The notes under the pieces: generated by a model | What the model was told of the DNA's origin: nothing | Databases searched by the model: none | The model's input: the letters and a program-made list of their open reading frames with translations, nothing else | Shown here: piece by piece, positions 1 to 64,000 of the stretch | Layout of the letters: each line of letters starts with the position of its first letter | Position numbering within the stretch: the first letter of the stretch is position 1 | From: a virus | Strand: one strand, 5' to 3' | DNA: 64,000 bases | IMG/VR virus record: IMGVR_UViG_3300047510_003167 | Coordinates: 8,472-72,471 of that record | Program-made: the position numbers and the translations under genes

Positions 1-364
1 TGGAAAAGATGACAACGGTAATTATTTCCCAACTTATTCAACGTGTGATATTTGGTCTGAAGCTGTACAGTATCAGGCTTCCCTGGAAGCAGACTTTAAA
101 CGAGTTTGTTTAAATGATGAAGGTTTATACAATTTGCTCTGGCATCCAGTCAAAGGATTCAGAGCAGATAAGTTAGCTCGTTTCAGGGGAATTATTGGTA
201 TGTTTGAAGATCGCAAAATTATTTTTAATCGATATCGTAATTTTACAAATATGTTTGAAGAGTTGACTAACTTTGGTGTCAGCAGTCATGACGACACGGT
301 TGACGCGTTAGTATGGTTGGTAACAGGCCTTATGCGAAAAGGACAACTCCATCTTGATTATTAA
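1..364 (+). CDS. terL: Terminase large subunit, C-terminal nuclease domain (5'-truncated)
   Basis: Frame open from position 2; ends EELTNFGVSSHDDTVDALVW, the HDDxVDA motif of terminase RNase H-like domains; upstream of portal/capsid genes. Confidence 0.85.
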   Translation, partial: GKDDNGNYFPTYSTCDIWSEAVQYQASLEADFKRVCLNDEGLYNLLWHPVKGFRADKLARFRGIIGMFEDRKIIFNRYRNFTNMFEELTNFGVSSHDDTVDALVWLVTGLMRKGQLHLDY

Positions 365-394
365 AGTCTAAAATAAGAAAAAAGCATTTTACAA

Positions 395-688
395 GTGGGC
401 TCTGAATTTTTAGCCCTGATACTAACCGCAAGCATCTCCGCAATTAGCGGAGGCAGCTGGGTTGCTAGCAGGATCTTAAACCGATCACACGAACGTGTAC
501 AACAAGTACACACACTGTTAAACGCACAAGAAAATAGGTTGGACACTTTGGAAAATCAATTAAACCGTTTACCTCTCGAGTACGTATTGAAGGTTGATTT
601 TTTGAGGGAAATTAAAGAAATGCATGACAATTTTAAGCAGATCAATAATAAGCTTGATAAGCTAATGGAAAAGATTTTGAGCAAATGA
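395..688 (+). CDS. Hypothetical membrane protein (N-terminal TM helix plus coiled coil)
   Basis: Hydrophobic FLALILTASISAISGG followed by heptad-like region. Confidence 0.7.
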   Translation: MGSEFLALILTASISAISGGSWVASRILNRSHERVQQVHTLLNAQENRLDTLENQLNRLPLEYVLKVDFLREIKEMHDNFKQINNKLDKLMEKILSK

Positions 689-870
689 GTGATTACGTTT
701 TAGAAGTTCAGGAAGACAATGACGGAGAAGCGTTCATTGTTTTACCAGACGAACTAATAGAGCACCTTGGCTGGCAAGAAGGAGACATTCTTGATTGGGA
801 CGTAAGAGGAGAGAAGATTTTTCTCAGCAAGGTTAACGACCCTTCCGGTTATCAAGTAATAGAAGAGTAA
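685..870 (+). CDS. AbrB/MazE/SpoVT-like small DNA-binding protein
   Basis: IVLPDELIEHLGWQEGDILDW matches the swapped-hairpin pattern; ATGA overlap with previous gene. Confidence 0.7.
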   Translation: MSDYVLEVQEDNDGEAFIVLPDELIEHLGWQEGDILDWDVRGEKIFLSKVNDPSGYQVIEE

Positions 871-896
871 AATAAAAATAAGCAATATTCAGTTGT

Positions 897-1226
897 ATGT
901 TTTATACAGGGCAACGGGTAACAGGCGGTCTTCCTACAGGCCTTGGAAACGAAGGTGGACTGACCGCTGGTAGTCCCGGCTATTTTCCTTCGGATCGGGA
1001 AATACAGGATCGGTTGTATCGCTACGGGATGGACAATACTCCCGCTGGTCGAAGCATGAAAGAACGTATAGAACAATTACAAAAAACTTTTCCAGCTAAT
1101 TTACGCTCCGCTGCAATCCCTGGTGGAATGCCTGCCATGGGTAACGCAGGTTTCTTTTATGGTCCCCAGGCGGGTCAAGTTTCCCCTGAGGTACCAGTAG
1201 GTTTTCAGAACAAATACGTTTCTTAA
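897..1226 (+). CDS. Hypothetical protein
   Basis: 109-aa ORF filling the gap before the portal gene. Confidence 0.6.
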   Translation: MFYTGQRVTGGLPTGLGNEGGLTAGSPGYFPSDREIQDRLYRYGMDNTPAGRSMKERIEQLQKTFPANLRSAAIPGGMPAMGNAGFFYGPQAGQVSPEVPVGFQNKYVS

Positions 1227-1269
1227 ATCCTCTGCTAAACTGACAACAACAAGAGCAGGCAAATAGTTA

Positions 1270-3588
1270 ATGGCTGTTGACGCTAAGGCTAGGCTTAAGG
1301 AGATTATTGATTCGTATCTTGAAAAAGATGGCGGAACAATGATTGACACTGGCGTCGTGGCAGCCCACCTCGCCCAGATGCGTTTATTTGGCATCCGCCA
1401 AGGTGTTGAATTTTTTCCTGCTCAAGACAACTTTGGAAATCAAAGAAAAGACTTTATTGATCGTGTTGTTAAATACAACCAACTTGACACCCGCTTAGAT
1501 TCCATCTGGGACTATTTCCTTTGTGATGGCCAGGGACTTTTTTACATTCGTCCAACTCAATCCAATTATCGGCTTTATTACTTTCGTCAGCACGAATATC
1601 GCACCTATTACAACATTGATGGCGAGCTTGATGAAGTTGTAATCATCTATAGCTACAAAGTTCGTAAAGGCCTTGGGTTCCAGCAAGACATTGAAGCTGG
1701 TAATTTAACTGGTCAAGCTGGCATGGGCCAGCAAGGAACCAAGCGTTATATTCGTCTTTCCATCAAACGTAAGACTATTGAGGAAACTCATTCCGAAGGC
1801 GAAATCTCATTTGATACGCAGTATCAAGCAGTACCTGGTAAAACTAAAACGTTTAAAAACACACTTGGTTTCATTCCTTGTGTTGAGATCTTCAATAACC
1901 CCAAAGGCTTTTCAACTGAAGGTGTTGGTGAATTTGATGCGTTAGCAAATCACATTTGCACGCATGACGACATGGTTCGCACCATGCGCAAGAACGTTCA
2001 GTTTTTTGGCAACCCAACTCTTCTTTCTTCTCGTCCCAAGACAGATTTGATGGAGTCTGGAACCGAAACTACGGTTCAACGTCCCTCCATTGCAGCAAAC
2101 TCAGGATTCACCAGCATGAATCCCCTGAGTCGCTCAACCTTTAAGTCGGATCCTATTAGTCGTGGTGTAGACGGACAGATTCGTGTTCCACGCGTTATTG
2201 CAAACCTGGAACCAAACGATCGTGTTGGTTACATTGTTCCCGACGCAATTACCGGTGACCAGAACTCATTTGCTCGTCAGTATCGCGAAGAAATTCGCAC
2301 CGCTCTTGGTGGCGTAGACGAATTATCAATTTCGGCAGGCGTTACTGCAACTGAGTATAAGTCACTGTTTGGACGTGTCTCTGCTACATCAAAGAAAAAA
2401 GCAATTGCTATTTACACATACGGTATTTCTCGTTGTCTTGAGTTAATTCTTTATCAAGAAGAACGTTTGTTCCGAGAAACGCTTGCCGCCGCAGCTGGAA
2501 TTGAAAAGCCCCTGGAACTTCCAGAGAATGCTTCGTTTGAAGAAGCCAGTATGTATGAAGAAGCAATGAGCATGTTTGAGAATCAGGTAAAGCAATTAAT
2601 GCTTGCTTGTCTCAAAACTCAACAGGTTCCTCCTGGCGTCTTAGGTTTAATTCCCGATGGGGATGTAACTGTTTTATGGCGTTGGATGGGACCTGTTTAT
2701 GAAGATTCCACGCAAGACATTCTGAACAATTCTATTGTTGTAAGGAACCTTCAGGAATTAGGTGTTGATAGCATTGAAGCACTGAAATACCTCTTCCCGT
2801 CAAAAACGGATGAGGAAAGAGCCGAGATGTTATCTGGGTTCCCCTTCAGGATGGTGAATGAATTACAGAGTGCTTACTCTCAATTCGCTCGCCTTGTGGG
2901 AGGCATGATGCAGACCCCCCACCCGCAAGCACCGGATTTACCGATGGCTGCGGATCCGAGATTGGATTTAACACCCTATCTGTATCGAACTTTAGAAGCT
3001 CTACAAAAGGAGATGAGTTATGCAGGACGCTACCGTCCAATCGATCCCACAGACGAGCCAAGCACCAGTGGCCGTAGCCCCCAGCAGCTACGTGGTGCCA
3101 GCACAGGCGCCCAGCAGCTACCAAGCTCCGGCACCCCAGGCTTATCAGGTGGGTACGAGTTACCCCCAAGCGGTACCTCAGGCAGCCCCCAGCTACCAAT
3201 CAGCCCCTACTCAGTACGCCCCCCAATCCCAACCGGCGGCGGACTCGGCGGCGAATCCATGGGAATCGGCGTTCAACAAGGTGGTGAACCTGCTGAGCGC
3301 ACCAGTCCAATCCCCGTTCCAGGGTCAACCCTCAGCGAATCCGACACAGTTTACCCCGGCGAACTACGGTCTGGGCAGCAACCAAGTTACGCAACAATCG
3401 GCAGCGCCGACCTCGTATCCCAGCCAGGGTTACTCGCCCAACTCTTCCCCAACCTACTTAACGGGCTCCTCGGCGGCAGAAATGCACCAGGAAGTGAATA
3501 CGGCGATCGCGGATTACCTGGAACTGAGCAACGAAAGCCGTCAGGTGATCGACGCGTTCGGGGTAGAGGCTCCCGCAATCCTAAATAA
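1270..3588 (+). CDS. Putative portal protein with overprinted low-complexity C-terminal tail
   Basis: 772-aa ORF between terminase and scaffold/capsid; size and synteny fit a portal; last ~190 aa overlap the next gene. Confidence 0.7.
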   Translation: MAVDAKARLKEIIDSYLEKDGGTMIDTGVVAAHLAQMRLFGIRQGVEFFPAQDNFGNQRKDFIDRVVKYNQLDTRLDSIWDYFLCDGQGLFYIRPTQSNYRLYYFRQHEYRTYYNIDGELDEVVIIYSYKVRKGLGFQQDIEAGNLTGQAGMGQQGTKRYIRLSIKRKTIEETHSEGEISFDTQYQAVPGKTKTFKNTLGFIPCVEIFNNPKGFSTEGVGEFDALANHICTHDDMVRTMRKNVQFFGNPTLLSSRPKTDLMESGTETTVQRPSIAANSGFTSMNPLSRSTFKSDPISRGVDGQIRVPRVIANLEPNDRVGYIVPDAITGDQNSFARQYREEIRTALGGVDELSISAGVTATEYKSLFGRVSATSKKKAIAIYTYGISRCLELILYQEERLFRETLAAAAGIEKPLELPENASFEEASMYEEAMSMFENQVKQLMLACLKTQQVPPGVLGLIPDGDVTVLWRWMGPVYEDSTQDILNNSIVVRNLQELGVDSIEALKYLFPSKTDEERAEMLSGFPFRMVNELQSAYSQFARLVGGMMQTPHPQAPDLPMAADPRLDLTPYLYRTLEALQKEMSYAGRYRPIDPTDEPSTSGRSPQQLRGASTGAQQLPSSGTPGLSGGYELPPSGTSGSPQLPISPYSVRPPIPTGGGLGGESMGIGVQQGGEPAERTSPIPVPGSTLSESDTVYPGELRSGQQPSYATIGSADLVSQPGLLAQLFPNLLNGLLGGRNAPGSEYGDRGLPGTEQRKPSGDRRVRGRGSRNPK

Positions 3589-4012
3589 CTATGCTCTCCA
3601 ACTGGAAGGCATGCTGGATAGCGCAGTTGCCTGGGGCAATCAAGCCGCTGGTCTGATCACTGGTTATGCTGATTTTGCGGTTAATGAGCACCAGGAGAAC
3701 CTGGCTTACAACGAGATCCTGACCAACCCCGACGTTCTTAGCGATTACACGCTGAAGTTCTTTGGTCCCGAAGGTCCCTATCCTGTGTACGAAAGCGAAG
3801 AGCAGCTGGAAACCCGTGGCTATCCCACTGGCTCCATCGAGCCCCAAATGGGCCAATTCCCTGCTCCTCCCGCTTCTGCTGCTCCTCAGCAGCCTGAGAA
3901 CTTCTGGGGCAGCTTCAACGAGCTGATGGCCCGTGATCCTCAAAACGCTTGGCGCGTGCTTAACCAAGCCCAACCCCAAACCGTTGCTAACAAACTGTTT
4001 GTGATGGAGTGA
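3020..4012 (+). CDS. Putative capsid scaffolding protein
   Basis: AAGGAG RBS ~8 nt before ATG; Q/P/A/S-rich N-terminus, acidic helical C-terminus; lies between portal and capsid. Confidence 0.65.
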   Translation: MQDATVQSIPQTSQAPVAVAPSSYVVPAQAPSSYQAPAPQAYQVGTSYPQAVPQAAPSYQSAPTQYAPQSQPAADSAANPWESAFNKVVNLLSAPVQSPFQGQPSANPTQFTPANYGLGSNQVTQQSAAPTSYPSQGYSPNSSPTYLTGSSAAEMHQEVNTAIADYLELSNESRQVIDAFGVEAPAILNNYALQLEGMLDSAVAWGNQAAGLITGYADFAVNEHQENLAYNEILTNPDVLSDYTLKFFGPEGPYPVYESEEQLETRGYPTGSIEPQMGQFPAPPASAAPQQPENFWGSFNELMARDPQNAWRVLNQAQPQTVANKLFVME

Positions 4013-4016
4013 GGCC

Positions 4017-4565
4017 ATGCGTCCTCTTCTTAAATATGGTGTACCTGCCGCTGCTGGTTTAGCAGCTGGTGGGTACGCCCTTTCCCAGGGTGAAGATCCT
4101 GGTTCTGCTGCTCTTGCAGGACTTGCGGGCGGAGCTGGTGCCAGGGGCGGCTTGCTTGCTGGACGCCTAGCTGGCAAGTATGCTCCTGCTGTTGCCGAGC
4201 TTATTCAATCTCGTGCGTTAACTCCAGCAGGGAATGCACTTGGTAATCTTGCACGTAGTCTTCCAGATGAAGCGGTGCAAGGTAAACGGATGGCTGCAAT
4301 TAACAAAGTTGCTTCTGGTCTTGAAGCTGCAGAGCAAGGCATTGCTTCTCCTGGTATGGGCCGAGCTGTTCAATCAGTTTCTGCAGGTCTTGCTGCACCT
4401 GGTGCCGCAGGACTTGCGGGTCTTGGTGGTATTGCTGCTGGTGCAATTCCCGGTGCATTAGGTGTACCCGGTTTCCAGCAGGGCATGCCCGTTGATCCGG
4501 AATCTTACGGCTCTAGTAATTCAGCTGGAGCACGCTATAAAACGCCCACTACGCAGTATGTGTAA
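4017..4565 (+). CDS. Gly/Ala-rich hypothetical virion protein
   Basis: 182-aa ORF with GAGG before ATG; hydrophobic Gly/Ala segments. Confidence 0.65.
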   Translation: MRPLLKYGVPAAAGLAAGGYALSQGEDPGSAALAGLAGGAGARGGLLAGRLAGKYAPAVAELIQSRALTPAGNALGNLARSLPDEAVQGKRMAAINKVASGLEAAEQGIASPGMGRAVQSVSAGLAAPGAAGLAGLGGIAAGAIPGALGVPGFQQGMPVDPESYGSSNSAGARYKTPTTQYV

Positions 4566-4671
4566 TTAAATAAATTACCAACTGCTAAAATTTGTGTTAG
4601 ATAAGACATATAAATGTCTGAATCTTTCACCCGATAAAAACACTTCCTGAGATACTGGAGGATAAAACAAA

Positions 4672-5832
4672 GTGTTCATTGATAACGACTTTCCAAAGAT
4701 TCTAGGCGCGGAACTTTACCGTCCTCACCCCGCCTATATTGCTGAAATGGCGGTTGAGCCCGTGGTGGTTCATGACTTTACCCGTCAGCCCGGTCAAACC
4801 GTTCAGCTTGATCGCTACAAGTTCTGGGGAACCCCCGGTACCAAGGACAGCCGTGAGCGTATTGCCGACCAAACGATCGGTACCGCTAACAGCCGTAACA
4901 TCACCAAGGAGAAAGTCCTGGTGGTGCTTAAGGAGTACACCGGTCCTGCGGACCCGGGCGATCCGACCCAGCCCAGCACCTTCAAGATTGCTCGCGAAAC
5001 CCTGATTACCGCTCAGCGTCTTCTGCTGGACACCGGTAACCTCAACATGTTCCACCAGTCCATCGGCAGCCTGACGCTGCTTGATGACTATCGCCGGTGG
5101 CGTGACCGCGTCTTTATTGACGAACTGGCCAAAGCCGAAGCCAATGGTGCCGCCAGCACCACTCAAGGCGGTTACTACTTCGCTGGTGGTAAAACCAAAG
5201 ATTCCCAGGGTCGTGTTTCTTACACCACTGGTGAGTATGGCGCTCAAGTTCAGCAGTTCCAGGTGCGTACCGACCTGCTGACCGTTGTTAAGGACCTGCG
5301 TAAGCGCAACGTGCCGACCTATTCCGATGGTCTGTATCGTTGCATCTGCGATCCCACCTTCATGATGCACCTGCGTCGTGATCCTGACTTCCGTGAGATT
5401 GCCCGTTACGCTGGTAACCCTGGTCAAGGCATGTACATGGGCAACCCCATGATGCCTAACAACGCCAGCTTCTACATGGGTCCTCAAGCTGGTCAGGGCT
5501 ATTTCCTGGCTGGTGAGCCCGTGATGCCGACCGGCGTCCAGTTTGAAGGTGTTAAGTTCTTCGAGTCGACCAACTTCCCGACCAAGAACGTTAACGCTTC
5601 TTTCAACGCTTCTACCTACTCTTCTCAAGAAGTTGCCCAAGGTTACTTCTTTGGTCCTCAGGCCATTGGTGTTGGTATCGGCGGCCCGAACGCTCAAGTC
5701 CTCATTAACAATAACGATGACTTCAGCCGTTTCATCATCCTCATCTGGCAACTGTACGCTGGCTTCGAGATTCTGAACAAGGACTTCGTGACCACCGCCT
5801 TCAGCTTTGTGTCCGATGATGGCGACATCTGA
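4672..5832 (+). CDS. Major capsid protein
   Basis: 386 aa, GGAGG RBS and GTG start, strong C-ending codon bias of a highly expressed gene, HK97-like features (DFTRQPGQTVQL, GVQFEGVKFFES), synteny. Confidence 0.85.
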   Translation: MFIDNDFPKILGAELYRPHPAYIAEMAVEPVVVHDFTRQPGQTVQLDRYKFWGTPGTKDSRERIADQTIGTANSRNITKEKVLVVLKEYTGPADPGDPTQPSTFKIARETLITAQRLLLDTGNLNMFHQSIGSLTLLDDYRRWRDRVFIDELAKAEANGAASTTQGGYYFAGGKTKDSQGRVSYTTGEYGAQVQQFQVRTDLLTVVKDLRKRNVPTYSDGLYRCICDPTFMMHLRRDPDFREIARYAGNPGQGMYMGNPMMPNNASFYMGPQAGQGYFLAGEPVMPTGVQFEGVKFFESTNFPTKNVNASFNASTYSSQEVAQGYFFGPQAIGVGIGGPNAQVLINNNDDFSRFIILIWQLYAGFEILNKDFVTTAFSFVSDDGDI

Positions 5833-5856
5833 TTTTAAATAAAAACGGAGAAATAA

Positions 5857-6651
5857 ATGACTTATCTGTCTTCTAAGAAAATCTACCCCGGTAACTGGGC
5901 AGAGCCTCTGAACGGTTGGTACAAGAATATTGATACCGACTCCAGCGGCACCAATGATGGTTCCAAGGGCGGCCCCACTTCGGTGCTGGCTACCCCTGGC
6001 TACCGCTATTTCCAACAGCGTGGTTACGTCCCCGTGACCTGGGCCTCTGGTGAGCAAACCACCAAGGGTCAGACCATGAGCGTGATCGTTCCTTCCCCTT
6101 ACCGGAACGACGACACCCGTACCGATATCACCGGCATGGTTGTGAGTGGCAACACCACCACCCCCATTTACGTGTATCGCGCAGCCATCTCGGTTGCCTC
6201 CGGCTGGGGCGACGGTCGCGTTGCCTCCGGTGTGTATGCCTCCACCGGTAACACCATCACCTTCGCAACTGGCCTGGTTTCCAATGCTGGTGTTGGCGAA
6301 GCTGTTGCTCAAGCCAACCTGACCTCCACCGTTTCCGGTGGTGTGGACCTCGTCTACTTTGCTGGCGGTTCCCAGGGTCTGAGCGCTGCGCCCTTCATCA
6401 CCGCTACTGGTGCTGCTGGTGTCGCTGCAAACACCATCTACAAGACCCTGACTGGTGCTGCAACCTACAGCGTGCTGTCCCGCGATACCGTGACCGGTAC
6501 CGTTGCTTCTGGCGGTGTGTTCATCTCTGATGCTGACGCAGCTGCAGGCCGCACCGGTTACCTGGTTGTGGAAGTGTGCTACATCCAGCCTGATGAAGCT
6601 CCTGGCTACGAGGACATCGACGGCTATCTGCTTGGTCGCACTGTTAGCTGA
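5857..6651 (+). CDS. Abundant structural protein (capsid decoration or tail)
   Basis: Directly after MCP, GGAG RBS, same codon bias, T/G/V/A-rich. Confidence 0.65.
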   Translation: MTYLSSKKIYPGNWAEPLNGWYKNIDTDSSGTNDGSKGGPTSVLATPGYRYFQQRGYVPVTWASGEQTTKGQTMSVIVPSPYRNDDTRTDITGMVVSGNTTTPIYVYRAAISVASGWGDGRVASGVYASTGNTITFATGLVSNAGVGEAVAQANLTSTVSGGVDLVYFAGGSQGLSAAPFITATGAAGVAANTIYKTLTGAATYSVLSRDTVTGTVASGGVFISDADAAAGRTGYLVVEVCYIQPDEAPGYEDIDGYLLGRTVS

Positions 6652-6689
6652 TTGAGGTAAACTAAGACCAGATAACTTCTGGTCTTAGC

Positions 6690-7103
6690 ATGCTCCTTTA
6701 TCAACACAAAAAAACTGGCGCACGCGTCAAAATTGTAAGCGAATGGGATAACGGCGATTGGTTCATGGTCGAAGATCAGGACGGTCGCCTTTATACCGCT
6801 TACAAAAACGAATTGACTCCTGATGAGCAAGCAACCAAAAAGGTTCAAACTCTCCAGGTAAAAGATAAAGCAGCAAAAGAAGAGCCTCGCACGTTTCCTC
6901 CTGAAACGCGCTTGAACATTAATACGGCAACTGCTCAAATGATTGCCGATCACATCAAGGGCATTGGTTTAAAAACCGCTCGTGAAGTGAAGGATTTACA
7001 GATGTCTCTGTCGGGTGAAAGATTCGCGAATCTAGAGCAGTTAAAACAAATCAAGAGGGTTGATTGGGAAGCTGTTATTGCAGCAGATTTAATCCGTGTT
7101 TGA
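6690..7103 (+). CDS. Helix-hairpin-helix (ComEA-like) DNA-binding protein
   Basis: LNINTATAQMIADHIKGIGLKTA...FANLEQLKQIK. Confidence 0.8.
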   Translation: MLLYQHKKTGARVKIVSEWDNGDWFMVEDQDGRLYTAYKNELTPDEQATKKVQTLQVKDKAAKEEPRTFPPETRLNINTATAQMIADHIKGIGLKTAREVKDLQMSLSGERFANLEQLKQIKRVDWEAVIAADLIRV

Positions 7104-7119
7104 TACTCATCTCCTAAAC

Positions 7120-7144
7120 GCCCCTGGGAAACCGGGGGTTTTTT
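7120..7144 (+). terminator. Rho-independent terminator ending the capsid operon
   Basis: GCCCCTGG-GAAA-CCGGGGGT followed by a T run. Confidence 0.85.
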
Positions 7145-7172
7145 AGTCTTAAAATTAAAAATAAAAAGTAAT

Positions 7173-7871
7173 ATGGCGGGCTTAATCCCACTAGGTTCAG
7201 TTATTGATCCAAGCAAAGATATTTTTGCAACAACGGGTGCCCACCTGGATTTACGCGTAATCCCTCAGTTTGGCGCACAGAAAGGGAAAAAGATTGACCC
7301 CAAATCAGCCAAGAGTCTGCTGCAGAATGTTTTAGTTGGCCAAGACAGGAAACCCTTGGTTCAACAACAAGGTAATGATTGGAAATGGAATTTTCCACTT
7401 ACTTCAGGTTTTGGTCCACGCTCAGCTCCAACTGCAGGAGCCTCTTCTTATCATGAAGGAATTGACGTTGGCTTGGGTGCTGGGACTCAACTGACATACA
7501 AGGGGTCAGGCTCTTTTCAACCTAATAAGGGTTACGGGAGCTTGATGACCACAGACGCGCAGGGCCAGCCGTATGAGCTTAGGTTTCTGCATACGCAACC
7601 AGGGAAAGCAACTTCTGTAGCAAGTACCGGCACCCAGACACCACAGACAAGTGCTCAGGTGAATCCAGATGATTCGGCAAATAAACTTCTTCAACTCTTG
7701 TTTGGAGAAAAAGAAAAACCTTCTTTGTCTCAACAAATTATTGGACAAGTTCTTGAGGCAAAGTTAGCTAACAGGGGTCAAAGTTTTCTGGGTAATTACA
7801 CATCTTTGATGGGTGCTAATCCATACGAAGAATTTTTACTGGATCCCGCCAAGGCTGGAATCTACGGTTGA
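7173..7871 (+). CDS. M23-family peptidase-like protein, circularly permuted
   Basis: TSGFGPR..P..G...HEGID and GYG...RFLH motifs present; TGAHLD...IDP motif lies N-terminal to them. Confidence 0.7.
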   Translation: MAGLIPLGSVIDPSKDIFATTGAHLDLRVIPQFGAQKGKKIDPKSAKSLLQNVLVGQDRKPLVQQQGNDWKWNFPLTSGFGPRSAPTAGASSYHEGIDVGLGAGTQLTYKGSGSFQPNKGYGSLMTTDAQGQPYELRFLHTQPGKATSVASTGTQTPQTSAQVNPDDSANKLLQLLFGEKEKPSLSQQIIGQVLEAKLANRGQSFLGNYTSLMGANPYEEFLLDPAKAGIYG

Positions 7872-7910
7872 TTATCTGCTTTTATAATTAAAAAATGAGG
7901 GAATTCAAAA

Positions 7911-8372
7911 GTGCATTTATCTGACTTTGATAAGAGTAGGGTCAGGTATCACCTGGGCTATTTCACTGTGTCGGTTCCTGCGGGTGATTACGCTCGCCTG
8001 GAAGAAGCAATGAATACAGTTCCGGATTCCTTTTTTTACGACAAAATTGTAATTCAACTTGGCCGTTGTGATACCGCTGAAAAGAAAACAGAAGTCGCAA
8101 CGTCTCCTTCCACTCGTTTAGAAAGTATTGCTGGGGACGTTGATCGTACAATTAGATCAAGTAATGCCAAAGAAGCATTAAAAGTTTGGGACGAAATTTA
8201 CCTATACGAAACCAATCGTCTGGCAAATATTCTTTACGTTCCCAACTACAAAGATCCATTCCAGGCTCGTTATAGATACGAACGCTCTGGTGCAGAATTT
8301 ATCCAGGCACTACCTGGGCCTGCCGATACCGCAGTTGGATCCCGTCTTTATTTACATGAGGTTTGGCGCTAA
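7911..8372 (+). CDS. Putative head-tail adaptor / virion protein
   Basis: 153 aa starting LSDFDKSRVRYHLG, like neck/adaptor N-termini; position after capsid genes. Confidence 0.5.
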   Translation: MHLSDFDKSRVRYHLGYFTVSVPAGDYARLEEAMNTVPDSFFYDKIVIQLGRCDTAEKKTEVATSPSTRLESIAGDVDRTIRSSNAKEALKVWDEIYLYETNRLANILYVPNYKDPFQARYRYERSGAEFIQALPGPADTAVGSRLYLHEVWR

Positions 8373-9277
8373 TGGCTAACGGAAAATGGGTAAATGTTCC
8401 TGGTAAGGGTCGTCGCTTTTTAACAAGTGAGGGCGAATATCGCTATGGCGATCCCAACGCACCTTTGGCTCCTGCGGCAAGTGCAGTTAAAAGCTTTTTT
8501 GGCGGAATTTTAAACGCACAACCGCGCTTTTCTCCAGAGCAGATGCGTGGTTTAACTGCTCCTGGCCTGTCGTCCTCCGCTGGTGCAGCCGCAGGTCCAT
8601 CCAAGGGACAGCAACGTCCTGATGGTAAGTTCTACACAGGCTCTCGATATGGCTGGCAATCAGGTTCTTCTGCTGCCCGTGCCGGTTTATTGGGCTCTGA
8701 AGTTGTGGGTGATGCAGCCTTTGGTGGTGCCCGCTCTCCCATGGGACCCCCGATTCCTGGGCGTATTGCCAACGCCCCCAGTCCCTTAGCCCTTCCTTTA
8801 CCAACCTCCGGAAGCTCTTTTGCCACTGATGGTTCGCCCGCAGATCGTGCATATCAACAAGAAGCTTCTCGTGTCGCCCAATTGACCGCACAAGATCCTG
8901 AACTTCAGCGTTACGAAAAAGCACGTAGTGCTGCCAAGACTCAAGAGGAGATGAACGCAGCTCGTGACATCGGCATGCAGATTTGGCAGCAAAAGTATGG
9001 CGGCACTCCCATGGGACAACCTGGTGGTGCGGTTGGTTCTTTTAATCCCTTGATGCAAAAAACCTTTGGCTATCAGGCGGGCATGTCTCCGAATCAGATT
9101 GCACAGACGATTACTAACCCTGCAGATATTCCGGTTGCCCCTGGTGAGGCTCCGTATCAAACAGGTGATTTTGGCACACGCGTGGGAGTTACCGGTTATG
9201 ATCCGGTCAAGTATGGAATCACGCCTGAAATGATTGAGCAACTTAAAGCTCAGTCCCTGGCACAAGCTCGAAAATAA
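8372..9277 (+). CDS. Hypothetical (possible internal virion) protein
   Basis: Long ORF; ATG overlaps previous stop (TAATG). Confidence 0.65.
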   Translation: MANGKWVNVPGKGRRFLTSEGEYRYGDPNAPLAPAASAVKSFFGGILNAQPRFSPEQMRGLTAPGLSSSAGAAAGPSKGQQRPDGKFYTGSRYGWQSGSSAARAGLLGSEVVGDAAFGGARSPMGPPIPGRIANAPSPLALPLPTSGSSFATDGSPADRAYQQEASRVAQLTAQDPELQRYEKARSAAKTQEEMNAARDIGMQIWQQKYGGTPMGQPGGAVGSFNPLMQKTFGYQAGMSPNQIAQTITNPADIPVAPGEAPYQTGDFGTRVGVTGYDPVKYGITPEMIEQLKAQSLAQARK

Positions 9278-9383
9278 CCAGTTGTTAAACTAGGTTTACT
9301 TGGCACCACACTTCGTGGGTAAGTCCACCTGCTGGATAACAGATCTTTTGATCTACGGAGGCCAGCGTTGTTGCTTTAAACCA

Positions 9384-9500
9384 ATGATTCTTTGCCCTAA
9401 TTTTCTTCGTCGCCTTGTTGCCAAACTTAGTGTGATTCTCGCACTTCAAGCTGTGTTTACTCCCGCACTCAGGGCCGCGTCAAATTGGGTAGGAGCATGA
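9384..9500 (+). CDS. 38-aa signal-peptide-like small protein
   Basis: MILCPNFLRRLVAKLSVILALQAVFTPALRAASNWVGA: basic n-region, hydrophobic core, Ala-rich end. Confidence 0.5.
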   Translation: MILCPNFLRRLVAKLSVILALQAVFTPALRAASNWVGA

Positions 9501-9540
9501 GAAAGAGCCAAAAAAAGAAGAAGTAAAAACATCAAAGCCC

Positions 9541-10251
9541 ATGAACGAAAGAGAGTTTTTAAAGCAATTTAGAAACAGTCCCGAAGGTAAAAAACTTCTG
9601 GAGACTATTTCTTTTGCTGAAGGAACTCGCCGTTCTAATCCCACCGACTCTTATCGAGTCATGTTTGGTGGTGGACTTGCGCCTAGCCTTAAGGCACACC
9701 CGGACAAAGTGATTTCCAGCCCCGGAGGTTACTCAAGCGCTGCAGCAGGTCGTTACCAGTTCCTCCCAGGAACCTGGCAATCACAAGCGTCTCGCCTAGG
9801 TTTGTCTGGCTTTGGACCTGAAGAGCAAGATATTGCCGCTCTGTCATTGGCAAGAAATCGTTTAATGCCTATTGGTGGTTTATCTGTTCTTCAAAAAGAG
9901 GGTCTAAGTTCCAGGGTTGCTGCCAAACTTTCTCCCGAATGGGCCTCGTTTCCTACGGAGTCAGGTCGTAGTTACTATGGTCAACCAGTAAAATCTTTAT
10001 CAGAATTACAAAAGGTTTACCAATCAACTTCAGGGCCTACACCTGCAACTACCGCTCCGGCCCCCACCCCATCTCAACAAAAAGCAGCTAAAGGAAATTC
10101 CTTAGCTCAAGAGCTTATTGAACAACTGATTAAATCTCGAATTCCCGCCATATTACAACAAAGAAGTAGCTTGGCATCTCCTGACGAATTGGTCTCTTTC
10201 TCTAATTCGATGATGCCATTACCTGATGACTATTTAAACATGTTTGTCTAA
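9541..10251 (+). CDS. Lambda-type lysozyme/transglycosylase with low-complexity C-terminal tail
   Basis: AEGT...YRVMFGG...HP...SAAAGRYQFLPGTW...EEQD...EWASFP. Confidence 0.85.
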   Translation: MNEREFLKQFRNSPEGKKLLETISFAEGTRRSNPTDSYRVMFGGGLAPSLKAHPDKVISSPGGYSSAAAGRYQFLPGTWQSQASRLGLSGFGPEEQDIAALSLARNRLMPIGGLSVLQKEGLSSRVAAKLSPEWASFPTESGRSYYGQPVKSLSELQKVYQSTSGPTPATTAPAPTPSQQKAAKGNSLAQELIEQLIKSRIPAILQQRSSLASPDELVSFSNSMMPLPDDYLNMFV

Positions 10252-10568
10252 TGGCATCCCTCAGAAATAGGTCCGATTACGTTGACGATTACACCCCAGG
10301 GGAGGCCTCAAGCCTCCTTGGGGGAAGTCGCTATACAGCCTTCACTTCTCTCCCTGGAAGCCTGGGAAATCTCTCAGGTGAGAACAAAAGGAGTTTAATC
10401 GGACGTATTTTTGATCGGTTAAGCGCCTTTGAGTCTGCCGAACAATCTCCCGGCGATAACTTCCAAAGATTTTTATCTTTGTATCAAAATCCCGACAAAC
10501 TAGCCGAAAGCAAGATGAAAGTTCCTGTAGGCTTCAATCAGGCCTACGGGCTTTCGTCAATGTTTTAA
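10251..10568 (+). CDS. Hypothetical protein
   Basis: TAATG coupling with previous gene. Confidence 0.6.
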   Translation: MASLRNRSDYVDDYTPGEASSLLGGSRYTAFTSLPGSLGNLSGENKRSLIGRIFDRLSAFESAEQSPGDNFQRFLSLYQNPDKLAESKMKVPVGFNQAYGLSSMF

Positions 10569-10638
10569 TTTAAATTCGTTCCATTAGAATGTCAGTATTG
10601 AAAGAAGGTCCTAATAAGGGCTAAAAGGGGATTTGTAA

Positions 10639-11421
10639 ATGGCATCGACTTCTACCAATAAGCAACCTGTTTTTACAGACCGCCCGTTGTTTGACGTTGT
10701 GCGTGTTACGACGCAAACCGTTGGTAGCGCTACCACCAACACCTTGTTTGTTCAAGGTGGCCAAGCGCCGTCCATCTTGGTTGACATGGACGCAACCTTG
10801 AGTGATGACAACAATAATGGTGGTGTCGTTGATTCCATTACGATTACTCGTAACGACTTTTACCGTGATGCAGACTATACGGTGAATGCAGCAACTTCTG
10901 GCACTGCTATTTCTATCATTAGCGGTCAGATTGTTAATGTTCAATCGACAGGCGTTTTAACAGGTTCGGGAGCAGCTAGCGGTGTCGGGTACTACACGTA
11001 TACTGGATCTTCTGCTCTTGCGGGCATTAACACGGCTTTACATTATTCTGGTGGTATTGCCAGTGGTTTTGTCTTTAACGGCATTGGTTATGGCAACCAG
11101 CCTGCGGTAACTTTTGTTTTCTATCACACTCGTAACACCACCACGCCCATCCCTGGTTCTGGTGACTACCGCATTGTGTTTGCAAAGACTGTTGGTGCAA
11201 ATGTCCAGACAGTTGACTGCAGCGATTTAATGCCTCAACTGGCAGCACCAATTGTGCAAGCAGGTAATACCACTGGCCTTGGTGAGACTGCACCCCTTCG
11301 CAATAAAGGTATTTACCTGGAGCGAGGCGATCGTATTTATGTGGGTGTTTTCCCGGATGCTCCTAACGCTGCTGGATATGCCCCTGGTGCCCACGTAATT
11401 GCTCAGGGCGGTTTCTTCTAA
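10639..11421 (+). CDS. Putative tail/virion structural protein
   Basis: 260 aa, T/G/V-rich beta composition, in morphogenesis module. Confidence 0.6.
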   Translation: MASTSTNKQPVFTDRPLFDVVRVTTQTVGSATTNTLFVQGGQAPSILVDMDATLSDDNNNGGVVDSITITRNDFYRDADYTVNAATSGTAISIISGQIVNVQSTGVLTGSGAASGVGYYTYTGSSALAGINTALHYSGGIASGFVFNGIGYGNQPAVTFVFYHTRNTTTPIPGSGDYRIVFAKTVGANVQTVDCSDLMPQLAAPIVQAGNTTGLGETAPLRNKGIYLERGDRIYVGVFPDAPNAAGYAPGAHVIAQGGFF

Positions 11422-11424
11422 ACC

Positions 11425-13065
11425 ATGGCAGCAAAGCGTGGAAACACGTTTGGAAATTTTGGCGCAACAACAATTAGTGCGCCTAAGGGTGTTGTGCCAA
11501 TTACCACGGAGTTTTCCAAGGGAAGCGTCCCTGATTCGATCTATACAATTGACCGCGAATCTGCTTGGTCCCGCTGGAGAAGAGGTTACGAGTTAGCCAC
11601 CGCTTCGTCATATGACAACGAATACGAATATTCTTTTACTTACAACATTCCATTACCGCCGGGCGTAACGCCCATCACCGGAAACCTGCCTACTATTCCA
11701 GGTGTTTTTAAAGGGTTCCCAACAAGCAGCAAAGAGTTTGGCATGCACTGGGCCGGGGTTCGTGTTGCGGGCAGCCTGCGCATGGACAATATTCAATTTG
11801 CTAAAGGCTCAACGAACAGGTACTGGTTAGACGCTCATATGGAAGATTATGAGAACGTCGGTTTATTTTTTGATAATGAATTTGAAGTAGCATCTGCACC
11901 TGCATATATTGAATCTGTTACTGAAGATGATGATTTTTGGTATGTAAAAATTGGTGGAAATTGGAGTCCATCTAATCCCTTGCCCCCTCCGCTCTATGTT
12001 CCTATCCCCGGCATCCCTGGTGGACTGAAGGCAATTAATGGCGAAATTCTGGAAGATCGAATCATTACCAAGGGTGGTGTTCCTATTACCAGGGATTCAA
12101 TTGATCCGACAACTCAAAAACGCTATGGATATGTACAGGCCGTTCTTGCGGACACCAATCCATTCACAGGTGTTTTAAAGCTGCGTAAAAGAGGATCTGT
12201 TGAATCAACACCTGATCGCACCTTTATTACACCTGCAACCAGGCCGCCTTCAGTTGGTCGTTTCTTTATGACAGGAACACGTTATTGCTGTTCGTGTCAA
12301 GATTTCAACCGACGCGATTACGCGTTCATGACTAATTTAAACAGCAGAAAAAATCGTTATTTTCCGCGTTCAAACATCGCATCTGTGAAGCCCGGACGCT
12401 ACGAAGAAATGAAAGATCGTTCAGGTCTCATCGATAACAGCGCAATGACATCTGCGACAACAAATCGCAATATGGCTGTTATTTCACCTGCACCAGAATA
12501 TAATTTACCCCCTTCAATTACACCTAATTCAACAACAAAACAAGGGGCTACCAGAGATAATCCAGGTGTGTTTAGAGACTTTGGTTCGACTTATTTACGG
12601 GGTACGGCAGATCCATCTTTGCCGGGATCGAGTGCAGACGGTATACCCGAGTATGGCGATTATGCATCCACTGGAAATGTAATTACGTCTTTAACTGATT
12701 ATTGGACACCTTTGCTAGACGAAACACGTTATTGCAAACATATCTATGCCATGAAGTTTAAAGAGGGAGTCTTCCCTCCAGAGCCCTCTGACTTCCCTGT
12801 GGCCCAAGACAGCATGGCCGAATGGGAGCAGAAACTTGTACGTGATACCGAAGAAAAACGAGTTGACGGAAGAATTAAACTTACTCAGAATGCCTTGGCA
12901 TATATGGACGTACCTCCATACAACTGTCAGTCGCCCATGATGATGCCGATGATGCAAAAATTGTTTAATATTCCATCAAGCTTTGTTCGCATGCAAGGTT
13001 TTATCATGTACGACAAAGATGGAACACCATACACTCCTTCGCTGGGGCAAAGACCTTCTGCCTAG
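11425..13065 (+). CDS. Putative virion protein with split SWIM-like zinc finger
   Basis: 546 aa; CSCQDF and YCKHIY motifs. Confidence 0.6.
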   Translation: MAAKRGNTFGNFGATTISAPKGVVPITTEFSKGSVPDSIYTIDRESAWSRWRRGYELATASSYDNEYEYSFTYNIPLPPGVTPITGNLPTIPGVFKGFPTSSKEFGMHWAGVRVAGSLRMDNIQFAKGSTNRYWLDAHMEDYENVGLFFDNEFEVASAPAYIESVTEDDDFWYVKIGGNWSPSNPLPPPLYVPIPGIPGGLKAINGEILEDRIITKGGVPITRDSIDPTTQKRYGYVQAVLADTNPFTGVLKLRKRGSVESTPDRTFITPATRPPSVGRFFMTGTRYCCSCQDFNRRDYAFMTNLNSRKNRYFPRSNIASVKPGRYEEMKDRSGLIDNSAMTSATTNRNMAVISPAPEYNLPPSITPNSTTKQGATRDNPGVFRDFGSTYLRGTADPSLPGSSADGIPEYGDYASTGNVITSLTDYWTPLLDETRYCKHIYAMKFKEGVFPPEPSDFPVAQDSMAEWEQKLVRDTEEKRVDGRIKLTQNALAYMDVPPYNCQSPMMMPMMQKLFNIPSSFVRMQGFIMYDKDGTPYTPSLGQRPSA

Positions 13066-13107
13066 TTGTTAAGTTAAAATACATAAAGCGGAAAAGAATA
13101 AAAACAA

Positions 13108-15762
13108 ATGCTGCTCCTAACTTCAGTCTCAGACCAAGTACAGCTAGTTACCAGTGCTTCAGGTCTGGTTGAAGTTCATGTTTCGTATGCAGATAATCTC
13201 TCGGGTGTTGTTACCCCTGGAAGATTAAACACACAAATTACGACCTCTGGTTCTTCTGTTATTGTTACTGCGCCAGCCGCAAATACTCAAAGAAACGTAC
13301 GAAATATTAGCGCTCGAAATGAAACTGGTGGGACCAGGACGCTTACGGTCAATCATTTTGACGGTTCATTAACCAATACACTTTGGAATGGTGCGTTAGA
13401 AAATAACGAAGAGTTGGTTTTCACTCAAGAGGGTGAATGGTTCGTTTACGACGAGACAGGGCTTTCCAAGGTCTATAACATGATCGGGGCTACCGGCCCA
13501 GCTGGAAGTCCTGGTGGAGCTACAGGTGCAACCGGTATTGGTATTACGGGTGCGACAGGAGCAACAGGTGTTGGCACTACTGGTGCCACTGGTCCAACTG
13601 GGGTTGGAATAACAGGTGCCACTGGCCCTCAAGGAGCTACCGGCGTAGGAACCACTGGAGCTACTGGTATTGGCATCACAGGTGCTACAGGGGCTACGGG
13701 TGCCACTGGCGTTGGTGTCACTGGTGCTACAGGGGTGGCTGGGGTAACTGGAGCAACTGGTGTTGGTATTACCGGCGTCACAGGGGCTACAGGTGCCACA
13801 GGTGCGGGAGTTACAGGAGCTACAGGTGTAAGTGGCGTGAGCGGTGCCACGGGGGCCACTGGTGCCGGTGTTACGGGAGCTACCGGGGTGCAAGGAGCGA
13901 CAGGCGCGTTGGGAGCTACTGGTGCTACAGGGGCTGGCGTTTCTGGGGCAACAGGTGCTACTGGCCCAGCAGGTGTGTCCGCAGCAGGTCGTACATATTG
14001 GTTTCACTCCACGACAAGTGACATTAGTCCTTACGAAGAATTAATCGCAGATTTTCCTTCTTCTTTGGCAACTGATGACATGAGTGCCACTGTTGATAGC
14101 ACCAGTGGTGAAGTTTTAATTGTTGGTCACGTAACACCATCTGGTGATCCTGGCCTAGAAGTTTTTCCTCCAGGAAACTATACGTTTAATGTTTATCGTT
14201 ACGTTGATACAACCAGTGGTGTAAGTGAGATTGTTTTTCGGGTTTACAAAGTAGATACATTAAGTGGCAATGCAGAAACCGAATTATTTAATATCACCAC
14301 AAATGAAATCAATGACACAGTTGCAACTTTTCAAAGCATTGCGTATACCCTTCCAACCCCTCAAAACGTTTTAGTAACAGATCGGATCGTTGTTAAAGCA
14401 TATGCAAAAACAACGTATTCCGGAAATGTTGAAGTTCACTTTGTGCATGACGGCCCAACAACCGCTTCTTATGTACAAACAGCAATTGCCGCTGGAGCCG
14501 TTGGAGAAACTGGTGCGACAGGCGCTACAGGCGTAGGTGTCACGGGTGCTACAGGTGCCACTGGAGTTGGTATCACAGGTGCGACTGGCGCTACGGGAGC
14601 AGGAACAACTGGTGCCACAGGAGCTACGGGTGTCATTGGAGTCAGTGGGGCCACGGGTGCTATCGGTGCAACAGGAGCTACTGGCGTCGGCATCACCGGT
14701 GCGACGGGCGCTACTGGAGTAGGCATTACGGGTGCGACGGGAGCAACAGGTATTGGTATCACGGGTGCAACGGGCGCTACTGGAGTAGGCATTACAGGTG
14801 CCACTGGAGTCGCTGGAGTTACAGGTGCGACAGGAGCAACAGGCGTCGGTATTACTGGTGCAACTGGTGTAATTGGCGTCAGCGGAGCCACTGGAGCCAC
14901 TGGTATAGGTATTACTGGTGCTACGGGGGTAATTGGCGTCAGTGGAGCTACCGGCGCAACAGGTGTAACTGGAGCTACGGGTGCCGGGGTAACTGGTGCG
15001 ACAGGTGTAAGTGGGGTTGATGGTGCTACAGGAGCTACGGGTGTAGGTATAACTGGTGCAACGGGAGCTACTGGCGTCGGCATCACCGGTGCTACAGGCG
15101 TTACAGGCGCCACAGGAGTTGGAGTCACGGGGGCCACCGGAGTCGTTGGTGTTACCGGAGCCACCGGAGTCACTGGAGCAACCGGTATTGGAGTTACTGG
15201 TGCCACTGGCGTAGTTGGCGTTAGCGGTGCTACCGGCGCCACTGGCGTAGCTGGTATTGATGGAGTTACCGGTGCTACGGGAGCTACTGGCGTTGGAGTG
15301 ACTGGAGCTACCGGTGCTACAGGTGTTGCTGGTGTTGACGGAGTTACGGGCGCCACAGGCGTTACAGGTGCAACCGGTGTTGGCATCACAGGTGCCACAG
15401 GCGCCACGGGTGTTACAGGTCCCCAGGGTTCCGCTGCTCCTAAATCCATTACAATTATCAACCCAGGTGCAGCAGAAAAACTACCTCTGTTCTTTAATAC
15501 AGAGTCAATTACATTCACAAAAATATGCTCCATTGTTGCTGGAACATCTCCTAGTGTTAGCTTTTCAATTAGATACGGTAGTAATTTTTCCGCTGCAGGA
15601 ACAGAAGTTGTAACTGGAGGCATGACAGCTAACAACACAACAACAGGTGTTCATACAACCACTTTTAACAACGCAACAGTTGCAAGCGGAAACTTTGTAT
15701 GGTTAACAACTACGGCATCATCTGGTCCCACAACTACTTTTAATGTCACGTTAATTTTCTGA
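13108..15762 (+). CDS. Collagen-like (Gly-X-Thr) fibre protein
   Basis: Two long GAT/GVT repeat blocks (~13490-13970, ~14500-15430) separated by globular domains. Confidence 0.85.
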
Positions 15763-15763
15763 T

Positions 15764-16351
15764 ATGGCCATTGAATTTATTGGAGCAAGTGGTGTTGCTG
15801 CTACAACAATGACACTTCCAGCTCACGTGTCCGGAGATATTATTGTTATGTTTGCGTATAGAAACGGTAGCAACACTGCACCTACACTTCCAGCTACATG
15901 GTCTGGCATAGGAGCTACTGGGGGTAACACAAACTCATCTAGACTTGCTTACAAATTTGTAACCAGCGGAAACACTCCATCTAATACCTGGACAAACGCA
16001 ACGCACTTAGTTGCACACGTTTATAGAGGATGTTCAAATATAGGCGCTTTTGCTGGTAGCAGCCAAGCAGCTTCAACAACAATTACCTATCCTGCATTAA
16101 GCATGCAGAACACAAACGGACGAAGTATTGTTGCTGGTTTTGCTGGTCATCGTACTGCTACGAACGTTGAATTAGCACCGGCGGGCATGACGAACAGAGC
16201 ATTTATTGGTGCCGGTCCAGAGTCTGCAGGACACGATACAAATACTGGTGTTACAAGTTGGTCTGCCACAAACGTAACAGTAAACACATCAGCGGCTTCT
16301 AGAAGCTGGACTTTAGAGCTAAAAAGCGACGGCGTCTCAATCATCAGCTAG
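15764..16351 (+). CDS. Putative fibre tip/accessory protein
   Basis: 195 aa T/A/S-rich; follows the collagen gene by 1 nt. Confidence 0.6.
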   Translation: MAIEFIGASGVAATTMTLPAHVSGDIIVMFAYRNGSNTAPTLPATWSGIGATGGNTNSSRLAYKFVTSGNTPSNTWTNATHLVAHVYRGCSNIGAFAGSSQAASTTITYPALSMQNTNGRSIVAGFAGHRTATNVELAPAGMTNRAFIGAGPESAGHDTNTGVTSWSATNVTVNTSAASRSWTLELKSDGVSIIS

Positions 16352-16373
16352 AGTTTAAAAAAACAAATCTGAA

Positions 16374-17477
16374 ATGCGCCTTCATTTGATTGGGTTGTTT
16401 CACACAAAATCAACCGCTGCATATTCCCACTGTGCCTTTACTGGAAAAGCTTTGCGCTTTCCCAAGATGATGCAAGGCCAAGGCTACGAAGTAATTGAAT
16501 ACTCAAATGAAGGAAGTGAAGCAAATGCAACAAAACATATCCCTATTCTTACGGAAGAAGAGTTTGACTCAATATACGGAAAGAGAAAAAACACTGATTT
16601 CTATGGTGACGATGCAACAGTTGGTAGCGAAGGGCATCAACTCTTTGAAAAGAAATTAATTCCCCATTTAAAAGAACACCTGGAAAAAGAAGACATTATT
16701 TGCCACCCTTTTGGGCATGCACATCAAGGATTAATGGACATCTTTCCTTCTCATCAACATGTTGAGACAGGAATTGGGTATCCAACTTTGATGCCAAATA
16801 GTTTTCGAATTTTTGAATCTTATGCCTGGATGCATTACCATCAAGGCAAAGAAAATCGTGCAGGAAAAAATTATGAATGGGTTATTCCCAATTATTTTGA
16901 TACTGATGATTGGAAACCAAAATACAAACACGGAGAATATTTAGCATTCTTAGGACGCATTTGTTCACCCAAAGGGTTAGATACAATTAAAGAAATTGCC
17001 AACCACAGTCCTTGGCCAATCATTCTTCACGGACAGGGTGACGCATCCCCCTGGAAGCACCCAAACATTGAGTATCGTGGTCCAATTTCAGGACGTGAAC
17101 GGTCAGAGTTTCTAGCCAATGCCCGTGCAGCATTGATGCCAACGGTATTCACTGAACCGTTTGGCGGCAGTGGCGTTGAAGCAATGCTGTGCGGTACCCC
17201 ACTTATCGCTGTTGATTATGGTGCCTTTGCGGAGACAGTTGTTTCGGGTGTCACTGGATTTCGTTGCCATACTCTGCAAGATTGGCTAGATGCTATTGAA
17301 GATGTTGAAGATCTAGACCGCCGTCAAATCGCAAAAATTGCCAAGCAACGTTATTCGTTAGAAGCTTGTGGAATCAAGTACGACAAGGCGTTCCAACAGC
17401 TTAATGATCTATGGCGTAAGGGCTGGTACGAACTGCGTAATATGCCCGACCGTAGCATCCGCCCTCAGCCAAAGTAA
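16374..17477 (+). CDS. Glycosyltransferase, GT4/GT-B fold
   Basis: FLGRICSPKG and EPFGGSGVEAMLCGTPLI (ExFG...EA...G.P). Confidence 0.9.
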   Translation: MRLHLIGLFHTKSTAAYSHCAFTGKALRFPKMMQGQGYEVIEYSNEGSEANATKHIPILTEEEFDSIYGKRKNTDFYGDDATVGSEGHQLFEKKLIPHLKEHLEKEDIICHPFGHAHQGLMDIFPSHQHVETGIGYPTLMPNSFRIFESYAWMHYHQGKENRAGKNYEWVIPNYFDTDDWKPKYKHGEYLAFLGRICSPKGLDTIKEIANHSPWPIILHGQGDASPWKHPNIEYRGPISGRERSEFLANARAALMPTVFTEPFGGSGVEAMLCGTPLIAVDYGAFAETVVSGVTGFRCHTLQDWLDAIEDVEDLDRRQIAKIAKQRYSLEACGIKYDKAFQQLNDLWRKGWYELRNMPDRSIRPQPK

Positions 17478-17982
17478 CCACGTCTCCTTTGGTACTTAAC
17501 CAATAATCCAAATTAAATTGCGTAAGTTCATGCGGGTGACCTGGATGGGGCGGAATGTCAATCCATTCGAAAATACGGAGTACCTTTCCAGCCTTTAAAG
17601 CATTGTCGATAATTAATGCAGGGTTTTCTACATGCTGAAGGCAGTTGTAAATCCAAACTTCATCCCAACCAGTTTCAACAATCTCTTCGCCCTTTAATTG
17701 CCAGTATTCAATGTTCTTTGACGCGTAACGATCTACGGTCCACTTGGGATAAGGCAAAGGATCAACAACTTTTCCTTTCTTTAGATTGATAGCTTTCAAC
17801 AACAAAGAAACGGGTCCACCACCGATATCCAAAATAGATTTGTTTTCAACATCAAAAGAATAATGATTTCTTTTGAGTCCTAAAAAGCGTGAATAAACTA
17901 ATTGCTTTTGCTCTTCGTCAATCGTATTACAGCAATCTCCCCAGTAAGCCAGCTCAAATTCGTGGTCCTGTTCGGTACTCAT
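17401..17982 (-). CDS. Class I SAM-dependent methyltransferase
   Basis: ILDIGGGP motif I, VDPL, NCLQHVENP. Confidence 0.8.
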   Translation of the reverse strand: MSTEQDHEFELAYWGDCCNTIDEEQKQLVYSRFLGLKRNHYSFDVENKSILDIGGGPVSLLLKAINLKKGKVVDPLPYPKWTVDRYASKNIEYWQLKGEEIVETGWDEVWIYNCLQHVENPALIIDNALKAGKVLRIFEWIDIPPHPGHPHELTQFNLDYWLSTKGDVVTLAEGGCYGRAYYAVRTSPYAIDH

Positions 17983-18027
17983 ACCTAGCTTTGTCTGTTT
18001 GCCTATATTAACCTGATTAAAAGAGGA

Positions 18028-18267
18028 ATGAATTCAATGGACGAAATTAAATTCGGAGATGTTGTAGAGAGCACGTTTGTTCTTTCCCAGCGTCAGCTGG
18101 AAACACGTCAAGCAGGTTTTAGTCCTATTTCCTATCAAGGTGTACCCATTACTTATCACGCTGGGGATGTAGTCAATCTTCCTTACGAAGCGACTGAGCG
18201 ATCTACAATTGAAGCAGTGGGGCTGGCCTGGGCCGCCTATGCACAAGGCATTGTGCCAGAAGATTAA
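18028..18267 (+). CDS. Hypothetical protein
   Basis: 79-aa ORF with GAGGA upstream; start may be 18037. Confidence 0.55.
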   Translation: MNSMDEIKFGDVVESTFVLSQRQLETRQAGFSPISYQGVPITYHAGDVVNLPYEATERSTIEAVGLAWAAYAQGIVPED

Positions 18268-18284
18268 TTAATCTATACTTAAAT

Positions 18285-18302
18285 TGAGTCCAATAAGACT
18301 CA
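18285..18302. promoter_or_regulatory. Palindromic operator-like site TGAGTC-N6-GACTCA
   Basis: TGAGTCCAATAAGACTCA, intergenic; 17/18 copy inverted at 44251-44268. Confidence 0.5.
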
Positions 18303-18365
18303 TTAAGCTTTTATTTAGATGCCACAGTGCGTTGATAAGCTGTAGGCACTGATCCCCGTAAGGCT

Positions 18366-18794
18366 ATGGACAGCATCAATGCTCCTCCTGCGGATCAACT
18401 GATTGTTGATCATTACTTTCAACTATTAACAACACCTCGTTTCAAGAAAGCTGCTTGGCTTTATGGAATGATTTCGACTTATGGCATAAAGCCAGAAGAA
18501 ATAAAAGGATTCACCTGGAACGAAAACAATACAATTAACGTCTTCACAAAGAAAAAAGCTGTACGCCCACTGCACCCTCAGTGGGTTTCTTTGTTTCAAC
18601 TAAAGAAAAAGCAACCCTCAAATACTGAAGGTTGCTTAGATAAAATGATTGCTTGTTTGTATTCGTTCATTTCTTCTCCCTCGTCACGCTTAAATCTTAC
18701 TGATTTAGTTTTAGCGTATCGAATGAGAAAGAAATTTTACGCACCCATCAAGAAGCAACCAGTTCAGAAGGAACTTTGCTCAGTTGCTTCCTGA
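18366..18794 (+). CDS. Degenerate tyrosine-recombinase-like fragment
   Basis: WLYGMISTYGIKPEE and VRPLHPQWVSLFQL resemble cyanobacterial integrase motifs; catalytic residues missing. Confidence 0.55.
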   Translation: MDSINAPPADQLIVDHYFQLLTTPRFKKAAWLYGMISTYGIKPEEIKGFTWNENNTINVFTKKKAVRPLHPQWVSLFQLKKKQPSNTEGCLDKMIACLYSFISSPSSRLNLTDLVLAYRMRKKFYAPIKKQPVQKELCSVAS

Positions 18795-18966
18795 CAGCAG
18801 CAACGTTCCAACGGTATCCATCCCTAGAGCGAGTCTCGGGGAAAGCTGCGTAGTGCGGGCCGAGCTTCAAGAAGCCTTTGTCGCGCATCTTGAAAAGCAT
18901 TTTGCGGTCAATGCCCAGAAGCTCTTCTGCTTTCTGGACAGAAACCCATCCGTTTGTCGCTGCCAT
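18748..18966 (-). CDS. MerR/excisionase-like HTH protein
   Basis: WVSVQKAEELLGIDRKMLFKMR...LKLGPHY...YRWNV. Confidence 0.7.
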   Translation of the reverse strand: MAATNGWVSVQKAEELLGIDRKMLFKMRDKGFLKLGPHYAAFPETRSRDGYRWNVAAVRKQLSKVPSELVAS

Positions 18967-19090
18967 GGTTTAAAACTGGCTTACATCAGTACGTTATCGG
19001 TCGCAAAGAAGCTGTCAACGTGATTAAACAAAACTTAATCTGTTTGTTTTGGATGACCACTCTTAAAATTAGTTAACAGCCATTAGGTCT

Positions 19091-19453
19091 ATGTTCAGCA
19101 GCGCTAATGAACCGCTCGCTCTACTGATTGAACTAACACCAAAACTGGCTAAGAAACGTTTTAGAGAAGAGATCTATAAAGATTGGGATTATAAATGTGG
19201 ATATTGCAATGCCCCGGCAACCAGTTTAGATCACATTGTGCCGCGATTTAAATCAGGAACAAGTAATCGTAATAACTTAATACCGGCCTGTCAACGATGC
19301 AACAGCAACAAAGGAACAACTCCGATAGAAACCTGGTATTCTCAACAAGATTTTTTTTGTCAAGTTAGAATGGAAAGAATAAAAAACTGGATGATGCAAG
19401 AAGTTGCAGATATTTTTTTATACCAAAAAGAACATTTAAAAGAGGCTATTTAA
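19091..19453 (+). CDS. HNH endonuclease
   Basis: CGYC...LDHIVPR...NLIPACQRCNSNK. Confidence 0.9.
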   Translation: MFSSANEPLALLIELTPKLAKKRFREEIYKDWDYKCGYCNAPATSLDHIVPRFKSGTSNRNNLIPACQRCNSNKGTTPIETWYSQQDFFCQVRMERIKNWMMQEVADIFLYQKEHLKEAI

Positions 19454-19454
19454 C

Positions 19455-22124
19455 ATGGGATTAACATATACTCCGGGATCGGGATGGAATTTAAATTATG
19501 ATGCTGTTCAATCTTTAATAAACCTTGATCCATATCGACAAAAATCTTTTATGTTTCGAATCGTCAAGGATGGCGATTGGAAGGGTAATTGGATTATAAC
19601 AATTCCTTCATATAAATTAGATGCAAGTGGAAATAGAACTTATTATTCAGATTCCGAATTGCAACAAAGAGCAATTGATCATGTTCGGTCTTTAGGTGTA
19701 AATAAGTCTCAAAACTGGGAAGCAAAACATGTTCAGTATCTTGAATCAGCACCCGCTAGTTCGCTTAATTCACTTGGAACTACCTATTTTCAAAAAGAAG
19801 CAGAAAACAATACAATTACAGCTTCAAATAATATTGCGACAACTAACAACGCTGCTTACGACAAAGTTTTACAAGTAGCAACATCAACCCGTGGAGGTGA
19901 TTACACTACGCAAAGAGAGATCGTAAGAAGTCTTGGTAACATTAATCCTGAACTTAAATCTGCACTTGAAAATTCTTTTAAAACTTTTTATCTAACAGAG
20001 AAATTACAGCAGTGGGACACCGCTCTTGGCGCTCAACCGCCATATGGAGCGTTTGATCCAAACTACTACAAAACCCAAAATCCAGGTGTACAACAAGCCT
20101 GGCAAGCTGCTGTTAATAATGATGATCTTGATATTACTGCCAGATATGGCGAGAATGGCTATTATCTGCAGCACTATACATCACAAGGAAGACCTGCAGG
20201 TTTGCGAGGTAATGCAGCAGAAACAACTGTTGCTGCACAAAACTATGTAGAAAATAAACCAACAGATGCTGATTTACAAGCATTAAGAACCCTTCAGTTG
20301 GGCATAAATACTGAAAGCATTTCACAAAGATTGCTTGCAGTGCCAGAAGTTTCTGCGGAATGGGAAAAAGCAAAAAGTGGCGATGCATATTGGGCCTCTT
20401 TAGGAAAACAATATTATTTAGACACAAATAAACCAGATGAGTTTGCAGCACTTTTTCGTTTATCTAATCGAGAGCAAGACAAACAAGTCAGTTTTAATTA
20501 CAACTTAAATACCGGTGCAGGCGTCACTGAATTGGAGGATGCTTTAAATACGGCTGTAGGAGAAAAAGCACTTATTGATACTAAAAAATTTGGTGCATTA
20601 ACTCAAAACGTGTTAAAAGACACGATTGAGGAAATGAAAAAAGCTAAGGCAAATGAACAGTTCCTTAGTTTTATGAGTGGTTTTGGTGGTTTCCAGGAGA
20701 TTGTAGATATCAACAAAACTTTAACCGATTCAATTTTGGGTGATAGTGGAGTAGGGGGAGTCTTATCATTTGTTTCTGGCGACCAAGGAGAAAGCTCCCT
20801 GGAAAAAAGTCTGCAAAACATTACTGGTATTAGAAATTCAGCGACATACAATTGGCAACAGTGGTTTGATACCGCTTTAAAAAATAAATACGATAAGGAA
20901 ATTGAATTAGGTTATACAAAAGAAGAAGCGCAACAAACTATTAAAATTGAAGCACAATTTGCAAGAGATTTTATTGATAAGTATTTGATTCCCAGATTTA
21001 ATACTGCACGTTCAATGAATGAATTTGTAGAATATTTAGATGTTAGGCAATCAGAAAAAAACCCATTTCAAACACAAGATTTACTCGATGCAACATCATT
21101 GGTTGCCGATTTACGTGCTCGACAATACATTGATCAAATAAAAGCTACAAACCCTAGATATTTTAATTCTGACTTTTACTTCAATCCCAGTGGAGATCGA
21201 GCAAGGGAAGATCGGTATTTATCACAAACTGCAGAAGTAAACGCTGATTGGGAAGCGGCTAAAAGAGGTGATCCCTACTGGGCGCAACAAGCTTATCGTT
21301 TTGGAATAGATGTAAACAATAAAGATTCTTTTGCACGAATGCACTTTCAGGTGAAAGGACAAGGAAAAGGCTATGACGCTGCAGATGACATCTTGAATGC
21401 AAGTAAAGTAAGCAGTCAAATTTATGATGTCATTTTACCCGCTTTAAAAGAAGAAGTCTTAAAACAAGGAACTATCTTTGGTCAATTTATTAAGCCAGAA
21501 GAGTTTGCAGATGAGATGTTAAAAGGTCTGGATCCCAACAACAAAGGAACGTGGCAAGAAGTGTTAGATCAATATGGACTTAGCGAATTCAAAGGCGATA
21601 TTAATGGCTTGCGTACTTATGTTATTGAAGCTCTTCAAACAGGTTCGGCCCAGCAAATTCGAGAACAAATTAAATACTTAAACGAAAAGCGCAAACGACC
21701 TACCCAGGAACTGCTTGGCATCACATACATTGAAAGAGCAGAAGATTACACTGGAACAGCCAAAGCGGAAACCGAACTCTATAAAACATTTCAATCTGCT
21801 GGATACAAAGGAACAGAAGATGAGTTTTACGAAAACTTTTTTCCTGATTTAGATAGATCCGAAATGAGTGCTTTAACAAAAGCAGGAACAGGAGAAACGT
21901 TTGAATTAACTGGTTTAAATTTCAATACGACAGACCCCTTTGAAGCCATGGGAAATATTGAAAGATTTTTCCCAGATGATGAAGGAGAGACTGTCAATTC
22001 CTCCACCGGTAGTTCTTCTGATTTTTTCAGCTTAAGATTAGATGATGACGAAGAAGGTTACACCAAATCAAAAGCTGGTAGTGATTTTCTTGGTGAGTTT
22101 ACATCTATGTTTAAAGGATTGTGA
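19455..22124 (+). CDS. Large hypothetical (probable internal virion) protein
   Basis: 889-aa ORF with internal repeats WEKAKSGDAYW / WEAAKRGDPYW. Confidence 0.7.
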   Translation: MGLTYTPGSGWNLNYDAVQSLINLDPYRQKSFMFRIVKDGDWKGNWIITIPSYKLDASGNRTYYSDSELQQRAIDHVRSLGVNKSQNWEAKHVQYLESAPASSLNSLGTTYFQKEAENNTITASNNIATTNNAAYDKVLQVATSTRGGDYTTQREIVRSLGNINPELKSALENSFKTFYLTEKLQQWDTALGAQPPYGAFDPNYYKTQNPGVQQAWQAAVNNDDLDITARYGENGYYLQHYTSQGRPAGLRGNAAETTVAAQNYVENKPTDADLQALRTLQLGINTESISQRLLAVPEVSAEWEKAKSGDAYWASLGKQYYLDTNKPDEFAALFRLSNREQDKQVSFNYNLNTGAGVTELEDALNTAVGEKALIDTKKFGALTQNVLKDTIEEMKKAKANEQFLSFMSGFGGFQEIVDINKTLTDSILGDSGVGGVLSFVSGDQGESSLEKSLQNITGIRNSATYNWQQWFDTALKNKYDKEIELGYTKEEAQQTIKIEAQFARDFIDKYLIPRFNTARSMNEFVEYLDVRQSEKNPFQTQDLLDATSLVADLRARQYIDQIKATNPRYFNSDFYFNPSGDRAREDRYLSQTAEVNADWEAAKRGDPYWAQQAYRFGIDVNNKDSFARMHFQVKGQGKGYDAADDILNASKVSSQIYDVILPALKEEVLKQGTIFGQFIKPEEFADEMLKGLDPNNKGTWQEVLDQYGLSEFKGDINGLRTYVIEALQTGSAQQIREQIKYLNEKRKRPTQELLGITYIERAEDYTGTAKAETELYKTFQSAGYKGTEDEFYENFFPDLDRSEMSALTKAGTGETFELTGLNFNTTDPFEAMGNIERFFPDDEGETVNSSTGSSSDFFSLRLDDDEEGYTKSKAGSDFLGEFTSMFKGL

Positions 22125-22423
22125 TGGCTGATAAACGGAAAAAAGCTGCATCTGCTGCCAAATTGGCAAAAGACAAGATGGCCTGTAATAAACCAAGGAA
22201 GACCCCTGGTCACCCCACCAAGTCACACGTTGTTAAAGCATGTGACAACGGCAAAGAAAAAATTATCCGTTTTGGCCAGCAAGGCGTAGAAGGTGCTGGT
22301 AAAAATCCTCAAACGGCAAAGGATAAGGCGAGAAAGCGATCTTATTACGCACGCCACAATGCCCAAGATCCCAACCCAGACAAAATGTCCGCCAGATGGT
22401 GGTCGCACCGCGTAAAATGGTGA
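22124..22423 (+). CDS. Small basic conserved phage protein
   Basis: HPTKSHVVKAC..GKEKIIRFGQQG...YYARH...ARWWSHRVKW. Confidence 0.75.
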   Translation: MADKRKKAASAAKLAKDKMACNKPRKTPGHPTKSHVVKACDNGKEKIIRFGQQGVEGAGKNPQTAKDKARKRSYYARHNAQDPNPDKMSARWWSHRVKW

Positions 22424-22441
22424 GGCCTTCAAATCAATCTC

Positions 22442-22564
22442 ATGGCAAAGCCCAAAGGAACAACCACTATCCGCCTGGAATCCAAGCCCAAAGCTACCAA
22501 GCAAGGTAACGGACGTAACTCCAAACCTTCCCACGGACGTAAATTAAAGCGCGGCCAAGGCTGA
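22442..22564 (+). CDS. 40-aa basic protein (not in ORF track)
   Basis: MAKPKGTTTIRLESKPKATKQGNGRNSKPSHGRKLKRGQG. Confidence 0.6.
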   Translation: MAKPKGTTTIRLESKPKATKQGNGRNSKPSHGRKLKRGQG

Positions 22565-22609
22565 TTGTTACATAATTTGTGTATATTGGGGATAGCAATA
22601 GTTATCCCC

Positions 22610-23269
22610 ATGGCTGATTTCAGCTGCGCACTTAACCTCATTCGTAAGTATGAAGGTTTTAACGAAAAGGCGTACGCCGATCCGCTTACTGGTGGAGAAC
22701 CTTACACCATTGGATTTGGCACTCAGTTTTACCCTGACGGCTCTCCGGTAAAGCGGGGACAATGCTGTACAAAAGAAAAAGCACTGGAATATTTGTTTCA
22801 CGAAGTTCAAGTCATTGACTCACAACTTCAAAAACTCAACATGGGGCTTGATGACTCCATGCGTCAAGCATTAATTTCTTTTGTTCACTCTGTAGGCTGG
22901 GAGCCTTTTCTTTACAGCGGAGTCATTGATGCCGTTGATTGCGAAGATTGGGCGATGGCCGCACAGGAAATTAACCGCTGGATCTTCAATGAGGAACATA
23001 AAGTCATTGGTGGTTTATTGGATCGTCGCAGGGATGAATCAAATCTCTTTCTCCTGGAAGTAGACGCCAACCCCTGGGTGTCAACTGAAATTCTTCTGAC
23101 TGCCTTCAGGAATTATTCAGCTGCTCCTCATCAAGTGCGAGCCATTCGTGTCTTGGAAGAAAAAATCAATCCTTACGTGTTGTCAGAATTTGCCAACGAT
23201 TACCGCATTGACGATAATCCGTGGATTGAATACCCCAGCGAAGAGCTTGACTCTTTATTTAATGTGTAG
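22610..23269 (+). CDS. GH24 phage lysozyme with C-terminal accessory domain
   Basis: IRKYEGF...AYAD...PYTIGFG (E-D-T catalytic pattern), GLLDRRRDE. Confidence 0.9.
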   Translation: MADFSCALNLIRKYEGFNEKAYADPLTGGEPYTIGFGTQFYPDGSPVKRGQCCTKEKALEYLFHEVQVIDSQLQKLNMGLDDSMRQALISFVHSVGWEPFLYSGVIDAVDCEDWAMAAQEINRWIFNEEHKVIGGLLDRRRDESNLFLLEVDANPWVSTEILLTAFRNYSAAPHQVRAIRVLEEKINPYVLSEFANDYRIDDNPWIEYPSEELDSLFNV

Positions 23270-23295
23270 ACTTAGAATACATTGAGTGAAGCAAG

Positions 23296-23595
23296 ATGAA
23301 TGCGATGGATCGTTCAGTTGAGCCTCGGGAATTTGAACTTCCTTTAGAGCTTCAATTCTCCATGCGCAAAGCCGAGCTTCAAGCCAATGAAATGTGCTGG
23401 GAAGAACTCCACGCCGCACTCCTTAACCTGTACTACCAGCGGTTAATGGAGTGGCAGGCGGTTCGCGAAATCTTGGCAGATGAAAATATCGAGTTGAGTT
23501 TTGACGTTCCTACCGACTTGGAATTAGCAGAACTCGCCGCCGCCTGTATGGGCGACGACGAGGAGAATGACGAAGAAGAATATCAACCCTTCTAG
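23296..23595 (+). CDS. nblA: NblA-like phycobilisome degradation protein with acidic tail
   Basis: ELPLELQFSMR...EMCWEELHAALLNLYYQ fits the NblA LxLEQxFxxR helix-loop-helix pattern. Confidence 0.6.
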   Translation: MNAMDRSVEPREFELPLELQFSMRKAELQANEMCWEELHAALLNLYYQRLMEWQAVREILADENIELSFDVPTDLELAELAAACMGDDEENDEEEYQPF

Positions 23596-24074
23596 ATTCC
23601 TTCGTCGAAAGCAACTAAGCGCTCAAGGTACCACTGAGCTTTTTGCAACGACTCGGTACCGCCCTTAAGGCGTTCACGCCACAGATATTTAACGCAGTTG
23701 CCCTTGAGATAACCGCGATATTCTTCAGCCGTAAGCTGGGCTTCAATCGCTTCAATGCATTCAATTCCGCCATCAAGATAATGAGGCGGATGATTAACAA
23801 GATCAGGTTGAAGTTGTGGGGCGGCAGGGGTAGTTAGCCAGGGAACCGGGCAAACACCATCTTTGCAACCGTCTTCTTCTACCGGCTTAAACCACGACGC
23901 TTGCGTGACTGCTCCAGCATCTCCTCCTTGGGTCCCGCCAGGGCCAGCACTAATGCTTTGGGACGGGGTGATGCCCCCATTTCCATCCCCTGTTCCATCG
24001 ACGGAATGTAACCCGTCATTCCGGGCCGTGCGCCCTCGAGTTCCAGATTCTTCCTGGGACGATCTTGCTGACAT
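23592..24074 (-). CDS. DUF3310-type protein
   Basis: VNHPPHY..GGIECIEAI...GYLKGNCVKYLWR..KGG.ESLQKAQWYL; start uncertain. Confidence 0.8.
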   Translation of the reverse strand: MSARSSQEESGTRGRTARNDGLHSVDGTGDGNGGITPSQSISAGPGGTQGGDAGAVTQASWFKPVEEDGCKDGVCPVPWLTTPAAPQLQPDLVNHPPHYLDGGIECIEAIEAQLTAEEYRGYLKGNCVKYLWRERLKGGTESLQKAQWYLERLVAFDEGI

Positions 24075-24223
24075 GCGACGAGTCCACGATTGTACTGATC
24101 GTACAATGGTACATCATTTTCTTCGTTGTCCAGCGGAGCGCCAAACATTTCTTCAGTTAAGCAACGACACTTAACTTCATCTTGTACAAAACTATCTAAA
24201 AACCCCAGTGCATCGCCATGCAT
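23879..24223 (-). CDS. Hypothetical protein
   Basis: 114-aa ORF overlapping the DUF3310 ORF in another frame. Confidence 0.55.
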   Translation of the reverse strand: MHGDALGFLDSFVQDEVKCRCLTEEMFGAPLDNEENDVPLYDQYNRGLVACQQDRPRKNLELEGARPGMTGYIPSMEQGMEMGASPRPKALVLALAGPKEEMLEQSRKRRGLSR

Positions 24224-24261
24224 AATATCTGGACTTGTATTATCTCATTTACAATATTATC

Positions 24262-24636
24262 ATGGCAGATTTGTACCGCTCTACATACGATCCTCGGCAG
24301 CTCTCTGGTACTTCAGGGGCCGAACTTTCGGACTTGAATCCGGCCCAGGCGTATGACACAGACCTTAGGCGTGTAGAAGAAAAATCCAGGGGTGCAACAG
24401 AGTCTGTAAATGACGATCAGCTGCGTAAAGCAAAGTTCTTTGCAGCGGCAAAATCCGCTGGAAAGTTTAAACAAAAAGCTCAGATAGACGAACCAACTAT
24501 TCGTGGAAGAACTCCACGTAATGAAGCGGTGCTGGATGGAACAAACCTCCCAAGCATGGGAGATGAGTTTGGCACCGTAGGCTCAACAAATTATGCAAAC
24601 AAACCGTTGCCAAACTTTGGGCGACCCTTTGTTTAA
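24262..24636 (+). CDS. Hypothetical protein
   Basis: ORF from MADLYRSTYDPR. Confidence 0.6.
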   Translation: MADLYRSTYDPRQLSGTSGAELSDLNPAQAYDTDLRRVEEKSRGATESVNDDQLRKAKFFAAAKSAGKFKQKAQIDEPTIRGRTPRNEAVLDGTNLPSMGDEFGTVGSTNYANKPLPNFGRPFV

Positions 24637-24848
24637 TATTCTTGTTGACTGTAATATTCAAGGTCCAAAGAATCTTGAAGTTGATCAAAAACTTCTGCAA
24701 TCATATTGAGAACCCATTGAACATTGTCAGACCTGTAATTAGACAGGTTTTTAGAAAGCTCTGCATTTTCTAAATGAATTACAGAACGAATTAAGACATT
24801 CAAAATGTCTAGGCGTTGTTCAATATCTTGGGAAGTTACGGTATTCAT
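24633..24848 (-). CDS. Hypothetical protein
   Basis: ATGA-coupled to dcd. Confidence 0.6.
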   Translation of the reverse strand: MNTVTSQDIEQRLDILNVLIRSVIHLENAELSKNLSNYRSDNVQWVLNMIAEVFDQLQDSLDLEYYSQQEY

Positions 24849-25432
24849 GCTTTGGAGAAAACAATTTCTTTCTTTTGGTTTTGATATTTACCTTTACGGT
24901 CCTGGTAGGACACTTCGCAGGGATTACCTCGGTAGAAAAGAAGTTGAGTAATACCTTCGTTCGCGTAGATGCGATTGAATAAACCAGTACAGTTACTGAT
25001 TTCCAACGTCAGGTAACCTTCCCACATGCTTTCGGCGGGCGTGATGTTCACGAGGATTCCTGAACGAGCGTAAGTTGACTTGCCAACAGCAACCACGCTC
25101 ACGTCACGGGGAAGTTTAAGTCGCTCCTGGGCCACACCCAGACAATAGCCGTAGGGAGGAAGGATGAAATACTGACCCTTTTCGTCTTCGTGAAGCTCAG
25201 CCGGAGTCAGGATCGAAGGGTCAAAATCTTTTGGATCACAGTCACCGGCCTGGATACGACCAAAGATTAAACATTCTTTAGGCGACAAACGAATGTCGTA
25301 CCCATATGAGCTAAGCCCATAGCTCAGGATGCGCCTGCCATCTTCTTTACTGACCAAAGCCCCCTGGAAAGGCGAGATCATCTCTTCGTTTTCCGCGAGT
25401 TCTTTAATTTCCCAGTCAGCAAGAAGGCTCAT
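24845..25432 (-). CDS. dcd: dCTP deaminase
   Basis: SYGLSSYGYDIRL, GKSTYARSG, WEGYLTLEISN, ANEGITQLLF, SYQDRKGKYQ. Confidence 0.95.
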   Translation of the reverse strand: MSLLADWEIKELAENEEMISPFQGALVSKEDGRRILSYGLSSYGYDIRLSPKECLIFGRIQAGDCDPKDFDPSILTPAELHEDEKGQYFILPPYGYCLGVAQERLKLPRDVSVVAVGKSTYARSGILVNITPAESMWEGYLTLEISNCTGLFNRIYANEGITQLLFYRGNPCEVSYQDRKGKYQNQKKEIVFSKA

Positions 25433-25463
25433 AATTTCACTGAATCCAGTTCAATATACCAAA

Positions 25464-26051
25464 TCAGCAAAGGACTCGGCCTTTTTCTGAATAAATGTCA
25501 ACAAAGTTTTGAATGGCTCCCTCAGTATTTTTCATCGGAGGAAGATACACCAATAACGAGGTGCAGGTCTTATGTTTGCCGATTCCCTGACTTGTGTTTT
25601 TTATCAGGTTTGGGGCAGTGCGCAAGATACATACAGGAAAATCAAAGATTTGCTGTTCGTACCGGATCATGTCAGGGCAATTCGTAAAGTAAAGGCCCTG
25701 GTCTACCTGGCGGTTAAACCAAAACTTAAACAACTTACGAAACCACACCGCATGAGAAGAAACCAAAGAAGGTGACGAAGACCGCGTCATCTTCCACTTG
25801 TCGCTTTTCTTGTCCCAAAAGTAGGCCCCACTTGGAGGAAACAAATACACACGTCCGTACCACTCCTGTGCGTTTAATCCATCGTCCAGGGGAGTGTAAA
25901 ATTTTTCAGCTTGAACAAACGTATTTGCAACCTTGGAACTGGCAACATCAAGTTCAATGCCCCCAAGTAAACCGTGCGCAGCGGCAACCAAGTCCTTATT
26001 GGTGATCAGTTCTAAGTCTTCTTTACGGCTATAAATGCTTGGAATAGCCAT
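25464..26051 (-). CDS. Phage Dam-like N6-adenine methyltransferase homologue with atypical catalytic motif
   Basis: IELDVASS..AN....FYT..DDGL...W.GRVYLFPPS (NPPY expected). Confidence 0.65.
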   Translation of the reverse strand: MAIPSIYSRKEDLELITNKDLVAAAHGLLGGIELDVASSKVANTFVQAEKFYTPLDDGLNAQEWYGRVYLFPPSGAYFWDKKSDKWKMTRSSSPSLVSSHAVWFRKLFKFWFNRQVDQGLYFTNCPDMIRYEQQIFDFPVCILRTAPNLIKNTSQGIGKHKTCTSLLVYLPPMKNTEGAIQNFVDIYSEKGRVLC

Positions 26052-26437
26052 TATTCCTCTGCCTTCTTGTTGTAATCAACTTGGCAGTACCTAAATCCTT
26101 CGCTGTCTTTAATAATGTAACCAGCAGCTTCCAGGGGATTAATTTTTTGTGCGGCTTCTAAGATGCGACGGAAGCTTTCGGCTGTGTCACCATCACTCGC
26201 AGATTCACACTCTTGCTGCGCTGCATACAAATCTTCAAGTGTCCAGTAAGCCATTGAGTTATTTCCGTTTTCTGGTTGGAAGACCATCACACCGGGCCCC
26301 CTCAGATCCCAAAATTGGCAATACTGCTTGCCCATGTCGCCAAGCGTAAGGCGAACCACAGCATCAAGCATCTTTGCTTTCATCTCATCTGCATCGGGAC
26401 CAAGAGTCTTGGCGATCAGCTTCTCACGTCTGCTCAT
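26051..26437 (-). CDS. Hypothetical protein
   Basis: 128 aa, coupled to both neighbours. Confidence 0.7.
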   Translation of the reverse strand: MSRREKLIAKTLGPDADEMKAKMLDAVVRLTLGDMGKQYCQFWDLRGPGVMVFQPENGNNSMAYWTLEDLYAAQQECESASDGDTAESFRRILEAAQKINPLEAAGYIIKDSEGFRYCQVDYNKKAEE

Positions 26438-26892
26438 GGCTCAACCAACTTTTGTTTAATTAAAGCCTCTAGCATCTTAGGTAAAGGCTTGTAGATAACA
26501 ACAAGCTTACCAAGATTTCCACGCTTTTTGACAAGCTTTCCTTTTTCATCACGAAGTTTGTCAAATTCTCCGGCGCGTATCAAATACTCTGCAACGCAAC
26601 GCAATCGTCTCTTCAGAGGAAGTTCAGCTTGGGGGAATCGACCACAAATTGTTTCAGGACGCATATCTCTAAAAGCAATCCGCAGTCGATTGGCAAGAGT
26701 CATTGAAGAATGGGGGTCTTCTTCTTCATAATTTCTTAAGTTTTCCAGGTACCGGCGTAATACCAAATCATCAAAAGAACCTTCGGGTGGAAGGAAGGAC
26801 TGCACCTGTCGAATCAAGGATTCAGGCAACAACTCTTCGTGGTTATCAACAGTGACAAGTGTGATGTCTAAACCATGGAAACGACTAGGCAT
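26434..26892 (-). CDS. Hypothetical protein
   Basis: Likely start MPSRFHG overlapping the upstream stop. Confidence 0.7.
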   Translation of the reverse strand: MPSRFHGLDITLVTVDNHEELLPESLIRQVQSFLPPEGSFDDLVLRRYLENLRNYEEEDPHSSMTLANRLRIAFRDMRPETICGRFPQAELPLKRRLRCVAEYLIRAGEFDKLRDEKGKLVKKRGNLGKLVVIYKPLPKMLEALIKQKLVEP

Positions 26893-27304
26893 GTTCCGAC
26901 CGCCCCCTATCGGATGAAACATAGAAAGGCTTGGACACTTCAAAGTCTCGTTTTTCCAGCTTCCGATTTTTTACAAATTCTTGAACCAGTGTATTCCACG
27001 GAATACGGATAATTGCTTTTCGAACTGAACAAGGACTGATATTGACGTAATGCAGACCCTCCACCCATCCCTTCTCTGGGTTCTTTTTGCCAACGCTGAT
27101 CCAGTTCCGAATTGTTTGGTCGCTTATCCCAAGGCGAGTCGCACATTCTTCCGTGGAAATATACTCGTCAGCAAATGCGTCAGGATGAAGAGAGGCATCT
27201 GGCGCATTTTGAGCAGTGTTACGCCAAATAGAAGAAAGGATATTTTTAATTCCCTTCAGCTCATGAGCTACATCTTCCAATCCTTTTCGGATTCCGTAAG
27301 CCAT
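26885..27304 (-). CDS. MerR/excisionase-like HTH DNA-binding protein
   Basis: YISTEECATRLGISDQTIRNWI...WVEGLHYV. Confidence 0.75.
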   Translation of the reverse strand: MAYGIRKGLEDVAHELKGIKNILSSIWRNTAQNAPDASLHPDAFADEYISTEECATRLGISDQTIRNWISVGKKNPEKGWVEGLHYVNISPCSVRKAIIRIPWNTLVQEFVKNRKLEKRDFEVSKPFYVSSDRGRSEHA

Positions 27305-27360
27305 ACGTCGACACTTTTTGTTTAGATGCTAAGGTATGGGAAAAGATTTTGCACGGTTAA

Positions 27361-27696
27361 ATGGAAAATCAAATTCCGCCCAGTAACGTTCCTTCTCCCC
27401 TGGAAAACTTAGAAGGACAGCAACTGACACTGCCCCCGAACATCACGCCGCAACAACTGGAACAATTGAAGGCTCGTGCCAGGGAGGCAGCCATCCGCAT
27501 GACCCTGGAACAAAACCAAGCACAAGTCCCAGTCCCTTCTCAGGTTCCACCAAGGGTTGTTTATGTGCGGCGTAATTTGACAGTCGCAGAACTTTTAGTT
27601 GTATTTGTGATTTCCTGCGGGATTGTTACAGGTCTTCAAGCAGGTTGGAGCCTTGCAACTAACCTTGTTCCGCGCATTGAAATCAAGCTGAAATAG
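27361..27696 (+). CDS. Hypothetical membrane protein
   Basis: C-terminal hydrophobic helix. Confidence 0.65.
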   Translation: MENQIPPSNVPSPLENLEGQQLTLPPNITPQQLEQLKARAREAAIRMTLEQNQAQVPVPSQVPPRVVYVRRNLTVAELLVVFVISCGIVTGLQAGWSLATNLVPRIEIKLK

Positions 27697-27748
27697 CTTG
27701 GACACATTGCGATTATAATTCAATTTAAGGCCTTTTGTGATTGAGTAG

Positions 27749-29521
27749 GTGGCTAATAGGAGAATATCTGAACTGCCCGAATTGCTCGGAGCAGATATTG
27801 CGGATCAAGATCTGCTGACGATTGTTCACGTATTTGAAGTTGACCCTACTCTCAAGAACAAAAAACTTACAATTTCCGGTTTTAATTCTTATTTAAGAAC
27901 TAAGTATATTCCTGTTACCGGCGGCATATTAACCGGTGACGTTGTAGTAAACGGCAACTTACAAGTCACTGGTGCCACCTCTGTAACAACTATTACAGGC
28001 ACCAGTGTTGCAACGTTTAACTCGGTAATCGTTCAGACCAACCTTCAAGCACTTGGCACTATTAGTGGCCAAACAATTACTGGCGTTCAAGTTCACGCCG
28101 AAACGGGCATCTTTAACTCGCAGGTCTTTTCTCCTGTTGTTACTGGTAATACCGGACGTTTTACCAATATTACCGGTGTAAGTGGTACGTTCACGTCCCA
28201 GTTATCAGGCGCCACAATCACTGGTAATACAGGGCAATTTACAAATTTAACCGGAGTTGCGGGTACATTTACCTCTACGTTATCCGGCGCTAGCGTTACT
28301 GGAAATATTGGAAACTTCACAACCATTACAGGTGCAACCGGAGTTTTTACCGGCACCTTATCTGGAACGACAGTAACCGGTAATACGGGCCAATTTACAG
28401 CTGTCACTGGAAGTACCGCAAACTTTACTTCTGTAACAGGTGTTAGCGGTGTATTTACATCACAACTTTCTGGTGCTGTCATTACTGGAAACACCGGTAG
28501 ATTTACAAGCATTACTGGTGTCACAGGAGTATTTACGACTGTTGTTTCCGGTGCTACCGTCACTGGCAACACGGGTCAATTTACAAATTTGACTGGTGTT
28601 TCGGCAGGTTTTACCACTGTTACGGGTATTACTGTTACCGGGACCACGGCTAATTTTGTATCCGGAACGTTTACCACACAACTCTCCGGTTTATTAATAA
28701 CTGGAAATACGGCTCAGTTCACAACACTTACTGGAGCTACTGCTGGATTTACCACCGTTACGGGCGTAACTGTTACGGGGACCACGGCTAATTTTGTTTC
28801 AGGTGTATTTACAACTCAGCTCTCAGGTACGTCCATAACTGGACAGACGGCTAACTTTTCAAACATTACGGGCGTTAGTGGGACATTCACTACCACTGTC
28901 AGCGGAGCGACTGTTACCGGAAACACGGGACGCTTTAGCACCCTTACGGGAAACACTGCTGGTTTCACAACCGTTACTGGTGTAACTGTTACAGGAACAA
29001 CGGCTAATTTTACGTCAGGTGTATTTACAACTCAATTATCAGGCACCTTGGTTACTGGTAATACAATTACTGCAACCAGTGGTGTCTTTCAGTTCTTAAC
29101 GGCAGTAAACCAAGCGTTTGGCGGAAACCTTACCTTTTCAGGTAATACATTTACCCTTGGATCTGGTTATTTCAGCTCTGGGATTAGTGTCACTGGAACA
29201 GTCAGCGGCGAAACAATTACTGGAACCAGTGGTGTATTTACCACAGTTACTGGTACAAGTGGAGTATTTACAACCATTACCGGTGGAACGGTTAACTTCA
29301 CTTCCGTAAATGCTGTAAGCGGAATCTTTGTAACCGTTACCGGAACGGATGGAAATTTCAATACAGTTACGGGTAATTCTGGACGTTTTACCAATATCAC
29401 AGGCAGCACTTTAAACATCACAACCCCCTCTGGAGCAACTCCAGCTATTGTTTGTTCAGGCGTTGTGTCTGGCAGCACAAGTGGATTTGTTATCCAAGGC
29501 CCGCTAATTATCCTTCCTTAA
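27749..29521 (+). CDS. Thr/Gly-rich beta-repeat tail fibre/spike protein
   Basis: MANRRISELPEL N-terminus typical of fibre anchors; many FTxxTG / LSGxTxTG repeats. Confidence 0.75.
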   Translation: MANRRISELPELLGADIADQDLLTIVHVFEVDPTLKNKKLTISGFNSYLRTKYIPVTGGILTGDVVVNGNLQVTGATSVTTITGTSVATFNSVIVQTNLQALGTISGQTITGVQVHAETGIFNSQVFSPVVTGNTGRFTNITGVSGTFTSQLSGATITGNTGQFTNLTGVAGTFTSTLSGASVTGNIGNFTTITGATGVFTGTLSGTTVTGNTGQFTAVTGSTANFTSVTGVSGVFTSQLSGAVITGNTGRFTSITGVTGVFTTVVSGATVTGNTGQFTNLTGVSAGFTTVTGITVTGTTANFVSGTFTTQLSGLLITGNTAQFTTLTGATAGFTTVTGVTVTGTTANFVSGVFTTQLSGTSITGQTANFSNITGVSGTFTTTVSGATVTGNTGRFSTLTGNTAGFTTVTGVTVTGTTANFTSGVFTTQLSGTLVTGNTITATSGVFQFLTAVNQAFGGNLTFSGNTFTLGSGYFSSGISVTGTVSGETITGTSGVFTTVTGTSGVFTTITGGTVNFTSVNAVSGIFVTVTGTDGNFNTVTGNSGRFTNITGSTLNITTPSGATPAIVCSGVVSGSTSGFVIQGPLIILP

Positions 29522-29564
29522 GATTAATCGCTTAGTTAAAGTAAAATAAGAAAAAAAGATTGCC

Positions 29565-32500
29565 ATGCCATACGGAACTATTAAGGTTGACAATATTGTT
29601 TTTACCAACTCGGGCATTGATCAAACCATTGGAGTCTCTGGTCTTGTCCAATCAATCTCTGGTAATTTAACTGCGACCGGCACTATTTCCGGCAATGTGG
29701 TTCGCGGTACCACCGTAAGTGGTGCAACGGTTACGGGTGGAGCTGGTCAATTCACCACCATTACGGGCGGCGTTTTAAGCGTAACTTCCGGTGTGTTTGC
29801 CCCAGGTACATCTGGCGCCCCCTCAATTAGTTTTTCTAGCGACAGCAATACTGGATTCTGGTCCCCCGCTGGAGATACCGTTGCTATTAGCACGGGCGGC
29901 TCTGAGCGTATTCGTATTGACAGCGCTGGTGATTTAGGTGTTGGCACCACAGATCCAACAAGTCGTTTAACCGTCAGGGCCGATGCTGCCTCTGGTCCTA
30001 ATACTATTATTCGGGTAGAAAATCGAGCTGTTTCAGCTGGTGTTACTACGCAAAATATTAAGGTTGAAGGTATTTTTGACTATAACAACGGCACGTCTGA
30101 TGCTTCTGCAGGCGCTATTGTTTTTGGTAAAGACGGTACTTATACAACTGCAACTACAAATAACGATAGTTATTTAGCTTTTGAAACTGCAACCGATAAC
30201 TCTTCTACTGAAAAACTACGGATCGACAGCTCCGGCCGCCTGTTGGTGGGGGCAAGTGCAGGCGTTGCCGTTGGCTCAACGTCTCAAGCTGTTTTTCAAG
30301 CCACTGCAGGAACTACAGGCAATCTTAGTGCATCAATTTATAGCGCCGTAAACAGCGCAACTTGGGGTGCTGTTATTGCATTGGGACATGGAAGGGCAAC
30401 TACATCTGGCATTCTTTTAGCAGATGATTTAATTGGACAAATTAGATTTGCAGGTGCAGACGGAACTGACCTAGAGTCTCTTGCCGGCTCAATTTCTGCC
30501 TTCGTGGACGGCACCCCTGGCGCCAACGACATGCCAGGCAGGCTGATTTTTAGCACCACAGCAGACGGCGCAGCCAGCCCCACTGAGCGGATGCGGATTG
30601 ACAGCGCCGGAAACGTGGGTATTGGGGCAACAACTTTTACCTTTGGAACAGGCTCAGGATTACTTATTCAAAGAGATTCAGTTGCAACAGTTAGAGTATT
30701 TAGCAACAGTAATGGAAAAGCCCTTGAATTAACTGCCAATGCGACGGGAGGATTGGTAAGTGCGCGTGGAACAGGCTCTGCATTAGTTTTTGAAAGCGAT
30801 GCCACCGAACGCGCCCGCATCGACTCCTCAGGCCGCCTGCTGGTGGGGCTATCTAGCGGCGCTGCACTTGTTCATATTGGAAATAGTGTTGACAATTTAT
30901 TTATGGACCGCAACGAGTCGGTTGCTGGCGGTCCAAACGCTTCTTTTAGAAAATCACGGGGCACTTCAGGCGCCCCAACTATTGTTAATGACGGGGACTT
31001 TACAGGGGCACTGCAGTTCAGGGGGTACGACGGAGCGGCTTACATAACAAATGCAACTATTCGTGGCGAAGTAGACGGCACTCCCGGCACCAACGACATG
31101 CCTGGCCGCCTTGTCTTCTCCACCACTGCAGATGGTGCCGCCAGCCCCACGGAGCGCCTGCGCCTGGACTCAAGTGGCCGCTTAGGTCTGGGGACTAGTA
31201 GCCCTCAGGCGTTGCTTGAAGTATCCAGTGCAACCGGAGCAAATCCTCCAACTCCCACAGAGATACGGATTAGGACATCCACGAGTGCTGCTACATGGTC
31301 CACTACAGATCCGTGGGGAAGATTGTCCTTCTATAGCGCGGATGCAACTGCCGGCGGCGCTAGAATACATTCCTCGATAGAAACTATTGCGGCGAATAGC
31401 ACCGGACAGTCATCCGATCTTGTATTTAAGACAAGTCCCGATAGTGGCAGCTCTCTTGATGAAAGAGTAAGAATTTCCCAGACAGGGCGCGTGGGGATTG
31501 GCACTACTAGCCCTAGCCAACTGCTGCAAGTCAATGGCAATGCACTAATTGGTGCAACTCCCACAACACAGTACAGCAACCTTACAGTTGTTGGTACGTC
31601 AGGAATCCAAGCCGCCGCACCATTATTTAACCTAACAAACGTCGCTGGTACTACTCGATTTGCTTATATTCAGCATACTGGAACAGGCGGAGATTTTTTT
31701 CTATTAAACCAAGAAGCTGGTGCGTTGCGATTTGGCACAAACAACGCCGAACGTGCCCGCATCGACAGCCTCGGCAGGTTGCTGGTGGGTACAAGTACAA
31801 GTGTAGCAACAAGTGCACTAAATGCTGGCCTGCAAATAAGTAACTTGGCGACAGGCAACGGTGCATCAATATCAATTGCTAGGTATAGCAATGACGCAGG
31901 CGCAAGTGAATTTATTTTTGGCAAAAGCAGAAGTGGCATCAATGCTAGTCCTGGGGGGATCATTCAAAACGGAGATACTCTTGGAGTGATCCGATGGGTA
32001 GGAGACAATGGTACAGACCTGTCTAGCAGCGCCGCAACTATTTTGGCTGCAGTTGATGGAGAGCCTGGCACTGCAGGAGATCTTACAGATATCCCTGCAC
32101 GCCTAGTTTTTACCACGTCACCAGATGGCGCCGCCGGCCCCACCGAGCGGATGCGGATTGACAGTGCGGGCACCACAACGCTTACTTCTGCTTCAGCAAC
32201 GGCGCCCTTTATTTCTAAAATCAGCACCAGCGAAGTCGCCCGCATCGACTCTTCAGGCCGCCTGCTGGTGGGGACTAGTACCCCGTCCAGTGGAGCGCTC
32301 GGTAGCGGGAGCCTAGAGGTTTACTCACAATCTTCGCTGGAGAACACGCATGTTCTCTTGCATCACAACAGCAACTCAGGATCGCGTTTTGCCAATCTTG
32401 AGTTTCTGAAGACGCATAACAACGCCGTCGTATTGACCGGCAATACGTTGGGCAGGCTTCGTTGGTCTGGCTATGACGGGACATCTGCTGTGACTGCGGC

Positions 32501-34502
32501 CCTTATTGAATCGGCTGTAGACGGCACCCCCGGCACCAACGACATGCCAGGGCGGCTGGTATTCAGCACCACCGCCGATGGTGCCGCTAGCCCCACTGAG
32601 CGGATGCGGATTGACTCTTCCGGACGCATTGGCTTCAATAACACAAACCTCGGTGGAGCAAGTGGCAACTACCGTTTTGGAGGAATCATCTCTGGTGCAG
32701 CTAGTTCAAGTGGAATTTTATACACACCAACAATACAGCCTGATGCAACAACTACTGCGAGTTTATTTCAAACTCAACCTTCAACTGCTAGCAATGGCGC
32801 TGTTCCTTATGCAATAACTAATCTTTTTCACTACCAAACAGTACAGGGGACATTCAACGTTGATAGTACAGTAACCAATCAATATGGTTTTGGCGTAAAC
32901 AGTTCTTTAACAGGGGCTACAAATAACTTCGGTTTTTACAGCAATCTTTCTAGTGCTGCAGGGCGATGGAATTTTTATGCTGCAAGTACTGCTGATAGTT
33001 ATTTTGCCAGCAATAATTTCATCTTCGCTAATGGCGGCACCGAACGCGCCCGCATCGACAGCTCCGGCAGGCTGCTGGTGGGGACGTCTAGTTCTATTAC
33101 TACAAACATAGACGGATTAAGCTATGGATCAATAAAAAGCCAACTTGCAGGCATCGACGGAAATAACGGTACACAGCTTATTGCTCAATACTCAAACGTT
33201 ACTGCATTTTCACCAACACTTGCATTGGCAAGAAGCGTAGCTGCAACGGTAGGAGCTCACACTGCGGTAACAGGCGGTGTCCCCATCGGTCGAGTTAGTG
33301 CCGCCGGATCTGATGGCACAACTTTTATTGAAGGCGGGCGGATTGATTTTGTTGCAGACGCTCTATTTACTACAAATTCCGCTCCCACTCGTTTAGTGTT
33401 TTTCACCACCGCCAACGGCGCCAGCTCGCCCACTGAGCGGATGCGGATTGACAGTGCGGGGCGTGTGGGCATTGGGACGAATAACCCTGGCAAAACTCTC
33501 CATGTAGCCGGAGATGCGCGTATTGGCGCTGCAGACTCAAACGATTGCAGCATTGAACTTGGAGAAGGGGCAACGGGGAATCGTGCCGCATTTATTGATT
33601 TTGTTAGTGATACAACTTATACAGATTTTGGACTGCGTATTCGCAGGAATAATGGTGGGGCCAATACCGATTCAAATATTAACCATCGGGGGACAGGCTC
33701 TCTTGTCCTAAACGCGTTGGATGCTGGATCTGTGAGCGTTAGCTCTAACGGCTCCGAACGCGCACGCATTGACTCCTCAGGCCGCCTGCTGGTGGGCGCG
33801 AGTACAAGTGTTAGCCAATTTGGGGTTGCTCCTCAAATCCAGTCAACTGGTACATCAGGAGCAGGTGGTTACTTAGGTCTGACTGTTTTTAATACTGCTG
33901 TTGACTCTGCCCCAAATCTGGTTCTTGGCCATTCCAAGGGAGCAACTGTTGGCACATATACCGCCTCCGTTGCGGAAGACCTGTTAGGAGAAATTACTTT
34001 TACGGCAGCCAACGGTACTGATATGCGCCGTGGCGCATCAATCGGTGCTTGGGCAGATGCAGGCTGGGGCACAAATGATCATCCTGCGCGATTAGTTTTT
34101 TCCACAACCTTTGACGCTGGTTCTGGCCCCACCGAAGCCTTCCGCATCACCAACGACCGGGTGCATTGCTACAACCAAGCCGCACCAGCCGCTGTCGATA
34201 CCACCGCCACGCTGACCGTCGCCAACCTCAAGACCGGCATTATCACCAGCACCACCGCCGCAGCCGTCACGATGACGCTGCCCACCGGCACCGACACACA
34301 AGCAGGATTCAGTGGCACCTACGACAACATGACGTTCGAATGGAGCGTTATCAACACAGGCGCCACCAATGCCGTCACCGTGCAAGGCAACACCGGCCAC
34401 ACCTTAGTTGGTACAGGTACCGTTGCAGCTAGCAGCTCTGGTCGTTTTGCCTCACGACGCACGGCAGCTAATACGTTCGTAACCTATCGGCTTTCCAGCT
34501 GA
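29565..34502 (+). CDS. Long modular tail fibre protein
   Basis: 1645 aa; repeated ERxRIDSSGRLLVG and DGTPGTNDMPGRLVFSTTADGA units. Confidence 0.85.
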   Translation: MPYGTIKVDNIVFTNSGIDQTIGVSGLVQSISGNLTATGTISGNVVRGTTVSGATVTGGAGQFTTITGGVLSVTSGVFAPGTSGAPSISFSSDSNTGFWSPAGDTVAISTGGSERIRIDSAGDLGVGTTDPTSRLTVRADAASGPNTIIRVENRAVSAGVTTQNIKVEGIFDYNNGTSDASAGAIVFGKDGTYTTATTNNDSYLAFETATDNSSTEKLRIDSSGRLLVGASAGVAVGSTSQAVFQATAGTTGNLSASIYSAVNSATWGAVIALGHGRATTSGILLADDLIGQIRFAGADGTDLESLAGSISAFVDGTPGANDMPGRLIFSTTADGAASPTERMRIDSAGNVGIGATTFTFGTGSGLLIQRDSVATVRVFSNSNGKALELTANATGGLVSARGTGSALVFESDATERARIDSSGRLLVGLSSGAALVHIGNSVDNLFMDRNESVAGGPNASFRKSRGTSGAPTIVNDGDFTGALQFRGYDGAAYITNATIRGEVDGTPGTNDMPGRLVFSTTADGAASPTERLRLDSSGRLGLGTSSPQALLEVSSATGANPPTPTEIRIRTSTSAATWSTTDPWGRLSFYSADATAGGARIHSSIETIAANSTGQSSDLVFKTSPDSGSSLDERVRISQTGRVGIGTTSPSQLLQVNGNALIGATPTTQYSNLTVVGTSGIQAAAPLFNLTNVAGTTRFAYIQHTGTGGDFFLLNQEAGALRFGTNNAERARIDSLGRLLVGTSTSVATSALNAGLQISNLATGNGASISIARYSNDAGASEFIFGKSRSGINASPGGIIQNGDTLGVIRWVGDNGTDLSSSAATILAAVDGEPGTAGDLTDIPARLVFTTSPDGAAGPTERMRIDSAGTTTLTSASATAPFISKISTSEVARIDSSGRLLVGTSTPSSGALGSGSLEVYSQSSLENTHVLLHHNSNSGSRFANLEFLKTHNNAVVLTGNTLGRLRWSGYDGTSAVTAALIESAVDGTPGTNDMPGRLVFSTTADGAASPTERMRIDSSGRIGFNNTNLGGASGNYRFGGIISGAASSSGILYTPTIQPDATTTASLFQTQPSTASNGAVPYAITNLFHYQTVQGTFNVDSTVTNQYGFGVNSSLTGATNNFGFYSNLSSAAGRWNFYAASTADSYFASNNFIFANGGTERARIDSSGRLLVGTSSSITTNIDGLSYGSIKSQLAGIDGNNGTQLIAQYSNVTAFSPTLALARSVAATVGAHTAVTGGVPIGRVSAAGSDGTTFIEGGRIDFVADALFTTNSAPTRLVFFTTANGASSPTERMRIDSAGRVGIGTNNPGKTLHVAGDARIGAADSNDCSIELGEGATGNRAAFIDFVSDTTYTDFGLRIRRNNGGANTDSNINHRGTGSLVLNALDAGSVSVSSNGSERARIDSSGRLLVGASTSVSQFGVAPQIQSTGTSGAGGYLGLTVFNTAVDSAPNLVLGHSKGATVGTYTASVAEDLLGEITFTAANGTDMRRGASIGAWADAGWGTNDHPARLVFSTTFDAGSGPTEAFRITNDRVHCYNQAAPAAVDTTATLTVANLKTGIITSTTAAAVTMTLPTGTDTQAGFSGTYDNMTFEWSVINTGATNAVTVQGNTGHTLVGTGTVAASSSGRFASRRTAANTFVTYRLSS

Positions 34503-34558
34503 TAGGTATTACTCTCTAAATTTCCCTGGTAGAATACAAAAAACTTAATTGATGAATT

Positions 34559-34879
34559 ATGGCTGACACTTACACTTGGGGTATTGCCAATCTGGAACGT
34601 CACGTTTCTGATGGCGCTGTTTATACCGCTCATTGGACCCTTAATGCAGAGCGTGTTACTGGTGGAGAACTTTACACCGCCAGCTCCTATGGTTCCGTTG
34701 GTTTCTCTGATCCTGATCCGGATGACTTTACGCCGTACGAAGATTTGACTTCTAGCCAAGTTATTGGTTGGGTTCAAGATGCTCTTGGTGCCGATAAAGT
34801 AGTTGAAATGGAAGACTCGTTAAGCAGCCGCCTGGATGATGAGGTAACCCCTACCAGCGAATCCGGTATTCCTTGGTAA
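34559..34879 (+). CDS. Tail-fibre-associated small protein
   Basis: YTWGIANLER...FTPYEDLT...VIGWV...GIPW, commonly follows such fibres. Confidence 0.65.
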   Translation: MADTYTWGIANLERHVSDGAVYTAHWTLNAERVTGGELYTASSYGSVGFSDPDPDDFTPYEDLTSSQVIGWVQDALGADKVVEMEDSLSSRLDDEVTPTSESGIPW

Positions 34880-34914
34880 ATAATTGCTATACTTTTTGAA
34901 GTTATTTATTTAAC

Positions 34915-35106
34915 ATGGCTTGCAAGAAAAGCGAACTGGTTTCTGCCATTAATTCTTTTGGCTCTGCCCGTGCATCTGGCGATGGTAATTTGATTGCTTT
35001 TGCCGCTAACCTTATCGGTTCTCTTGTTGAAACCCTTGAGTTTGAACCTGAAGCAGAAGAAGGAACGATTGAAGTTAAGGACGCTGAAGTTGTTGAAGAA
35101 GGTTGA
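34915..35106 (+). CDS. Hypothetical protein
   Basis: 63-aa ORF. Confidence 0.6.
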   Translation: MACKKSELVSAINSFGSARASGDGNLIAFAANLIGSLVETLEFEPEAEEGTIEVKDAEVVEEG

Positions 35107-35149
35107 ATTAGTACACCTGACCTAAAGTTGTACTAACAGCTTTAGGTCG

Positions 35150-36262
35150 ATGACTATAAAACTGACTGACGCAGCAAAGTTCTATAAAGAACTTCAACAT
35201 CAAAAGGATGCTTGGAATTGGCTCCAGGGTCAGGTGCCTCCTGAAACCCTGGAGTCTTTTAGCGTCAAATATCGCAGCGAACCAAAACCCAGCGAAGAAT
35301 ATCCCAATACCTGGGACGGTGTTTTAGCTGCAGGGAAAGCAATGGGTGCTAAGTATCCAGAATGTGTTGCAGCGCAGTGGGCCCTGGAAAGTGGTTGGGG
35401 TAAACATACGAGCGGTAAACACAATTACTTTGGTTTAAAGGGGTCTGGCACATCAACCACAACACAAGAGTTTATTAATGGTCAGTGGATTACAATCACC
35501 GCTGACTTTATTGATTTTCCTGACCTATCTACGTGTGTTGATTATCTTGTATCGCGCTGGTACAAAGACTACAAAACTTACAAAGGTGTAAATCGAGCAA
35601 CCAGTCGAAATAACTGTGCAGAACTTTTAGTTCAAGAAGGTTATGCAACGGATCCAGACTATGCAACAAAATTAATTCAAATTATGGACAAACAACTCCA
35701 AACTCCTGGAGGTGATTCCACTGCAGTTACGTCTTCTAAAACCCTTACCGTTCCTTACTTTTATCAACTAGACAATCAATCAGGCACTGGTTATCGCGAG
35801 TGTTTTTCTTCTTCTTGTGCAATGATTGCCGCTTATTACGGCAAAGTAAAAACAGATGATGAATACAACAAAATTAGGGCTAAATATGGTGACACTACAG
35901 ATGCAAATGCGCAGCTAAAAACACTGCAAGCCCTGGGACTTAACGCCAAATTTATTACCAACGGTAATTCTGCTTTATTAGAAAACGAGATTCGTAATAA
36001 CAGACCTGTTGCTGTTGGTTGGTTACATCAAGGAAATGTAAGTGCTCCCACAGGCGGCGGTCATTGGACTTGTTGTATTGGTTTCACAGAAACTGAATTT
36101 GTACACAACGACTCAAATGGGGAAGCGAATATGGTCAATGGAGGGTACGTAAGCAATGCAGCATCCCGCGGAAAAGGTGTCAAATACAGTAAAAAGAATT
36201 GGTTACCACGTTGGGAGTGCGACGGTAAAAACACAGGTTGGGCAATTTTAGTTTCTAAATGA
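35150..36262 (+). CDS. Endolysin: GH73 glucosaminidase plus C39-like peptidase
   Basis: AQWALESGWG, NYFGLKG, GYATDPDY; then VPYFYQLDN...CFSSSCAM...GGGHW. Confidence 0.9.
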   Translation: MTIKLTDAAKFYKELQHQKDAWNWLQGQVPPETLESFSVKYRSEPKPSEEYPNTWDGVLAAGKAMGAKYPECVAAQWALESGWGKHTSGKHNYFGLKGSGTSTTTQEFINGQWITITADFIDFPDLSTCVDYLVSRWYKDYKTYKGVNRATSRNNCAELLVQEGYATDPDYATKLIQIMDKQLQTPGGDSTAVTSSKTLTVPYFYQLDNQSGTGYRECFSSSCAMIAAYYGKVKTDDEYNKIRAKYGDTTDANAQLKTLQALGLNAKFITNGNSALLENEIRNNRPVAVGWLHQGNVSAPTGGGHWTCCIGFTETEFVHNDSNGEANMVNGGYVSNAASRGKGVKYSKKNWLPRWECDGKNTGWAILVSK

Positions 36263-36420
36263 AAAAGAATCGAGATCCGCGTATTCGCGTTAATGTTTGT
36301 TGGGAAGTTGCGGACGAAAAAAAATGCGCAACCCTCGATAAAAACGAGGCTTACGCATTGAAACAATGGGTAGAAGAAAATAACGGATGCGTTTGGTGGT
36401 TCCAGGGATTACCTGATTAA
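36259..36420 (+). CDS. Hypothetical 53-aa protein (not in ORF track)
   Basis: ATGA-coupled to endolysin; MKKNRDPRIRVNVCWEV. Confidence 0.55.
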   Translation: MKKNRDPRIRVNVCWEVADEKKCATLDKNEAYALKQWVEENNGCVWWFQGLPD

Positions 36421-36585
36421 TCAGCGTTGCTTAGCCCGACCAATAACCAAAGCACAAATTTCGATCAATTTATAAACCTTACCGACAAACTTATCGTCAG
36501 AAGGAGTAGGAGTAAGCGCACAAATAGCAGAAGCAGCTGCGTGAATAGCAAGAGCAACTTCTAAATAACGACCAAGGTGAGCCAT
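36421..36585 (-). CDS. Small membrane protein, holin-like (not in ORF track)
   Basis: MAHLGRYLEVALAIHAAASAICALTPTPSDDKFVGKVYKLIEICALVIGRAKQR; near endolysin. Confidence 0.6.
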   Translation of the reverse strand: MAHLGRYLEVALAIHAAASAICALTPTPSDDKFVGKVYKLIEICALVIGRAKQR

Positions 36586-36602
36586 GAGTAATACCTTTTT
36601 TC

Positions 36603-37040
36603 TTATTCTATATCTTGTGATTTATACCAAAAGAAAGATTTGTGCTCATCACTAATTTGCCATTCGGAATCTTCATGCTTGATGAACCATTTTTTCCAAA
36701 CTTGAAACTGTTTATCTGCCAAGACTGATTCACAGCACAACGAAATTGAATCCCCAGGTGGGATCTCCAACATCCATTGACGTACTTGACGTATAGCTAA
36801 TGCTTGTGTTTTGGAGCCAACTTTACCGGTCAAACTCCCAGCCAGGAGGCGGGCCCTGACGTTTTTTCGTTCGTTCATCCAGTCGTTTATTTGCCTTGCA
36901 GATTTGCTGACAGCTAAGCTCGCAAGCCACACGCACCCGTTCTTCGTACGAATCCAAGGGATCAACCTCATCCTCAAACGGAACTTCTGGGGCAAAAAAA
37001 TCGTCCCAATCTTTTTGCGACGTTGTAAATTCAATCCCAC
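36603..37040 (-). CDS. Hypothetical protein
   Basis: 145-aa ORF, start uncertain. Confidence 0.5.
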   Translation of the reverse strand: MGLNLQRRKKIGTIFLPQKFRLRMRLIPWIRTKNGCVWLASLAVSKSARQINDWMNERKNVRARLLAGSLTGKVGSKTQALAIRQVRQWMLEIPPGDSISLCCESVLADKQFQVWKKWFIKHEDSEWQISDEHKSFFWYKSQDIE

Positions 37041-37180
37041 CTTTAGTCATTACACGTCATAGATACGGCAGCTCTGCGCCCAAGGCGTAGCTTCACAATA
37101 AAGTTTAAAAGCAGTAGACGAATTATGCTTACTATTTTTTTGTTTTAAAAACATAAGCTTACAAATAGTTAAGAAATACT

Positions 37181-38080
37181 TCATGACCTAGTAATTAAAG
37201 GTACAAAAATCTCAGGTAGTGCATCGCCAGGGCTTCTTTCTCTTTGCCAAGCTTCAGTCCATTCAGATAATGAATGTTCGTGAATTGAATTGAAATCATA
37301 TTCATTACCTGGCTCCAGGATAAATTTATCTTGGGATTCAGGAATCGGCACACCAATTAACCAAGTAGAGTTTTCTGAAATAGTTACGGTATTTCCAGAG
37401 TTAATTGTGGCTACAGAAACAGTGTAACCATTTGTAAAACTTGGAAGCGTGTAATTTGTATTGAAATCAGGACCGATGACAATAGTGTTACCCAAGTCAA
37501 TGTTGGACTCAAGAGTTAAGAAACTACTGTCAAGGTCTTCAAGTAAAAGAAGGATTTCAGTAAGCGGAACCTCAATAACAAGACCCAACGAATAATCAAG
37601 GGGTTCGTTACGTGTACTGGATACACAAAACAGATAGTTGCCGGGTTCTAGTGAGTAGTAGAAATCATCGCCTTTATTCAAAGCGTATGGGTTGAATTCG
37701 TTATATAAATCAGATTGGGCTCCAGCAACCTTACCAAGATACGGATAATAAAGTTCTCCACTGATTCCCGCAAACTGACCGCTGTCAGCCTGGAAGATCA
37801 TTCGACCTTGAATGGGTGTGTGATTTAAATCGTACGCAGAGAGCTGAATGTAATTAGGACGCGGACCACCTTTGCGGGTAATGATCCAGGCAGGAACTTG
37901 TAAATTGATTTGATACCAATGGTTCATGGTGCCGCCACCATAACCATTAAGACCAACTACATATTCAGGACCAAGACTTCCGGTGAGGTAGCGCAGCGAC
38001 GTTTCACTAAACGAACCAAGCAATTGTGGATTTGCTTGGGTGCGTTGACGCTGAGAAGATTGAGCGCTACCCCTGGTCAT
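37181..38080 (-). CDS. Hypothetical, probably virion structural protein
   Basis: 299 aa; LLLED..FL.LE and TINSGNTVTISENSTWLI segments resemble tail proteins. Confidence 0.6.
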   Translation of the reverse strand: MTRGSAQSSQRQRTQANPQLLGSFSETSLRYLTGSLGPEYVVGLNGYGGGTMNHWYQINLQVPAWIITRKGGPRPNYIQLSAYDLNHTPIQGRMIFQADSGQFAGISGELYYPYLGKVAGAQSDLYNEFNPYALNKGDDFYYSLEPGNYLFCVSSTRNEPLDYSLGLVIEVPLTEILLLLEDLDSSFLTLESNIDLGNTIVIGPDFNTNYTLPSFTNGYTVSVATINSGNTVTISENSTWLIGVPIPESQDKFILEPGNEYDFNSIHEHSLSEWTEAWQRERSPGDALPEIFVPLITRS

Positions 38081-38772
38081 TAGATATCAATATTATCGTT
38101 TTCTTCATTGTACTCGGGGGCATCCTTAGCATATTGCGGATTGGTAATGGGCATTTTGTAAGTATTTTTCACAACTTCATCCAGGGATTTTTTCTCCCTG
38201 AGCTGCTTGCCCACCAGCATTAACTTCTCTGCATTGAACTTGGTAACAAGTGGATACACCTTTGACGGAGGGTAGGTTCTGTTCCAGGTAGACACCATAT
38301 GTAACGGATTGGCACAGGCATTGTTCCCGCACAACCTTGTCACCAAGAGGTCGCCCACGTCCCCCCAAGCGCACTGGTACACCGCCTTGTGGACGTTGAC
38401 GTTATCGGACAACCTGCCGGTGTACTTGGCCCTGTAGGAGGGCATGCAGATCCTTTTAGGCGTACCACCAGAAGCGTTTTTAATTTCCCAGCAGTCTCCC
38501 GGCTCACCAATCTCAACCATGTTCCACAGGTTGTGGCACTTGGCCTTGTAGTCGAAATGTAGGTAGTTGACATCAAACCCACAGACGTTGCTCAGGATCT
38601 TCTTGGCGCACTCGTAGCACCAATGGTGAACTGAGTCTCGAATGAGATGACCGTGAACGCAAGGGTATCCCTGATAGTACCCATGTTCTGCAAGTTGCGA
38701 CTCATTGAGACTTTCAATGAGATTGACATGCCTAAAGCTTGTCTGCAACAGGGTTTTGGGATTTGGTTTCAT
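38080..38772 (-). CDS. Zinc-binding HNH-like endonuclease homologue
   Basis: PCVHGH...CYEC; DCWE...VHKAVY...RLCGNNACANPLHM. Confidence 0.65.
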   Translation of the reverse strand: MKPNPKTLLQTSFRHVNLIESLNESQLAEHGYYQGYPCVHGHLIRDSVHHWCYECAKKILSNVCGFDVNYLHFDYKAKCHNLWNMVEIGEPGDCWEIKNASGGTPKRICMPSYRAKYTGRLSDNVNVHKAVYQCAWGDVGDLLVTRLCGNNACANPLHMVSTWNRTYPPSKVYPLVTKFNAEKLMLVGKQLREKKSLDEVVKNTYKMPITNPQYAKDAPEYNEENDNIDI

Positions 38773-38814
38773 TACCACCAGGGCTTGGCTATGGGTCAAT
38801 CCTGGCACGAGTGA

Positions 38815-38940
38815 GTGCAGACTTTCAGACTTTGGGGGCCTTTTTAAAAACTTTCCCTAGAAAGGCGACAAGATTGCCAAAGTTGTCGCCTTCTTAGAAG
38901 GGTTTTATAAAAGGGACCCCAAAGTCTGCAATCTCTGCAC
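38815..38940. repeat. ~126-nt imperfect inverted repeat
   Basis: Nested arms GTGCAGA/TCTGCAC, CAGACTTTGGGG/CCCCAAAGTCTG, AAGGCGACAA/TTGTCGCCTT, 11-nt loop. Confidence 0.85.
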
Positions 38941-39060
38941 CAACATTTGAGTCTCACCTTAAGACCCCTTCCCCTGCAAAGGATCTCATTTCAATACAAG
39001 TAAGACTCACTTCAAACTCTGCACGATCTCTGCACCAACAAATGAGTCTCACTTTAAGAC
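38931..39060. repeat. Two 35-nt direct repeats
   Basis: 38931-38965 and 39026-39060, 32/35 identical (ATCTCTGCACCAACAnnTGAGTCTCACyTTAAGAC). Confidence 0.85.
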
Positions 39061-39071
39061 AACATCCCAAC

Positions 39072-39098
39072 AAAAAACCCCCGCTCGTAGCAGGGGCT
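39072..39098 (-). terminator. Rho-independent terminator
   Basis: Minus strand GCCCCTGC-TACGA-GCGGGGGT plus T run, after the GT gene. Confidence 0.75.
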
Positions 39099-39114
39099 TC
39101 TGTCTCCTGGTAAA

Positions 39115-40371
39115 TCAGGCCGGAACCAGCTCTTTAGCACCCTTCTTCCGGCGCGTCCTGCTCTTGGTGCGCTTCGGCTCCTTGATCTCAGCCTTCACCG
39201 ACACCTCCTGGAAGACGCCATCAAACTGAGCAGCGACCGTATCCCAGTCGAACTGAGGATCCGTCACGCGTTTGTAGCAGGCATCAGCGGTGCGCTGCAG
39301 CTCCTCACGGTCGTGGTAAAGCTCATTAAGGATCTCAGTGAGATGTTCATGAGACGGACAGGGCATTTCCCGTGAGTAGTTCACGTCTACATCAACGTGG
39401 TCGCAACGGATCAGCTTGCCATATCCCTCAAAAATTTCCTTGCAAGACGTATGATCAGGCACCACCTGGGCGACACCACAGGCAGCATGTTCAAAGTTGA
39501 CCAGGCCCCAGCCCTCCCCTTTGCAGGTATTGACGCCAACGTCGGCGCAGTTGTAGATGGTGTTGAGCAGCTCCACCTCAACCGCCGGGGGATTATGCGT
39601 ATTGCCCGTCATGATGATGCGATTGTTTGGGTCAATACCCCTCCGCCCCATCTCCCTGGCGAAGACCTGCATGACATCCCAACCTTGATCTTTCATCCCC
39701 ATGTGGAGATAGAGCATCGCTTCTGGCTTATCTTTTGCAAATTCAGCAAAGCCCGCAATGGTGATGTCAATCCGCTTACGGAACTGATTGCGGTTTGCGT
39801 TCAGCACAATGAAAGCATCCTCCCGCAACCCCAGCTCTTTCCGCGCTTGAAGTTTGTCCTTGGGATAAAACTGACCTTTAGTGACGCCATGGGGGATCAC
39901 ATCAATCGGACGACGAATGCCACCCGCAATAAATTCATGCGCACCAAAGTCCGTGTATGAGATCACTGCATCCCAGGCATTGGCAGTATCAGCCAAACAC
40001 CCAGTCCAGGCGTAGCTATCCATGGGGGAGTAGCCCACAAATTTAAATTTCTTCTGCTCATGCAGATCCTGGATGCGCCGGTACTGTTCATTAATGATCC
40101 ACATGTCATTAATGGTGAAGACAATGTCCGGCTTCTCATTTTCTACAACTTCCCGAATGCGGTCCTCAGCAAAAGGCGCCGTCTGAAAACGGTTGGTCGC
40201 CGGATAAATCTTGTACTCATCTTGCAAGGGATCAGGATCCCCGTGGTAGTTACACCCCAATACCACTACTTCATACTTATCTTTAATTCGTGCAAGAACA
40301 TTTTCCGTTACACGGCTAAAGCCTGTGCGAGCAATAATGTCACCCACCCAGAGCAGCTTTTGTTTCGTCAT
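39115..40371 (-). CDS. Glycosyltransferase GT4
   Basis: TGFSRV, NRNQFRKRID, GEGWGLVNFEHAACG. Confidence 0.9.
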   Translation of the reverse strand: MTKQKLLWVGDIIARTGFSRVTENVLARIKDKYEVVVLGCNYHGDPDPLQDEYKIYPATNRFQTAPFAEDRIREVVENEKPDIVFTINDMWIINEQYRRIQDLHEQKKFKFVGYSPMDSYAWTGCLADTANAWDAVISYTDFGAHEFIAGGIRRPIDVIPHGVTKGQFYPKDKLQARKELGLREDAFIVLNANRNQFRKRIDITIAGFAEFAKDKPEAMLYLHMGMKDQGWDVMQVFAREMGRRGIDPNNRIIMTGNTHNPPAVEVELLNTIYNCADVGVNTCKGEGWGLVNFEHAACGVAQVVPDHTSCKEIFEGYGKLIRCDHVDVDVNYSREMPCPSHEHLTEILNELYHDREELQRTADACYKRVTDPQFDWDTVAAQFDGVFQEVSVKAEIKEPKRTKSRTRRKKGAKELVPA

Positions 40372-40465
40372 TCAGATAGTGAATTCTCAATTAACTATAC
40401 ATAAATAACAAACAACTTGAACCTCAGTCTTTTGTGTAGTAAACTTTTTAATTTAGAGTTCCGTC

Positions 40466-41002
40466 ATGCCCGCCCCTCTTTTATTAGAAATTACTCTTTT
40501 TGATATTCAAAACCGTCAAGGTCTAATGACAAAACACGTTTTATACAATACCTGGAGAGGGATGATTGAAAGATGTAAAAATCCAAAGTCTCCTAATTAT
40601 AAACGCTATGGAGGGCAAGGGATTTCTGTTTATCTTGAATGGCAAGATAAATCTAGACATCCTGTTTACAAACGTTGGAGCAAAGGTTTTTGTTGTTTTT
40701 TAAACTACATTGAAAAGTTTTTAGGAGAAAAACCCAAAGGCTTTTCTCTTGATCGCCTTGATAGCAATGGTAATTATTCTCCGGGTAATTTAAGATGGGC
40801 CAGTCCTTCCTTGCAAAAGAAAAATCAAACCGTTTCAAACCTTACAGGTTATAAGTATGTTTATAAAGTAGCAAATTCAGCTTCTTGGCAAGGCGAATAC
40901 AAGAATGGAAACTTAAGAGTTTACGTTGGTTGTTTTAAAACCAAAGAGCAGGCTTATTTTTCTGTTTTAGCTCATCGTTTAGAGAAAATGTGGCCTTTCT
41001 AA
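40466..41002 (+). CDS. HNH/AP2-type homing endonuclease
   Basis: YNTWRGMIERC...YKRYGGQGISV...SLDRLDSNGNYSPGNLRWA, then AP2-like GYKYV...YVGCFKT; AT-rich; start may be 40527. Confidence 0.85.
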   Translation: MPAPLLLEITLFDIQNRQGLMTKHVLYNTWRGMIERCKNPKSPNYKRYGGQGISVYLEWQDKSRHPVYKRWSKGFCCFLNYIEKFLGEKPKGFSLDRLDSNGNYSPGNLRWASPSLQKKNQTVSNLTGYKYVYKVANSASWQGEYKNGNLRVYVGCFKTKEQAYFSVLAHRLEKMWPF

Positions 41003-41349
41003 TTTCTAAATACTTTTCTTTGTATTTCTTTTTCTTCCGAGTCTCTTGCTTTGAGTTTGTTTTTTAAAAATTCAGCAGCTTTATGAGAATTGGTCGTATC
41101 ACCACACGTGTACAAATCAATAGCACAGTATCCTTCGCAGGGCCATGAATGCAAAGAGCAATGCGACTCCGCCAGTAGTGCCAACAACGTCACTCCTTGC
41201 GGCTTAAATTTCTCACCGATAATCCGAATGATGGTTGCGTTTGACATCTGGAGTGCCACCTCCATCAGTCGTTGAAGCTCCTCATAGTCATCAAGAAGCT
41301 TCTTGTCGCAACCATACAAATCTAAGATTAAGTGCCGACCATTACTCAT
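40999..41349 (-). CDS. speD: S-adenosylmethionine decarboxylase proenzyme
   Basis: GRHLILDLYGC, FKPQGVT..LLAESH (self-cleavage site), HSWP, DLYTCG. Confidence 0.9.
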   Translation of the reverse strand: MSNGRHLILDLYGCDKKLLDDYEELQRLMEVALQMSNATIIRIIGEKFKPQGVTLLALLAESHCSLHSWPCEGYCAIDLYTCGDTTNSHKAAEFLKNKLKARDSEEKEIQRKVFRN

Positions 41350-43993
41350 TCACTTGTTTTAAATCATCTTCCATTCTCGCATTATCATTCGTCAATAATT
41401 CAGCGCCATAAAATTCTTTATATTCATCTTTATTGGAAGCGACCTCCACCAAGCTGGGATAGTTCTCGTACTTAGGACTGGACGACCGTACGGCAATGTT
41501 GAACACCTTGAGTCCACGCGTTGTTCGCTTGGAATAGACATTCATCCCCAACTGGTTGATGCAGATGTCCAGCAGCAGGGGTTCAAATCGATTCCTCGAC
41601 ATGATGCCCACATTACATTCACGACAGAACTCGGCATAACTTGCATACAGCCATGTGTCACTATTGGCATAAACATTCGATCCACCCGACGGTGCAAACT
41701 TGGTAAAACCAATCGCCGTCATGATGCCTGGATCAAAGATAGTTTTGTGATCCATCCAATCCAGCAGTGGGTTCGACCTGAGGTTCTGCAGCTTGGCATA
41801 TTTCTTGAAGAACGACACGCGCTTCTCGGTTTCCATTAGGTAGGAACGCATGTCCTCCTCCGACATATCCAACAACCAATTCACCAGCCCTGGGAGCAAA
41901 GGCGCAAACTCACCCTGCGGCTCCCCTTTGGAATTGAACTTAATCAACTCCTTCTGTTCATTAGGACCACCAGTGAACGGACGATCAAATGGAATGGTCA
42001 AACGACGACGTGCCAAACCAGACGTGTAGTCCGTCGATTGAATAGCTTCGTTTGCTGTAATGATCACAACACCCTTGAATTGAAAAGGCTCCTGATTCTC
42101 ATTCTGATATTTGCGTTCACTACGGATCCAGTCATTACCCGTAATTGCTTTCAACCGAGAAACCGATCCGCCCCACCGATCAGCATCCTGGAACAGCAGC
42201 AGCTTCTTACCCATGTATCCAGCAGCTTCAAAGCGGTTCTTCTCCAGGTTCTCAAAGTCCGTCGAATAGACGTTCTTCTTACCAACCAGTGCCACCGCCA
42301 AGTTTGCGTAGGTGGACTTACCAGATTTCCCTGGGCCGACAATCTCCACAAACTTTTGCATTTCGTAACGACCCAGCAGCGTTGCCCGCAGCCAGGCCCT
42401 CAACACCTGGGTGCGATCCCAGCTATCCCGTTGCACATGCTTCAACCACTTAACAATTTCTTCACAAGTTGCAGACGGATCATACGGGTACGGCATCTGC
42501 TGCACCAAGTAGAAGTCCCGCTTGAACGGCAGCAGCTCCCGCGTCTCAACATTCAACACCCCATTGGTAAACAGCAGGAACTGGTTGCCTTCATACCAAT
42601 CTTTAAAGTGAAGTGTCGATTGAAGCTGATCGTGAACATCATTGATCAGTTTTGTGGTAAAGCCTGAGAGCAGGCTGCCCCTCATCATCGACAGCTTGGC
42701 GCGAATATCACCTAAGATTTCGACCTTCGTGAGGGGGGACCAGAGGCCACGCGCCTCTGACTCGTACATAAAAAATTGACCATGCCGTATGCTATACACT
42801 AAATTCCCCTGGTACAGCCCAAGCAAGGCATCCGTAATTACATCAGATGAAACATTCCGTGGCTTGTAGTCTTCCTCTTTCCCTTTTTGTTTTGATTGCT
42901 GTTTTACCGCAGGCTTCTGTTGCTGCGTCCACATATTCTCGGCAACCTTACCAACCGGTTCCAGAGCTTGAGATAAAGCCATTTCCATTTCCTCGTCAAA
43001 TTGAGCCTGTAATTGAGCCGCCCGCTCTAATGTCTCATCATCAACATTCAACGCACGGTAGTCCTGTGAAGGACGCCAGCCATTTTCCTGGGCAATGTGA
43101 ATGAGGGAGCCCATGCCCCTGCCACCACCTTTACTAAAGGAACGCCACCGCCTCTGGCATTCACCATCCCTATACTTTTCCGACTGCTTAGACCATTCTT
43201 CCCACACATCAAGCAGCGATTCATCCAGTGAGTGAAGCGCCTGACCGACCGTGATCCAAATGTCGTAGTCATCTGCAGCCTCTGGGGGCAACGACCAAGT
43301 TGCTTCCTCCGCCAGTTTCATGTCACGCTCAAGTGACACCTCTGACTGAACAACGAACGTAGGACCAACAATCCGGGTGGTTTCCTTTGATGGAATCCCC
43401 TGCTTAACATTCTTATTAATGATTGCGTTCAGCAACCATTCCGGAAATTCAGGCAGCTCATCAACCCACTCAAACCCCTGGTCAACATCCGTAAAGTAAC
43501 CGTCCGTTTCTGGGTGCAGACCCATTAGCACACCCTGGTGCCGCTTCCAAAGAATCTCCAGTTTTTCTTTATCACCTTCCGCGTGCCACGTGTATTTATT
43601 ACGGGCAAAATGCTTGTGGCTATCCCTGCTGAGTTTGTAAAGTTTCCTTTCCCTTCCTTCTTTACCGCTTTTAATTGTCAGTGTTTTTGGCAGGGCCTTA
43701 ACGAATTCAACTCCAGCGAGTGACTCGATGAGGTCATAGACGGTAGGGCCATCAACATCGACCCAGACCAAACCATAAGGCAGATTGAAGACAGGCCCAC
43801 CAATGAGGCCAACAGCTTTACAGGATCCACTTACAATCTCCTCTTCAATTTCACGAATACTAAACGGCTTACCCTGCCAGCCTGCAATGTAAGGATCCTT
43901 GTTACCACCCAAGGGAGTCAGGGGCCAATCTGCAGACAAATAATCGAGCCGTATTTCTCCCGGCTGAAGAGCTAACTGATTCCGACTCGTCAT
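41342..43993 (-). CDS. Primase-helicase (Prim-Pol, PriCT-2, D5/SF3 helicase)
   Basis: WVDVDG Prim-Pol motif, DDYDIWITVGQALH, FTNGVLN, Walker A GPGKSGKST. Confidence 0.9.
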   Translation of the reverse strand: MTSRNQLALQPGEIRLDYLSADWPLTPLGGNKDPYIAGWQGKPFSIREIEEEIVSGSCKAVGLIGGPVFNLPYGLVWVDVDGPTVYDLIESLAGVEFVKALPKTLTIKSGKEGRERKLYKLSRDSHKHFARNKYTWHAEGDKEKLEILWKRHQGVLMGLHPETDGYFTDVDQGFEWVDELPEFPEWLLNAIINKNVKQGIPSKETTRIVGPTFVVQSEVSLERDMKLAEEATWSLPPEAADDYDIWITVGQALHSLDESLLDVWEEWSKQSEKYRDGECQRRWRSFSKGGGRGMGSLIHIAQENGWRPSQDYRALNVDDETLERAAQLQAQFDEEMEMALSQALEPVGKVAENMWTQQQKPAVKQQSKQKGKEEDYKPRNVSSDVITDALLGLYQGNLVYSIRHGQFFMYESEARGLWSPLTKVEILGDIRAKLSMMRGSLLSGFTTKLINDVHDQLQSTLHFKDWYEGNQFLLFTNGVLNVETRELLPFKRDFYLVQQMPYPYDPSATCEEIVKWLKHVQRDSWDRTQVLRAWLRATLLGRYEMQKFVEIVGPGKSGKSTYANLAVALVGKKNVYSTDFENLEKNRFEAAGYMGKKLLLFQDADRWGGSVSRLKAITGNDWIRSERKYQNENQEPFQFKGVVIITANEAIQSTDYTSGLARRRLTIPFDRPFTGGPNEQKELIKFNSKGEPQGEFAPLLPGLVNWLLDMSEEDMRSYLMETEKRVSFFKKYAKLQNLRSNPLLDWMDHKTIFDPGIMTAIGFTKFAPSGGSNVYANSDTWLYASYAEFCRECNVGIMSRNRFEPLLLDICINQLGMNVYSKRTTRGLKVFNIAVRSSSPKYENYPSLVEVASNKDEYKEFYGAELLTNDNARMEDDLKQVNE

Positions 43994-44175
43994 ACCAGCT
44001 GGGACTCCTTGACCTCTACTTTAAACTGTCGCTCAGGGAACGAAGCGTTTTTTACAATCCAAAAAATGTGTTCATGCATGGGAGTGGGAAGACAAAACAA
44101 GTCCCCATCAGCCGCATCATGCATGCGACCCATGAGACTATTGGCCCACTCCCCAGGGAAAATATGGATTTCCAT
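43990..44175 (-). CDS. Hypothetical protein
   Basis: ATGA-coupled to primase start. Confidence 0.55.
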   Translation of the reverse strand: MEIHIFPGEWANSLMGRMHDAADGDLFCLPTPMHEHIFWIVKNASFPERQFKVEVKESQLV

Positions 44176-44250
44176 GGGGGCTTCTGTTTGGTGTTTTCTT
44201 ATCCTACGGTCACCAATCCAAAAGGATCGTGATCTTTTTCTGTAAATCAG

Positions 44251-44268
44251 TAAGTCTTATTGGACTCA
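44251..44268. promoter_or_regulatory. Second copy of the TGAGTC-N6-GACT(C/T)A palindrome
   Basis: TAAGTCTTATTGGACTCA in a divergent intergenic region upstream of the primase operon. Confidence 0.5.
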
Positions 44269-44451
44269 TCTGCAACAGCTCTTCTTTTGTCGATCAACTT
44301 TTCATAAATATTTACAGCCTGTTCTCCAGTGCTCAAGGCACAGTCTGCAGCCACAGACCAGGCCACGCGCTTAAAATGTTTTTCAGAATCAATTTTATTT
44401 TTATTCACAAGTATGTTAAAGCTAAAATTAATCTAAGCCATCAAAATAAAC

Positions 44452-44691
44452 ATGGAATTCGCCGGTAAATACGCAGGCAAAGGCTCTGAGCGTGGTCAAA
44501 CCCAACGTGCCGCTGGCATGGCTCGTGCCGCTGAAAACAAAGCCGCTGCCAAAGCTCGCGTCGAAGAAAAGAAATCTTCTATCGCTGCCCGCAAAGCTGA
44601 AGCTGCCAAGACCCGTCCCGCACCCAAGGGCTCCAAAGCCACTGGTACCGCTAAGTCTGCAGCCGGTCGTGCTAAGCGTCCCGCTAAATAA
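44452..44691 (+). CDS. Histone-like Ala/Lys/Arg-rich basic protein
   Basis: 79 aa; composition and high-expression codon bias. Confidence 0.75.
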   Translation: MEFAGKYAGKGSERGQTQRAAGMARAAENKAAAKARVEEKKSSIAARKAEAAKTRPAPKGSKATGTAKSAAGRAKRPAK

Positions 44692-45502
44692 GATCAGGAT
44701 CTGATTGACCAAACTCGTCAATCTGGTTGTAATACTCTTCAACGATCTGCAGCCAATCTCCCTGGAGGCTATCCAAAAACCTCCGGGAGATTTTAAATAC
44801 TTGTGTGCGTAATGGCGTTGACACAAGGATGGCGGCCTGCTGGACCCTCATCCCAAGTGTTTGCTCAATTGCCAGGTCATACGCAGCAAGTTGTTTGCAG
44901 GTTTTTTTAAATTTCAAATGCCCGCCAAGGAGATCTCTCCATTCCGGAGAGCCTTTCTCCAGGTGACTAGGCCACTTCCTGCTGTACGGCTTAACACTTG
45001 TCTTCAAGTCGGCAAGGGTTAATTTATTGTTTGCAACACCGATGATGTCAGGGGCACCAGCCCAGGCCCTACCTTTTTCATCACATCCCCACACCCTGGC
45101 GACTTCATCAGAGCCGATCGTGTAATTAAACTTTTCCAGCACCGGGGATTCAGCCCACAACACCTCCTGGAACTGATCCAGAATTGACGGCATCCCCGCC
45201 CAGAACTCCTTATATTCGTCCTTAATATCAGGAGATTTATTCCCTTTTAGGTACTGCTCCATCCCGTAGTGGATTGCTGTACCCCTTTCGGCAGCTTGCT
45301 CCTTCACTCCAGGGTTTGCTTTGGACCACATCTCCAACTTTTTCTTGTTGGCTTCCGATGCAGTTTCTGAAATGATTGTGGTTACTGACGGAGCAGGACC
45401 CGTCGGCAGAGGTGTGACATAATGACGTTTGCCATTAAGTGTAATTCGTGCCGGACTTTGATTCAGCTTTTCAAGGCTGTGGTGCCACTGCTTTAATGTC
45501 AA
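44684..45502 (-). CDS. PD-(D/E)XK exonuclease
   Basis: PSVTTII, AAERGTAIH, AGAPD, ADLKTS, QLAAY. Confidence 0.85.
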   Translation of the reverse strand: MTLKQWHHSLEKLNQSPARITLNGKRHYVTPLPTGPAPSVTTIISETASEANKKKLEMWSKANPGVKEQAAERGTAIHYGMEQYLKGNKSPDIKDEYKEFWAGMPSILDQFQEVLWAESPVLEKFNYTIGSDEVARVWGCDEKGRAWAGAPDIIGVANNKLTLADLKTSVKPYSRKWPSHLEKGSPEWRDLLGGHLKFKKTCKQLAAYDLAIEQTLGMRVQQAAILVSTPLRTQVFKISRRFLDSLQGDWLQIVEEYYNQIDEFGQSDPDLI

Positions 45503-45565
45503 TGCGTATTACAGGCCTTAAACCTGATGTATTACATATATTTTAACGTAATATAAAAAGAAACC

Positions 45566-45679
45566 ATGCAAGACTACGATCCCCTCGGTGACTTAATGGC
45601 CGTAATCGTCGGCGCACTTATCTTCACCATCGTTGTAGACGTTATATTAATTGCGTCAGATCCCAGTGTTTTCCAGTGA
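45566..45679 (+). CDS. 37-aa membrane peptide (not in ORF track)
   Basis: MQDYDPLGDLMAVIVGALIFTIVVDVILIASDPSVFQ; TGATG coupling to next ORF. Confidence 0.45.
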   Translation: MQDYDPLGDLMAVIVGALIFTIVVDVILIASDPSVFQ

Positions 45680-45831
45680 TGGCAGCAAATCTGACTCGTT
45701 TCTATTTCAATGAATTCCCCTCTTCTGTCGAAGAGGGAAAAGCTTTTGTTGATATCGAAACACTTGAGGCAGATGAATATGAAATTGACTTGAAGGACCA
45801 AGAAGTCGACTACACCCGCATTGATTTTTAA
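45679..45831 (+). CDS. 50-aa acidic hypothetical protein (not in ORF track)
   Basis: MAANLTRFYFNEF...YTRIDF, fills the gap before the GT gene. Confidence 0.5.
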   Translation: MAANLTRFYFNEFPSSVEEGKAFVDIETLEADEYEIDLKDQEVDYTRIDF

Positions 45832-45834
45832 TAC

Positions 45835-46674
45835 ATGACTACCAAGACTGTTGCCATCCTTTCCCTCTGGCGCGATAGCGAATCGTACATTGAACGGTCC
45901 CTTGCACAGTTTGATGCGCTCCAAGAAACCTTGCTTGGCCAAGGTATTGCAACGGTCTACGGCTTCTTTGAGAATGATTCCAAGGACAACACTGCCCACA
46001 TCCTCCAATCCTGGTTGAAAAACCAAATTGGTTTCGTCGTATCCGAACGAATCGATGCCCCCCGCTGGGGAAGTGTTGCATCCCTAGAACGTGTTCGGTA
46101 TCAGGCACGGTACCGCAATGCCGCACTTGATCTTCTTGATAATTATCACTACGACTATCTGTTGGTTGCCGATAGTGACATCTATTGGACACCCGATCTA
46201 GTCATGGGAATGATAGAAAAGTTGGACGATAATCCCTCCTATGGAATGATTTCCCCCAACACGACGCAAAATGTTCCTGATTTTATTGGTGGCACCGACA
46301 AAGAATCCTATTTCGACAGCTGGTCACTCCTTGATTTAGACGGTAATCAGTGCATGACGTTTGCAGCCAACCCCTTCTTGCGTTCAGAAGACCGCAAACT
46401 TTGGGACGCCAAAAAACCAGTATCCTGCAACAGCGCTTTCGGATCCATCGCCCTGGTTAAATCAGAAGCCCTCGATGCGGGAGATGTCTACTGGAGTGTG
46501 GTTGATGGCGTTGAGCACTGGGAATTTTGTAGGCGAATTCGTGAGGCAGGCTTTGAAGTTATTGCCGACCCCACCCTTAGTGCCAAGGTGATCCACAAAG
46601 AGGACGTTGTCCCCCACCCAGAGATTGTTGAGCTTCACCGGCAACGCCTCAGTACATTCTTAAACAATCGTTAA
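45835..46674 (+). CDS. Glycosyltransferase, GT-A fold
   Basis: FFENDSKDNT, RNAAL, ADSD (DxD), SAFG, VEHWEFC. Confidence 0.8.
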   Translation: MTTKTVAILSLWRDSESYIERSLAQFDALQETLLGQGIATVYGFFENDSKDNTAHILQSWLKNQIGFVVSERIDAPRWGSVASLERVRYQARYRNAALDLLDNYHYDYLLVADSDIYWTPDLVMGMIEKLDDNPSYGMISPNTTQNVPDFIGGTDKESYFDSWSLLDLDGNQCMTFAANPFLRSEDRKLWDAKKPVSCNSAFGSIALVKSEALDAGDVYWSVVDGVEHWEFCRRIREAGFEVIADPTLSAKVIHKEDVVPHPEIVELHRQRLSTFLNNR

Positions 46675-47682
46675 ATCATACGCCACCATTTCTTCGACGA
46701 GGTTCTCAAGGCTGGTCGTAGGCTCCCAGCCCAAACAATTTTTTGCCTTGGAAGCATCCCCAAGAAGCGTATCTACCTCCGCCGGACGGTAGTATTCCGG
46801 ATTAATTTGAATCACAGTTTTATTCAAAGCCCGGCTGTAACCAATTTCAGTTACCCCTTCGCCAATCCAAACAAGATCCAGATCCAAGTAGTCGGAAGCC
46901 ATTTCGCAAAACCGACGCACACTTGTCTGTTTCCCTGTAGCCACAACGTAATCACTGGGCGTATCCTGCTGGAGCATCAGGTACATTGCTTCGACATAGT
47001 CACGGGCATGACCCCAATCCCTTAGGGCATCCAGGTTGCCAAGCTCCAACACCTCCTGTTTACCCTTCATCACTGACACCAAACCCTTGGTGATCTTTTT
47101 TGTAACAAACTCTTCACCACGCACCGGACTTTCGTGGTTGAAAAGGATGCCATTGCATCCAAACAACCCATAGCTTTCACGGTAATTAACCGTCAACCAA
47201 TAGCCAAACAACTTGGCAACCCCATAGGGACTGCGTGGATGGAAATAAGTTTCTTCATTTTGCGGAACCTGCCGCACCTTGCCAAACATTTCAGAAGTCG
47301 ATGCTTGGTAGAAAGCAGGAACAACGGGTGCATTACGGCAAGCTTCAAGAATATTTAAGACTCCAAGGGCATTGGTATGTGCTGTGCTACCAGGAGACTT
47401 AAAGCTGACGCCGACATGGCTCTGGGCAGCCAAGTTGTACACCTCGGTCGGTAAGTAGTTTGCAACCAGTCGCCCCAGCGAGGTGGCATCAGTCATATCC
47501 GAGTATTCCAAGGTCAATTTCTTGGGAATTTCTCCACCAAAAATCCACTTCAGCTTGGAAGTATGGTTGGGATTTGCATTGTTTCGCACCAATCCCAGCA
47601 CGTCATATCCTTTATCGACCAGCAATTTCGCCAGGTAAGCACCATCTTGTCCGGTAATGCCTGTGACTAATGCTCTTGCCAT
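46660..47682 (-). CDS. gmd: GDP-mannose 4,6-dehydratase
   Basis: TGITGQDGAYL, NLAAQSHV, QASTSE, PRSPYGVAK, FNHESP, RDWGHA. Confidence 0.95.
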   Translation of the reverse strand: MARALVTGITGQDGAYLAKLLVDKGYDVLGLVRNNANPNHTSKLKWIFGGEIPKKLTLEYSDMTDATSLGRLVANYLPTEVYNLAAQSHVGVSFKSPGSTAHTNALGVLNILEACRNAPVVPAFYQASTSEMFGKVRQVPQNEETYFHPRSPYGVAKLFGYWLTVNYRESYGLFGCNGILFNHESPVRGEEFVTKKITKGLVSVMKGKQEVLELGNLDALRDWGHARDYVEAMYLMLQQDTPSDYVVATGKQTSVRRFCEMASDYLDLDLVWIGEGVTEIGYSRALNKTVIQINPEYYRPAEVDTLLGDASKAKNCLGWEPTTSLENLVEEMVAYDLTIV

Positions 47683-47732
47683 TTAGATTTATGCTTATAC
47701 TTTTACTATAACCATAATTGAAAGCAAAAGAA

Positions 47733-48908
47733 ATGACGAAATTTGATTGGCCCCTCCAAAAGAACACCATCGGCTGGAGCGAAAAGATGGCCTTAATTAA
47801 ATTTCTTCTAACCAGTGACCGGTTTACAAATGGACCCAAGTGCAAAGAGTTTGAACAAGCGTGGTCCCGATGGGAAGGCTGTCAGTACTCCCTGTTCGTA
47901 AGCAGTGGCTCAACTGCTAACACCCTTTTGCTTGACGCTGTTCACGAAAAGTATTTTTCTCAGACCCCCAAATTAAAAATCTTGGCGCCAGCCATCAACT
48001 GGGCAACCAACATCTCAACATTCCGCCAGCAAGGACACGACATATCCTTCTATGACATCGACTACAAAACCTATTCACCAACCGTAGAATCCATCAACCA
48101 CCATAAAAATGTACTGGACTTTACGCCAGACATTATTTATGTCACGCACATCATGGGGATTGCCGCCGATCTTGCGGTGTTTAAACAAGAGTGGCCCGAT
48201 GCAATCATCCTTGAAGACTGCTGCGAATCGCATGGAGCCAAAACTCTTACCAATCGAAAGGTAGGCACCGAAGGACTTGGCTCAACCTTTTCCTTCTACT
48301 TTGGACACCACATGACCACCGTTGAGGGTGGCATGGTTTGCACCGATGACGAAGAGTTGTACAACTTAATGCGAGCCAAACGCTCCCATGGAATGTCCAG
48401 GGAAATGATCTCACCCTACAAGGAGCGAGAAGAAGCACTGGCTCCGTCCATTGATCCGATGTTTCTGTTTCCAACCCTTGGTTACAACTTCAGAAACACA
48501 GAGCTTGGCGCTGTGCTTGGCCTTTGCCAACTCCCAAAGCTTGATCATTACAACAAACGTCGCGCTGAAAACTATGAAGCCTTCGTTCATTACCTGTCCA
48601 ACCACCCCTGGATCCAATACTTCCCCAAAGTTTGTGGTAATAGTGCCATGACCCTTCCGTTTCATTGCCATACTGAATGGCAACGAGATGAGCTAAAAAT
48701 TCTTTTTACCCAAATGGGTATTGAAACTCGGCCTTTTCTTGTAGGCAACCTGCTCAAACAACCGTTCATGCAGTGGTACAAAAAGGACTGCCCATTACCC
48801 AATAGTGAACGTATCCACACACACTCTTTTTACATAGGCAACAACCACTTTGTTACCATTGAAGATATCAAGAACATGGCAACGGTAGCCCACCAATGCG
48901 CATCTTAA
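47733..48908 (+). CDS. DegT/DnrJ-family PLP enzyme, ColD/RfbH-type 3-dehydratase
   Basis: SSGSTAN, EDCCESHGA, SFYFGHHMTTVEGG (His in place of the PLP Lys). Confidence 0.8.
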   Translation: MTKFDWPLQKNTIGWSEKMALIKFLLTSDRFTNGPKCKEFEQAWSRWEGCQYSLFVSSGSTANTLLLDAVHEKYFSQTPKLKILAPAINWATNISTFRQQGHDISFYDIDYKTYSPTVESINHHKNVLDFTPDIIYVTHIMGIAADLAVFKQEWPDAIILEDCCESHGAKTLTNRKVGTEGLGSTFSFYFGHHMTTVEGGMVCTDDEELYNLMRAKRSHGMSREMISPYKEREEALAPSIDPMFLFPTLGYNFRNTELGAVLGLCQLPKLDHYNKRRAENYEAFVHYLSNHPWIQYFPKVCGNSAMTLPFHCHTEWQRDELKILFTQMGIETRPFLVGNLLKQPFMQWYKKDCPLPNSERIHTHSFYIGNNHFVTIEDIKNMATVAHQCAS

Positions 48909-49621
48909 TTTCGACCATCATTCGCAATCGCGAATCACACGTAGCACGGTGGGCGGATCAGCTTTGCACCTTGACCGAACTGAATCCAACTATTCAATTT
49001 GATTTATCTGTTTTTGAGAATGACTCTACAGACAAGACCAAACAACTCCTGGAAGCAGCAGAAGACCAGCTCCTTGACCATTTCTCATCTGTCTTAATTG
49101 AGACTCAAGATTTGAATTGGCCGTACTTCAATTCCATCAAAGAAGAAGAACGTGTTGGCTTCCTTGCCAGAGCACGCAACTTCACCCTTGATGTCATCGA
49201 AGAACTTGAGGGCCTAGATCAATATGACAAGATTGTTTGTGTTGAGCCTGACATTGAGTACGAACCAGCCGAACTAAGCAACCTCCTGTACACCAAAGAT
49301 GACATTGCTTCCGGGTACAGCGTGCTCCCCGAAGGCAATAACTGGATCTACGACTGCTGGGCAACACGCATCCACCACGCAGACGAAGAGTTCACTGGGC
49401 CTGGCCTGGAGGAAATGCCTGAGCGTTTGCCCGTAGCATCAACCTTTAATTGTTTCTGCGTTTATAAAGCAGAACCTTTCAAGAAAGGACTCCGCTTTTC
49501 CGGCACCAACCCATTAACCAAGCGCTGGGACTGCGATACCACAAACATCTGTTTATCTTTTCGGCAATCCGGATATAACAAGATCGGTCTCTACAACATC
49601 CCTGTAGTTCATTGCAGTTGA
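48896..49621 (+). CDS. Glycosyltransferase, GT-A fold
   Basis: FENDSTDKT, LARARN, EPD, YDCWATR; paralogous to 45835-46674. Confidence 0.75.
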   Translation: MRILISTIIRNRESHVARWADQLCTLTELNPTIQFDLSVFENDSTDKTKQLLEAAEDQLLDHFSSVLIETQDLNWPYFNSIKEEERVGFLARARNFTLDVIEELEGLDQYDKIVCVEPDIEYEPAELSNLLYTKDDIASGYSVLPEGNNWIYDCWATRIHHADEEFTGPGLEEMPERLPVASTFNCFCVYKAEPFKKGLRFSGTNPLTKRWDCDTTNICLSFRQSGYNKIGLYNIPVVHCS

Positions 49622-49691
49622 TAATTACAACAGTTGCTTTTACCTTGTGTTTACAACTGCGGTTATACTAAGGAAACCAAAAGATTCTGAA

Positions 49692-49898
49692 ATGGCATTA
49701 TCTTCTCAAGTTAAAGAAGCTGTCAATCAATCAGCCAGTGCCTTGCGTGAGGGCCTTGCTTTTGCCGCACGCACTGAACACCCTGTTGTAATTAGCACGA
49801 TTACCGACATCTTGGTACGGCTTGAATCACTTGAGTCCATGGAAGAAATCATGGAAAAGTTTGGCAAACCCCGCGACCTTCCTTCATTCTTTGGCTGA
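49692..49898 (+). CDS. Hypothetical protein
   Basis: MALSSQVKEAV...LAFAARTEHP. Confidence 0.65.
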   Translation: MALSSQVKEAVNQSASALREGLAFAARTEHPVVISTITDILVRLESLESMEEIMEKFGKPRDLPSFFG

Positions 49899-50064
49899 CT
49901 TTAAAGTTCCAAGCGACCAACAACGCCTTGAGAATTACTTCTGGGAACTAGAACGTCTTATCCCTAATCCGGGAAAAGACTGGGCCAAGGCTGCGAAACC
50001 ATGCAAGTGGGCAAAGATACTAAAAGAAAAAGCCAATCGCAAGGGAGGCGAGCCCGGTAAATGA
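49891..50064 (+). CDS. Hypothetical protein
   Basis: TTG start overlapping previous stop; ends RKGGEPGK. Confidence 0.45.
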   Translation: MADFKVPSDQQRLENYFWELERLIPNPGKDWAKAAKPCKWAKILKEKANRKGGEPGK

Positions 50065-50101
50065 TTTTGTGCTATTGTAAGGAAAGCACAAAACACCTCT
50101 A

Positions 50102-50710
50102 ATGCAAAAACTGTGTCGTGAATGCGGTATTAGAAAACCGCACGAAAATTTTCAAAATAAAGGAGTTACATCTTCTGGCAATATAAAAAGAAGTAGTGTT
50201 TGTAAAGAGTGCAGCTCTATTCTTAATCGTCGTTTTAAACTTTTGTATGGCGTAGATGGACAAAAACAGTGTTCCAAATGCGCTCATTATTTAGATTGGG
50301 ATTGTTTTAGAAAAAGAAAACAAGATGGCAAAACGTATTTACACTCTTCTTGTAAAACTTGCAACAAAATAAAATGGGACAAATGGGTAGAAAATAATAA
50401 AGAGCATTATCAAAAAATTAAAAAACAAGGTCAAAATATATTTCATCATGAACACAAGAAATACGAACGAAGAGGCATTACAAAAGAACAATATGAATTT
50501 GTTTTTAAATTACAAGAGGGAGTTTGCGCAATTTGCCAAGAATTACCTAAAGATAATCAATCTTTAGCAATGGATCACAACCATAAAACCAATGAATTTA
50601 GAGGATTACTGTGCAAAGAATGTAATAGAGCTCTGGGCTTGTTTGGTGATAATATAGATGTATTGACAAACGCAGTCATTTATCTTAAAGAACGAGGCAG
50701 CTATGGCTGA
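50102..50710 (+). CDS. Endonuclease VII-like homing endonuclease
   Basis: Four N-terminal CxxC motifs, then QEGVCAIC...MDHNH..RGLLCKECNRALG; very AT-rich. Confidence 0.9.
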   Translation: MQKLCRECGIRKPHENFQNKGVTSSGNIKRSSVCKECSSILNRRFKLLYGVDGQKQCSKCAHYLDWDCFRKRKQDGKTYLHSSCKTCNKIKWDKWVENNKEHYQKIKKQGQNIFHHEHKKYERRGITKEQYEFVFKLQEGVCAICQELPKDNQSLAMDHNHKTNEFRGLLCKECNRALGLFGDNIDVLTNAVIYLKERGSYG

Positions 50711-51011
50711 AGATAAAAGCAAGTACACAAAACCTGACTTACGTGAACGTATTAAAAATCGCGTAATGCGCGAAGGCCGGGGTGGAAAACCAGGGGAATG
50801 GTCGTAGCCGTGAGGCTAAATAACTTCGGCACGTAAAGCTCAACTGGTTGCTCAGCAATATAAAGAAGCCGGTGGCGGATATAAAGGCGGCAAGGGTGAG
50901 AAGCAAAAGTCTTTAGAGAAGTGGGGAGAAGAAAAGTGGCAGACCAAGGATGAATACGAGAAGCGCTCCAAAGCTAAGTCTGCAGCCAAAAAATATAAGG
51001 AGAATAAGTAA
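50703..51011 (+). CDS. Basic conserved protein (DUF5872-like) interrupted by a 24-nt coding gap (not in ORF track)
   Basis: YTKPDLRERIK...GGKPGEWS [gap 50805-50828] ARKAQLVAQQYKEAGGGYKG...QKSLEKW; both halves in one frame. Confidence 0.75.
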
Positions 51012-51721
51012 TGGACGCTCGTCAACAAGCTCAAAGCTTTTTAAAAACTTTTAATTTACAAGAAGCAAAAGATAAAATTATTCGTTCGTCACAGCTTTCA
51101 ATAAATAGCGGCGGATATGAATTACCTGGAGCAACTTGGCGACAGCTTACCAATCAAATAGAAAAAGAAGAAAAACAAATACCTTTAGTTGCAAAAAATA
51201 AAATAGTTGAAAAACAATCTTTAAATCTATTAAAACAACAAAATCTTCAACAAAAAATACAAGCAAATAAAGAAGATTTAAGAGCACAAGCCCATAAAGC
51301 TTTATCGACTAATCCGGCTGTTAAGTTAAACACTAATCAAGTTATTAGCGATAGTTGGCTTCCCGGTCAAGCCAGTGCAGCAGCTCATTCTTACAAAGAA
51401 GATGTTTTGTCTTATGCATTAGAAGCTTCTAGAATTAGAAATATGCCAATTCAAAAAGCTGTTCAAGAAGCTGTTCAAAATGTCTCCCCTTCTTCTTATT
51501 TAGGAAACGTGCCTTTAAATGCTGGAGAAACTACTCAGATAGCAACAGCCGCAAGTAATCCTTATTTTCAAAGGCTTGTAGAATCAGATGAGTTAGGGTA
51601 TAGCCCAAGAGAAGCCCTGGAAATTTATAGTAAAACAGATCCAAAATTTTTATACGGAGCAGATAATTTGCGTACGCAAATTAAAAAAGAAGATTTTGAC
51701 GATGAATGGGAAATGTATTAA
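51011..51721 (+). CDS. Hypothetical protein
   Basis: 236 aa, AT-rich, TAATG-coupled at both ends. Confidence 0.65.
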   Translation: MDARQQAQSFLKTFNLQEAKDKIIRSSQLSINSGGYELPGATWRQLTNQIEKEEKQIPLVAKNKIVEKQSLNLLKQQNLQQKIQANKEDLRAQAHKALSTNPAVKLNTNQVISDSWLPGQASAAAHSYKEDVLSYALEASRIRNMPIQKAVQEAVQNVSPSSYLGNVPLNAGETTQIATAASNPYFQRLVESDELGYSPREALEIYSKTDPKFLYGADNLRTQIKKEDFDDEWEMY

Positions 51722-51930
51722 TGGCTGACAAAGCAATTCAACCTGGGTATACCAAGCGTTACTTACCAGAAAAAGCGTGGGCTTCTTTATCGAAAGAAGA
51801 ACGGGAGGAAACTGATCGCAAGAAACGAGAAGGTAGCAGGCAAGGAAAACAATTTATTCCTAATACGGAAACCGCCAAGAAAGCTGGTAAGGCTGCACGA
51901 GCTGCAAAGCATTATAAAAAGAAAAAGTAA
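51721..51930 (+). CDS. Basic protein resembling the C-terminal half of DUF5872-like proteins
   Basis: KRYLPEKAWASLS.EE...TDRKKREGS..GKQF.PNT. Confidence 0.7.
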   Translation: MADKAIQPGYTKRYLPEKAWASLSKEEREETDRKKREGSRQGKQFIPNTETAKKAGKAARAAKHYKKKK

Positions 51931-51990
51931 TATAGAATACATTCGCTCTCTGTAAACCCAGAGAACAGGTATGGACACTCCCGTCACATG

Positions 51991-52018
51991 ATCCCGGCTT
52001 GAGCAACCGGGATTTTTT
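51991..52018 (+). terminator. Rho-independent terminator
   Basis: ATCCCGG-CTTGAGCAA-CCGGGAT plus T run. Confidence 0.8.
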
Positions 52019-52038
52019 GTTATGTTAGATTTGATATA

Positions 52039-52252
52039 GGTCAAAACTTTGCTTGGATACGCCTGGTTAACTCACAGCCCGATTGTCGGTACGTCAAGCA
52101 CTTTTGATCCATCCCACCCCTATTGCTCTGTCGGTAGGGTGCAGCCAGCCTGCTGGTTTGCGTAACACCCCCTAAGCCTATCTCTCATTATGGATTCATT
52201 CGCTATTCGCGAATGGCAAATGGATTTAGAGATGAAGCTCAAACCTGGGGGT
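52039..52252 (+). ncRNA. Putative structured ncRNA
   Basis: Region with no long ORF and four pairing domains, preceded by -10-like TAGATT, followed by a tRNA-like gene. Confidence 0.5.
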
Positions 52253-52256
52253 CACT

Positions 52257-52328
52257 CGGTCGGTAGTCCATTGGTAAGGACAGGGCGACAAGCTACGTAG
52301 ATAGTTGGTTCGATTCCAACACGACCGA
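52257..52328 (+). tRNA. tRNA-like gene with aberrant anticodon arm (identity undetermined)
   Basis: Acceptor CGGTCG/CGACCG, D arm GTCC-ATTGGTAA-GGAC, T arm GTTGG-TTCGATT-CCAAC; no canonical 5-7-5 anticodon arm. Confidence 0.65.
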
Positions 52329-52365
52329 TTTATATTGTTATATTTATAAGAGCTTTAATAGTTAT

Positions 52366-52614
52366 TTGCCTAACAGCAGAGCAAAACTTCAAGAGAATCG
52401 AAACAAACTCCTGGAGTATAAAAAAACTTTAAAGTGTGAACACTGTGGAATAAACGACCACAGAATCCTTGAGTTCCATCATGTTGGAACTAAGGATCAC
52501 AACATATCAACAATGGTTAATTACGGATACGCCTGGCGGCGCATCCAAGAGGAAATAGAAAAGTGTATTGCTTTATGCTGCAACTGCCACAGGCTTGAGC
52601 ACTGGAGCGATTAA
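52366..52614 (+). CDS. Small HNH endonuclease
   Basis: CEHCG...LEFHH...EIEKCIALCCNCHRLEH. Confidence 0.8.
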   Translation: MPNSRAKLQENRNKLLEYKKTLKCEHCGINDHRILEFHHVGTKDHNISTMVNYGYAWRRIQEEIEKCIALCCNCHRLEHWSD

Positions 52615-53162
52615 GAATTTCGGAGCGTAGCTTTGATAAACCAAGCAGCTTTAAACGCCTGACCAACAAGATCAGCCATGTAGTTCTGGATGTCAACAGC
52701 ACCAACCTTGGCAGCAACAGGCTCAAGCTTTTTGGCTTTCATGCCCAGCTCCTCAAGGTTCTTGTAGTACGTAGCAAGTTGCTCGGTACCCTTGTAGCTG
52801 GTGACTTTCTGGATGCCAGGAGACATGTCGGTCAACCCACAGCCACACATCGGCATAAGGTAGTCCATGGACCTGATAAACTCACCTAGCGTGTCGAACT
52901 GGGTCAGATGAGCCTCGTATTGGTCTTTAAGGAACCCATGCACCCCGAGGAAGTTCGCCCCCTCGTAGTTCAGGTGAATGAGATGGGACTGTGTCTCAAG
53001 TTCCTTGATGTAAGCGCAGAGGGCAATGCACTGCTGAATGAAGGACCCGACATCACCATTCTTTGATTTAGCCGGACCCTTAGGCTTGTCCTGGGGCTGA
53101 GGTACAGCTTGCATTTGGGGAGCCTCAGCAGACTGAGCCTGTTGTGGTGCAGGGGTATACAT
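52611..53162 (-). CDS. Dps/ferritin-like protein
   Basis: HLIHLNYEGANFLGVHGFLKDQY...FDTLGEFIR, C-terminal KAAWFI. Confidence 0.75.
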   Translation of the reverse strand: MYTPAPQQAQSAEAPQMQAVPQPQDKPKGPAKSKNGDVGSFIQQCIALCAYIKELETQSHLIHLNYEGANFLGVHGFLKDQYEAHLTQFDTLGEFIRSMDYLMPMCGCGLTDMSPGIQKVTSYKGTEQLATYYKNLEELGMKAKKLEPVAAKVGAVDIQNYMADLVGQAFKAAWFIKATLRNS

Positions 53163-53188
53163 AAGTCTTGATCAGTAGTTCTAGTTTA

Positions 53189-54508
53189 TCAGCGGCTAAC
53201 CTCTTCCCAATCCATAGAAGCAAGGATATCAGAACCTGCTTGAGCAGAGCTGCAAGCCAACGTAAGTTCTTCAGGAGTACTGGTGAAGCTATTACGCACC
53301 AATTGAAATTTAAACAAAGCTTCTTTTAAAATATCAATAACGCTTGATCCTTGGTTTGAACCAGTTGTGTAGCCACCAGCCAACACACGACCAGAGCCTT
53401 GAGTAAAAGAAGTACCACTGATGTTGTATTCAACAGAAGAATCATCTCCCAAATTAGCCCATGTCCCGCCAGACGTTGTGCCTCCAGCAATGATTTTCCA
53501 GTTGTAATTTGAGTTGTTTGTAATTCCCATGATTGATAAAGCAGTTAAGATAACCACTGCATCAAGGCGAGTTGATTTAAGACGAATAGAAACAACAGGA
53601 TATTCCGTAGAAATATTTGTTAAATCATACGGTGATGCAACAGGAGTACCAATAGAAGACTGTGCTCCACGCAATTCATAACCACCTTCTGAAATTACTG
53701 TTGAACAAACTTGCTTTAATGTGCTACTACTTGCAGTTGTATCAAGATTTGTAATTTCATATCGCAAAGGAAGCGATGCAGTAGTGATATACGTTGATGT
53801 AATTAAATTGGCGTGATGGAAAGAATGGCAGTGAACTAATTCACCATTGATTACAAACCCAGCACGTACCGTGCCCAAGCCTAACCATTCAATATCAAAC
53901 CAAAGGATTTGAGCCTTGGTAATATCTAAAGTAAATCCTGAAGGACCCTTGCCGTCAAGTTTATCAATATTCCAATTTTCTTGAACAGCAATTGTTTCAA
54001 CAGGACTACCAGTTACAGAGCTTCTTTCTACAAAAGAAGGTGAAGATGTACCACTTACTTCAAGGTAAACACCATTTGCTGATCCATAGTAACCAACTCT
54101 TTGACGCAAGTTGGCTTTACCAGAAGCCATTACAAATGTACTCATAATCTGCAGGGATTTCCCTGGTTGATAAGAGCAGACTTTTGTAGTTTCTCTTATA
54201 ACTTGAGCACCAGAAGCTGTAGTTACGTTTAAATTAATTAAGCCTTCACCACTGCTAAACGCATATGTACCACCAGTCCCTGTTGATGTAGCCCACAATC
54301 CATTATCACGATATCGATGACTGGAGTCAAAAAGAGTTAAAGGACTTGAAATACGTAAACGTCCAAATGCATCACCAGCTGTTGAAGTTGGTTTTATAGC
54401 AACAGAATAACCACTAGCTGTAATTACTTCTAATGGATTACCACTAGTTGTTTGTACTTTGATTACTTCATACAGATTAGTATCCGCCGGATCTCTATAT
54501 AAAGGCAT
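53189..54508 (-). CDS. Conserved phage (probable virion) protein
   Basis: 439 aa; DAFGRLRISSPLTLFDS, YQPGKS, EWLGLG.VR.GF. Confidence 0.7.
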   Translation of the reverse strand: MPLYRDPADTNLYEVIKVQTTSGNPLEVITASGYSVAIKPTSTAGDAFGRLRISSPLTLFDSSHRYRDNGLWATSTGTGGTYAFSSGEGLINLNVTTASGAQVIRETTKVCSYQPGKSLQIMSTFVMASGKANLRQRVGYYGSANGVYLEVSGTSSPSFVERSSVTGSPVETIAVQENWNIDKLDGKGPSGFTLDITKAQILWFDIEWLGLGTVRAGFVINGELVHCHSFHHANLITSTYITTASLPLRYEITNLDTTASSSTLKQVCSTVISEGGYELRGAQSSIGTPVASPYDLTNISTEYPVVSIRLKSTRLDAVVILTALSIMGITNNSNYNWKIIAGGTTSGGTWANLGDDSSVEYNISGTSFTQGSGRVLAGGYTTGSNQGSSVIDILKEALFKFQLVRNSFTSTPEELTLACSSAQAGSDILASMDWEEVSR

Positions 54509-54553
54509 TGTCTTTTATGTTTTATTTCTTAATTCTATGACGTACTTTTTAGC

Positions 54554-54769
54554 TTAAAAATAGCCAAGCAATTCTTCTGCATGTTTGTGTTGAGCAAGCG
54601 TATATGCATACCTTTCTCTAAGCACTTCCATAAACCCTTCCGCTATTTCTTTGGCGGACAACCCTTCTTCAAACTCAGTGAGAGTGTCGTGAAAATATTC
54701 TTTGATCCTTTCTTTGGTAAAGACAGGAGCTTTAAAAACAGAAGGCAAGTTGTTAATAGAGTTTGTCAT
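54554..54769 (-). CDS. Hypothetical protein
   Basis: ORF from MTNSINNL. Confidence 0.55.
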   Translation of the reverse strand: MTNSINNLPSVFKAPVFTKERIKEYFHDTLTEFEEGLSAKEIAEGFMEVLRERYAYTLAQHKHAEELLGYF

Positions 54770-54776
54770 TTGTTTT

Positions 54777-54805
54777 AAATAAATAGCGCCCACTGACGTG
54801 AGCGC
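54777..54805 (-). terminator. Possible terminator hairpin
   Basis: Minus strand GCGCTCAC-GTCA-GTGGGCGC then TATTTATTT. Confidence 0.5.
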
Positions 54806-54811
54806 AGGACA

Positions 54812-55087
54812 TCAAACAGCAAGTGCTTTTTCTTTTTCGTACTTTTCAATTGCATCAAGTGCATTAAAGTACTGATCACGGCAATAGGGACCAGCTTCGC
54901 TCAAGCAAAACCGTTCCCACAATCCTGTATAGCAATGATTAGTGGGTTTGTAGATTTGATACATGTGTTCAGCAAAGTCCGCTTTGCGTTGTTCATATGC
55001 AACGTCCCAGTTTTTTAGTTGCTCTTTGAGCCAAGGAGTATCAAAAGCTCCAGTCGTATTAAGTTTCTTAGCCAGATCTTCAGTCAT
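54812..55087 (-). CDS. Hypothetical protein
   Basis: ORF from MTEDLAKK. Confidence 0.6.
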   Translation of the reverse strand: MTEDLAKKLNTTGAFDTPWLKEQLKNWDVAYEQRKADFAEHMYQIYKPTNHCYTGLWERFCLSEAGPYCRDQYFNALDAIEKYEKEKALAV

Positions 55088-55283
55088 TGGCTGGACCTTC
55101 AATTGCAGTAATGCTAGTAAAAACGTTTTTAATCTTGGGGCTAGCTTCCAAAATTAAATCGTCAATTTCATCTTGCAATCGAATGGCTAAGTCTTGAGAG
55201 GTAATGCCTTCAAAAGGATTGTGCTCAATTTCAATATCGACCGCAAATGATACGGTCAACGTTGGAGTAAAAACTTTCTCCAT
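55080..55283 (-). CDS. Hypothetical protein
   Basis: 67 aa in a tightly packed operon. Confidence 0.55.
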   Translation of the reverse strand: MEKVFTPTLTVSFAVDIEIEHNPFEGITSQDLAIRLQDEIDDLILEASPKIKNVFTSITAIEGPAND

Positions 55284-55317
55284 TGGTGGAACGAGGGAAC
55301 CTTAACAGGATAGCAGT

Positions 55318-55578
55318 TTATTTTTCCAGCAACCGCTCAAGGGAATGAGTCTTAGCATTTTCATAATATCCAAGCCGCTCTTGGATAACGTTGTAATAAT
55401 TAATAGAAGCATCAACCATTTCTTCTGCAGTCATTTGCGACGACAGGTTTTCATTTGAGATCATGGCGGCAGTAAGCACGGTTACGCCCCACTCAAGCTT
55501 GGAACCAATGATGGCAGAAAGAGGTGTACCACCACTGGTAAACCCAGCCAATAAGTTGGACAGGTTGTCGTCAGTCAT
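55318..55578 (-). CDS. Hypothetical protein
   Basis: 86 aa, AAGGTG upstream. Confidence 0.6.
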   Translation of the reverse strand: MTDDNLSNLLAGFTSGGTPLSAIIGSKLEWGVTVLTAAMISNENLSSQMTAEEMVDASINYYNVIQERLGYYENAKTHSLERLLEK

Positions 55579-55613
55579 GGCACACCTTATGTATCTATTT
55601 ATTGTATTCGGGT

Positions 55614-55982
55614 TTATTTTTCAACCATTGCCATGTAATACCAGTAAGACCTGGCAGCATTTTGGTGAAACCGTTTGCCCAACAACAGCTTGAGTTTTTT
55701 ATTCTCAAGTTCTTCAGCCTTGCTTTCATGATAAGGAAGCACCTCTTCTTCTCGATCAAGAAGGAGAGACAACTCAATATCATTCATTTGCATCTGAAGA
55801 TTAAAATCATCAATAGCGTGCTGGTGACACGACATCTTGATGTGGGCATCTTCCAAGCCAGTAGGCGGCTCAATCTTCTGATAGAAACTGTCCTGGATAT
55901 TCGGATGCTTGTAGATCCAACCGTGGCTCGGCGTAGATTCGCTTGGAGCGGACTGCGTATTCTTGGAAGACTTTGACGCCAT
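55614..55982 (-). CDS. Hypothetical protein
   Basis: ORF from MASKSSKN, overlapping the 3' end of the Gp157-like gene; start uncertain. Confidence 0.55.
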   Translation of the reverse strand: MASKSSKNTQSAPSESTPSHGWIYKHPNIQDSFYQKIEPPTGLEDAHIKMSCHQHAIDDFNLQMQMNDIELSLLLDREEEVLPYHESKAEELENKKLKLLLGKRFHQNAARSYWYYMAMVEK

Positions 55983-56571
55983 GGGGGACTTTGATTCCTT
56001 TTTGGTAAGCACTGCGGATTGCATCGAGGTTAGGGAGGATTTCAACTTTAGTCTTGGGTTCAGTTCTTTCTTCAAGAACTTCACCACTCATAGAACGTAC
56101 CACAGTTTGTTTGGTTGTGGTGACTTCTTGCTCAATACAAAAGTCATCACGTTCTTTTTCAGTCCAATCCTCTGGCTGCACAGAAAGTTCTACGGTCAGA
56201 TCTTTCTTTTTAACAAGAACAAACTGATAGTTGCGCCCTGTAATCTTGTTGGAATCAAGAGGCAGTGAACGCCGCAACCAATTTAACAAACCCTTCAAAG
56301 AACTTAGTTGTGACTCATGATGTCGTTTGGCTGACACCATAAGTTCAGATTCTTTTTTGATTCGTTCTATAGCATCTTCATGCGAAGCAATCGCATAGTA
56401 GATACGATCAATCTTTTCTGAACGAAGCTCAGCACAAGCCTCCAGCTCAGCTCTTGCCAAGTCTTGAGACTCAGAAGTGAGCAAAGGAAGAGAGCGCTCC
56501 AGGGCACCATAATGTTCGTATAACTTAAGGATGTTTAGTTCCTCAAGTTTAGTCGTTGTGACTTGAGTCAT
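55870..56571 (-). CDS. Siphovirus Gp157-like protein
   Basis: EKID.I...coiled coil...PNLDAIR.A...G.KVP.GV. Confidence 0.7.
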   Translation of the reverse strand: MTQVTTTKLEELNILKLYEHYGALERSLPLLTSESQDLARAELEACAELRSEKIDRIYYAIASHEDAIERIKKESELMVSAKRHHESQLSSLKGLLNWLRRSLPLDSNKITGRNYQFVLVKKKDLTVELSVQPEDWTEKERDDFCIEQEVTTTKQTVVRSMSGEVLEERTEPKTKVEILPNLDAIRSAYQKGIKVPHGVKVFQEYAVRSKRIYAEPRLDLQASEYPGQFLSED

Positions 56572-56580
56572 GGCTTGGTA

Positions 56581-56694
56581 CTAGTTGAATTGAGTTTGAA
56601 TTTTGTTTAATATATAGGACAACAGCACTGCGGCTGCTGTCCAAAGAAGATCTTTGAAAATAGAAAGTGCAGCCGAAAGAAATGATTCAAACAT
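56581..56694 (-). CDS. 37-aa membrane peptide (not in ORF track)
   Basis: MFESFLSAALSIFKDLLWTAAAVLLSYILNKIQTQFN. Confidence 0.5.
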   Translation of the reverse strand: MFESFLSAALSIFKDLLWTAAAVLLSYILNKIQTQFN

Positions 56695-56714
56695 GATGGT
56701 GTGAAATGTAATGA

Positions 56715-56742
56715 TGGTCAGTTTAACGTCATGACCAGGACG
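56715..56742 (-). promoter_or_regulatory. Pseudoknot-like leader motif, copy 1
   Basis: CGTC-C-TGGTCA-T-GACG-TTAAAC-TGACCA, 20 nt before ATG 56694. Confidence 0.7.
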
Positions 56743-56747
56743 TAAAG

Positions 56748-56954
56748 TTACTCAGCCGTATCTAGTTCTTCACCTAACGCTTTTATGCATGCAGCATTGA
56801 GGGCCGACCAGATAAACTCTTGTTGACCCTCTTGGCCCCAACTAGTCCATTCAGCTAGCTCTGGATCATTTTCATCCCATTCAATTTGAATAAGTAATGA
56901 TCCATCTTCTTGATCACTACATTCAATTTTTAATTTGCTCACCCAACTTGTCAT
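56748..56954 (-). CDS. Hypothetical protein
   Basis: 68 aa, DGSLLIQIEWDENDP. Confidence 0.55.
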   Translation of the reverse strand: MTSWVSKLKIECSDQEDGSLLIQIEWDENDPELAEWTSWGQEGQQEFIWSALNAACIKALGEELDTAE

Positions 56955-57078
56955 AATCTTTCAGTGTTGTTTTAGCAAGGTTACGCAAGCCATCAGGAGT
57001 AATGGCTTTTACATTGCGCTTGTCAAGTGCATTGGCAAGTTCTGTAAGAGTTTTGAATACAGTCAAAGACTTAGTCAT
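56923..57078 (-). CDS. Hypothetical protein
   Basis: ATGA-coupled, MTKSLTVF. Confidence 0.5.
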   Translation of the reverse strand: MTKSLTVFKTLTELANALDKRNVKAITPDGLRNLAKTTLKDYDKLGEQIKN

Positions 57079-58013
57079 CGTTTGGATGCAGAAGAAAGTT
57101 GTGGAAGTGCAATGCCAGGAAACGGGATGTAACCCGCTTCCATCATATTGAAAAACAAATCCCACGCATGATCTTGTGTGAAGACTTCCTTAGGTTTGTA
57201 CGTACGCCAATGGCTCAGCGGTGCTTGTGGACCAGACTTGGTATGCAACAAAAGAAAACGACCATCACCAGCATGATCCCCTGGAGGGGCATACCACCAT
57301 GCAACACATTTGTCAGAGACTTGACCTCGTGCTTCATTGCGAACTTCAGTGCGCTTGCACAGCAGTTCACGGTACTTATGGAACCACGTCAGGTGGATGC
57401 ACCATGGCTTGAATCCCTCAATCTCTTGCTGGAACAAAGCCACGTTGTTGAGTTGACGTTGAAAGGACCCGCATGAACAGAAAGGCTCAACGCTGGCGGG
57501 CTTACTTTCGTCTTCGACCAACTCAGCGTCCATATCAATGGGCCGATCTGCAGACCGCAACCCGTCCGGCGCAACCAGATGCCCCAGGTCCGTTTGATCG
57601 GATTGAAGAAGCGTAATAACTTTCTTGGGGTCTGACAGATGGATGAACTTGTCAGCCCAGTGGTGTTGAAGTTTTGCATTGGAAGTTAGATGACCAAGAG
57701 CATGGGAATAATTCCAGCCTTTAAACATGACATATGCATTGTTATGCCATATGGATGGCCCCCGATAGTTAGGGCCAAGATAAGAAAAGAAATCTTTCAG
57801 CCTGTGGGTATACTGCTGAAACGCATCTTTTACTTTTTGTGCTGGAAGTAAACGTTCAGCACCATCCCGATACACCACAACGCAAGAAGCATCTCGGAGA
57901 TAGATACCGGCCACATCCGTCTCATCGAAATCCACAAACGCACGACGAAGATTTGTGCGCGTGTAGATCGATGCTTGTGCCGCATTGAGTTCGGTAAGCG
58001 TTTGGGTTGTCAT
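57075..58013 (-). CDS. SWIM zinc-finger-containing protein
   Basis: CSCGSF...WCIHL. Confidence 0.7.
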   Translation of the reverse strand: MTTQTLTELNAAQASIYTRTNLRRAFVDFDETDVAGIYLRDASCVVVYRDGAERLLPAQKVKDAFQQYTHRLKDFFSYLGPNYRGPSIWHNNAYVMFKGWNYSHALGHLTSNAKLQHHWADKFIHLSDPKKVITLLQSDQTDLGHLVAPDGLRSADRPIDMDAELVEDESKPASVEPFCSCGSFQRQLNNVALFQQEIEGFKPWCIHLTWFHKYRELLCKRTEVRNEARGQVSDKCVAWWYAPPGDHAGDGRFLLLHTKSGPQAPLSHWRTYKPKEVFTQDHAWDLFFNMMEAGYIPFPGIALPQLSSASKR

Positions 58014-58036
58014 GATTGAATTGAATTAGGGTTGAA

Positions 58037-58240
58037 TTAAATGAACAGTTGATCGTCCTCTTGACCTTTGCCAAGAGTACCACGCAGCTTTGCCTCTTGG
58101 TAAGCGTATTTACCAATCTTATAGGTGCCGTAGGCAAGAGCCACCCAGGTCAATGGGTTGGCAACAGCAAGGGCAACTGCTCCACCAATGAGGGCTGCTG
58201 TACTACCAGCTTGGAGTGCAGCCTTTTCTTCGTGTTTCAT
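58037..58240 (-). CDS. Small membrane protein
   Basis: Hydrophobic Ala-rich helix. Confidence 0.6.
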   Translation of the reverse strand: MKHEEKAALQAGSTAALIGGAVALAVANPLTWVALAYGTYKIGKYAYQEAKLRGTLGKGQEDDQLFI

Positions 58241-58289
58241 AATGTTTACTTTTGGGTTTAATGTAGAATTAAATGTACGCTCTAATCAA

Positions 58290-58544
58290 ATGAAAGAGAT
58301 TAAATACGTACCGCTCCAGAAGTTTCAAATAGAACCTTCAATGGAGGATAAGTTTTGGGAAGAAAAGATCAAAAGAACAATTGATGAATGTAACTCGGTA
58401 AGTACCTTAAAAGAAGTAGCAACCCTCTTGGCGAGGATTGCTACTCAAAGACAAGGAATTATTCGTGGGTTAGTTCAAGATATGTTTATCTTTAATGACG
58501 TTGCAGTTGATACTACAGACCTCACCAACCCCGACGTTACCTAA
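58290..58544 (+). CDS. Hypothetical protein, weakly NblA-like
   Basis: EPSMEDKFWEEKIKRTI...LKEVATLL...RQGIIRGLV; lone + strand gene with TAGAAT upstream. Confidence 0.55.
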   Translation: MKEIKYVPLQKFQIEPSMEDKFWEEKIKRTIDECNSVSTLKEVATLLARIATQRQGIIRGLVQDMFIFNDVAVDTTDLTNPDVT

Positions 58545-59645
58545 TCAAAGGCTGCTGTCTTCACCGGTGTCCGGATCACGAGCAGATTGCAGAGCTTTGA
58601 TATCTCCATCGCCACGAGTGACGGGAAGAATCTCAACTCCTGGGGCAATACCATAAGCACCACCCAACTTCTCAGCATCTTGACGAGAGTGCTGATTGAT
58701 GTAGTCCTGGAACAGCTCTTGGAATTTCCAAGTAGTTTCCCGATCTTCATCAGGAATAGACATGCGGTTAAGTGATTCAACCGCAGTTTCTTGATCGCTG
58801 TAATCAGGAATGTCAAACGATTCAATGGCGCAGATTTCTACGTTGTTTGCACCTCGCATTTCATTTGCAAGCACAGGTGCAAAAACCGTGGTTGCATAGA
58901 ACTTTTCATTGAAGCTCAGCGGCACTTCAGCGTCCAGTGCCTTGCTCAGGCACTTGGACATTTCCTTTTCGTACAGCTTGACCTTCTCAGATACATCAGT
59001 ACCATTAAGCCCTTTCAAGGTCAGGACCATGGGAATCTTGTGGGCCCGCTTGTTGTCACTGGTAAGGATGTAAACCAGATACTTGGTACGCACGCTGTAC
59101 TTGCGCTTGTACATCTCACCTTTGCTGTTGGCAAGATCAGCGGCAATCTTGTCAGCTTCCCAAAGTTCTTTGACCTCAGGGTTTTCAAAGGTACCAATCG
59201 TTTGCCTCATCCCTGTGGTTTCTTCCACCATGAGGGGAGAACGCAGCAGGATTTGCAGGCGAGGCTCAGTAAAGTTAAGGCCCTCCTCAACAGAAGTGTT
59301 AGGGGCCATACCAAAAGTTTGCTTATAGTTCCAAATAACAGAACCTTTAGCAAACTGATCTTCAGTTGCAGACCACCCGCAAGTATCTAGATCAGAGTTA
59401 CGAATGAACCAACCACGCACCTTGGATTTGTTAAGGGGCTGAATGGTTACAAGATTCTGGTAGCCAGAAACAAACTCTTTGGATTGAAAAAGCTTGAATG
59501 ATTCAATCCCGCGAGTTGCTAGGGATGCAGTTTTCTTCACAGTCATTTTCGTAGGAGGGTTAAAGGAAGGTTCAGGTTTTTTTGTTTCAGCTTCGATGTT
59601 ATCCATCCAAGCTTCACTCATCATGTCAACCGGAGTTGAAGTCAT
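58545..59645 (-). CDS. Conserved cyanobacterial/cyanophage protein (DUF5895-like)
   Basis: PRLQILLRSPL, TKYLVYIL..DNK.AH.IP.VLTLKG; acidic tail; next to SSB. Confidence 0.65.
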   Translation of the reverse strand: MTSTPVDMMSEAWMDNIEAETKKPEPSFNPPTKMTVKKTASLATRGIESFKLFQSKEFVSGYQNLVTIQPLNKSKVRGWFIRNSDLDTCGWSATEDQFAKGSVIWNYKQTFGMAPNTSVEEGLNFTEPRLQILLRSPLMVEETTGMRQTIGTFENPEVKELWEADKIAADLANSKGEMYKRKYSVRTKYLVYILTSDNKRAHKIPMVLTLKGLNGTDVSEKVKLYEKEMSKCLSKALDAEVPLSFNEKFYATTVFAPVLANEMRGANNVEICAIESFDIPDYSDQETAVESLNRMSIPDEDRETTWKFQELFQDYINQHSRQDAEKLGGAYGIAPGVEILPVTRGDGDIKALQSARDPDTGEDSSL

Positions 59646-59666
59646 AATCAGTTCAGGGTTTGGTAA

Positions 59667-59695
59667 TGAGTCTTTTAACGTCATCCTCCAGGACG
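59667..59695 (-). promoter_or_regulatory. Pseudoknot-like leader motif, copy 2
   Basis: CGTC-C-TGGAGGA-T-GACG-TTAAAAGA-CTCA, 21 nt before ATG 59645; stem 2 weaker. Confidence 0.6.
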
Positions 59696-59700
59696 GGCGC

Positions 59701-59931
59701 TCAGTCTAAACTCAAAAGAGGCTCAGCCTTAGCTTTGGCACAACTCTTAAGATAGTCCTCATGTTCTTCAAGTAACTCGCGCATTGCTTCGTAAATGCTT
59801 TCACGGGCATAGCCCATGGCAAGCATAAACTGCACAAAGTGTTCCATTACTTCATCAGTAGTCACACCTTGAGACTCAAATGAGATTGATAAGTCTTCAT
59901 TTGAGTGTTGAAATTTAATTGTGCTTTTCAT
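59701..59931 (-). CDS. Hypothetical protein
   Basis: 76 aa, EVMEHFVQFMLAMGY. Confidence 0.65.
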   Translation of the reverse strand: MKSTIKFQHSNEDLSISFESQGVTTDEVMEHFVQFMLAMGYARESIYEAMRELLEEHEDYLKSCAKAKAEPLLSLD

Positions 59932-59940
59932 TTACTAAAA

Positions 59941-60747
59941 TCAGAATGGTTCTTCATCAAGTGCAGGGGCTGTGCCGTACTGACCAGGCAGCTCTGGCAG
60001 ACCACCAGATGCTTTGTTCCAGGGATCAGACTCATCCTCTGCCGTCTTGCCACCCCACAGGCTGCTGACATTGCTGTCAGATACCACAGTGGTTTGGGGT
60101 TGAATAGGCTTAGGACCATCGCTTGCTTTAGGTGCAAGCGTCATGGACACCAATTGAATCTTGGTGATTTGTTTTTTCTCCTTGGATTCTTTATCAACCC
60201 AAGCATCAGTAACCAATCGCCCTTGGATAGTCAGGCCCACGCCTTTACGCGTGAAGTTAACAAGAAGTTCAGCGTTGTTTAACTTATCTTCACTTGAATT
60301 AATTGCGTAGAAGTTAAACAGATCTGCTTGGTTCCTACCAGTATTAACCGATAGGGTTTGATTGCAGATCATCAAACCATCCGCCGTTGTCTTGAAGGCA
60401 CGGGCATCCGCATGATCGATGTCCTTGACGCACCGACCGCTAAGGATAACGGTATTAAAGATCGGAAACTGATCATTGACTGTTGCAATGATTCCGCCGT
60501 GTAGCGAATACGTCCTGGTTTCCAGGTCAAAACGTAGCTTGGCACCATGAATGTAAATCTGTGCATTCTTGGGCGTACGGCTAAAGCGTTCAGCATTCTT
60601 GCCATAAACATTGAGTTCGATTGGAGTTGGTGCTTTGTTGCCAATAGGAGGCAGCAGTACACTGCATCGCATGGCTGTGGAAGTAGCGCTGATGTAAACC
60701 TCGCGAGGTGCTTCGGCAGTTTGAGCGCAAACAGAAACAAAGTTCAT
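59941..60747 (-). CDS. ssb: Single-stranded DNA-binding protein with two tandem OB folds
   Basis: NTVILSGR..KD...RKG..LTIQGRLVT..WVDK and acidic DEEPF tail; N-terminal half repeats the pattern. Confidence 0.85.
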   Translation of the reverse strand: MNFVSVCAQTAEAPREVYISATSTAMRCSVLLPPIGNKAPTPIELNVYGKNAERFSRTPKNAQIYIHGAKLRFDLETRTYSLHGGIIATVNDQFPIFNTVILSGRCVKDIDHADARAFKTTADGLMICNQTLSVNTGRNQADLFNFYAINSSEDKLNNAELLVNFTRKGVGLTIQGRLVTDAWVDKESKEKKQITKIQLVSMTLAPKASDGPKPIQPQTTVVSDSNVSSLWGGKTAEDESDPWNKASGGLPELPGQYGTAPALDEEPF

Positions 60748-60767
60748 GTGTTCAGAAGTTGGGTGTA

Positions 60768-60794
60768 AGGCAGTTTAACGTCATACCTGGGACG
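60768..60794 (-). promoter_or_regulatory. Pseudoknot-like leader motif, copy 3
   Basis: CGTC-CC-AGGTA-T-GACG-TTAAAC-TGCCT, 20 nt before the ssb ATG. Confidence 0.7.
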
Positions 60795-60904
60795 CAGCAA
60801 AGCCTAGTATGTATTTTCTTTTAATGATTGAAAAGTTAAAAATTGTCACATTAAAAAACGCCTTGAGAACAAAGCGTTTTCAAATGGATATTGATTTACT
60901 TTAA

Positions 60905-61372
60905 TCAAAAATTACCCATCATTTGAGCAAGGCCACCAGCGTAAGTGTCACGACGGCCTTCTAAAGATTTTTGACGTTGTTGACGACCTTTAGAGCCTTC
61001 AAGTTTTTCTAACAGTGTTTGAAATTTTTGTGTATCAAAATAATCATCTTTTGCATTGCCTGCTTGGCCTTCAGTAATTCCTTGTCCTTCCCACGTACGC
61101 CCTTCATTTTTTCCCCAGTTTTCATAATGAGTTTGAGCCAACTGATCATCGGTGAATTGACCAGCATCAGTATAGTTTGTACCTAATCGTTGATTAGTAA
61201 GATTAATCCAGTTTTGCTCCCAACCACTTGTATCTTGTAATCCCCGACTATTAAGCCAGTCTTTATAAGTAGTGTTGAAAGTAGTTCCCGTATCTATTCC
61301 AGCTTGTTGTGCATCATCAATGTAAATTTGTGCATCTTCATATTTATTAAGATAATCTTGCCAGTTAGCCAT
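60905..61372 (-). CDS. Hypothetical protein
   Basis: 155 aa; HYENWGKNEGR motif similar to HYTSQGRPAGLR in 19455-22124. Confidence 0.65.
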   Translation of the reverse strand: MANWQDYLNKYEDAQIYIDDAQQAGIDTGTTFNTTYKDWLNSRGLQDTSGWEQNWINLTNQRLGTNYTDAGQFTDDQLAQTHYENWGKNEGRTWEGQGITEGQAGNAKDDYFDTQKFQTLLEKLEGSKGRQQRQKSLEGRRDTYAGGLAQMMGNF

Positions 61373-61458
61373 GATTTTTTTTTATTTATGTTAATTCTAA
61401 CTTGTGTTAATGGGTTTCAGACCAGTTGTTTTTAAAGCAGCATGCCTAAAACAAATCT

Positions 61459-61632
61459 TTATTCTTTAACTGTTGGTAATGGATCACCTAAACTTTCAAG
61501 CCAACACAACATGCACCAATTACCTTCATAGCCTCTAACAGTGCTATTAATGTATTGATCATGTGTTCCATGTTTGGGACAAACAATTTTTAATTTAGAT
61601 TCATTAAATGCAAAAAGTTCAGTTGATTCCAT
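61459..61632 (-). CDS. Small Cys-rich hypothetical protein
   Basis: CPKHG...WCMLCW. Confidence 0.5.
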   Translation of the reverse strand: MESTELFAFNESKLKIVCPKHGTHDQYINSTVRGYEGNWCMLCWLESLGDPLPTVKE

Positions 61633-61642
61633 GTTTAATACA

Positions 61643-63493
61643 TTAGTGGGTTTCTGACCAGTTGTTTCCAACGCGAGAGTCACCTTCAATCTTGCATTGG
61701 AATTTAAAAAATTCTTGAGCCTGCGGAAAGGCTGCCAATGCATGGGTTTGAATGGTTGCAGTCAATGCTGGTGAACAACTGAGTTGAATCTCGTCATGGA
61801 TCATAGCGTTCTGAACCCAGTCTTGGCCATGGACCAGGCCAATCTCATTTAAATTTTTATGTACGTTGATGACTACTTGTTTCATTAACACTGCGCCTGC
61901 TGCTTGTAATAAAACATTTAATCCTTTGAATTCAGATCGGCAATACAAGGCACGTCCATCTAGACCACGCAGATAACCACGATTTGTAATTGTATTTGAC
62001 AGTTTTGTTTTAAGTTTCTTTAATGCTGGTACACCATTCATAAATGAATTAATTGCAGTACTTCCCATTTGACGTAGAAGTATTTCATCTTTTTCATTCG
62101 GATCAATAATTGTTCCAGCTTTTAATGCACCACATCCATACAGCAATCCATACAGTAAACGCTTACTAATATCCCTGGTAGCCACACCAAATTGTTCTTG
62201 GTTATACGTATGAATATCAATTGATTCATCCGTGACAATAGATGCGTAGTGCCCGTCATCCCATAGTGCAAGATAACCAGCAAGACACCTAAGTTCTAAA
62301 GCCTTGGCATCTACACCAATCAAATTCCATCTTTGGGGCGGATGAAATAAAGCACGGCATTCTTTACCGTAAGGACTATAGGAAGCAGGAACCTGACCCA
62401 TATTTGGATTACGGTGAGCACAACGGCCAGTAATACAACCGTTAGTAATAAGATCACCATGCATACATCCGGTGTTGTTGTTAACTAATTTGAGCCAGGC
62501 ATTGTTGCCTTCTGCTATTTGACCAAGGCGTTTCTTGACAAGCATGTATTCAGCCAAGGGCTGTGCTTCTGGATATGGCAGTGCAGCCAAGATGTCGTCA
62601 TCTAATACTGGATTGCCTTTCTCTGTAGTTTTCTCAGGCACCCATCCATATTTTGTCTGGAGCCTATCGACAATTTGTTGACGTGATCCAGGATTAAATT
62701 CTTCAAAGTGAACTTTGGTAAACGGTTCACCTTTAACATAACCACGGTTCTTGTTGTTTACCTTGGGGATAAACACCGTTTCATGTTTGATAGGTGGAAA
62801 AATTTCCTTTAGCTTTGTTTCAAATTCGCTTTGTTTTGCTCGGAGATCATCCACCAAATCAAGAGCTGCATCCACATCAAAAGGAAAACCTGCTCTAATT
62901 TGCTGGTTAATTGCCAAAGCGAAGTCGTGCTCGAGTCGCAATGCATATTGTGCATAGTTTTCTTGTTGAATCTTTTGAAATAGTTTGTGGGTAATAGTAA
63001 CGTCTTGCCTGCAATACTCAGCCATTTCTTCTGAGTATTCTTTAAAGTCTTTGAATTCAATTTTGTTATCAGATAGCCGATAACCCCAGGCTTTGAGCGA
63101 TGCTGATCCGCGCAGTTTCGATGGAACCTGCGGATATTGTTCTGAGTCAAGATCATCAAGAACCTCTTTGGGCCAGATCAATCGTGTACAAATGAGTGTG
63201 TCAATAATGCGTGCTTTGCAGTCAATTGAATGCAGCTTTTGCAGAACTGGAATGTCATAAAAGATTATGTTGTGACCAATGAGTACGTCAGCGGTAGCCA
63301 GATGCTCAAGAGCAGTAGCAATACTGTCAGGCCCATAAGTAAAAGTTTTGTTTCGACAGATATCATGTATGACAACGCAATGGACAACCGTAACGTCATC
63401 ATACAAATTATCCGTTTCAATATCAACAATCAACCAACATTTATTTACATCACTGGGATGCATTTCAAATGTAGATTCTTTGACTGTTGACAT
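61643..63493 (-). CDS. Family A DNA polymerase, T7-like
   Basis: Exo DIET, GHNIIFYD, YCRQDV; pol motifs DAKALELR, RDISKRLLYGLLYG, IHDEIQ. Confidence 0.95.
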   Translation of the reverse strand: MSTVKESTFEMHPSDVNKCWLIVDIETDNLYDDVTVVHCVVIHDICRNKTFTYGPDSIATALEHLATADVLIGHNIIFYDIPVLQKLHSIDCKARIIDTLICTRLIWPKEVLDDLDSEQYPQVPSKLRGSASLKAWGYRLSDNKIEFKDFKEYSEEMAEYCRQDVTITHKLFQKIQQENYAQYALRLEHDFALAINQQIRAGFPFDVDAALDLVDDLRAKQSEFETKLKEIFPPIKHETVFIPKVNNKNRGYVKGEPFTKVHFEEFNPGSRQQIVDRLQTKYGWVPEKTTEKGNPVLDDDILAALPYPEAQPLAEYMLVKKRLGQIAEGNNAWLKLVNNNTGCMHGDLITNGCITGRCAHRNPNMGQVPASYSPYGKECRALFHPPQRWNLIGVDAKALELRCLAGYLALWDDGHYASIVTDESIDIHTYNQEQFGVATRDISKRLLYGLLYGCGALKAGTIIDPNEKDEILLRQMGSTAINSFMNGVPALKKLKTKLSNTITNRGYLRGLDGRALYCRSEFKGLNVLLQAAGAVLMKQVVINVHKNLNEIGLVHGQDWVQNAMIHDEIQLSCSPALTATIQTHALAAFPQAQEFFKFQCKIEGDSRVGNNWSETH

Positions 63494-63516
63494 GGGTGAA
63501 CAAACGTAATACTTGT

Positions 63517-63750
63517 TTACTTACGGAAGCGTCCTTCATCATGAATGGAAAGATCTTCAGCAGCCAAGGTGCTTTCGTTCTTTAGGATCCAATTCAGAAT
63601 TGAGGCAGCACCTGCGCGATATGGATGGCTGAATACTTTATTCAAAGCCACATCTGAATCTAATGGAACCAACTGAAAAGAGTTGGTTTGATTACAGGCT
63701 GTAATGGCATGAGGCACACCATCTTTCCATGTAGCAATAATGTAACTCAT
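63517..63750 (-). CDS. Hypothetical protein
   Basis: ORF from MSYIIATW. Confidence 0.55.
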   Translation of the reverse strand: MSYIIATWKDGVPHAITACNQTNSFQLVPLDSDVALNKVFSHPYRAGAASILNWILKNESTLAAEDLSIHDEGRFRK

Positions 63751-63807
63751 AAATAAAAAGGAAGAACGGATAAATGATATCCGCTCTTCCTCCAAACGCA
63801 AGTGCCT

Positions 63808-64000
63808 TTATGCAACCTTAAGCTTTGGCTTGTGGTATCCCACAAATGCTCCTTGCTTCTTACGTAGAGACAGGGCCTTGCTTGCAGCAGAGCCAGCCCT
63901 CTGGGATCCATGGACCAAGAGTGCGAAAGGCTTATCGCCTAGACAATGGCTGTCATCATGGTCAATCTCAAGGCCGCGTGTAGCCGCCTCTTCTTCTGTG
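63808..64000 (-). CDS. C-terminus of a phage protein (Gp88-like), 5'-truncated
   Basis: ...EEEAATRGLEIDHDDSHC..KPFALLVHGSQ...VGYHKPKLKVA stop. Confidence 0.55.
   Translation of the reverse strand, partial: TEEEAATRGLEIDHDDSHCLGDKPFALLVHGSQRAGSAASKALSLRKKQGAFVGYHKPKLKVA

What the first reader, a model, noticed from the sequence alone, without database searches (positions are those of the whole stretch)
50703..51011. Candidate programmed ribosomal bypass (hop) over a 24-nt coding gap
Seen: the frame from ATG 50703 reads ...GGG GAA TGG TCG | TAG CCG TGA GGC TAA ATA ACT TCG | GCA CGT AAA GCT. Codon 34 (TCG, 50802-04) is followed by a stop. The gap holds all three stop codons in frame, folds as TAGCC-GTGA-GGCTA (5-bp stem, GNRA loop) starting at the stop, and ends in an identical TCG (50826-28). 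Removing exactly 24 nt gives a 94-aa protein with GGKPGEWSARKAQ, the continuous motif I recall for this (DUF5872-like) family. Neither half shows other lesions. Known: T4 gene 60 bypassing uses matched take-off and landing codons, a stop, a take-off stem-loop and a basic nascent peptide; the peptide here is K/R-rich. Inference: a compact bypass element in a cyanophage that ORF callers miss.
Basis: partly seen in the sequence, partly recalled or inferred. Interest (0 to 1): 0.92.

Follow-up and report, generated by a model that had tools for sequence, protein, structure and literature searches.

The report
Ribosome-hop gap in cyanophage homing cassette
A small conserved gene of a freshwater cyanophage is interrupted by 24 untranslatable bases that arrived with a selfish nuclease gene, and comparison of 75 natural versions indicates that ribosomes hop over the gap, which would be a second, much smaller natural counterpart of the phage T4 gene 60 bypass.

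Summary
ATG 50703 reads 34 codons to TCG (50802-04). Then come TAG, a 5-bp GNRA hairpin (50805-18), an AT-rich spacer, a second TCG (50826-28) and 60 more intact codons.

I collected 75 distinct gapped alleles. All have TCG+TAG at take-off. Landing is TCG in 72, TCT in 2 and TCA in 1. Hop length is 24-33 nt, and 15 of 75 are not multiples of three. Even so, none of the 71 complete downstream halves has an early stop, and pN/pS is about 0.2 only in the landing frame.

The gap is the right-hand end of a 765-nt cassette (50064-50828) inserted at codons 33/34 of the target gene. The cassette carries an Endo VII-type homing endonuclease and a replacement gene start. A relic of the original start lies upstream (50041-50063) and decays in 7 of 41 distinct relics, including this window's.

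Best reading: programmed ribosomal bypass that lets a homing cassette sit inside a gene without recreating its own target site (confidence about 0.8). No RNA or protein data were available.

It is not homologous to the T4 MobA/gene 60 element, and I found no paper describing it. This scan has already reported the same cassette on other DNA (e1-6024285, e1-6133330).

The parts
50041..50063 (+). Decayed relic of the target gene's original 5' part (codons about 26-33: K-G-G-E-P-G-K, then TG of the former Trp codon), now fused to the end of ORF 49822-50064
   Evidence: In 34 of 41 distinct relics the 26-aa core is still open and looks like gapless alleles. Here only core positions 17-26 remain.
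50064..50101 (+). Left end of the mobile cassette: a conserved junction block between the relic and the endonuclease start
   Evidence: this block is nearly invariant across cassettes while the DNA to its left varies; in the occupied/empty pair L017/L024, left homology ends at the TG of codon 33.
50102..50710 (+). Free-standing Endo VII-type (HNH-like) homing endonuclease gene, 202 aa. Its last 8 nt overlap the start of the gapped gene, and its 3' end supplies a GAGG 7 nt before the ATG.
   Evidence: PF02945, E = 1.1e-20, residues 120-196; phrog_2633, E = 1.9e-32. T4 endonuclease VII and Hpy99I; present only next to gapped alleles.
50703..50804 (+). Cassette-borne replacement 5' part of the target gene (34 codons), ending in the take-off codon TCG (50802-04)
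   Evidence: Take-off is TCG in 75 of 75 distinct alleles. pN/pS is 0.10-0.22. 69 of 69 copies have no stop.
50805..50818 (+). Take-off signal: TAG stop (50805-07) forming the 5' side of a 5-bp stem with a GNRA loop (GTGA)
   Evidence: -7.1 kcal/mol, z = -2.7. TAG in 75 of 75 alleles; stem identical in 74 of 75; loop GTGA or GTAA. L018 is the one exception.
50819..50825 (+). AT-rich spacer (7 nt here, 7-16 nt in relatives). Its sequence is not conserved and it contains no TC.
   Evidence: 88% A+T; 0 TC dinucleotides in 26 distinct spacers against 8.3 expected; 0 of 10,000 shuffles reach zero.
50826..50828 (+). Landing codon TCG
   Evidence: TCG in 72, TCT in 2 and TCA in 1 of 75 distinct alleles; it belongs to the cassette, because the empty site of L024 has AGT.
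50829..51011 (+). Native 3' part of the target gene (codons 35-94 plus stop), reachable only through the hop
   Evidence: No in-frame start codon. None of the 71 complete downstream halves has an early stop. pN/pS is 0.15-0.20 in the landing frame against 1.3-2.2 in the other two frames.

Best explanation
An Endo VII-type homing endonuclease cassette of 765 nt (50064-50828) has inserted into a small conserved phage gene between codons 33 and 35. It leaves the original gene start upstream as a relic. It brings its own copy of codons 1-34 plus a 21-nt untranslatable tail and a landing codon.

Inferred mechanism, by analogy with T4 gene 60. Ribosomes starting at ATG 50703 reach Ser-34 (UCG) in the P site with UAG in the A site. 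The UAG-led GNRA hairpin forms, and peptidyl-tRNA(Ser) lets go of the take-off codon. The mRNA slides through the AT-rich spacer, which offers no UCN triplet. The tRNA re-pairs at the next UCG, 24 nt on. Decoding resumes at Ala-35 and yields one 94-residue protein.

Inferred purpose. The gap lets the cassette rebuild the gene without recreating the W-S-A-R-K DNA site that its own nuclease presumably cuts.

Shown: the anatomy, the cassette boundaries, the association with the nuclease, and the conservation and selection patterns. Inferred: the hop itself, the tRNA involved, the self-immunity role and the nuclease's target.
For: 1. Matched codons. Take-off is TCG in 75 of 75 distinct gapped alleles, and the next codon is TAG in 75 of 75. 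Landing is TCG in 72, TCT in 2 and TCA in 1. Neighbouring four-fold sites vary freely. In the 53 gapless loci the same Ser codon is TCT 24, AGT 17, TCA 4, AGC 4, TCC 3 and TCG 1. The take-off codon was left free (NNN) in the DNA scans and in the protein-based search.

2. Frame independence. Hop lengths are 24 (26 alleles), 25 (1), 26 (1), 27 (33), 28 (5), 29 (8) and 33 (1), so 15 of 75 are not multiples of 3. 71 of 75 downstream halves are complete at 48-63 codons and none has an early stop. The other 4 are cut by contig ends.

3. Selection. Downstream pN/pS is 0.20 in the landing frame against 1.41 and 1.86 in the other frames. It is 0.17 in the 15 alleles whose hop length is not a multiple of 3. 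The cassette-borne 5' copy gives 0.10-0.22.

4. Internal neutral control. The relic 5' copy is decayed in 7 of 41 distinct relics, including this window's, against 0 of 71 downstream halves (Fisher p = 6e-4). Of those 7 loci, 6 have complete downstream halves and 1 is cut by the contig end.

5. Bypass-type signals. The hairpin is -7.1 kcal/mol and starts at the stop. The stem is invariant in 74 of 75 alleles and the loop is GTGA or GTAA. The spacer is 88% A+T with 0 TC against 8.3 expected. These match features listed for gene 60 homologues (Manning & Atkins, Discussion).

6. Cassette. Of the 80 loci kept from the protein search, 27 are gapped. 21 of these have the full nuclease gene, 1 is cut by the contig end and 5 keep only its last 19-29 codons. 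None of the 53 gapless loci has the nuclease adjacent. L017 (occupied) and L024 (empty) are 96-99% identical on both sides of a 766-nt insertion. In 11 of 63 assessable distinct alleles the nuclease is partial or absent while the gap and both halves persist.

7. Independent DNA. Contigs from two other studies carry the gap. Gapless alleles co-occur in the same runs.
Against: - There is no RNA or protein evidence. No RNA run holds the stretch, so retention of the gap in mRNA and a peptide spanning the junction are untested.
- The alleles are related and many pairwise differences predate the invasion, so pN/pS alone does not prove selection after insertion. 34 of 41 relics are still intact, so many invasions may be recent.
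- One allele (L018) has no stable hairpin (0 kcal/mol) yet looks intact.
- One contig in run X12 appears to have TTG where the landing codon should be. I could not recover it elsewhere.
- The stem never varies by compensatory change: 0 of 9 predicted pairs covary. The RNA structure is therefore supported by conservation only, which DNA-level constraints such as nuclease immunity could also explain.
- The SD-like GAGG/AAGG sits 10 nt or more from the landing codon, inside the hairpin, not at the 5-6 nt typical of T4.
- 60 of 75 alleles have gap lengths that are multiples of three.
Confidence: 0.8

Rival explanations
1. Termination at UAG followed by reinitiation. The gene is expressed as two peptides, 34 aa and about 60 aa. 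The downstream one would start at a near-cognate codon (ATA or ATT) in the spacer, helped by the GAGG/AAGG in the hairpin.
For: Most spacers contain in-frame or nearby ATA/ATT, and an SD-like GAGG/AAGG lies 10-19 nt upstream of the landing codon. In the divergent clade an in-frame ATG lies 6 codons after the landing codon.
Against: Some spacers have no near-cognate start in the landing frame, for example TTATTT in L004/L093. Reinitiation gives no reason for TCG to be invariant on both sides, for Ser to be duplicated exactly, or for TC to be excluded from the spacer. The five codons directly after the landing codon (A-R-K-A-Q) are conserved through synonymous changes such as CGT/AGA, including those upstream of the clade-specific ATG. 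No canonical in-frame start exists in the window.
Confidence: 0.07
2. The gapped gene is dead. The homing cassette has recently knocked out a dispensable gene in many lineages, and the downstream half has not yet decayed.
For: 34 of 41 relics are still intact. L017 and L024 differ by only 1-4% in their flanks, so some invasions are recent. Much of the downstream pN/pS signal could predate the invasion.
Against: The cassette-borne 5' copy exists only within cassettes, yet it shows pS of about 0.5 with pN/pS of 0.10 and no stop in 69 of 69 copies. In the loci whose relics have decayed, including this window, the downstream halves are intact. The gap persists with both halves intact after partial or full loss of the nuclease in 11 of 63 assessable alleles. 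The spacer has changed length at least six times without a single lesion elsewhere in 71 complete halves. A dead gene would not keep TCG/TAG/TCN and a TC-free spacer.
Confidence: 0.06
3. The gap is removed from the mRNA, by an unknown small-intron or cleavage-and-ligation mechanism using the hairpin, so ordinary translation reads a continuous message.
For: The gap is bounded by a 3-nt direct repeat and contains a conserved hairpin. No RNA data exist to exclude this.
Against: No 21-30-nt self-splicing intron class is known (my own knowledge). I ran no Rfam search on this stretch. A splicing model does not require a stop codon directly after the 5' junction, a landing triplet restricted to Ser UCN codons, or the absence of TC in the spacer.
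Confidence: 0.04
4. Sequencing or assembly artefact, or in-frame read-through of the three stops by suppressor tRNAs or an altered genetic code.
For: In this window the gap is in frame (24 nt).
Against: 124 contigs carry the structure, giving 75 distinct alleles, and they come from many samples and several studies. All three stop codons occur in the gap, and TAA also ends the gene. 15 of 75 alleles have gap lengths that are not multiples of three. No tRNA gene was found in the window.
Confidence: 0.01

Closest known systems
Phage T4 gene 60 50-nt translational bypass within the MobA homing-endonuclease element, and its homologues (Manning & Atkins, bioRxiv 10.1101/2022.08.31.505936; I read the abstract, Introduction and Discussion)
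   Same: - Matched take-off and landing codons.
- UAG directly after take-off.
- A take-off stem-loop with a tetraloop.
- An AU-rich 3' part of the gap with no premature landing triplets.
- The gap sits at the edge of a homing-endonuclease cassette inserted inside a conserved ORF.
- The gap survives loss of the endonuclease in some lineages.
- Presumed role in protecting the occupied allele from its own nuclease.
   Different: - Different nuclease family (Endonuclease_7, PF02945, not MobA).
- Different target: a 94-aa protein of unknown function, not the topoisomerase II large subunit.
- The gap is 24-33 nt rather than 50.
- The hairpin starts at the stop codon and does not include the take-off codon in its stem.
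- Ser UCG rather than Gly GGA or Asp.
- No mini-SD 5-6 nt before landing.
- The cassette replaces the gene's 5' end with a duplicate rather than splitting the protein into two subunits with added tails.
- Cyanophage of the S-EIV1 type rather than T4-like myoviruses.
Mitochondrial 'byp' elements of Magnusiomyces capitatus (27-55 nt), as summarised in Manning & Atkins' Introduction. I did not read the primary papers.
   Same: Short inserts of similar size, matched or wobble-matched take-off and landing codons, an AU-rich 3' part, and no dependence on a well-placed SD.
   Different: The byps are found in mitochondria, spread like GC-cluster elements, occur many per gene, and have an unassigned sense codon rather than a stop in the A site. 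They have no homing-endonuclease cassette.
F-CphI, the free-standing Endo VII-motif homing endonuclease of cyanophage S-PM2 (PMC6083498; I saw only the search listing and the start of the abstract)
   Same: A free-standing cyanophage endonuclease whose C-terminal part carries the Endo VII catalytic motif. Here that is residues 120-196.
   Different: By my recollection, which I did not check here, F-CphI targets the psbA intron-insertion site and lies beside its target. Here the nuclease cassette lies inside its target gene and needs a recoding gap. I did not compare the two proteins directly.
Candidate regulatory bypassing in a Streptomyces phage (PMC10732093; listing and start of abstract only)
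   Same: A proposed natural phage bypass outside T4.
   Different: It involves a rare UUA codon and a regulatory role, and no homing cassette is mentioned in what I saw. I did not read the paper.

Membership tests
Programmed translational bypassing of the gene 60 type (functional class) | Take-off and landing codons readable by one tRNA | tested here: met
   Take-off is TCG in 75 of 75 alleles. Landing is TCG in 72, TCT in 2 and TCA in 1 of 75. In gapless alleles the same Ser is TCG in only 1 of 53.
Programmed translational bypassing of the gene 60 type (functional class) | Slow-to-decode A-site codon (stop or hungry codon) directly after take-off | tested here: met
   TAG follows the take-off codon in 75 of 75 distinct alleles.
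Programmed translational bypassing of the gene 60 type (functional class) | Conserved take-off stem-loop | tested here: met
   A 5-bp stem plus GNRA loop at -7.1 kcal/mol, z = -2.7, identical in 74 of 75 alleles. There is no covariation (0 of 9 pairs). L018 lacks it. The stem starts at the stop rather than containing the take-off codon.
Programmed translational bypassing of the gene 60 type (functional class) | AU-rich 3' part of the gap with no premature landing triplets | tested here: met
   88% A+T. 0 TC in 26 distinct spacers against 8.3 expected. 0 of 10,000 shuffles reach zero.
Programmed translational bypassing of the gene 60 type (functional class) | Frame-independent rejoining with the downstream ORF kept under selection | tested here: met
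   15 of 75 hop lengths are not multiples of 3. 0 of 71 complete downstream halves have early stops. pN/pS is 0.17-0.20 in the landing frame against 1.3-2.2 in the other frames.
Programmed translational bypassing of the gene 60 type (functional class) | Mini Shine-Dalgarno about 5-6 nt 5' of the landing codon | tested here: not met
   The only purine-rich element is GAGG/AAGG in the 3' side of the hairpin, 10 nt or more from the landing codon. Manning & Atkins describe one variant with GAGG 12 nt upstream.
Programmed translational bypassing of the gene 60 type (functional class) | Nascent-peptide signal that primes take-off | not testable with these tools
   Gapped alleles have E at position -2 in 74 of 75, against Q in 30 of 30 gapless proteins. 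The main clade has R-E-G-R where gapless alleles have A-G-S-K, but the divergent gapped clade keeps G-S-K. This could reflect peptide, mRNA or nuclease-site constraints.
Programmed translational bypassing of the gene 60 type (functional class) | A single polypeptide spanning the gap is made | not testable with these tools
   No proteomic or RNA data. No RNA run holds the stretch.
T4 MobA / gene 60 element (homologous family) | MobA-type endonuclease inserted in the topoisomerase II large-subunit gene with the 50-nt cassette | tested here: not met
   The nuclease is Endonuclease_7 (PF02945). The target is a 94-aa protein with sub-threshold similarity to DUF5872. The gap is 24-33 nt. T4's own mobA is a 37-codon fragment, so I made no direct protein comparison.
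Free-standing Endo VII-motif homing endonucleases (F-CphI type) | Endo VII catalytic motif in a free-standing phage gene | tested here: met
   PF02945, E = 1.1e-20 at residues 120-196. Matches to T4 endonuclease VII chains at E = 1e-4. tblastn matches in 1803 phage records.
Free-standing Endo VII-motif homing endonucleases (F-CphI type) | Presence/absence polymorphism at one fixed site between otherwise near-identical genomes | tested here: met
   L017 against L024: a 766-nt insertion with 96-99% identical flanks. 27 occupied and 53 empty sites among the 80 loci. Both allele types occur in the same runs.
Free-standing Endo VII-motif homing endonucleases (F-CphI type) | Cleaves the cassette-free allele and spares the occupied one | not testable with these tools
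   Needs purified enzyme or co-infection crosses.
Pfam DUF5872 | Score above the curated gathering threshold (27.5 bits) | tested here: not met
   18.4 bits for the read-through, 20.2 and 23.2 bits for the gapless homologues, and 18.3 bits for the downstream half.

The most novel reading that the evidence does not exclude
A 14-nt UAG-led GNRA hairpin, a TC-free AU spacer and a matched UCG are enough to make bacterial (cyanobacterial) ribosomes hop 24-33 nt efficiently. This would be a minimal bypass module that evolved independently of T4 gene 60. If so, homing endonucleases of unrelated families have repeatedly recruited ribosomal bypassing as self-immunity when they invade conserved coding sequence. 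Programmed bypassing would then be a general, overlooked solution in phage genomes that gene callers annotate as split or truncated genes.
Probability: 0.6. Interest if true: 0.92.

Novelty: new variant of a known kind. Interest (0 to 1): 0.85.

Why it matters
In the papers I could search, natural programmed bypassing in phages is documented only for the T4 gene 60 element and its homologues. All of these are MobA cassettes in one topoisomerase gene. Their authors wrote that no similar bypassing had been reported in other phages.

A second, non-homologous cassette with 26 natural gap variants of 24-33 nt would be valuable for several reasons:
- It gives the recoding field a far smaller element to dissect: which signals are sufficient, how far a tRNA scans, and how much wobble is tolerated at landing.
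- It tests the idea that bypass gaps exist to protect homing cassettes from their own nuclease.
- It shows annotators that stop-interrupted small phage genes next to endonuclease genes may be intact.

Tried and rejected
RNA evidence. The look-up of sequencing runs listed no RNA holder, so expression and retention of the gap in mRNA could not be examined. The runs laid are DNA contigs only.

Covariation in the hairpin. RNAalifold on 36 alleles found 9 pairs with no compensatory change. It also proposed an outer GUCG/CGGC helix joining the take-off and landing regions. That helix is invariant and so uninformative, and I do not rely on it. A longer fold of the window (111 nt, z = -1.0) was not better than shuffles.

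Structure. An AlphaFold2 model of a gapless homologue had a mean pLDDT of 63. It puts the junction at the start of helix 35-47, after a conserved loop. That is too weak to argue that the two halves form one fold, and I made no fold search.

Same hairpin in other genes. The 18-mer and 20-mer scans also hit 3 viral contigs (L092, L098, L116) and 56 of 118 metagenome contigs. The three viral hits are ordinary coding sequence of an unrelated gene. In the metagenome hits the translated flank is unrelated to this family. I saw no sign that the module has moved to another gene.

Paralogous nucleases. Endo VII-like paralogues lie 1.2-2.3 kb downstream in L007, L009, L019, L028/L029, L052 and L069. I inspected only the one in L028, and the ORF after it is uninterrupted.

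X12 variant. One contig's loose end suggests a gap ending in TTG instead of TCN. A 26-mer search of viral contigs found nothing, so it stays unexplained.

MobA comparison. T4's mobA is a fragment. I did not fetch an intact MobA, so non-homology of the two nucleases rests on the Pfam family alone.

Literature. Searches found no paper describing a bypass in cyanophages or in this gene family. Subscription journals and supplements are not covered. The supplementary tables of Manning & Atkins, which I could not see, list their metagenomic cassettes. Their text says all lie in the topoisomerase gene.

DUF5872. I rejected this as a firm family assignment because all scores are below threshold.

An early notebook count of about 37 gapped loci among the first 80 was wrong. 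The recount is 27 gapped and 53 gapless.
Full report
WHAT IS THERE. On the + strand, an ORF starts at ATG 50703 and runs for 34 codons to TGG TCG (TCG = 50802-04). It is followed by TAG CCG TGA GGC TAA ATA ACT, then a second TCG (50826-28). The same frame then continues for 60 more codons to TAA 51009-11. No ATG/GTG/TTG ORF of 20 aa or more begins in that frame after the gap. The first 14 nt of the gap form a 5-bp stem with a GTGA loop (-7.1 kcal/mol, z = -2.7). This 14-mer is unique in the window. PHROG family 17747 aligns across the gap with exactly eight extra residues. Pfam DUF5872 is only a sub-threshold match for the window's product and for gapless homologues. The window is part of a 72.5-kb IMG/VR virus record. 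Its nearest named relative for this gene is the polar freshwater Synechococcus phage S-EIV1, whose copy has no gap.

RELATIVES. A protein-based scan of IMG/VR found 457 relatives, of which the best 80 were kept. Of these, 27 carry a gap at the same codon and 53 do not. I then ran DNA pattern scans that left the take-off codon free. Together with the window this makes 124 gapped loci and 75 distinct alleles.

In all 75 the take-off codon is TCG and the next codon is TAG. The landing codon is TCG in 72, TCT in 2 and TCA in 1. In the 53 gapless loci the same serine is TCT (24), AGT (17), TCA (4), AGC (4), TCC (3) and TCG (1). In gapped alleles the neighbouring four-fold sites vary freely. The stem is identical in 74 of 75 alleles, with loop GTGA or GTAA. 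The spacer varies (26 distinct gap strings), is 88% A+T, and never contains TC, against 8.3 TC expected from shuffles.

FRAME INDEPENDENCE. The distance from take-off to landing is 24, 25, 26, 27, 28, 29 or 33 nt, and 15 of 75 alleles are not multiples of three. Even so, 71 of 75 downstream halves are complete at 48-63 codons with no early stop. The other four run off their contigs. Uncorrected pN/pS of the downstream half is 0.20 in the frame set by the landing codon and 1.4-1.9 in the other two frames. In the 15 alleles whose hop length is not a multiple of 3 it is 0.17. This excludes read-through, a variant genetic code and artefact. It shows that the downstream half is read in whatever frame the landing codon defines.

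THE CASSETTE. The gene just upstream (50102-50710) encodes a 202-aa protein with the Endonuclease VII motif (PF02945, E = 1.1e-20; solved relatives are T4 endonuclease VII and Hpy99I). It overlaps the ATG of the gapped gene by 8 nt. Among the 27 gapped loci of the unbiased set, 21 have this gene in full, 1 is cut by the contig end, and 5 keep only its last 19-29 codons. None of the 53 gapless loci has it adjacent. Across the 63 assessable distinct alleles, 52 have it in full, 6 in part and 5 not at all.

Upstream of the nuclease gene lies a second copy of the target gene's first 32 codons that looks like gapless alleles. It ends in a stop where the Trp codon should be.

The pair L017 (occupied) and L024 (empty) fixes the boundaries. 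Their flanks are 96-99% identical, and L017 has 766 extra nt between the TG of codon 33 and codon 35. In the window the cassette is 50064-50828, and the relic is reduced to 50041-50063. The element therefore consists of the nuclease, a replacement gene start and the gap. The gap is its right-hand junction with the target gene.

IS THE GAPPED GENE ALIVE? Homing can be recent, so low pN/pS among downstream halves could predate the invasion. Four observations argue for maintenance after invasion:
1. The cassette-borne 5' copy has pS of about 0.5 and pN/pS of 0.10 within the main clade, and no stop in 69 of 69 copies.
2. The relic copy, an internal neutral control, has lost its core in 7 of 41 distinct relics. 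None of 71 downstream halves is damaged (p = 6e-4). In 6 of those 7 loci, including the window, the downstream half is complete, and the seventh is cut by the contig end.
3. The gap and both halves persist where the nuclease has been partly or wholly lost.
4. The spacer has changed length repeatedly with no lesion elsewhere.

MECHANISM. The signals match those described for gene 60 and its homologues: a matched or wobble-matched take-off and landing pair, a stop in the A site, a take-off stem-loop, and an AU-rich 3' gap with no premature landing sites (Manning & Atkins, Introduction and Discussion).

I therefore read the element as a programmed bypass. Peptidyl-tRNA(Ser) detaches at UCG while UAG and the hairpin occupy the A site. 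The mRNA slides, and the tRNA re-pairs at the first UCN.

The hop itself is inferred. I had no RNA or protein data.

The proposed purpose is also inferred, by analogy with MobA. The gap would keep the rebuilt gene from recreating the nuclease's target at the highly conserved W-S-A-R-K site. Gapped and gapless alleles co-occur in the same lake metagenomes, which gives the opportunity for homing.

WHAT DOES NOT FIT.
- L018 has a 24-nt gap with no stable hairpin.
- One contig in run X12 seems to end its gap in TTG, and I did not find it elsewhere.
- The stem shows no covariation.
- The SD-like GAGG/AAGG is 10 nt or more from the landing codon.
- 60 of 75 alleles have gap lengths that are multiples of three. 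These fall in the large 24- and 27-nt groups, and 24 and 27 differ by one triplet.

COMPARISON AND NOVELTY. The element works like the T4 MobA/gene 60 cassette but is not a member of that family. The nuclease family, the target gene, the gap length, the codon and the hairpin placement all differ. It also replaces the gene's 5' end with a duplicate rather than splitting the protein.

Its nuclease belongs with the Endo VII-motif free-standing endonucleases, of which F-CphI of cyanophage S-PM2 is the characterised example (PMC6083498, listing and start of abstract only).

Four literature searches found no description of it. Manning & Atkins state that no similar bypassing had been reported in other phages.

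Within this scan, the same cassette has already been reported on other DNA by follow-up agents (e1-6024285, e1-6133330), and endonuclease-linked micro-gaps have been reported in other phages. I reached my reading before seeing those notes, and I tested the claims here.

I class it as a new variant of a known kind, of high interest, pending bench proof.

Noticed in passing
window 51011-51721: A 236-aa ORF with no Pfam or PHROG match sits between the gapped gene and the phrog_14910 gene (51706-51930). In most relatives the phrog_14910 homologue follows the target gene directly, so this looks like another insertion.
   Followed up: partly
window 49822-50064: A small ORF that is conserved in relatives (its middle part recurs). 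Here it runs into the relic of the target gene and ends at the relic's stop, so its C-terminus is a fusion with relic codons.
   Followed up: partly
window 52366-52614: An 82-aa ORF with HNH-type Cys/His motifs, next to the structured region noted by another first-stage finding (e1-6185069). Not examined.
   Followed up: no
L018:3100-3126: The only gapped allele with a different gap core. It is 24 nt and AT-rich with no predicted hairpin (0 kcal/mol), yet it has an intact nuclease gene and both gene halves.
   Followed up: partly
run X12, contig laid at window 50787-50818: A divergent gapped allele whose gap appears to end in TTG rather than a Ser UCN triplet. It is either a broken allele or an unusual landing site. 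A search of viral contigs did not recover it.
   Followed up: partly
L271, L277, L279, L280, L283, L288, L298, L304, L311 (about 1560-1640): In more distant relatives the family gene ends after the G-G-G-Y motif. A second cistron follows in another frame, in most of them from an ATG that overlaps or closely follows the stop. This is an ordinary two-gene arrangement, not a gap.
   Followed up: partly
L007:4742-5197, L019:4282-4752, L028:4764-5198, L009, L052, L069: Paralogous Endo VII-like endonuclease genes (31-42% identity) lie 1.2-2.3 kb downstream of the target gene in some relatives. The ORF after the L028 copy is uninterrupted.
   Followed up: partly
L139 and L230 (landing TCT), L158 (landing TCA): Three alleles land on a Ser codon that differs from the take-off TCG in the third base. 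If the hop is real, this implies wobble tolerance or a tRNA(Ser) that reads UCN.
   Followed up: partly

Follow-up and report, generated by a model that had tools for sequence, protein, structure and literature searches.

An H-type pseudoknot in cyanophage gene leaders resembles the coremin core of exoribonuclease-resistant RNAs from plant viruses

The window analyzed here is a stretch of 64,000 nucleotides from the 72,471-bp record of an S-EIV1-like cyanophage. Its minus strand encodes an SSB of the bacterial OB-fold family, a DUF5895 protein and, as successive cistrons, a small peptide (MFESFLS...) and a Gp157-like protein. Each of the three leaders in front of these genes contains one copy of a small RNA element, here called the knot, with the motif (N)GUCC-N5/6-AUGAC(N')UUAAA (Table 1). 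Copy 2 contains an ATG (59684) in frame with the DUF5895 ORF, so that ORF lists begin the gene there; in the S-EIV1 homologue, the start corresponds to position 59645. The MFES... start following a knot recurs in six other loci and in S-EIV1. About 60 nt 5' of copy 3, a hairpin resembling a terminator was recognized by eye, with a T-run and then a stretch rich in A/T. It was not among the output of a simple scan, and a sub-threshold Rfam sRNA match at 60851-60894 is probably a reflection of it. Copy 3 probably lies near the 5' end of its own transcript.

Table 1. Knot copies and neighboring features in the window (S1 and S2, stems; L1 and L3, loops)
Feature	Position	Strand	Evidence	Remarks
Gp157-like gene	55870..56571	-	PF05565, 9e-08	next cistron after the 37-aa peptide
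37-aa peptide gene	56581..56694	-	ORF	start 20 nt past copy 1
Knot copy 1	56742-56715	-	model, 50.7 bits	CGTC C TGGTCA T GACG TTAAAC TGACCA; S1 CGUC 56742-56739 with GACG 56730-56727; L1 C 56738; S2 UGGUCA 56737-56732 with UGACCA 56720-56715; junction U 56731; L3 UUAAAC 56726-56721
Upstream 68-aa ORF	56748..56954	-		stop codon TAA 56750-56748, 5 nt before copy 1
DUF5895 gene, 366 aa	58545..59645	-	PF19247, 5.7e-13	ATG 59645, 21 nt past copy 2
Knot copy 2	59695-59667	-	model, 25.1 bits, E 0.0011	weakest copy; CGTC C TG(G)AGGA T GACG TTAAAAGA CTCA; S1 59695-59692 with 59682-59679; S2 U-G(G)-A-G with CUCA 59670-59667; longer L3, UUAAAAGA
Upstream 76-aa ORF	59701..59931	-		stop codon TGA 59703-59701, 5 nt before copy 2
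ssb, 268 aa	59941..60747	-	PF00436, 1.6e-08; phrog_44, 3.6e-25	start 20 nt past copy 3
Knot copy 3	60794-60768	-	model, 46.6 bits	CGTC C CAGGTA T GACG TTAAAC TGCCT; S1 60794-60791 with 60782-60779; S2 AGGUA 60788-60784 with UGCCU 60772-60768
Terminator-like hairpin with T-run, then A/T-rich stretch	60853..60880	-	by eye	about 60 nt 5' of copy 3

The pattern CGTCCN{4,9}GACGTTAA matched three times in the window and not once in any of 100 dinucleotide-preserving shuffles, and it found three matches in the whole record, all on the reverse strand. A covariance model run with filters off recovered the same three copies, with the next match at 15.1 bits; these are the sole copies in the 72-kb genome. 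The earlier note, made from the letters alone, had placed the copies correctly and had described their stem 2 pairings as they were found here: copy 1 has 6 bp, copy 3 has 5 bp of which one is a G-U, and copy 2 has 4 bp interrupted by a bulged G. It was also right that copies 1 and 2 begin exactly 5 nt past the upstream stop codon, and that spacers of 20, 21 and 20 nt from the end of stem 2 to the ATG are poor in G (0, 2 and 1 G, respectively) and devoid of GGAG, GAGG and AGGA. However, this type of spacer is not peculiar to the knot genes, since an SD-like motif precedes just 7 of 37 knot-free genes in the S-EIV1 record.

The element is a true H-type RNA pseudoknot with two covarying stems, located in 5' leaders and co-oriented with the genes, as the earlier note had proposed. 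Among 83 gap-free instances, stem 2 showed 93 double-sided changes. Shuffles gave 25.2 +/- 6.1, none of 500 being as high, and slid-register controls gave 5-22. For the 85 distinct covariance-model hits the corresponding values were 99 and 28 +/- 10, and the five inner S2 pairs were 96.9% paired. Stem 1, described in the earlier note as invariant, is so within the window but not among the relatives. There it has the form NGUC/GACN' in 85 of 85 distinct hits, and the outer pair is C-G in 76, U-A in 4, G-C in 3 and U-G in 1 (n=84), never unpaired. The invariant core can be written as CGUC-C...A-U-GACG-UUAAAC-U. Among the matches listed for five related records, 32 of 33 model hits lay on one strand per record, and the single opposite-strand match was an 11-nt partial (E 0.43). 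No conservation was found beyond the 28-34 nt of the knot. The 30 nt 3' of S2 are mostly unstructured, with averages of -1.8 and -2.5 kcal/mol in the two main classes, which make up 185 of the 200 instances, and values of -5 kcal/mol or lower in 32 of 200; the cyanophage class is G-poor.

Knots were found in at least 106 viral contigs and at 76 loci in bacterial genomes of about 10 phyla, in both prophages and chromosomes. Five related phage records have 4-8 knots each, and every S-EIV1-like record examined has one 5' of ssb; the loop and tail of copy 3 recur in front of ssb in five other loci. Four loci have tandem knots. Certain Bacillota copies directly follow terminators, and in Bacillota prophages the knot can lie 40-110 nt 5' of starts with strong SDs. 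At several bacterial loci with a small Cys-rich ORF, a terminator closely follows the knot.

SSB accounts for 14 of the 114 non-redundant ORFs downstream of knots. The largest class consists of head-scaffolding proteins (PHROGs with 18, 11, 6, 5, 2, 2 and 2 members), and the genes preceded by a knot are genes needed in bulk. Counted from the upstream stop, the knot most often begins after 5 nt (38 of 87), and the distribution breaks off sharply below this value, with only 3 shorter gaps. Between the knot and the ATG there are at least 19 nt, except in three cases at -1 and 11 nt; this distance falls at 19-23 nt in 57 of 108 cases and is spread over all three frames. These bounds would fit a knot placed just out of reach of both the ribosome that terminates upstream and the one that initiates downstream, which would let it stay folded. 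For 31 of 118 copies, no ORF ends within 60 nt upstream.

The earlier note had named a described Rfam family as what would take away the novelty of the element. Rfam searches found no match to the knot at E <= 10 in the window region and in locus L028, nor at gathering score in 27 loci. A likeness was found instead to coremin, an Xrn1-resistant RNA of plant RNA viruses printed as GUCCGAAGACGUUAAACUAC and numbered C1 to C21 (xrRNA_C, in BNYVV RNA3, cucumoviruses and others; the Watson-Crick variant is xrRNA_WCC; Dilweg, Olsthoorn et al. 2019, 2023). The coremin stem C1G2U3C4/G9A10C11G12 equals the phage S1, CGUC/GACG. C5 equals the invariant C of L1 (first loop base in 85 of 85), and the spacer U13-U19, UUAAACU, equals L3 plus the first base of S2 (U 80, U 83, A 85, A 85, A 85, C 78 and U 79 of 85). 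The coremin loop ends in A-D, and the phage loop in A (85/85) followed by U (79/85; otherwise C in 3 and A in 3).

Published mutational data on coremin can be compared with these counts. Hairpin hp1 of coremin is 3-5 bp long, with structure weighing more than sequence (CGUC/GACG in BNYVV), and its outer pair is free to vary in BNYVV mutants; this is the pair that covaries in the phage knot. The loop-closing pair has to be C-G, with U-A tolerated and G-C abolishing resistance, and it is C-G in 85 of 85 distinct hits. In the conserved spacer UUAAACUAC after hp1, A15-A17 are essential, and these are invariant in 85 of 85. The U14A change is tolerated and occurs naturally, and a matching UAAAAC variant, GACGUAAAAC, is present among the phages. 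In general, the positions that vary in phages are those that tolerate mutation in BNYVV coremin. The coremin pseudoknot model pairs loop nucleotides 6 and 7 with 20 and 19, and the Watson-Crick variant is Xrn1-resistant. The phage S2 begins at this register (A with U in 79 of 85) and prolongs the contact to 5-6 Watson-Crick bp; past U19 the phage sequence varies because that part is stem 2. Both elements lie on the sense strand, between genes or within UTRs, and tandem copies are reported for coremin as they are found for the knot.

There are also clear differences. The phage loop is 8 nt long and that of coremin 4-6 nt (consensus YGAD or YGNNAD; loops of 4-7 nt were tested in print, and activity was lost in larger ones), and the second phage loop base is U or C instead of the G of YGAD. 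Unlike coremin, which is reported to need a small hairpin, hp2, directly after the spacer for Xrn1 resistance, the Watson-Crick variant included, the knot has no hp2; its longer S2 would be a candidate replacement. The knot lies 5' of genes in DNA phages, prophages and bacterial chromosomes, whereas coremin lies in the 3' UTRs of RNA viruses, and Xrn1 cannot be the enzyme that the knot acts on. Canonical coremin, with TAC and the hairpin present, occurs in 38 loci of IMG/VR, the same database as the phage knots, mainly on short RNA-virus contigs. The phage-built model scored canonical coremin at just 13-16 bits, in 8 of 30 sources at E <= 1. The likeness, as far as sequence goes, is one of core letters and not a whole-model match. 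In the literature, we found no paper tying coremin or xrRNAs to phages or prokaryotes. On the agreement of the invariant positions, we lean, by a modest degree, toward regarding the knot as the phage and bacterial counterpart of coremin.

Coremin is reported to work in vitro when only purified transcripts and enzyme are supplied, and to stall a 5'->3' exoribonuclease about 1 nt upstream of hp1. The reading that we favor, to which we would give a probability of about 0.55, is that the knot acts without protein as a roadblock, chiefly to RNase J degrading RNA 5'->3' and perhaps to RNase E scanning, which would protect the downstream cistron. The knot would be transcribed inside polycistronic early or middle mRNAs and would fold unaided into a directional, mechanical block to enzymes traveling 5'->3' on RNA. 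The main candidate enzyme is the host cyanobacterial RNase J, possibly together with 5'-end-dependent RNase E scanning. Decay arriving from upstream would halt about 1 nt before stem 1, and the surviving cistron (ssb, DUF5895, or peptide plus Gp157-like) would keep the knot as a protective 5' cap, with translation beginning at the cistron's own SD-less start, about 20 nt downstream. In other phage lineages, the knot might lift the scaffold mRNA above that of the upstream portal and head genes. An RNase J match (TIGR00649) was found in the control Synechococcus elongatus and in 14 of 20 knot-bearing genomes, being absent in a Zixibacteria chromosome, three Bacteroidota and two Pseudomonadota MAGs, some of these six sources being incomplete MAGs or mis-binned phage contigs. 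Even so, RNase J is ruled out as the sole partner. The U-tract that directly follows S2 in 60 of 200 instances, chiefly in Bacillota, looks like an intrinsic terminator, and the roadblock model gives no account of it.

Among the alternatives, the earlier note had inferred that SSB reads the leaders as an RNA regulon of genes that handle ssDNA, with a translation or stability element as a fallback. In its general form, a translational repressor site bound by SSB or another phage protein, as in T4 gene 32, the regulon would fit the constant presence of a knot before ssb in S-EIV1-like records, the unstructured RNA that follows each copy, and the placement of the copies as a multi-gene set inside one replication module. 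However, SSB genes form a minority of the downstream ORFs and scaffold genes of at least seven PHROG families dominate; the knot occurs in unrelated phages and in bacterial chromosomes of some ten phyla that have no evident protein in common; the window SSB belongs to PF00436; and the nucleotides that do not vary are shared with a plant-virus RNA active in vitro on purified transcripts and enzyme. We therefore consider the SSB-read regulon unsupported and a protein operator of any kind very unlikely. The stability part of the fallback is close to the roadblock reading, and its translational part survives as a rival only. In that case, the knot would block or park ribosomes, either insulating the downstream cistron or offering a standby or enhancer site in place of an SD. 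Coremin is reported to stall scanning ribosomes and to stimulate -1 frameshifting, among other settings in a reporter screen in E. coli, and the placement of the knot 5 nt past stops and about 20 nt before starts, with no SD in the three spacers, would suit such a role. We still consider it unlikely: SD-less, G-poor leaders are general in this phage lineage, Bacillota prophage knots lie far ahead of strong SDs, and about a quarter of the copies have no ORF ending nearby upstream. A -1 programmed frameshift signal finds no support, as no slippery heptamer (X XXY YYZ) precedes the three window copies by eye and the distances to the ATG fall in all three frames.

Other potential explanations involve small RNA devices or the DNA itself. 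A preQ1-I-like mini-aptamer, ending transcription in the U-tract class or tuning translation elsewhere, would agree with the compact architecture, the A-rich L3, the core that stays invariant over about 10 phyla as the stems covary, and the phylum-dependent 3' context; one paper on multi-phylum pseudoknots states that these "typically perform sophisticated biochemical tasks". Nevertheless, a ligand riboswitch or conditional terminator is quite improbable. L1 and the junction, at one nucleotide each, leave scant room for a pocket, up to 8 copies per phage stand before unrelated genes, no Rfam riboswitch family matched, and the cyanophage class has neither alternative pairing nor a terminator 3' of the knot. 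The matching coremin core also works in vitro, where the available text names no added ligand. The position of the knot as punctuation between phage genes, as with known phage-associated ribozymes, might instead suggest that polycistronic transcripts are cut there, at a processing signal or by a small self-cleaving ribozyme. Its P1 hairpin, loop pseudoknot and A-rich linker resemble the 5' half of pistol ribozymes. However, the Rfam pistol, hammerhead, twister and hatchet models were all without a match, that for pistol in the window region, L028 and the 27 loci, and there is no P2/P3 or cleavage-site helix, because nothing is conserved past the knot; the chance of such an activity is very small. 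A promoter, operator or ssDNA signal at the DNA level is hardly credible. The loop is like a -35 hexamer (TRRNYA), and the copies directly after Bacillota terminators imply that a promoter is needed nearby, but the compensatory changes in both stems point to base pairing rather than protein-DNA contacts, the strand is fixed with the genes, and a sigma-70 scan was negative at the three window sites.

The knot can finally be set beside other known systems. The leader of T4/T2 gene 32 has a compact H-type pseudoknot followed by unstructured RNA, through which gp32 autoregulates its synthesis. Copy 3 shares with it the pseudoknot 5' of ssb and the unstructured RNA up to the start codon, and the knot differs from it in not being restricted to ssb, in its fixed core across phyla and in the family of its SSB. 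According to one paper, Rfam has no model for the T4 pseudoknot. The luteovirus-type frameshifting pseudoknot of BWYV has the same layout of S1, L1 (C), S2, junction U, S1, A-rich L3 and S2, and the coremin authors remark on the likeness of their RNA to this type; the BWYV pseudoknot is reported not to stall Xrn1 even with hp2 added.

GP20-a, GP20-b and six further candidate RNAs are reported 5' of phage GP20 (scaffold) genes (Weinberg 2017; Fremin 2023) and, like the knot, stand before PF06810 scaffold genes in Caudovirales of Bacillota. GP20-a and GP20-b are unlike it in being 107 and 72 nt long and described within 25 nt of the gene. Their models (RF02991, RF03003) found no match in positions 150-500 of L028 at E <= 10, nor in 15 loci at gathering score; the knot may overlap with one of the six further candidates.

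The xrRNAs of flaviviruses and tombusvirids have the same function that we propose for the knot, a directional, protein-free block to 5'->3' exonucleases, but they do so with larger, ring-forming folds (a three-way junction or a stem-loop with pseudoknot) and no sequence likeness; one RNA of this type, unrelated to the knot, blocks bacterial RNase J1 in vitro. A broader claim would be that bacteria and DNA phages use a genuine exoribonuclease-resistant RNA of about 30 nt, built on the coremin core, which would need no protein to halt RNase J (perhaps also ribosomes or scanning RNase E) and would set the relative abundance of cistrons in operons (ssb, scaffold and others); this we advance tentatively, as slightly less than an even prospect. 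If true, the loci with a terminator close behind the knot and a small Cys-rich ORF could yield stable, sfRNA-like fragments, and the core shared by plant viruses and phages would have arisen either twice, as an extremely constrained fold, or once, as a very old common element. The phage covariation would then also be the first evidence from natural sequences in support of the pseudoknot fold of coremin, which is still unsolved.

Re-reading of the sequence confirmed the positions and stem-2 pairings that an earlier note had reported for three minus-strand elements, as well as their spacer lengths (see table) and the 5-nt gaps behind the upstream stops. The elements have CGTCC-N5/6-ATGACGTTAAA in common. 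The pattern CGTCCN{4,9}GACGTTAA matched three times in the window and not once in any of 100 shuffles, and a pattern search of the full virus record (72,471 bp, with the window as bases 8472-72471) found no copy besides these three. The same three were returned by an unfiltered covariance model (50.7, 46.6 and 25.1 bits; next match 15.1 bits). The elements stand ahead of ssb (PF00436), of a DUF5895 gene, and of the gene for a 37-aa peptide, next to which comes a Gp157-like gene; the closest isolate is Synechococcus phage S-EIV1, with 72.7% identity in the DNA polymerase. A promoter and terminator scan of 54-64 kb found nothing at the three knot sites, and its 11 promoter-like sites were fewer than the 18.5 in shuffles. 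The AUG conserved within the knot may cause ORF callers to mis-start genes. For example, a mechanical ORF listing began the DUF5895 product at this AUG in copy 2, and a separate ATG is indicated as the true start by the homologue in S-EIV1 and by conservation of the N-terminus. A 128-aa ORF lies on the opposite strand within the otherwise minus-strand replication module.

Coordinates of the features discussed (window positions unless a locus is named; L handles denote numbered loci of other viral or bacterial contigs)
Feature	Position	Strand	Remark
Knot copy 1	56715-56742	-	20-nt spacer
Knot copy 2	59667-59695	-	21-nt spacer
Knot copy 3	60768-60794	-	20-nt spacer
Conserved AUG of copy 2	59682-59684	-	in frame with DUF5895 ORF
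DUF5895 start, mechanical listing	59684	-	379-aa product
DUF5895 start, indicated by homology	59645		ATG
128-aa ORF	58158-58544	+	between DUF5895 gene and next minus-strand genes; no match in Pfam or PHROG
Leaders read, window	54000-64000
Leaders read, S-EIV1 (L110)	KJ410740 18696-44540
Knot in CRISPR spacer	L144:1700-1900		Bradymonadales MAG
HEARO RNA	L053:3692-3906		111 bits

The element is a real RNA pseudoknot and belongs to a large family. Its layout is S1 (4 bp), L1 (C), S2 (5-6 bp), a junction U, S1', L3 (UUAAAC) and S2', and an exact-pattern scan of IMG/VR yielded at least 106 loci. In the 83 gap-free instances among the matches listed, the loop covaries with the bases after TTAAA(C/A)(T/G): stem 2 has 93 double-sided changes, a number that none of 500 shuffles reached (25.2 +/- 6.1), and a sliding stem-2 partner gave only 5-22. 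This count retained the matches without a stem 2, about a quarter of the exact-pattern matches, which are probably chance matches; 22 of the 107 IMG/VR matches listed have three or fewer contiguous pairs. At four loci (L084, L090, L097 and L102), the exact core lies directly 3' of a tRNA gene with only two or three stem-2 pairs, and these may reflect chance or an attachment-site context.

A covariance model built from the exact-pattern instances found four to eight copies per record in five related records, with one strand used per record for 32 of the 33 matches listed. S-EIV1 has seven, near its record positions 25926, 29176, 30520, 33609, 38816, 39535 and 43019. The copies found by the model are free of the constraint of the exact search pattern and show covariation in the outer stem-1 pair as well (CGUC/GACG, UGUC/GACA, GGUC/GACC and AGUC/GACU). 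Over 85 distinct model matches, this pair is CG in 76, UA in four, GC in three, UG in one and unpaired in none, and pairing across the five inner positions of stem 2 reaches 96.9%. Covariation in wider alignments, whose absence the earlier note had named as a refutation, is thus present in both stems.

The knot ranges beyond SSB genes and beyond cyanophages. The earlier note had proposed a regulon of ssDNA-handling genes, read by SSB or acting as a translation or stability element; among 114 non-redundant ORFs starting within 130 nt 3' of a knot, each of which could match several families, only 14 encode SSB, and a stricter pattern found 76 loci in bacterial contigs (one genome per species), where about one match was expected by chance from our own arithmetic. 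By record title, 47 of the 76 are from Bacillota, six each from Patescibacteria and Desulfobacterota-type bacteria (one of the latter a CRISPR spacer), four each from Cyanobacteria/Melainabacteria and Bacteroidota, two each from Chloroflexota and Pseudomonadota, and one each from Zixibacteria, Spirochaetes and Actinomycetota, with two unplaced. Head-scaffolding PHROGs are found downstream with 18, 11, 6, 5, 2, 2 and 2 members, along with PcfJ-like (10), GP88 (8) and DUF5895 (6) products. HNH endonucleases account for four of the 114; a 95-kb knot-bearing viral contig also carries a HEARO (HNH endonuclease-associated) RNA. When a Bacillota-type copy of 41 nt was compared with named phages by BLAST, the only matches were weak and partial (Latilactobacillus, Streptococcus Javan336 and a Vibrio phage). 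In the Bradymonadales MAG, a CRISPR array of no fewer than 42 repeats has the knot within one of its spacers, and a host therefore took this spacer from a knot-bearing phage region.

At seven bacterial loci (L146 Zixibacteria, L148 Anaerolineales, L154 Deltaproteobacteria, L184 Bacillota, L195 Desulfomonile, L197 Spirochaetes and L211 Geobacter), a conserved short ORF with Cys residues (MKRFxIPRxAHCxEGC..., about 16-24 aa) has its end within the knot or immediately ahead of it, in five of them with the UGA of the knot's AUGACG as its stop. The neighbours, which include a YHS-like MTQCPVCGM start, an MFS transporter and a methyltransferase, look metal- or transport-related rather than phage genes. 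L146, L184 and L195 have an intrinsic-terminator-like hairpin roughly 20-100 nt past the knot, such that a short knot-to-terminator RNA could persist.

The placement of the knot between genes is tight. An ORF ends no more than 60 nt upstream in 87 of the 118 instances that have at least four of six stem-2 pairs; its stop is 5 nt away from the knot in 38 cases and nearer in only three. From stem 2 to the next ATG-initiated ORF the distance is 19-23 nt in 57 of 108 instances and below 19 nt in only three. We infer that both gaps are lower bounds set by the footprints of terminating and initiating ribosomes in a compact genome, with the knot placed as near to ribosomes as it can be while still folded. 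The G-poor spacers devoid of a Shine-Dalgarno (SD) sequence that the earlier note described are present, but they are not specific to the knot: an SD-like motif precedes only seven of 37 knot-free S-EIV1 genes, many of which have CA-rich leaders like the knot-bearing ones. In S-EIV1 and the window, SD sequences are hardly used, most leaders are G-poor with CA-rich runs (e.g. caactcaactc), and UGAUC or UGAAC stands 2-8 nt before the ATG in several. In Bacillota prophages, the knot is often behind a terminator-like hairpin, with an SD-bearing scaffold start 40-110 nt downstream; a U-tract directly after the knot, seen in 60 of 200 unique instances, is a context of these prophages. Their leaders (L019, L028, L046, L093, L142, L174, L183, L199, L202, L215 and others) have a small second hairpin between the knot and the scaffold-gene SD, for example GUCU-ACAG-GACGUAAAAC, and then (A)CGU(U)AAAA(C). 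This hairpin looks like a short-loop second copy of the coremin type just before GAAAGGAG.

Coremin, an Xrn1-resistant RNA (xrRNA) of plant RNA viruses such as BNYVV, was reached by a literature search with the knot sequence string. According to the sections consulted, it halts Xrn1 one nucleotide before its first hairpin (hp1), and bacterial RNase J1 is stopped in vitro by an xrRNA from a flavivirus, a result that speaks for a mechanical block of a general kind. Of the 20 motif-bearing genomes tested, 14 have RNase J and six gave no match; Synechococcus elongatus has the enzyme too. Given these blocks and the presence of RNase J, we infer a function from the observed fold and shared core: the knot would stop 5'->3' decay arriving from upstream and so protect the next cistron. 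Such a role suits an element that stands ahead of genes with products required in large amounts. Against it stand the lack of a second hairpin (hp2) in the phage knot, the six genomes without an RNase J match, the 8-nt phage loop compared with the 4- or 6-nt consensus loops of coremin, and the U-tract class, which hints at transcription termination.

Those U-tracts bring in a riboswitch or conditional terminator as a rival, and a processing site or ribozyme is another; the earlier note had held that a described Rfam family would remove the novelty, and none was matched at any knot, including pistol, GP20-a/b and riboswitch classes, in E-value mode (window 54-64 kb; L028 150-500) or gathering mode (15 + 12 loci). 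The only true matches in four scans were the HEARO RNA and two tRNAs (L175). A ribosome-directed insulator or standby site would act where the knot lies, close to both stop and start; coremin also blocks scanning ribosomes and stimulates frameshifting in the published accounts consulted. A protein operator and a DNA site are the other rivals, to be set beside the SSB census and the covariation of both stems, respectively. Narrower candidates were dropped: a pistol-like ribozyme (no P2/P3, no model match), a -1 frameshift or readthrough signal (no slippery site, inconsistent frames), a sigma-70 promoter overlapping the loop (covariation argues against it), an RNase P/tRNA-like substrate (no RCCA after stem 2) and a Rho rut site, since cyanobacteria are not known to have Rho. 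If the decay-stop reading is true, phages would have a simple, protein-free means to protect chosen cistrons, which would explain ssb or scaffold mRNA outlasting the upstream genes of the same operon; RNase J and RNase E biology would gain a defined natural obstacle, and bacteria a portable 30-nt mRNA stabiliser.

In the coremin papers, as far as consulted, the motif is printed as GUCCGAAGACGUUAAACUAC and numbered C1 to C21, with hp1 (C1G2U3C4/G9A10C11G12), a loop C5G6A7A8 (YGAD by consensus, YGNNAD where the loop has 6 nt), a strongly conserved spacer (U13 to C21) and, last, hp2, which is small. At the conserved positions it is identical to the core of the phage knot, CGUC-C-[N5]-A-U-GACG-UUAAAC-U, but for the second loop base, which is U or C in phages in place of the consensus G. 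Set against the reported BNYVV mutagenesis, the outer stem pair is dispensable there and covaries in phages; the loop-closing pair must be C-G there, with U-A tolerated, and is C-G in 85/85 phage sequences; A15-A17 are essential there and invariant in phages; U14A is tolerated and natural there, and phages have UAAAAC variants; and the spacer's 5' end is tolerant there and is C or G in 5/85. The proposed coremin pseudoknot pairs loop nt 6,7 with nt 20,19, and a Watson-Crick version isolated by the same authors resists Xrn1; phage stem 2 starts in this register and is lengthened to 5-6 pairs, whereas hp2, required in the plant motif, is absent.

Canonical coremin was found at 38 IMG/VR loci, mostly short RNA-virus contigs with TAC and a hairpin next, and the phage-built model scores these weakly (13-16 bits, 8 of 30 sources), since they have no stem 2. 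Strings like canonical coremin with a short loop, CGTCTGAAGACGTTAAAC and CGTCCGAGGACGTTAAAC, are carried by six further viral contigs of about 5-50 kb (L223, L224, L245, L252, L248 and L249), four of which, at 31-50 kb, are presumably DNA viruses. The words 'phage', 'bacteri' and 'prokaryot' are absent from the text of the two 2023 coremin papers, and the literature consulted on coremin or xrRNAs with phages, prokaryotes or RNase J describes xrRNAs only from RNA viruses of eukaryotes and nowhere places the motif in phages or bacteria, although an unnamed candidate in the large phage-RNA survey PMC10690425 may cover it. We class the knot, which occurs in DNA phages and bacteria, as a coremin-type pseudoknot that lacks hp2 and has its Watson-Crick stem 2 extended. 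If it works likewise, prokaryotes would have a first natural xrRNA. The covariation in 85 distinct phage sequences also bears on the structure of coremin: it supports the pseudoknot model and shows which positions the fold fixes.
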